Below, piece after piece: positions 1-39,015 of a stretch of 39,015 bases of DNA. The stretch lies in contig NC_069005.1 in NCBI RefSeq assembly GCF_001194135.2, positions 30,747,201 through 30,786,215 on the forward strand, written 5' to 3'. The stretch is from Octopus bimaculoides. Lineage: Eukaryota. Within the stretch, counting starts at the first letter, position 1. Every line of letters starts with the position of its first letter. Made by a program: the position numbers and the translations under genes. The notes under the pieces were generated by a model that ran no database searches, was not told the DNA's origin, and worked only from the letters and a program-made list of their open reading frames with translations.

Positions 1-81
1 GGAAGGGGAGGTAGTGAGGCAGGAGGTTCCTTGGTAATTTGTAATGTGTGTGTGAGCATGCATATATATATATATATATAT

Positions 82-195
82 CATCATCATCATCATCATC
101 ATCGTTTAACGTCCGCTTTCCATGCTAGCATGGGTTGGACGATTTGACTGAGGACTGGTGAAACCGGATGGCAACACCAGGCTCCAGTCTGATTT
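82..195 (-). mobile_element. SINE family C (3' part, (GAT)n tail), young copy
   Basis: (TCA)n + GTTTAACGTCCGCTTTCCATGCTAGCATGGGTTGGACGATTTGACTGAGG; differs from 11576-11690 at only about 3 positions by eye. Confidence 0.85.
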
Positions 196-627
196 ATATA
201 TATATATGTATGTATGTATGTGGATGTATGTCTGTGTGCACATGTGTGCATATGTATGTCTGTTGGTATGTGTATATGCTGTACACATGCATGTATGAGT
301 ATGTATGTGTGCAAATGTGATGCACACATGCGTGTATGTATGCTTATATGTATGTATGTGTGCACGGCCAGCCCCTAGCACATGGCACCCCGGACCACTG
401 CCCAAGTTGCCAGTACCTGTCCATGTGTGTGAATGAAGTTCTATGTGTGTGCTCGTGTGACGCACACATGTATATGTGTGATGTGTGAGTGAAGTTCTAT
501 GTATGCATGTATATCATAATATATATGTATATGTGTTTCCATTTGTGTACATGTATGCATGTATGCATACATGGGTGAGTGTATGTGTATATATATATGT
601 GTGTGTAGATGTATATATGTATGTGCT

Positions 628-903
628 TGAGAAGACTCATCAAGCCAAGTGAAATTATAGTTGTGGCTTTTGACATAAGGGGCACCTGTGCCAGTGACAT
701 GTAACAGCAATTGAGCCAGTGATAGGTAAATGGCACCCACTACACTTTTGGGGTGGTTGGCATTAGGAACGGTATCCAGCCTTAGAAACCATGCCGAATC
801 AGATTGGAACTTGGTGCAGCTCCCCAGCATACCATTTTCAGTCAAACCGTCTGACCCATGCCAGCATGGAAAGTGGACGTTAAATGAGGATGATGATGAT
901 GAT
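628..903 (+). mobile_element. SINE family C, (GAT)n tail
   Basis: GGTTGGCATTAGGAACGGTATCCAGC...CATGCCAGCATGGAAAGTGGACGTTAAATGA(GAT)n; homologous to 9390-9569 and to the reverse complement of 11576-11755. Confidence 0.8.
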
Positions 904-944
<41 letters not shown>

Positions 945-1059
945 TTGTATGCATGTGTGAGTGCATTTCTAAGTGTGCATGTATGTATGTATGTATGCAA
1001 TATCTGGATTATCACGCTACCAATATCATATCATACCATCATATATTATAAATAAGCAA

Positions 1060-1500
1060 CACTTTTACCACTGCCACCAATACCATCATGCACTCCACAA
1101 CCATCGGCATCACTAACACCACCACTAGCACAGTATCAGTAAACAGTACCACTGGCCCACCACAACTGCCATCATCACCACTACTGCCAACGCTACAGCA
1201 TCGTTTACCAAGAACACTGATACCACCACCACCACGTCCAGCACAGCATCATTACCAACATCATCGACAACACCAAAGTTTTCTTATCAACGCACCACCA
1301 CCACCACCATCAGTACCATTATCAACATCATCACCATTACCACCATCATTATCAACACCACCAAAACCAACCCCCAATATCATTAGGAAATCCACCACCA
1401 ACCCCACAATATTATTAGCAAATATACCACAACCACCACCATCACTGCCATTACCACCACCAAAACCAACCCCAACACCACCACCACCATCCCCAGCAGC
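1060..1500. repeat. Degenerate (ACC/CAC/CAT)n low-complexity field
   Basis: Directly visible trinucleotide runs. Confidence 0.85.
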
Positions 1501-1898
1501 AGATAGATAAACTCTCTCACAGACACACATCTCTATTCAAAACTTTAACTGACTTCCTTGAGAAAGAAAGAAAGAAAAAAAAAACTGAGCTACAAATGTC
1601 AAATCACAAAGTAATTTTTCATAATTTCATACATTTATATATATTCGAGTTGCTGTTGTTACTGATGTTGTGGTTGCTGTTATTGTTTAGCCAGTACCAA
1701 TTAGAGAGGGTGTCAGCCAGCATTGGTATTTACCAGGGGGGGTCACTCACCACTCCCACCCCCCTGTCATTAGTTAAAAAGAAAGAAAGAAAGAAAGAAG
1801 GAAGTACACGTTGCTCTTCAGAGAACACACTTTCCTAAGTGGTTAGTATAGTTGTGTGTATGTGTGTGTGTGTATATGTGTGTTTGTTGTGTGTATAC

Positions 1899-1953
<55 letters not shown>

Positions 1954-2019
1954 CACACACACACACATACATGTATGTGTGTATATATACGCACATGTGT
2001 GTTAATAGTGAGATGCCCA

Positions 2020-2226
2020 ATACACATAAACAGATGGTGGGGAACAAACACACACACACACATATCACACACATATCAGCTTCCATCTACCAAATCCACT
2101 CACAAGGCTTTGGTCAGCCCAAGGCTATGGTAAAAAATACTTGCCCAAAGTGCTACGCAGTGGGACTGAACCCGGAATCATGTGGTTGGGAAGCAAGCTT
2201 CTTCCCACACAGCCATACCTGCACCT
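2020..2226 (-). mobile_element. SINE family B, 5' half (tRNA-like head, internal (CA)n)
   Basis: CTACCAAATCCACTCACAAGGCTTTGGTC...CTTGCCCAAAGTGCTACGCAGTGGGACTGAACCCGG...CACACAGCCA, shared with at least 8 other loci in the window. Confidence 0.85.
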
Positions 2227-2235
2227 GTCAACATT

Positions 2236-2465
2236 TCATCATCATCATCATTGTAATGTCCACTTTTCCATACTTGCATGGGTTGGATGAAATTTGAGGC
2301 AGGTTTTCTACAGCTGGATGCTTCTTCTGTCACTAACCCTCACCTGTTGCCAAGCAAGGTAATATTTCCCCATAGCCAAACCGTTTTTTTCACGGAAGAC
2401 TAAAAACGGACAACACTGTATGATGGTGATGCTCATTTAGAACCATCACATGATGGTTAGACAAG
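2236..2465 (-). mobile_element. SINE family C-related variant
   Basis: (TCA)n + TGTCCACTTTTCCATACTTGCATGGGTTGGATG...TTTCTACAGCTGGATGC matches family C; the 5' portion differs. Confidence 0.65.
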
Positions 2466-2521
2466 GATACATGCATGCACACACATATGGTTCAAAATTG
2501 TACAAAAAAAAAACCAAAGAG

Positions 2522-2590
2522 ACAGGAGTGGCTGTGTGGTAAGTAGCTTGCTTATCAACCACATGGTTCCAGGTTCAGTCCCACTGTGTG
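2522..2590 (+). mobile_element. SINE family B head only (A/B-box-like)
   Basis: GGAGTGGCTGTGTGGTAAGTAGCTTGC...GGTTCAGTCCCACTG. Confidence 0.75.
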
Positions 2591-2639
2591 CTGAATAACT
2601 TTAATCACCTTCATGCATCACTTCTTACAGTAACCCATG

Positions 2640-2782
2640 TTCCAGTGTGGGATTGGAGTTGGGGTTTGGGTGGAGGACTTCTTCCCTTTCCCTGCTGACA
2701 TAGCTTGGGGTGGAGAGGAGGTGGTGACAGCAGTGGTTGTGATACTGCTGGGGGTGGAGGGTTGTGATGGTGGTGATGCTTA

Positions 2783-2813
<31 letters not shown>

Positions 2814-3100
2814 GGTGGTGGAGGTTCTGGTGGTAGTAGTGGTCTTTGTAGTGGTTGTGTTGATGCTGATTGTGGTGGTGGTGTTGGGCATGGTGAGGGT
2901 GATAGCTGTGATGACTGTGGCGGAGGTGGTGGTAGTAGTAGTAGTAGTGGGGGCGGGGTTAGGATAACAGTTGTAGGAGTAAATTAATGATGATAAAAGA
3001 ACAGGTGCACAGGAGGGGGGATGGAGAGCATGGTGGTGTTTATGAAGTGGGGGTTGGAACAGGTCTGGCAGGGAGGTACTGGTGGTGGGTGGGATGTTAG
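2640..3100. repeat. Degenerate (GGT/GTT/AGT)n low-complexity field
   Basis: Directly visible. Confidence 0.85.
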
Positions 3101-3676
3101 TTTGTTACAGATTATAAATATCTGTTAATGAAAGATAAATAATCTATACTACACATGTATGTCACCCCAGTAAGTAATGTAATGGTATTGTAGAGGGTGA
3201 TGATAGACACCCCTCCACATACACACATCCCAGCCCTTCCCATGGGGGGGTCTGTGTGTTTGGGGGAAGCAAGAGGTAGGGTGGTGGGATGAGGTAAAAA
3301 AGAGAAGGAAAGGTAGAAGGGGGTGGCTTCAATAGATGTCAGGAGGAAAAAAATAACAGAAAAACATTAATTTTCCTCCTATCTCTTAAGACCATTCCAG
3401 AATGCCTCCAAGACTTACCAAGTCCAAACCTAATTTCATTTGTTCCACCACTTTTCCCAAATCTGTCTTGCTCCCTCTCACTGTATGTATATATATATAT
3501 ATATATATATATTTTAAAACTATATACATAATTATAGCAAGGGGTCGGCATTATGCCTCACCACACACTGTAAGAAATAGACACTAAAGTCCTTTTTACA
3601 ACCTTTAAAATCTCCAAGAATAACTTTAGTGTATAAAACATTAATGTTTTTTTTGTTTTAATCTTTTAATGTTTTA

Positions 3677-3900
3677 AGCTGGGAGAATCGTTAGTATGCT
3701 GGGCAAAATGCTTAGCAGTATTTCGTCTGCAATTATTGTTCTGAGTTCAAATCCTGCCTAGGTTGACTTTGCTTTTCATCCTTTCGGGGTCGATTAAATA
3801 AGTACCGGTTACACACTGGGGTCAGTGTAATCGACCTAATCCCTTTGTCTGTCCTTGTTTGTCCCCTCTATGTTTAGCCCCCTGTGGGCAATAAAGAAAT
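3677..3900 (+). mobile_element. SINE family A (tRNA-derived), variant 3' tail
   Basis: AGAATCGTTAG...GAGTTCAAATCC (B-box-like)...TTTCATCCTTTCGGGGTCGAT..AAATAAGTACC...; tail CCCTTTGTCTGTCCTTGTTTGTCCCC...AATAAAGAAAT. Confidence 0.85.
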
Positions 3901-4233
3901 GTACAGATATACATACATGTGTGTGTGTGTGTGTGTGTGTTATATAATAATGAGGTAAATTGGTAATCGTTTTAATGTGGTGGGGTGGGGTGGAACAAGG
4001 ATTTTATATGGTGCTAATGAGGAAGAAGGCAATCAATATTAATGAGCCTATCTCCTACATAGTATGCTAAAAGATGTCAGTGAGAAGGAGGGGGATGACA
4101 TGAGATCATTACACTTGTGTACCCCCTACTTTGCACTTCCCTTACCTCTTTCTCCCTCCGCCCCCATTATCATTATCCTCCTTCATCCCCCAACAGGATG
4201 TAGGTAACAGGTAGAAAGTAAACTATTACTTAC

Positions 4234-4385
4234 TCTTTTTCCCTCTCTGCTACAGGTAGCTAATTAATTAATTATCAATGGTTATGATAAGATTACAGCA
4301 AACCAGTTGAAGTACTTACCTGGAAAATAAAAAAGTAAAAAAAACAAAATAATTAATGAAATACAAAAAAAAAAAAAAATCAGCA
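4234..4385 (-). other. Candidate recursive splice site (ratchet point) plus 86-nt RS-exon
   Basis: Minus strand reads TTCATTAATTATTTTGTTTTTTTTACTTTTTTATTTTCCAG|GTAAGTAC (junction 4320/4319); second donor AAGA|GTAAGT at 4234/4233. Confidence 0.55.
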
Positions 4386-4408
4386 TATCAACAGATTNNN
4401 NNNNNNNG

Positions 4409-4467
<59 letters not shown>

Positions 4468-4644
4468 TACATAAAGGGTGCAGCAAGAAAAATCCTTCAC
4501 ATCTATTGACAAACGTTTAAATAGCAAAGACACACTGTGGCATCAATCCAAACAATGATGGTAACTCTGTAGCAAAAAAAATGGTAAGATATTAACATGA
4601 AGATGTCCTTACCACCTGCCTATCTTCACTGGTACCACACTAAC

Positions 4645-5023
4645 AGTCCACTGCATCTCACATAAGAACGAGATACTGCAGCAGCCTCGGTTTCAGAGGA
4701 CCTCAGCTCTTTAACGCCCTGCCAAAACATTTGAGAGACCTGCAAGACATGGATATAGAGGTCTTCAAGACAAAACTCGACGCTTTCCTCTCCACGATAC
4801 CAGACGAACCAATGGCTCGAAATGAGACACAGTTTAGGGCAGCGATGTCAAATTCTCTTATACACCAGATGTGCCATCTAAACTCTTGATTGGACTATAT
4901 CAGGTGGAGGAGAAGAGCCATGCAAGGAACGTGAAGAGAGCACAGCATAAAGACGGAAAGTCACAGTGGTGCTCCAGCATGACCACAGCCACTTGGCTGA
5001 AGCGCATAAATAAAAAAAAAAAA
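4645..5023 (+). mobile_element. CR1/L2-group LINE 3' end (ORF2 C-terminus, 3' UTR, A-rich tail)
   Basis: Open frame to TGA 4887-4889: RYCSSLGFRGPQLFNALPKHLRDLQDMDIEVFKTKLDAFLSTIPDEP...RAAMSNSLIHQ, which resembles CR1-type ORF2 C-termini; ends in AATAAAAAAAAAAAA. Confidence 0.8.
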
Positions 5024-5379
5024 TCTCTATGAAGGACAGTGGGACATTATAGTTGAGAGAGAGACAGACAGACAGACTGAGACAAAAAGTGGGGAGCAAG
5101 TTAAGTGATTGTGAAGAGGCTCACCTCATTGAAGTTGAACTTAACTGAGAACTAAAAAGCTGATAAAGCAAACTGGGAGCTTGCAGAGTTTGTGTGAAGA
5201 TATTCAGGAAGCACACACACACACACACAAAGGTTCCTGTTGTAAGGCTTGAACTCATGACTGCATTACCCAATTGTAGTAGTAGTAGTCTACCATGGTA
5301 ACCTCACAGCCACTGTACCTCTTTTAAGTGTTTACATGCACTTTCACCAGTTCAGTTCTATAACATCAGTCTCTTTAAG

Positions 5380-5630
5380 TGTTGACACGACATTGAAAGA
5401 GGACCCGAAGGAGGAAGACCTCTAGGTGGTTACTCGGCTTGCTAGAAATAGGAGCCAAATCGCCCTGAAATCATACCCTGACATCTCAAATAAAGCTAGA
5501 TACATTAGATAACGCTGGGGTCTTAAACTGGCTGGAAGTAAGACAAATAAGATTATAAGATTAGATGGTTAAAGATGGAATTGGTTTGCTAAAAGTTAGC
5601 TTGAATTAGACCTGGGTTAAATGACAACAT
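5380..5630 (+). mobile_element. Interspersed repeat family D (SINE-like); further fragments at about 12965-12995(-), 15722-15800, 18760-18840, 21375-21430(-), 25090-25140, 35585-35820
   Basis: Shared motifs CTTGCTAGAAATAG(G/C)A(G/A)(C/T)CAAA and ...GACCTGGG(G/T)(C/T)TAAA(C/T)AAC recur at these loci. Confidence 0.55.
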
Positions 5631-5847
5631 GCATTTATAAGTATATATAAAAAAAAAAACTCAAGTGCTTATATTCACTTAAGCGCTGAATGTGTGCATA
5701 TTTTCTTGGTAGTGACAGTGGGAGGGGCAGACCATTAATACAGCTATACACATATTTTCACACACACACGTATTTTGTGGCATGACAGAAGACACACCAA
5801 TTAGTTGAGGTAACTGATTCCATTTAATTGCAACATCTTATAATGCA

Positions 5848-6070
5848 CGGTTTCTGTCTACCAAATCCACTCACAAAGGGTTTGGTCGGCCTGAGGATAT
5901 TAGTAGAAGACACTGGCCCAAGGTGCCACGTAGTGGGACTGAACCCGGAACCATGTGGTTGGCAAGCAAGCTACTTTATTTCATAAATATTTGCCATAAA
6001 GGCATTACAAAGAGGGGACGAACAAGGACAGACAAACATAAAAGGGGTACTACACAGCCATGCCTGCGCC
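5848..6070 (-). mobile_element. SINE family B 5' half with a nested ~70-bp family A tail (about 5976-6048)
   Basis: The family B head ...AAGCTACT|TAC.ACACAGCC is split by AGAGGGGACGAACAAGGACAGACAAA, the reverse complement of the 3845-3870 tail. Confidence 0.7.
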
Positions 6071-6099
6071 TATATATATATGATGATGATATGAAATTT

Positions 6100-6173
6100 T
6101 GAATTTAGTTCACGGAACCCCAGTACTACTGTGGACCACCAGGGGTCCGTGGACCACAGGTTGGGAACTACTG
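6100..6173 (-). mobile_element. One end of a hAT/Charlie-type MITE
   Basis: Minus strand CAGTAGTTCCCAACCTGTGGTCCACGGACCCCTGGTGGTCCAC resembles the common hAT MITE terminus CAGTGGTTCCCAACC...GGTCC; no partner end found. Confidence 0.5.
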
Positions 6174-6224
6174 CACTAAGCATTTTGTCTGACATGTTTA
6201 ATGGTTTTTGCCGGCTCACTGCCT

Positions 6225-6879
6225 TAATAATAATAATCCTTTCTACTACAGGCACAAAGTCTGAAATTCGGAGGAGGGGAGGGGAGGGGGCTAGTCAATT
6301 ACAGCGACTCAGTGTATCACTGGTGCTTAAATTATCGACCCCGAACGGATGAAAGGCAAATTTGACCCCGGCGGAATTTGAACTCAAAATGTAAGGATAG
6401 ACGAAATACTGCTAAGCATTTCGACTAGCATGCTAACGATTCTGGATAATAATAATAATAATAATAACAACAACAATGGTTTTAAATTTTTGGCACAAGC
6501 CTAGCAATTTCAGCAGCAGGGTAAGTCAATTACATTGTTCCCAGTGTTCAGTTGGTACTTAGGCAAAGTTTGACCTTGGCAGAATCTGAACTCAGAACAT
6601 AAAGACAGACGAAATACCGTTAAGCCATCCAGTGTGCTTAATGTCTGCCAATAATAATAATAATAATCCTTTCTATTGTAAGCATAAGGCTTGAAATATG
6701 TGGGGGAGAGGACTAGTCGATTACATCGACCCCAGTGTTTCACTGGTACTTTTAATTTATCAGCCCTCAAAAGGACGAAAGGCCAAAGTTTGACTTCAGC
6801 GGAGTTTTGAACTCTGAACGTAAGGTATCTACGGGCGAAATTAACATTAAGCATTTCCGTCCAGCGTGCTGATTGGCCA
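6225..6879 (-). mobile_element. Head-to-tail trimer of SINE family A joined by (AAT)n
   Basis: Three copies at about 6225-6443, 6472-6650 and 6651-6879; the middle copy has an internal deletion. Confidence 0.85.
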
Positions 6880-7420
6880 ATAATAACAGTAGCAGCAGCA
6901 GCAGTAGTATTTGTAGTAGTAGTGTAGTAGTAGTAGCAGCAGTAGTAGTAGTTTCTTATATTTGCCACCAGGGCAACGGACGAGGGCGACAATACAAACA
7001 ACAGATGAAGTGCAAGAGAAATGGAATGACATTTATACTAACTAATACTACTACTAATATAACAACAAATGTAAGGAAAGAGAAAAGAAAAATAAAAGCA
7101 ATTTTTGTTTTGTTTTATTTTGTTGTTTTTTTTCCTGTTTTGTCCGTCTTCTTCTCCCTTCCTTTTTACACTTGAAACTAAACTAACTTCTGCTACAAGC
7201 TAACTGATGTCGCTTCTATTGCGAAAAACCAAGTCGCCCCACCTTTCCTCCCTCAATCTCTCTGGTGACTATTTCCGCTGCTAACCTGCTTTTTTTTTCC
7301 TACTATTTATTATTTTTTATTGTTATTAGTCTGCATTTTTTTTTTTTAGTCCAGCAGAGAAACACTAGTAGTTGTAGTAGCAGCAACAGCAGCAGTTGGG
7401 GTGTGTGATGTTACAGGCGC

Positions 7421-8011
7421 ATGTTATCTTTTTTATATTTCACTTGCTTCAATCAGACAGCGGCCATGCTGGGGCACCGCCTTGAAAAATTTTTAGTCAA
7501 ATTAATCGACCTCAGTACTTTTTCTTTAAAGCCTAGTACTAACCGCTATGGGGACGTAAACACACCAGCACCGGTTATCAAACGGTGGTATAGGGACAAG
7601 GACACAATCATATATATACGGGAGAATTTACGAAAAAAATCAACAACAGACGAGGACAGGTGGTGTAAACAACAAAAGGATGTATTAGTTTAACGCTCGG
7701 GAATAGAGAAAGTCTTTAACGTTTCGAGCTACGCTCTTCAACAGAAAGAATACGGAGAAAAACACGGAGAAAAAAAATTTGAATGTTGTGGTCAGCGATC
7801 TATCATGGCGACATATATATATGATTGTGGGTCTTTGTCCCGATGGACTTTTTCCGTTTCTATCTCCAAAATCTACTCACAAAGCCTAAGTCTATATGTT
7901 GGCCGAAGTCTATATAGAAGAAGACACTTGCCCAAGGTGCCACGCAGTGGGATTGAACCCAGAACCATGTGGTTGGGAAGCAAGCATCTTGCCACACAGC
8001 TGCTTTTTGTT
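7421..8011 (-). mobile_element. Near full-length SINE family B, interrupted in its internal (TA)n by the 7619-7812 insert
   Basis: Tail GGCCATGCTGGGGCACCGCC at 7462-7481; head GACACTTGCCCAAGGTGCCACGCAGTGG at 7923-7950. Confidence 0.8.
7619..7812 (-). mobile_element. Penelope-like (PLE)-derived non-autonomous insert in (TA)n
   Basis: (TA)n on both sides; minus strand TGAAGAGCGTAGCTCGAAACGTT is the motif type typical of PLE terminal repeats. Confidence 0.55.
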
Positions 8012-8197
8012 TATTTTTAATTGGCAGAAAATTTCAAACCCAACTCAAGTGCCAAGTGTCTTTTGTGCATGATACGTCTTAAACTGGTTTCAAGTCTAAA
8101 AGATCTCGTTTTCTCTTATATGGAATAAACTAGAATTCTCTTAGCAATGTTCGGTTAAAAATATTGGCAGGTCACAAGAATTTGGGAACTTTCAAAT

Positions 8198-8605
8198 AGG
8201 CGCAGGTGTGGCTGTGTAGTAAGAAGCCTGTTTCTCAACCTCATGGTGACAGGTTCAGTCCCACTATGTAGCACTTTGGCCAGGTGTCTTCTACCATAAG
8301 TCTTAGGATGACCAAAGCCTTGAGAGAATTTGGCAGACAGAAACTATAAGAAGACTGTCGTGTGTGTGTGTGTGTAAATAGACAGACAGATATGTGTGTG
8401 TATATCTTTGTGCCCGTTTGTCCCGCACCATTGCTTGAATTGACAACTGGTGTTGGTGTGTTTACGTCCCTGTAACTTACTTAGCAGTTAGGCAAAAGAG
8501 ATCAATAGAATAAATTCGAAGCTGAAAAAAAAAAGTACTGGTGTCAATTCAGTCAACAAAAAATTCTCCAAAGCATTGCCCCAGCTTGGGCACAGTCAGA
8601 TTCAC
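8198..8605 (+). mobile_element. Full-length diverged SINE family B
   Basis: Head GGCGCAGGTGTGGCTGTGTAGTAAG, internal (TG)n, GGTGTGTTTACGTCCCTGTAACTTA, degenerate tail CCCCAGCTTGGGCACAGTC. Confidence 0.8.
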
Positions 8606-9389
8606 ACATTCATTGCAGCGGTCCTTCAGTTTTTCTAAGCCCTGTAAAAGAACTCGGAAGGTCGGGTCACCAACCAGGCATTTCCCCGATACTCTTAAAG
8701 CCAGGAACTTTTCAGCATTCAGCACACCCTTGTTTATGGATGCATGAGTGTATGTGTCTGCTTATACATGTGTGCATGTAGATATGCATGTGCTGGCACA
8801 TGTATACACATATATACATATGCACACGTGTACGTGCATACATGTGCAAGTATGAGGTTGTAAAGAAGCTGCACAACAGTTCGGTTAACTATTTTTGGTC
8901 TTCCTTTGCCTTATCAGGCTTCGCTGATAAGAAAAAAATTTAGGTTAACGAGTAATTATCTATCTATCAACATTACATTCTTAATTTATATACATATATC
9001 CATACATATAAATGTGTAACACACACATATGTTTATACATAGAGAGAGAGAGAGAGATTTAAAACTAATTGCCAGATTTATTGTGATGTATCGACATTTA
9101 TCCATCAATGGCTTATCAGACTTGAGAACTTGGGAGAGACAGGATACTGTGACCATTCGTACCTTTTGCAAGATAAAAAGGATTTGGTGAAAGGTAGATG
9201 AAGAATAGAAAAAAATTACTGCAAATAGATATGAAAGCCTCTTTGTGAGCTCCACAAATGCATGTGTTTTCACATGTATACAGTGAAGAGTATTTACTAC
9301 ACTGAATTCCATTTCAAATTGCTGAAGAATATAAGAGAATAAAATAAGGAGTAAGGGTTTTGGGTATGTCAGTAGAGAGCAGGTTTTTG

Positions 9390-9569
9390 GTGCCTTATAA
9401 AAAGCACCCAGTGCATTCTGGAGTGGTTGGCATTAGAAAGGGCATCCAGCCAGAGAAACCATGCCAAATCAGACTGGAGTTTTGTACAACCCCCTCCCTC
9501 CTTCAAGCTTTCATCAAACCAGCCAACCCATGCTAGCATGGGTAACAGATATTAACTGATGATGATGAT
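9390..9569 (+). mobile_element. SINE family C 3' part
   Basis: GAGTGGTTGGCATTAGAAAGGGCATCCAGC...CCAACCCATGCTAGCATGG..(GAT)n. Confidence 0.8.
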
Positions 9570-9618
<49 letters not shown>

Positions 9619-9904
9619 TATACATACATACATACATACATACATACACATTCAAGCATATAAATACAAACACACAAACATATGCATACATAAGCACAGA
9701 CAGACAGACACACATACACAGTGAATGGTCCATTATAAAAGCTGTCACCAATGGCGCTATTCTTCACAAATGCAGGACATAAAACAAAAAAAAAACATGT
9801 AACAGAAACTCAAAGCACCCTCCCCTCCCCCCACCATTTGCATTGTGAATGCTACAGTGATGTTATAGATGTGTGTGTTTGTGCGTGAGTGAGCTAGTGA
9901 CGTG

Positions 9905-10335
9905 TTTATATTGGTGAGTGTATCCGATGTTCTTTGTTGTTGGTAGTGAGAAAGCAGATGTACATTCGAGAGGTGATATCTTCAATCTGTTTGTTTGGAG
10001 CCAGATTTCTTGTTGATTGATGTAGGCCTGGAGCAGTTTTGCAGATTCCTCGAGGGCTGGGGGTGTGAGCGTCGGTGAAAGGAAAGAGATGTGATATCAC
10101 CTGCATATGAAATTGCATGTATGTTTTTTCAGGATACAGGAAGGTCGTGTGAGTGACGTTTTTTGAGTTAAAAAGAGTGGGAGGGAAGATGGATCCTTGC
10201 GGTACACCATCTGGAAAACGACAGAGTCAAGGTGTGTTGCTCTCATTGCACTGTATTCACCCTTGAAATCCGAGAAGTAAGTTTTTCACCTGCCAGAATT
10301 TCGTGTATTTGTGATAAGAAAATTTGTAAGGAAAT
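9905..10335 (-). pseudogene. Decayed non-LTR retrotransposon reverse-transcriptase fragment (I/Jockey-group-like)
   Basis: DGVPQGSIFPPTLFN at 10211-10167; frameshifted SYAGDIT (eroded YADD) at about 10111-10091; then LEESAKLLQAYINQQEIWLQTNRLKISP, the typical post-YADD segment. Confidence 0.8.
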
Positions 10336-11575
10336 GGAATTAAATATTTGCAAATCATCATCGTCATCATCATCACTACCATTGTCATCACCATCATCCT
10401 CATTATCATCATTGTCATCATCATCATCATCACTGTCATCACTACTGTTATCACCATAATTGTCATCAGTACCATCATCATCATCATGGTGTCCTATGGA
10501 AGTCAAAAAAGGCATCAAGATCATTGTGTAAGTGGTAGGCCCATACCTAGCATCATGTGATTACATCCTGTGTGTGTGTGCGCGTTAGTGTGTGTGGGGG
10601 TGTTAGTGTGTAAGTGTGGGTGTGAGTGTGGGTGTATATGCAAGCATCTGATTTTGTAAGGCCCCTGTGTGTCTGGTGTAAGGAAAGAAGGGATCAAGAT
10701 TGTGGCCTAAGCAGAAGGGCCCACATCTTGCATCGGGGCCCAATATTGGATAAAGAATTTGACAAAAGGAGTTCACTTGTTATGGGACTCCAGTTGATTT
10801 TACTCCAAGTTGGCATTGCCAAATATATTATGCGGTGGTGAACCATCGTTAAAGTCATTGACGTTGCTAATTAGAGTTAATGACGTTGCTAATTGCAGTG
10901 TTTTACTTATGTGGTTTATAATTAAATAACAAAAAAAAAAAAATTTTTTTTTGTCAGTTTTCTGCTTCTCCCTGTTTTATTTCTTTTGTTGGTTACATTT
11001 TTATTTATTTACTTTTTATATTGACTTATTTATTTTCTGTGGTTTTGGTGTTGGTACATTGTGGTAGGTGCTGGTGGTGTTTTGTGGCGGTGTTTTTGAG
11101 GATGTTCCTGGTTTTTATCAGTTTGGCTACTTTGGTTGTCAGAGAGAATTTTTTTTTTGTTATTTTGGGGCGGGGGCAAATGGGGGCCAGGGGTTAGGCT
11201 TGTCAGATATAGTATTTTTTGCTCTATTTGAATTTGTTTTCAAATTTTTTTTTGTATGTTTCTTCATTATTGCTTTGTCAGAATGAATATATTGGCTCTC
11301 TCTCTCTCTCATGCATACACATTTATCTATCTATCTACATACACACACACACACACACAAACAGCACCATTGCTGAATTCTGCAAACTGCAGTTCAATAT
11401 CTTGCTTGAAGTAATTCCTCTAGGGAATTTGGAAGTTCCTGATTTGTTCTTTGATGTGAGAGACCATTATGATGTGATGACCATGATTACGATGATGATA
11501 ATCATGGTGATAAAGATATTGTTGATGATGATGATGATGATGATGACAACGTTGATGATTATGATGAAGACAATC

Positions 11576-11755
11576 ATCATCATCATCATCGTCGCCGTCG
11601 TTTAACGTCCGCTTTCCATGCTAGCATGGGTTGGACGATTTGACTGAGGACTGGTGAAACCAGATGGCTACACCAGGCTCCAATCTGATTTGGCAGAGTT
11701 TCTACAGCTGGATGCCCTTCCTAATGCCAACCACTGCGAGAGTGTAGTGGGTGCT
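11576..11755 (-). mobile_element. SINE family C 3' part, young and 5'-truncated
   Basis: CTACAGCTGGATGCCCTTCCTAATGCCAACC core with (TCA)n tail. Confidence 0.85.
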
Positions 11756-12154
11756 GTTGATGATAATGATGCTGCTGCCACAGTTAATGATGACGATGAT
11801 TATGGTGATGATAATGACATGCATAGTTTGTTGCTGCAGTCCTGAAAGTCTCTGCCACCATGTCCACAATCCCTCCCATCCATCGCCCAAACACCACCAC
11901 CCCACACTCACCCACCCCCACGACAAACACTACTTCAACTAGAGTCTACGTCTCCCACCAACCCACTCAACTACCCACCCAATCCAGACAAAGACAAATC
12001 ACAAAGAGCATCAATACCCCTTATTAACCCAACACCTTGAAAACTGTGGTGAGATGCAAACTAATTCAGGATTTTGAAGGACTTTTTGGGGAGAATCCCT
12101 AACCAAGTGCATCACTTGACTTTTAGAGCCCCCCCCCCCCTTCCTTTTAGTGGC

Positions 12155-12760
12155 ATTTCGTCCATCTTTATGTTCCGAGTTCAAATTCCATCAAGGCTGA
12201 CTTTGCTTTTCAGCCTTTCAGAGTCAATGAAATAAGGACCAGTTGAGCCCTGGGATCAATGTAATCGGCTAGCCGTCTCCCCAACCCCCAAATTTCAGGC
12301 CTTGCGCCTATAGTACAATTATTATTATTAAGAAGCTGGTGAGCTGGTAGAATCGTTAGCATGCCGGGCAAAAAGCTTAACAGTATTTCATCTGTCTTCA
12401 CATTTGGAGTTCAAATTCTGCTGAGGTCGACTTTGCCTTTCAACATTTTGGGAGTCGATAAAATAAGTACCAGTTGAACACTGGGGTCGATGCAATCGAC
12501 TCATCCCCTCCCCCAAAATTACTGCCCTTGTGGCAAAATTTGAAACCATTATTATTATTATTATTATTATTATCATCATTATTATAGCAGCAAACAGAGT
12601 CATCGGTGCACAGGACAAAATGCTTAGTGGCATTTCTTCCAGCTTACGGGGGTCATGAAATAAATACCAGCTGTGTACTGGCGTTGATGTAATCGACTAA
12701 ACCCCCTCCCCTCAAATTTCAAACCTTATGCCTATAGCAAAAAGGATTATTATTATTATA
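12155..12760 (+). mobile_element. Head-to-tail trimer of SINE family A joined by (ATT)n
   Basis: Copies at about 12155-12330, 12338-12570 and 12590-12760; tail types alternate (CCTATAGTA / AAAATTTGAAACC / CCTATAGCA). Confidence 0.85.
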
Positions 12761-13259
12761 GACGTTCAACATATAAGATATAGAAAATGATTATGAAAAT
12801 GGAAAAAAACATTTATTCACTTTTTTTTTCTGCTTTTCAATAAAACATGGAAATTCTAATCCGGTTAGCTTGTTCAAAAGAAATAAGGAAATACGTTCCA
12901 CACACAATGAGTGGGTTTCCTGGCATTTCTCTTGTTGAAAGAAAATTCTCGGTGAAGTTGATGGATCACTTCAAATTGTGTGGCTATTTCTAGCAAGAAA
13001 TAATTGTTGTGTTATCGACCCAACTCTCTCCAGTGAAGCATAGCAGAATGCTTGAGTGTGTGTGTGTGTGTGTGTGTGTGCAGATCAGATATATGTGCGC
13101 ACGTGTGTGTGCGTATGTTATATGCTCCAATATTAGACTATTTTCTTTAGCCAATACATGGTGAATGCTTATAATTATCATTTACAGAATATATATATAT
13201 ATATACATAACTGCATGTATGTTTGTGAATGCATGCATATACACATACATGTATGTGAG

Positions 13260-13292
<33 letters not shown>

Positions 13293-13514
13293 CATACATG
13301 TGATATATGCATATATATATATATATATATATATNNNNNNNNNNNNNNNNNNNNNNNNNNNNNNNNNNNNNNNNNNNNNNNNNNNNNNNNNNNNNNNNNN
13401 NNNNNNNNNNNNNNNNNNNNNNNNNNNNNNNNNNNNNNNNNNNNNNNNNNNNNNNNNNNNNNNNNNNCAAAAAGTGAGATGCAAGCCTAGTCTTATCTTA
13501 TCCTTAACCAGAAA

Positions 13515-13910
13515 TATATACAGCCATGTGGTTGAGGAGGTTGCTTCTCAACTACATGGTTTCGGGATCAGTTCCATTGTGTGGCACCTTAACCCTTTCG
13601 TTACAAACCTGGCTGAAACCACCTCTGGTTCTGTAGTACAAATGTCTTGTTTTCATAAGTTTTGAATTAAAATCTTCCACCAAACCTTAGTCACAATTTA
13701 TGCTCCTAACACTAGCTGAATGATAACTGGGTTATTTTACTAAATTCTTTGTTGTATTTAAAGTAATTAGAAGAAACACAGAGCATCTCAACAGAAATAC
13801 GGTAACGAAAGGGTTAAGTAAGCGTCTTCTACTTTAGCCTCGGGCTGACCAAAGACCTTGTGAGTGGGTTTGGTAGATGGAAGCAGAAATAAAGCCATTG
13901 AATATATATA
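13515..13910 (+). mobile_element. SINE family B 5' half split by a piggyBac-type MITE
   Basis: ...GTGGCACCTTAA[insert]GTAAGCGTCTTCTACTTTAGCCTCGGGCTGACCAAAG restores the family B sequence. Confidence 0.8.
13593..13813. mobile_element. piggyBac-type MITE, 221 bp
   Basis: TTAA (13589-92) CCCTTTCGTTAC ... GTAACGAAAGGG TTAA (13814-17): perfect 12-bp TIR and TTAA TSD. Confidence 0.9.
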
Positions 13911-14264
13911 CATACACACAATTGTGTGTGTGTGTGTGTGTGTGCTGTATATGGAAACAGTTCCTATCATACTTGGTAAGTGATATAAAGAGAAAACAAG
14001 GAAGAAATCAAAAGAGAGATAGGAGTGAAGAAGAGGGGGAGAGAGGTGAAGGAGAGAAGAGGAAAGAGGGGCAATCAATGAGATAGAGGGGTGATCAAGA
14101 GAGAGAAAGAAAGAGGGGGGAACTAGAAAATGACACTGAGAGAAAGACCTTAAGACAAAGGGGGGGGTGAAAGAGAGTAAGAGAGAAAGTGAAAAAGTGC
14201 AAGAAAGAGGAAATGAAAGCAACAGAGAGAGGGAATGAGGGGGGAAGGGGATGAAGGTGGAGAG

Positions 14265-15215
14265 NNNNNNNNNNNNNNNNNNNNNNNNNNNNNNNNNNNN
14301 NNNNNNNNNNNNNNNNNNNNNNNNNNNNNNNNNNNNNNNNNNNNNNNNNNNNNNNNNNNNNNNNNNNNNNNNNNNNNNNNNNNNNNNNNNNNNNNNNNNN
14401 NNNNNNNNNNNNNNNNNNNNNNNNNNNNNNNNNNNNNNNNNNNNNNNNNNNNNNNNNNNNNNNNNNNNNNNNNNNNNNNNNNNNNNNNNNNNNNNNNNNN
14501 NNNNNNNNNNNNNNNNNNNNNNNNNNNNNNNNNNNNNNNNNNNNNNNNNNNNNNNNNNNNNNNNNNNNNNNNNNNNNNNNNNNNNNNNNNNNNNNNNNNN
14601 NNNNNNNNNNNNNNNNNNNNNNNNNNNNNNNNNNNNNNNNNNNNNNNNNNNNNNNNNNNNNNNNNNNNNNNNNNNNNNNNNNNNNNNNNNNNNNNNNNNN
14701 NNNNNNNNNNNNNNNNNNNNNNNNNNNNNNNNNNNNNNNNNNNNNNNNNNNNNNNNNNNNNNNNNNNNNNNNNNNNNNNNNNNNNNNNNNNNNNNNNNNN
14801 NNNNNNNNNNNNNNNNNNNNNNNNNNNNNNNNNNNNNNNNNNNNNNNNNNNNNNNNNNNNNNNNNNNNNNNNNNNNNNNNNNNNNNNNNNNNNNNNNNNN
14901 NNNNNNNNNNNNNNNNNNNNNNNNNNNNNNNNNNNNNNNNNNNNNNNNNNNNNNNNNNNNNNNNNNNNNNNNNNNNNNNNNNNNNNNNNNNNNNNNNNNN
15001 NNNNNNNNNNNNNNNNNNNNNNNNNNNNNNNNNNNNNNNNNNNNNNNNNNNNNNNNNNNNNNNNNNNNNNNNNNNNNNNNNNNNNNNNNNNNNNNNNNNN
15101 NNNNNNNNNNNNNNNNNNNNNNNNNNNNNNNNNNNNNNNNNNNNNNNNNNNNNNNNNNNNNNNNNNNNNNNNNNNNNNNNNNNNNNNNNNNNNNNNNNNN
15201 NNNNNNNNNNNNNNN
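14265..15215. other. Assembly gaps (also 4398-4407, 13335-13467, 19343-19435, 34496-34505, 36003-36522, 36802-37433)
   Basis: N runs, most adjoining (TA)n arrays. Confidence 0.95.
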
Positions 15216-15259
<44 letters not shown>

Positions 15260-15282
15260 GTATATATATATATATATATATA

Positions 15283-15684
15283 TTCTTTTATTTGTTTCAG
15301 TTATTTGATGGTGACCATACTGGAGCACCACCTTAGAGGGTTTTTAGTCGAAGAAATCAAACCCAGGATTTATTCTTTGTATTCCTTAGTGCTTATTCTG
15401 TTGGTCTCTTTTGCCAAACTGCTAAGTTACAGGGATGTAAACACACCAACATTGGTTGTCAAGTGATGGTGAGGGGACAAACAGACACAAAGACACACAA
15501 ATATATACATTATATATATGTATGTGTGTGTGTGTGTATATATATATGATGGGCTTCTTTCAGTTTCCATCTACCAAATCCACTCACAAGGTTTTTTTTG
15601 TCAGCCTAGTAGAAGACAGTTGCCTAAGGTTCTATGCAGTGGGACTGAACCCAGAACCATGTGGTTGGGAAACCTCTGCCTGTG
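15283..15684 (-). mobile_element. Near full-length SINE family B
   Basis: Tail CCATACTGGAGCACCACC, internal (TA/TG)n, head CAGTGGGACTGAACCCAGAACCATGTGG. Confidence 0.85.
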
Positions 15685-15959
15685 TAAATAAAATTTAAGA
15701 AAAAAAAACAAAAAAAAAACAAAGATGGAATGGTAACAGTTAGAACATCTTTGATCATAGGTTCTGCTGGAGGTGACAGCCGACCTGGGGCTAAACAACT
15801 CACTACCACTGCTTTTGAGTTTTCAACAACCTACCCCAACCCTGTTAAATCTTGATTGAGTTCCCTAACCCCATTATCCACCCTCCACTCTCATTCTCTC
15901 TCTCTCTCTCCCCCCACCCTTCCTCACCAAATCCCTACTTCTTCCTGAACTACACCCCC

Positions 15960-16900
15960 TCCCTTCTGCCACCACCACCACCACCACCACCACCACCATA
16001 ACCACACTAAACAAATCCTTTTACTGAACACTAAACTTCTAATACTTAAGGACATATGTTCCGCAATCTCTTGAGAGAAGAAGAGCTTTTCCCTGCACAT
16101 GTGAAGAAGGGCTGTGGTGTTTGTAACCAAATGCTGGCAGTGGTGGCAGCGGTGGCGGTGTGGTGGTGGTGGTGGTGGTGCTAATAGTGGTAATGGTGGC
16201 GGTGATGGTAGTAGTGATGATAGTAGGGATGGAAGTTGCAGTTGTGGTGGTGGTGGTAGTAGTAGTAGTAGCAGCGGTAGTGGTGGTGGTGGTGGTGTTC
16301 TTGATTCTTGCAATGGTGTTAATGAAAATAGCAATGGTGACAGTGGTGGTGGTAGTAGTAGCAGTAGTAATAGTAGCAGTAGTAGCAGTAATAGTGGTGG
16401 TGTTCTTGTAATGGTGCTAATGAAAATAGTAATAGTGATGGCAGTAGTAGTAGTGTGTTTGCTGTGCTGGTAGTGGCAGTTGTGGTTAGAATAATAACAG
16501 ATCACTGTGATAGTAGTAGTAGTAGTAGTGGTGGTGCTGGTGGTAGTATCAGTGATAAAAGTGGCAGCGATAGGATACGGTTGTGGTGGAAGGGGTGACA
16601 ATGGTGCGACTGTGATGATGAAGTTAAAAAGCAGTGATAACAACACTGTTAGGGGGAGGGTCTTGATAACAGTAACGGTGGTAGTGCTGGTGGTGGTGTT
16701 GGCGGTAGTGTTGCAGGTGATGGCCAGAGTAAAATGGTTTGTGGAGAAAGAATCAACTGCCAAAGAACACAACACATCTGCCTCTGTTGGGGGAATTCCT
16801 CGTAATTGACTAAGATAAGCCACCTGGTGGTGGTGGTGGTGGTGGTAGTGGTGATGGAGGTGAGTAGTAGTAGAAGTAGTGGTGATGGAGGTGGTGGTAG
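15960..16900. repeat. Large (GGT/AGT/GCA)n low-complexity field with short unique islands
   Basis: Directly visible; this is the source of the 335-aa minus-strand pseudo-ORF. Confidence 0.85.
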
Positions 16901-17164
16901 CAGAACTGGATGTAAAACGAACAACGAACATACAAAACAGTCAGCCTGTTGATGTAGAATTTAAAATTAACACGCTGTGCTGTAATAATACATTTTAGCT
17001 CAGACGGTTGGTCGGCCCATAGTATTGACTTTATCATTTTAATCCACTGGGTTAATGTCAAGGGTACTTAAACCGAGATTATCAACTACCCTGAAACTTG
17101 TCTGGCAAAGAAGATAATCCAATAGCTATTGTGAGTCAATAAAATTATTACATAGATGGGTTGT

Positions 17165-17265
17165 TGGATCTTTTTGGTTTGACGGGCAACACTTGTTTTC
17201 TTAACGAAACACTTTCAATGTTGCCCGTCAAACCAAAAAGATCCACGTCAAACCAAAAAGATCCA
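17165..17265. repeat. 81-bp foldback (27-bp perfect inverted repeat) plus 20-bp tandem duplication of the right arm; probable collapsed MITE
   Basis: 17165-17191 is the exact reverse complement of 17219-17245; CGTCAAACCAAAAAGATCCA occurs at 17226-17245 and 17246-17265. Confidence 0.8.
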
Positions 17266-17452
17266 CGTTTAACATTCGCCTGTCAACCAAATATCTGCTC
17301 GCTCTGCACTTTCAAACGGGTGGCGGGGGTATAATGAACATTCCCTTATTTAAAACAAATAAACATAAGGGTTAGTGTGAGTTGAGTACAGGTTATAACT
17401 CGTCATAAACACAACACGAAGCAGTTTATCCGTAAACGTACATCATCAACTG

Positions 17453-17560
17453 ATGGCCAGGAGACGAAAACCCAAAGCAAATACACGGAACAGGATTTCC
17501 AGAAATGACTTTGAACGCCGTGAATTATGATCAGAGAATTATCAAAGTAGAACATTATCA
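17453..17560 (+). pseudogene. Possible decayed pogo/Tigger-like HTH_psq N-terminus
   Basis: MARRRKPK, then KYTEQDFQK, then (T)LNAVN; needs two frameshifts; resembles the psq-type YTEEDLQxALxAV motif. Confidence 0.3.
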
Positions 17561-17754
17561 GTACATAGTGTTATGAAAACAACATTATCATCACAGTGTT
17601 ATCATCAACAGTGTTATCAATATACAACAGTGATGATGGTGGTGATAAGGACGATGATGATGGTGATGATAGTGATGATGGTGGTGGTGGTTAGGCTGTC
17701 GGTGGGGCGGCGATTTTGATGGGGATAGTGGTAGCAATAAAGGTGATGGGGCAA

Positions 17755-18412
17755 CTTAATAATAATAATAATTTCAAATTTTGGCACAAGGCCAGCAGTT
17801 TTGGGGAAGGTTATAAGTTGGTCACATTGACCCCAGAGTACAACTGGTACTTATTTTACTGACCCTGAAAGGTTGAAAGGCAAAGTTGACCTCAGCAGAA
17901 TTTGAACTCAGAACATAAAGACAGACAAAATGCCACTAAGCATTTTTGCCTGGCACGCTAAAGATTCTGTCAGCTCACCACCCTAATGATAATAATAATA
18001 ATAATAATGATAATAATAATAATGATCCTTTCTACAATAGGCACAAGACCTGAAATTTTGTGGGAGGGTCGATAAATTAAGTTTAACTGGTACTTAATTT
18101 ATCGACCCTGAAAGGATGAAAAGGCAAAGTTGACCTTGGCAGAATTTGAACTCGGAATGTAGCAACGGGCGAAATACCGCTAAGCATTTCGTCCAGCGTG
18201 CTAACGATTCTGCCAGCTCGCCACCTAATAATAATAATAATAATAATGTTCTCTTCTATAGGCACAAGGCCAATATTTGACTGGTTCTTATAGACTCTGA
18301 GAAGATAAATGCAAAGTCGACTTTGTTGGGATTTGAACTCAGAATGTATAGAGCTGGAGGGAATACTACAAGATATTTCATCTGATGCTTTAATGATTCT
18401 GCTAGCCTGACA
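17755..18412 (-). mobile_element. Head-to-tail trimer of SINE family A joined by (AAT)n
   Basis: Copies at about 17758-17983, 18020-18225 and 18245-18412. Confidence 0.85.
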
Positions 18413-18859
18413 ACATAATCGTTAATCTTAATTCCAATGAAGACCAAAGAGAAACAAAGAAAATAATATTTTTTGATATGAAGGAAATTCACAGCATGTT
18501 TCTAAGAAACAGATTATCAAATTAATCCAATTAGTAAAAAAAAATTTTTTTAATTTAAGAAAAACAAGATAAAAGAAGAAATAGAAGAATAAAAAGAAAA
18601 AAAACTAAAATTTTAATTGAAAAAACATAAAAAGGAAATATTTACGATTGGATTAATATGAAATATTTTGATATGAATGAAGAAAATTACTAAGACATCA
18701 TTATAAATTCTTTATCGACAATATCAACAAGAAGAAGCCAATGACAGGGAGATTCTATGTGCTTGCTAGATCTGCTAGAAATAGCAACCAAAGACCTCTT
18801 AAGTCGTACATTACTTACTGTCTTTAAGAAAAGACAGAAGAAAAAACATTTAATCTAGC

Positions 18860-18923
<64 letters not shown>

Positions 18924-19435
18924 TCAGCAATGGCTCATATAGGTACCTATGTTTTTGTGATTAATGGTGCCGCGCACACTGGACTGAAGATGTGCAATGG
19001 TCATCGAATTGGTGGCACAGAAACTTAAAGTCTTGAATGTGAGTCTCCATACTTGTATTGCTAAATAAATATCATTCTCTATTCTGGATATTGAGACCCA
19101 CCTCTTTTATCATCACACCCGGTTTGCCAAGATTCTATTCCTTGCCAAACAACTAAACACACACACACACGCGTGTATATATGCAAGTGTTCATACATAT
19201 AAATATTTTATTAATATTTGGCAGATATAACAGTGATTCAAGGGCTGAGAGTTTTGTGCGTTACCAAACTTAGTTAATGTGTGTGTGTGTGTACATATCT
19301 TGAGTGTATACATGCATATATATATATATATATATATATATANNNNNNNNNNNNNNNNNNNNNNNNNNNNNNNNNNNNNNNNNNNNNNNNNNNNNNNNNN
19401 NNNNNNNNNNNNNNNNNNNNNNNNNNNNNNNNNNN

Positions 19436-19636
19436 AGAACGCAAAACATCCAGACAGATGATACAAAGAAAACAAGGATAGATCTTGCAAAGATAATCTG
19501 GATCTCGACTGAGGAAAGAAAACTCCGAATGACCTGTCCTTGTTTTCTTTGTATTGTCTGTCTGGATGTTCTGTTGTCCCTTTCTTGTATCACCTAACTG
19601 TTTGGAAGTTTTGCGTTCTTGTCCCATTTTGTATTA
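19436..19636. mobile_element. TA-flanked foldback/MITE-like element (left end hidden in gap)
   Basis: CATCCAGACAGATGATACAAAGAAAACAAGGA versus TCCTTGTTTTCTTTGTATTGTCTGTCTGGATG (inverted); AGAACGCAAAAC versus GTTTTGCGTTCT. Confidence 0.65.
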
Positions 19637-19638
19637 TT

Positions 19639-19672
<34 letters not shown>

Positions 19673-19909
19673 ATGAGCATGTGGTTTGTAAGTATGTGTA
19701 TAAGTAAATATGTAAAAGCATGAAGTGTTCTATAGACAGGTTTGAGGAACAAAAACGAAACCACCCAAATCAACAACAAAAATGAAGAAATAATGAATAA
19801 ACAAGACAAAAAAAAACGGGAAAAAAAACAAGGACCAGTACCAAAATCCCAAAGTAAAACGGAGTCTGTAAGAAGAAGGGGGAGTAGGGGGAGAGATTAA
19901 GAATCTTCT

Positions 19910-20010
19910 AAGACCCTGGTTCTCTGTAGACTTCCATTCACAGCTATATCAGTTTCCAAGAACATTGACACAATTTCTTTCCTTGCAGACGAGACACAGC
20001 TATTTAAACT
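19910..20010 (+). pseudogene. Possible very old RT scrap
   Basis: TLVLCRLPFTAISVSKNIDTISFLADETQLFK resembles TVLGPLLF...FADDTxLxK; short and degenerate. Confidence 0.25.
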
Positions 20011-20121
20011 TCAGCCCACTGCCTTAACTACATAACTACCTAGCCATTTTTGTCTCCATAGACATCTATATATATATATATATACACATACACACGCACA
20101 TGTGTGCATACATACATACAT

Positions 20122-20163
<42 letters not shown>

Positions 20164-20186
20164 ATACATATATGCATACACATATG

Positions 20187-20229
<43 letters not shown>

Positions 20230-20882
20230 ATACATATATGCATACACATATGCATACATACATATATATATATATATACACGTCTGATTATCACCATACA
20301 CATATGCACACAACAACCACACATCTAGATATATATATATATATATATATACCCACACACACACACACGTGTGCATACATACATATATATACATACACAC
20401 ATATGCATACATACATATATACCCACAAACATACATATCTGATTATCACCACACACATATGTAAAAATGTATGTATACACACACACACACACACACATTT
20501 GTGTCTGTATATGTTTGCAGGTGTTTGCATATATGTGTGTATTTATGGATCTATTTATGTATGTACATGTATGTAACACACACACACACAAATGCACATT
20601 CCTTCACAAGCACATAAAGACACACATACATACACACACACACACTTCTATATGCGAGACTACCCTGTTTACTTATTTAAGCTAGCAGGGTAGGGGACAT
20701 TCTAGTCTTTCTATAGCAACACCAGCCCTCAAAAGATTACGTTTCCCTCCTTTTTACACGGAGAAAAGGGTGGAGGCAGCTAGTGAAATTCAATGTAACA
20801 AGCAACGTGCAAGACAAAAAATATTTGCATAGCTCTTTAAATATTAAAATCAGGGTGTTGTCTCTTTCTCTCTTTCTCTCTT

Positions 20883-20969
<87 letters not shown>

Positions 20970-21548
20970 CTGAGAGTGGTGCAGAGACATTATTAGATTA
21001 GAGGTTTAGTTTACAGACAACGTGTATGGACTGACTTGACAAGACAGACATGAGTAAACATCGAGATGGAGAGAAAGGTAGCCAGATAGGGAGCTAGAGA
21101 GAGAGAGAGTGCACAAGAGTGAGAGAGACTTAGAAACAGACAGATGACCAAACATAGAGGACAGAGAAAGAAAGAGAGAGACCGATAGACAGAGAGAGAG
21201 AAGGAGAGACACATCATACAGACACATAGGAAAGACAAACAAACAGTGGTTAGTACCACGGTGAGGAACAAAGATAAACCCCACCCAAGTGTGAGAACTG
21301 CTTTATAAAAATAACTTGACGACCACAATGTTTGAATGACAGCGAATTAGAATGCAACTGTTGATGATCAAGCACTAGGTCACTAGGTTTGGTCCTGATT
21401 AAGCAGAGCTATGATTAAAGGTGTCCCTGAGCAGGTGTCTTTACCTAAAACTTTACCGAAAGAAATTTCCCATATATGAAAATTCGCCAAATGGACAATG
21501 ATAAAGTTTATTATATCAGTATTTAAAAAAATAATAATGATGATGATT

Positions 21549-21788
21549 TCTGACAAATACATAACAAAAACACCAGGACTTACAAATATATATATATAAC
21601 ATACAGAAAATTGCATTGCTGGGTACTGCACACATCCTACGCAAAACACTTTCAATACAGTAACCATAAGAGCATCACAGCAAACCACAGCACATACCCA
21701 AGGCACACAGAGCTGCGCTCGGTAGTGAAGTGAAAGCACGTTATAAAAATAAAACTACTGAATAATAATAATAATAATAATAATAAAT
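21549..21788 (+). mobile_element. Dong/R4-clade LINE 3' end, 5'-truncated, (AAT)n tail
   Basis: IQKIALLGTAHILRKTLSIQ* (21601-21663) resembles the C-terminus of restriction-like-endonuclease R4/Dong ORFs; upstream SDKYITKTPGLTNIY is out of frame by (TA) slippage. Confidence 0.75.
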
Positions 21789-22054
21789 GATAAGGTTTTA
21801 TAGGCAAGTTCTTTATTCGATGTCAAGTATTTAAAAAAAGTGATGAGGTCATTTAAAATGAAATTTCTTAACGATAAAAATGTTTAGGCCGAAATTTCCT
21901 GTAACCAAAATCTCAGGATGACCAGATCCCTGTGGGCAGAACTTGGTAAAGAGAAACAATGCCAAAGTCCATCATATCATTTCGTTTTTACATGTTTCTT
22001 TTTTTCACCCACTCTCATGGTAGTGGGAGTTGAACAGGTGAGACATTTTGAGGA

Positions 22055-22340
22055 AACAGACATACCTGTATAAAAATGAACAGGAATACCTATATAAACA
22101 TTGGCAGAAGTATTTATGTGGAAATAAGTAGACACACCTAGATGAAACTAGGTAGATATACCTACATACGTATGTATTAGAAAATAGGCAGGAATACCTA
22201 TACAACAATAGGCAGGAATACCTATACAACAATAGGCAGGAATACCTATACAACAATAGGCAGGAATACCTATACAACAATAGGCAGGAATACCTATATG
22301 AAAATATGCAGACATACTTATATAAAAATAGGTAGACAAG
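22055..22340. repeat. 24-bp minisatellite AATAGGCAGGAATACCTATACAAC
   Basis: Four perfect copies at 22183-22278, a partial fifth, and degenerate flanking units. Confidence 0.9.

Positions 22341-39015: not shown

What the first reader, a model, noticed from the sequence alone, without database searches (positions are those of the whole stretch)
4234..4385. Textbook recursive-splicing (ratchet) site with a stop-filled RS-exon
Seen on the minus strand: no AG for at least 75 nt upstream (until the gap), a branch-like CATTAAT about 33 nt upstream, a near-pure U tract, then CCAG|GTAAGTA. The reconstituted donor is an 11-nt perfect complement of the U1 snRNA 5' end (the plus strand reads TACTTACCTGG, 4313-4323). 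Exactly 86 nt downstream is a second strong donor, AAGA|GTAAGT (4234/4233), preceded by a purine-rich run. The 86-nt interval has stops in all three frames and is not a multiple of 3. Established: Drosophila ratchet points are polyY-AG|GTAAGT, and vertebrate and fly RS sites are defined through a cryptic RS-exon with a downstream competing 5' splice site and premature stops. Inference: this window is a giant minus-strand intron removed in steps. I am not aware of recursive splicing being characterised in cephalopods, but could not check.
Basis: partly seen in the sequence, partly recalled or inferred. Interest (0 to 1): 0.85.

Follow-up and report, generated by a model that had tools for sequence, protein, structure and literature searches.

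The report
Candidate recursive splice site, untested
A near-perfect splice acceptor fused to a splice donor, with a second donor 86 bases on, sits on the minus strand at 4320/4319 of this repeat-rich animal DNA; the combination is rare for one window, but nothing here shows the strand is transcribed or the site used, so it is a roughly even-odds candidate for stepwise intron removal.

Summary
The 8-mer AGGTAAGT alone is at chance level (1 found, 1.29 expected). The composite (8-mer, >=90% pyrimidine tract and a GTAAGT donor 25-150 nt downstream) arose in 0 to 5 of 10,000 synthetic windows. It is also one of only two acceptor/strong-donor pairs in the window, both of which use this locus. It is therefore unusual for one window, yet a Gb-sized genome would hold tens of such composites by chance.

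All sequence-level criteria for a fly-type ratchet point with a cryptic RS-exon are met. No functional criterion could be tested: transcription, strand, long-intron location, junction or lariat reads, conservation. All attempts to fetch orthologous DNA or find an exon failed. The only hints of minus-sense transcription are weak (T>A skew, fewer AATAAA).

One claim is wrong. After the first splice the CCAG leaves with the lariat, so only GTAAGTA (7 nt), not the 11-mer, is carried into the reconstituted donor.

The opposite strand also reads as a strong acceptor 64 nt away. I put a functional recursive site at about 0.4 and a chance decoy at about 0.38. If real, it is a new member of a known kind.

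The parts
4324..4397 (-). T-rich polypyrimidine tract and AG-free zone upstream of the acceptor. It carries branch-like yUnAy motifs with their A at 4353 (-34), 4336 (-17) and 4328 (-9). On the plus strand it is a degenerate poly(A) tract.
   Evidence: TRF reports 4324-4379 as period-1 'A', 67% matches.
4320..4323 (-). CCAG, the 3' splice-site end. The proposed junction is 4320|4319.
   Evidence: TT at -5/-6 and C at -3.
4313..4319 (-). GTAAGTA, the intronic part of the ratchet 5' splice site. Only these 7 nt would survive step 1.
   Evidence: It is the only AGGTAAGT in the window.
4234..4319 (-). Putative 86-nt cryptic RS-exon. It has stops in all three frames, its length is not a multiple of 3, and it has a GA-rich 3' end (about 4234-4250).
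4226..4233 (-). Competing downstream donor AGA|GTAAGTAA, with 7 of 11 positions matching the U1-complementary consensus.
4138..4148 (-). Third donor-like site, GAG|GTAAGGGA, with its GT at 4145. It would give an alternative 174-nt exon from 4319.
4228..4255 (+). Mirror-image signal on the opposite strand: branch-like ACTTAC, then a 90%-Y tract, then CAG|GTAGCT, with the exon starting at 4256. It is the reverse complement of the minus-strand 'purine run plus GTAAGT'.
   Evidence: It is one of only 3 plus-strand acceptor-like sites with >=90% Y.
4567..4594 (-). Upstream acceptor-like site, ccatttttttttgctacag|AGTTACC, with the exon starting at 4566. It lies 247 nt (plus a gap of unknown size) before the 4319 donor.
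4398..4407 (.). 10-N assembly gap 77 nt upstream of the junction. It limits what can be said about the upstream sequence.

Best explanation
The site is best read as a fly-type intronic ratchet point with a cryptic RS-exon on the minus strand. It is a candidate, not a demonstrated case.

Proposed mechanism (inferred, not shown):
1. While a long minus-strand intron is transcribed, U2AF and U2 bind the long U-tract and CAG at 4320. U1 binds the GTAAGT at 4233, or the GTAAGG at 4145. Together they define an 86-nt (or 174-nt) exon.
2. The upstream exon is spliced to 4319, which removes the first intron segment as a lariat.
3. This joins the upstream exon's last bases to GTAAGTA and makes a new 5' splice site. 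If the upstream exon ends in the usual AG, that site pairs with U1 better than AGA|GTAAGTAA does and wins.
4. The stop-filled 86 nt are then removed together with the rest of the intron. If the downstream donor wins instead, the exon is included and the mRNA should be an NMD target.

What is shown: the motifs, their spacing, the stops, and the rarity of the composite in this window. What is inferred: transcription of the minus strand, location in a long intron, and every splicing step.
For: - The motif is complete and near-consensus: 90% Y tract, TT at -5/-6, CAG|GTAAGTA. It matches 10 of 11 positions of the U1-complementary consensus, the best of all 17 GTAAGT sites in the window.
- The composite occurred in 0-0.05% of synthetic windows.
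- Of 42 acceptor-like sites in the window, only two have a GTRAGT donor 30-250 nt downstream, and both involve this locus.
- The interval is short, out of frame and full of stops, as described for cryptic RS-exons (PMC8605326).
- The region 3947-4397 is single-copy within a window that is more than half repeats or gaps (20,487 of 39,015 positions). The site is therefore not part of an abundant repeat family.
- Weak strand hints fit minus-sense transcription. In the non-repeat intervals A>T on the plus strand (skew +0.057, 32 of 47 intervals), and AATAAA occurs 65 times on plus versus 28 on minus.
- Literature base rate (Shepard et al., PMC2773006, Table 2): ratchet-type sites occur at 0.48-2.2 per 100 kb in >50 kb introns of all five invertebrates tested, against 0-0.12 on the complementary strand. 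A high-scoring site on the sense strand of a long invertebrate intron is therefore more often real than not.
- 63-70% of very long fly introns carry recursive sites (PMC6110457).
Against: - There is no evidence of transcription, splicing or conservation. None could be obtained here.
- AGGTAAGT alone is at chance frequency.
- The pyrimidine tract is a degenerate poly(dA:dT) run of a kind common in this sequence (0.8-1.6% of all 20-mers are >=90% Y).
- The opposite strand reads as an equally strong acceptor 64 nt away, so such signals arise easily in this strand-asymmetric low-complexity DNA.
- The genome looks SINE/LINE-rich, like vertebrate genomes, in which Shepard et al. found no enrichment of such sites (about 0.1 per 100 kb on both strands).
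- The competing donor has the same intronic heptamer GTAAGTA, so dominance of the ratchet donor depends wholly on an unknown upstream exon.
- The selection criteria were post hoc.
Confidence: 0.4

Rival explanations
1. Chance decoy. A degenerate poly(T) run happens to abut the one AGGTAAGT that a window of this size is expected to contain, with another GTAAGT nearby. The site is not used, or lies in untranscribed DNA.
For: - AGGTAAGT occurs once, against 1.29 expected. The 11-mer with up to 1 mismatch occurs once, against 0.77 expected.
- The pyrimidine tract is a degenerate poly(A)/poly(T) run.
- 17 GTAAGT and 222 AGGT occur in the window.
- The order-5 model gives core plus tract in 0.69% of windows, which implies hundreds of such sites per Gb-scale genome (inference).
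- A mirror acceptor on the plus strand and an AG|GTAAG minisatellite at 28470-28730 show how readily such strings arise here.
- No exon or gene was detected.
Against: - The full composite appeared in at most 0.05% of synthetic windows.
- C at -3 and TT at -5/-6 also fit a real acceptor.
- This is the only strong (>=90% Y) acceptor paired with a strong donor in the window.
- In every invertebrate tested, high-scoring ratchet motifs in long introns are mostly non-random (PMC2773006).
Confidence: 0.38
2. Ordinary (non-recursive) minus-strand exon. This would be an 86-nt or 174-nt non-coding, UTR, lncRNA or poison cassette exon whose first bases merely happen to read GTAAGT, or an 'expressed RS-exon' that is normally included.
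For: - A strong acceptor, GA-rich exonic enhancer-like run and strong donors at 86 and 174 nt make a good exon-definition unit.
- Mammals have thousands of expressed exons with a 5' splice-site-like start (PMC8605326, PMC6224609).
Against: - Stops in all frames exclude coding use.
- An exact GTAAGT at exon position 1-6 is rare for ordinary exons.
- No homology or Pfam signal was found anywhere nearby.
Confidence: 0.1
3. Plain 5' splice site. CAG|GTAAGTA at 4320/4319 ends an upstream minus-strand exon that begins at the acceptor-like site at 4566.
For: - CAG|GTAAGT is the canonical donor consensus.
- An acceptor-like site (T9, gctacag) lies 247 nt upstream.
Against: Such an exon would contain T15, (TA)n(TG)n microsatellites and an assembly gap, which is implausible except for a non-coding transcript.
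Confidence: 0.04
4. The relevant signal is on the plus strand: a 3' splice site at 4255|4256 (ACTTAC branch, pyrimidine tract, CAG). The minus-strand reading is then its accidental complement.
For: It is one of only three plus-strand acceptor-like sites with >=90% Y. A roughly 150-nt C/T-rich tract at 4110-4255 precedes it.
Against: - No strong plus-strand donor follows, and stops follow immediately.
- The A>T skew and the AATAAA excess on the plus strand argue weakly against plus-sense transcription.
Confidence: 0.04

Closest known systems
Drosophila intronic ratchet points with cryptic RS-exons (Ubx, kuz, Bx; Duff et al. 2015, bioRxiv 10.1101/006163; Joseph et al., PMC8605326; Pai et al., PMC6110457)
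   Same: - (Y)n-CAG|GTAAGT junction with TT at -5/-6.
- A very strong 3' splice-site half.
- A short cryptic exon that is out of frame and stop-filled, followed by a downstream donor.
   Different: - The fly sites are proven by junction reads, lariats, saw-tooth coverage and deep conservation. None of these is available here.
- Fly cryptic exons average about 50 nt and usually have a weaker downstream donor. Here the exon is 86 nt and the downstream donor has the same GTAAGTA heptamer.
- The host here is a large, SINE/LINE- and microsatellite-rich genome, unlike that of the fly.
Vertebrate recursive splicing through RS-exons (Sibley et al. 2015, as summarised in PMC5126111 and PMC6224609)
   Same: - Exon definition of an RS-exon.
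- Competition between the reconstituted donor and the downstream donor.
- Premature stops if the RS-exon is included.
- Occurrence in very long introns of repeat-rich genomes.
   Different: - Only a handful of fully suppressed intronic sites are established in vertebrates.
- Motif density in vertebrate long introns is not above the antisense background (PMC2773006), so a motif alone has low predictive value there.
Pseudoexons and decoy splice sites in long introns (for example the DMD pseudoexons, PMC7175933)
   Same: An acceptor-like and a donor-like site at exon-like spacing inside non-coding, repeat-rich DNA, with stops in all frames.
   Different: Pseudoexons do not normally start with a consensus donor. 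The AG|GTAAGT juxtaposition is what sets this site apart.
Antisense-retroposon exonisation (Alu-type; recalled from general knowledge, not tested here)
   Same: The pyrimidine tract is the complement of an A-rich, poly(A)-like tract, followed by an AG and downstream donors.
   Different: - No retroposon body, second copy or target-site duplication was found.
- The stretch 3947-4397 is single-copy in the window.

Membership tests
Intronic recursive splice site (ratchet point with cryptic RS-exon) | [quoted passage not shown] | tested here: met
   ttgttttttttacttttttattttCCAG|GTAAGTAC, with 90% Y at -23..-4. It matches 10 of 11 positions of the U1-complementary consensus.
Intronic recursive splice site (ratchet point with cryptic RS-exon) | TT at -5/-6 (99.5% of fly ratchet points, 10.1101/006163) | tested here: met
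   ...TTTTCCAG: T at -5 and -6.
Intronic recursive splice site (ratchet point with cryptic RS-exon) | A downstream 5' splice site that defines a short cryptic RS-exon | tested here: met
   AGA|GTAAGTAA lies 86 nt downstream and GAG|GTAAGG 174 nt downstream. This is met at the motif level only.
Intronic recursive splice site (ratchet point with cryptic RS-exon) | An RS-exon that is out of frame or carries premature stops | tested here: met
   86 nt, with stops in all three frames.
Intronic recursive splice site (ratchet point with cryptic RS-exon) | A reconstituted ratchet donor that is stronger than the RS-exon donor | tested here: inconclusive
   Both share the intronic GTAAGTA. The exonic -3..-1 of the reconstituted donor come from an unknown upstream exon.
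Intronic recursive splice site (ratchet point with cryptic RS-exon) | Location inside a long intron, on the sense strand of an expressed gene | not testable with these tools
   No exon was found by homology or Pfam. The only hints are T>A on the minus strand and fewer AATAAA on the minus strand.
Intronic recursive splice site (ratchet point with cryptic RS-exon) | Splicing intermediates: exon-to-RS junction reads, lariats with an RS 5' end, saw-tooth nascent RNA coverage | not testable with these tools
   No RNA-seq access.
Intronic recursive splice site (ratchet point with cryptic RS-exon) | Evolutionary conservation of the AG|GT core above the flanking intron | not testable with these tools
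   Attempts to fetch orthologous DNA failed. Two six-frame protein queries around the site found nothing. The exact 25-mer is absent from metagenome contigs and genome contigs.
U1 snRNA gene or retropseudogene (plus strand, TACTTACCTGG = U1 nt 2-12) | Similarity to U1 continuing beyond the first 12 nt | tested here: not met
   The plus strand continues AAAATAAAAAAG.... No U1 match was found, even at E<=10, in 3900-4700.
Member of a dispersed repeat (SINE, LINE or MITE) carrying the motif | Other copies, terminal repeats or target-site duplications | tested here: not met
   BLAST of 3600-4397 against the window found copies only of the SINE at 3630-3900 and nothing for 3947-4397. No convincing inverted or direct terminal repeats were found. 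Only this 39-kb window could be searched.

The most novel reading that the evidence does not exclude
That would make it the first case in Lophotrochozoa. It would show that ratchet points are ancestral to bilaterians and persist in a vertebrate-sized, SINE/LINE-rich genome, against the idea that such genomes replaced ratchet points with repeat-mediated intron folding (PMC2773006).
Probability: 0.3. Interest if true: 0.55.

Novelty: new member of a known kind. Interest (0 to 1): 0.33.

Why it matters
Recursive splicing has been documented by experiment only in flies and vertebrates. Motif enrichment has been reported in a few other insects and in a sea urchin (PMC2773006). I found no paper addressing it in cephalopods or any mollusc.

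A validated site would extend the mechanism to a third major bilaterian branch. It would also bear on how very long introns in large, repeat-rich invertebrate genomes are removed accurately. A single motif proves none of this. Its value is as a concrete, cheaply testable coordinate, and as a prompt for a genome-wide sense-versus-antisense count.

Tried and rejected
1. Orthologue retrieval for a conservation test failed.
   - I concatenated all six-frame ORFs of at least 22 aa from 3940-4720, and the longer ORFs within about 2.5 kb, as protein queries. There were no hits at E<=1e-3.
   - The exact 25-mer across the junction is absent from metagenome contigs and genome contigs.
   - These collections evidently do not hold this genome or its relatives, so conservation remains untested.

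2. The exon hunt, meant to place the window in a gene and fix the strand, found nothing.
   - 70 non-repeat ORFs of at least 45 aa, plus a LINE tail, gave no hit as one query.
   - About 90 ORFs scanned against Pfam gave no family.
   - The result is inconclusive, because even the transposon fragments found nothing.

3. U1 pseudogene on the plus strand: rejected.

4. Motif carried by a repeat family, a MITE or a retroposon with target-site duplications: no support within the window. The pyrimidine tract is a degenerate poly(A) tract on the plus strand, so an old retroposon tail cannot be excluded.

5. Rfam and tRNA scans. Nothing passed the gathering threshold. The sub-threshold miRNA-like hits at 4405-4483 are (TA)n hairpins.

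6. The first simulation script timed out. It was rerun vectorised.

7. MaxEntScan scores could not be computed, because the models are not available offline. I used simple pyrimidine-fraction and U1-match counts instead.

8. Species identity could not be verified with any tool.

Full report
**What is in the sequence.**
On the minus strand the window reads ...(N)10 aatctgttgatatgctga T15 gtatttcattaattattttg T8 ac T6 a TTTTCCAG|GTAAGTACTTCAACTGG....

- CCAG occupies 4323-4320 and GTAAGTA occupies 4319-4313. The plus strand reads TACTTACCTGG at 4313-4323.
- No AG occurs in the 77 nt back to the 10-N gap at 4398-4407. The AG-free stretch is 173 nt if the gap is ignored, because the (TG)n(TA)n microsatellite beyond the gap has no AG either.
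- The 20 nt at -23..-4 are 90% pyrimidine, with TT at -5/-6 and C at -3.
- Eighty-six nt downstream lies AGA|GTAAGTAA, with its GT at 4233, preceded by GCAGAGAGGGAAAAAGA.
- The 86 nt have stops in all three frames.
- A third donor-like site, GAG|GTAAGG with its GT at 4145, lies 174 nt from 4319.

**Is it more than chance?**
The 8-mer alone is not. AGGTAAGT occurs once on both strands, against 1.29 expected from dinucleotide-preserving shuffles. The 11-mer with up to 1 mismatch occurs once, against 0.77 expected.

The composite is rarer. I generated 10,000 synthetic windows from each of three Markov models trained on the window.

| Model | 8-mer + >=90%-pyrimidine tract | + GTAAGT donor 25-150 nt downstream |
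|---|---|---|
| Order 1 | 0.03% | 0 |
| Order 3 | 0.04% | 0 |
| Order 5 (overfitted; keeps T-runs) | 0.69% | 0.05% |

Multiplying observed frequencies gives about 4-8e-4. The inputs, are 0.8-1.6% of 20-mers at >=90% Y and 17 GTAAGT in about 73 kb of two-strand sequence.

A scan for exon-like units found 42 acceptor-like sites in the window. Only two have a GTRAGT donor 30-250 nt downstream, and both use this locus. Of all 17 GTAAGT sites, this one has the best U1 match, 10 of 11 positions.

So the arrangement is unusual for one window. Two cautions apply. The criteria were fixed after seeing the site. At about 5e-4 per 39 kb, a 2-3 Gb genome would still contain tens of such composites by chance, and hundreds without the second donor (inference).

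**Surroundings.**
The window is draft animal DNA.

- It has seven N gaps (2,349 N). More than half of it (20,487 of 39,015 positions) is either repeated within the window or N.
- A SINE copy lies at about 3630-3900 on the plus strand. More than ten further copies occur in the window, and its tail is a (TG)n run.
- The stretch 3947-4397 that holds the site is single-copy within the window.
- A (CA)n(TA)n microsatellite at 4408-4473 follows the gap.
- Plus-strand 4644-5023 looks, from memory of LINE C-termini, like a LINE 3' end: an ORF tail ...FKTKLDAFLSTIPDEP... and a terminal A-run. Pfam gave no match for it.
- An RT-like fragment (GVPQGS...) lies at about 10100-10226 on the minus strand. Pfam did not confirm it either.
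- A mariner HTH_48 fragment lies at 31288-31443 on the minus strand (Pfam E = 7.7e-8).
- There are no tRNA genes and no Rfam family at gathering score.
- TRF scores the pyrimidine tract itself as a degenerate poly(A) run on the plus strand, 4324-4379.
- No recognisable exon exists anywhere in the window. ORFs are microsatellite translations or repeat-derived. Seventy non-repeat ORFs found no homologue, and about ninety had no Pfam domain. This fits intron or intergenic DNA but proves neither, since even the transposon fragments found nothing.

**A mirror image.**
The reverse complement of 'purine run + GTAAGT' is 'ACTTAC + pyrimidine tract'. The plus strand therefore reads acttactctttttccctctctgctacag|GTAGCT, with AG at 4254-4255. 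This is one of only three plus-strand acceptor-like sites with >=90% pyrimidines in the whole window.

Two of the window's seven strongest acceptor look-alikes thus face each other 64 nt apart. This shows how easily this strand-asymmetric, low-complexity DNA generates splice-like signals. The plus-strand site lacks a following strong donor.

**Which strand is transcribed?**
This could not be established.

- In the 47 non-repeat intervals the plus strand has A>T (skew +0.057, 32 of 47 intervals). AATAAA occurs 65 times on plus and 28 times on minus.
- Intron sense strands are generally U-rich and poor in poly(A) signals (general knowledge from other animals, untested in this organism). These asymmetries are therefore what minus-sense transcription would give.
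- Old A-rich retroposon remnants on the plus strand would produce the same pattern.
- GC skew gives no signal (26 of 47 intervals).

**External evidence.**
Conservation is the one decisive test that could have been done in silico, but no related DNA could be obtained. Two concatenated six-frame queries around the site found nothing. The exact 25-mer across the junction is absent from the metagenome and prokaryote-genome collections. No RNA data are accessible.

**Mechanism, and one correction.**
If the minus strand is a long intron, the published model applies directly (PMC8605326, PMC5126111, PMC6224609).

1. The acceptor at 4320 and the donor at 4233 (or 4145) define a cryptic exon.
2. The upstream exon is ligated to 4319.
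3. The regenerated donor competes with the downstream donor.
4. If the regenerated donor wins, the stop-filled exon is discarded with the remaining intron.

CCAG is the end of the first intron segment and leaves with the lariat. Only GTAAGTA (+1..+7) is inherited, and -3..-1 come from the unknown upstream exon.

Both donors share the same intronic heptamer. Skipping of the RS-exon would therefore depend on the upstream exon ending in the usual (C/A)AG. Before step 1, U1 pairing to the intact 11-mer would compete with U2AF. For this reason fly recursive sites have exceptionally strong acceptor halves (PMC6110457), and this site does too.

**How likely is it real?**
Shepard et al. (PMC2773006, Table 2) counted ratchet-type motifs per 100 kb in introns longer than 50 kb, on the intron strand and on the complementary strand.

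| Species | Intron strand | Complementary strand |
|---|---|---|
| Fruit fly | 2.2 | 0.10 |
| Mosquito | 1.0 | 0 |
| Beetle | 0.81 | 0.10 |
| Sea urchin | 0.54 | 0.07 |
| Bee | 0.48 | 0.12 |
| Eight vertebrates | about 0.1 | about 0.1 |

- If this organism behaves like the tested invertebrates and the window is a minus-sense long intron, a near-perfect site is real with odds of roughly 4:1 to 20:1.
- If it behaves like vertebrates, whose repeat-rich genomes it resembles, or if the window is intergenic, the site is a decoy.
- My rough priors are 0.2-0.35 for a long sense intron and 0.4-0.6 for invertebrate-like usage. Combined with the chance rates above, my posterior ranges from about 0.25 to 0.75. 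These priors are guesses, not measurements.
- I settle on about 0.4 for a functional recursive site and about 0.38 for a chance decoy. The remainder goes to an ordinary non-coding or poison exon (0.1), a plain donor of an upstream exon starting at 4566 (0.04) and a plus-strand acceptor (0.04).

**Comparison with known systems.**
The site works like, and at sequence level looks like, a Drosophila intronic ratchet point with a cryptic RS-exon.

- Motif-level membership features were all met: juxtaposed sites, TT at -5/-6, a downstream donor, and an out-of-frame stop-filled exon.
- The relative-donor-strength criterion is inconclusive.
- The criteria that actually define membership could not be tested: long-intron sense location, splicing intermediates and conservation.
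- It is not a U1 pseudogene.
- Within this window, it is not part of a repeat family.

**Novelty and verdict.**
The searched library has no paper on recursive splicing in octopus, cephalopods or molluscs beyond incidental co-mentions. If real, the site would be a new member of a known kind in an unstudied lineage. That would be useful but not surprising, given the enrichment seen in all invertebrates tested.

As it stands this is a well-described, statistically unusual, functionally untested candidate. Interest is 0.33. The cheap decisive tests are annotation lookup, junction and lariat reads in existing RNA-seq, cross-species alignment, and a genome-wide sense/antisense motif count.

Noticed in passing
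window 28470-28730, minus strand: A degenerate 26-28-nt minisatellite. Its unit reads (t)ttattag|GTAAGGATCTgtgctgtctt, so about 5-8 tandem AG|GTAAG junction-like motifs sit on the same strand as the finding. It accounts for 5 of the 7 AGGTAAG strings on the minus strand, and there are none on the plus strand. It may be only a repeat. If the minus strand is transcribed, it is a cluster of U1-site or ratchet-like motifs.
   Followed up: partly
window 4228-4323, both strands: Two of the window's seven strongest acceptor look-alikes (>=90% pyrimidines) face each other 64 nt apart, with exon starts at 4256 on plus and 4319 on minus. The minus-strand 'purine run + GTAAGT' is the complement of a plus-strand 'ACTTAC + pyrimidine tract + CAG'.
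   Followed up: yes
whole window, 47 non-repeat intervals: There is a consistent A>T skew on the plus strand (+0.057, 32 of 47 intervals). AATAAA occurs 65 times on plus and 28 times on minus. This is compatible with minus-sense transcription, or with old A-rich retroposon remnants on the plus strand.
   Followed up: partly
window 31288-31443, minus strand: Fragment of a mariner/Mos1-type transposase N-terminus (Pfam HTH_48, E = 7.7e-8).
   Followed up: yes
window ~4644-5023 (+) and ~10100-10226 (-): LINE-like remnants, identified by eye only. One is an ORF tail ...FKTKLDAFLSTIPDEP... ending in an A-run. The other is an RT-like motif, GVPQGSIFPPTLFN. Pfam gave no match for either.
   Followed up: partly
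window 3630-3900 (+), and 6294-6870, 12147-12704, 17807-18416, 27005-27400, 30824-30922, 38665-38726: At least a dozen copies (65-80% identity, both orientations) of one SINE-like element, several with microsatellite tails. A second family shows up as translated text ('CPRCHAVGLNPEPCGWE') at several places.
   Followed up: partly
window ~29540-29970 and ~31050-31480, plus strand: A dispersed repeat pair that shares ORF text (CQKEG..CMVWWRSSCYICLVIQS; NARRRGGAWCGGD.HVTYVLSFN). The family was not identified, and Pfam found nothing.
   Followed up: no
window 4405-4483, both strands: Sub-threshold Rfam matches to several miRNA precursor families (mir-1277, mir-297 and others; 20-43 bits against gathering scores of 75-100). 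They are caused by the self-complementary (TA)n microsatellite and are not a gene.
   Followed up: yes
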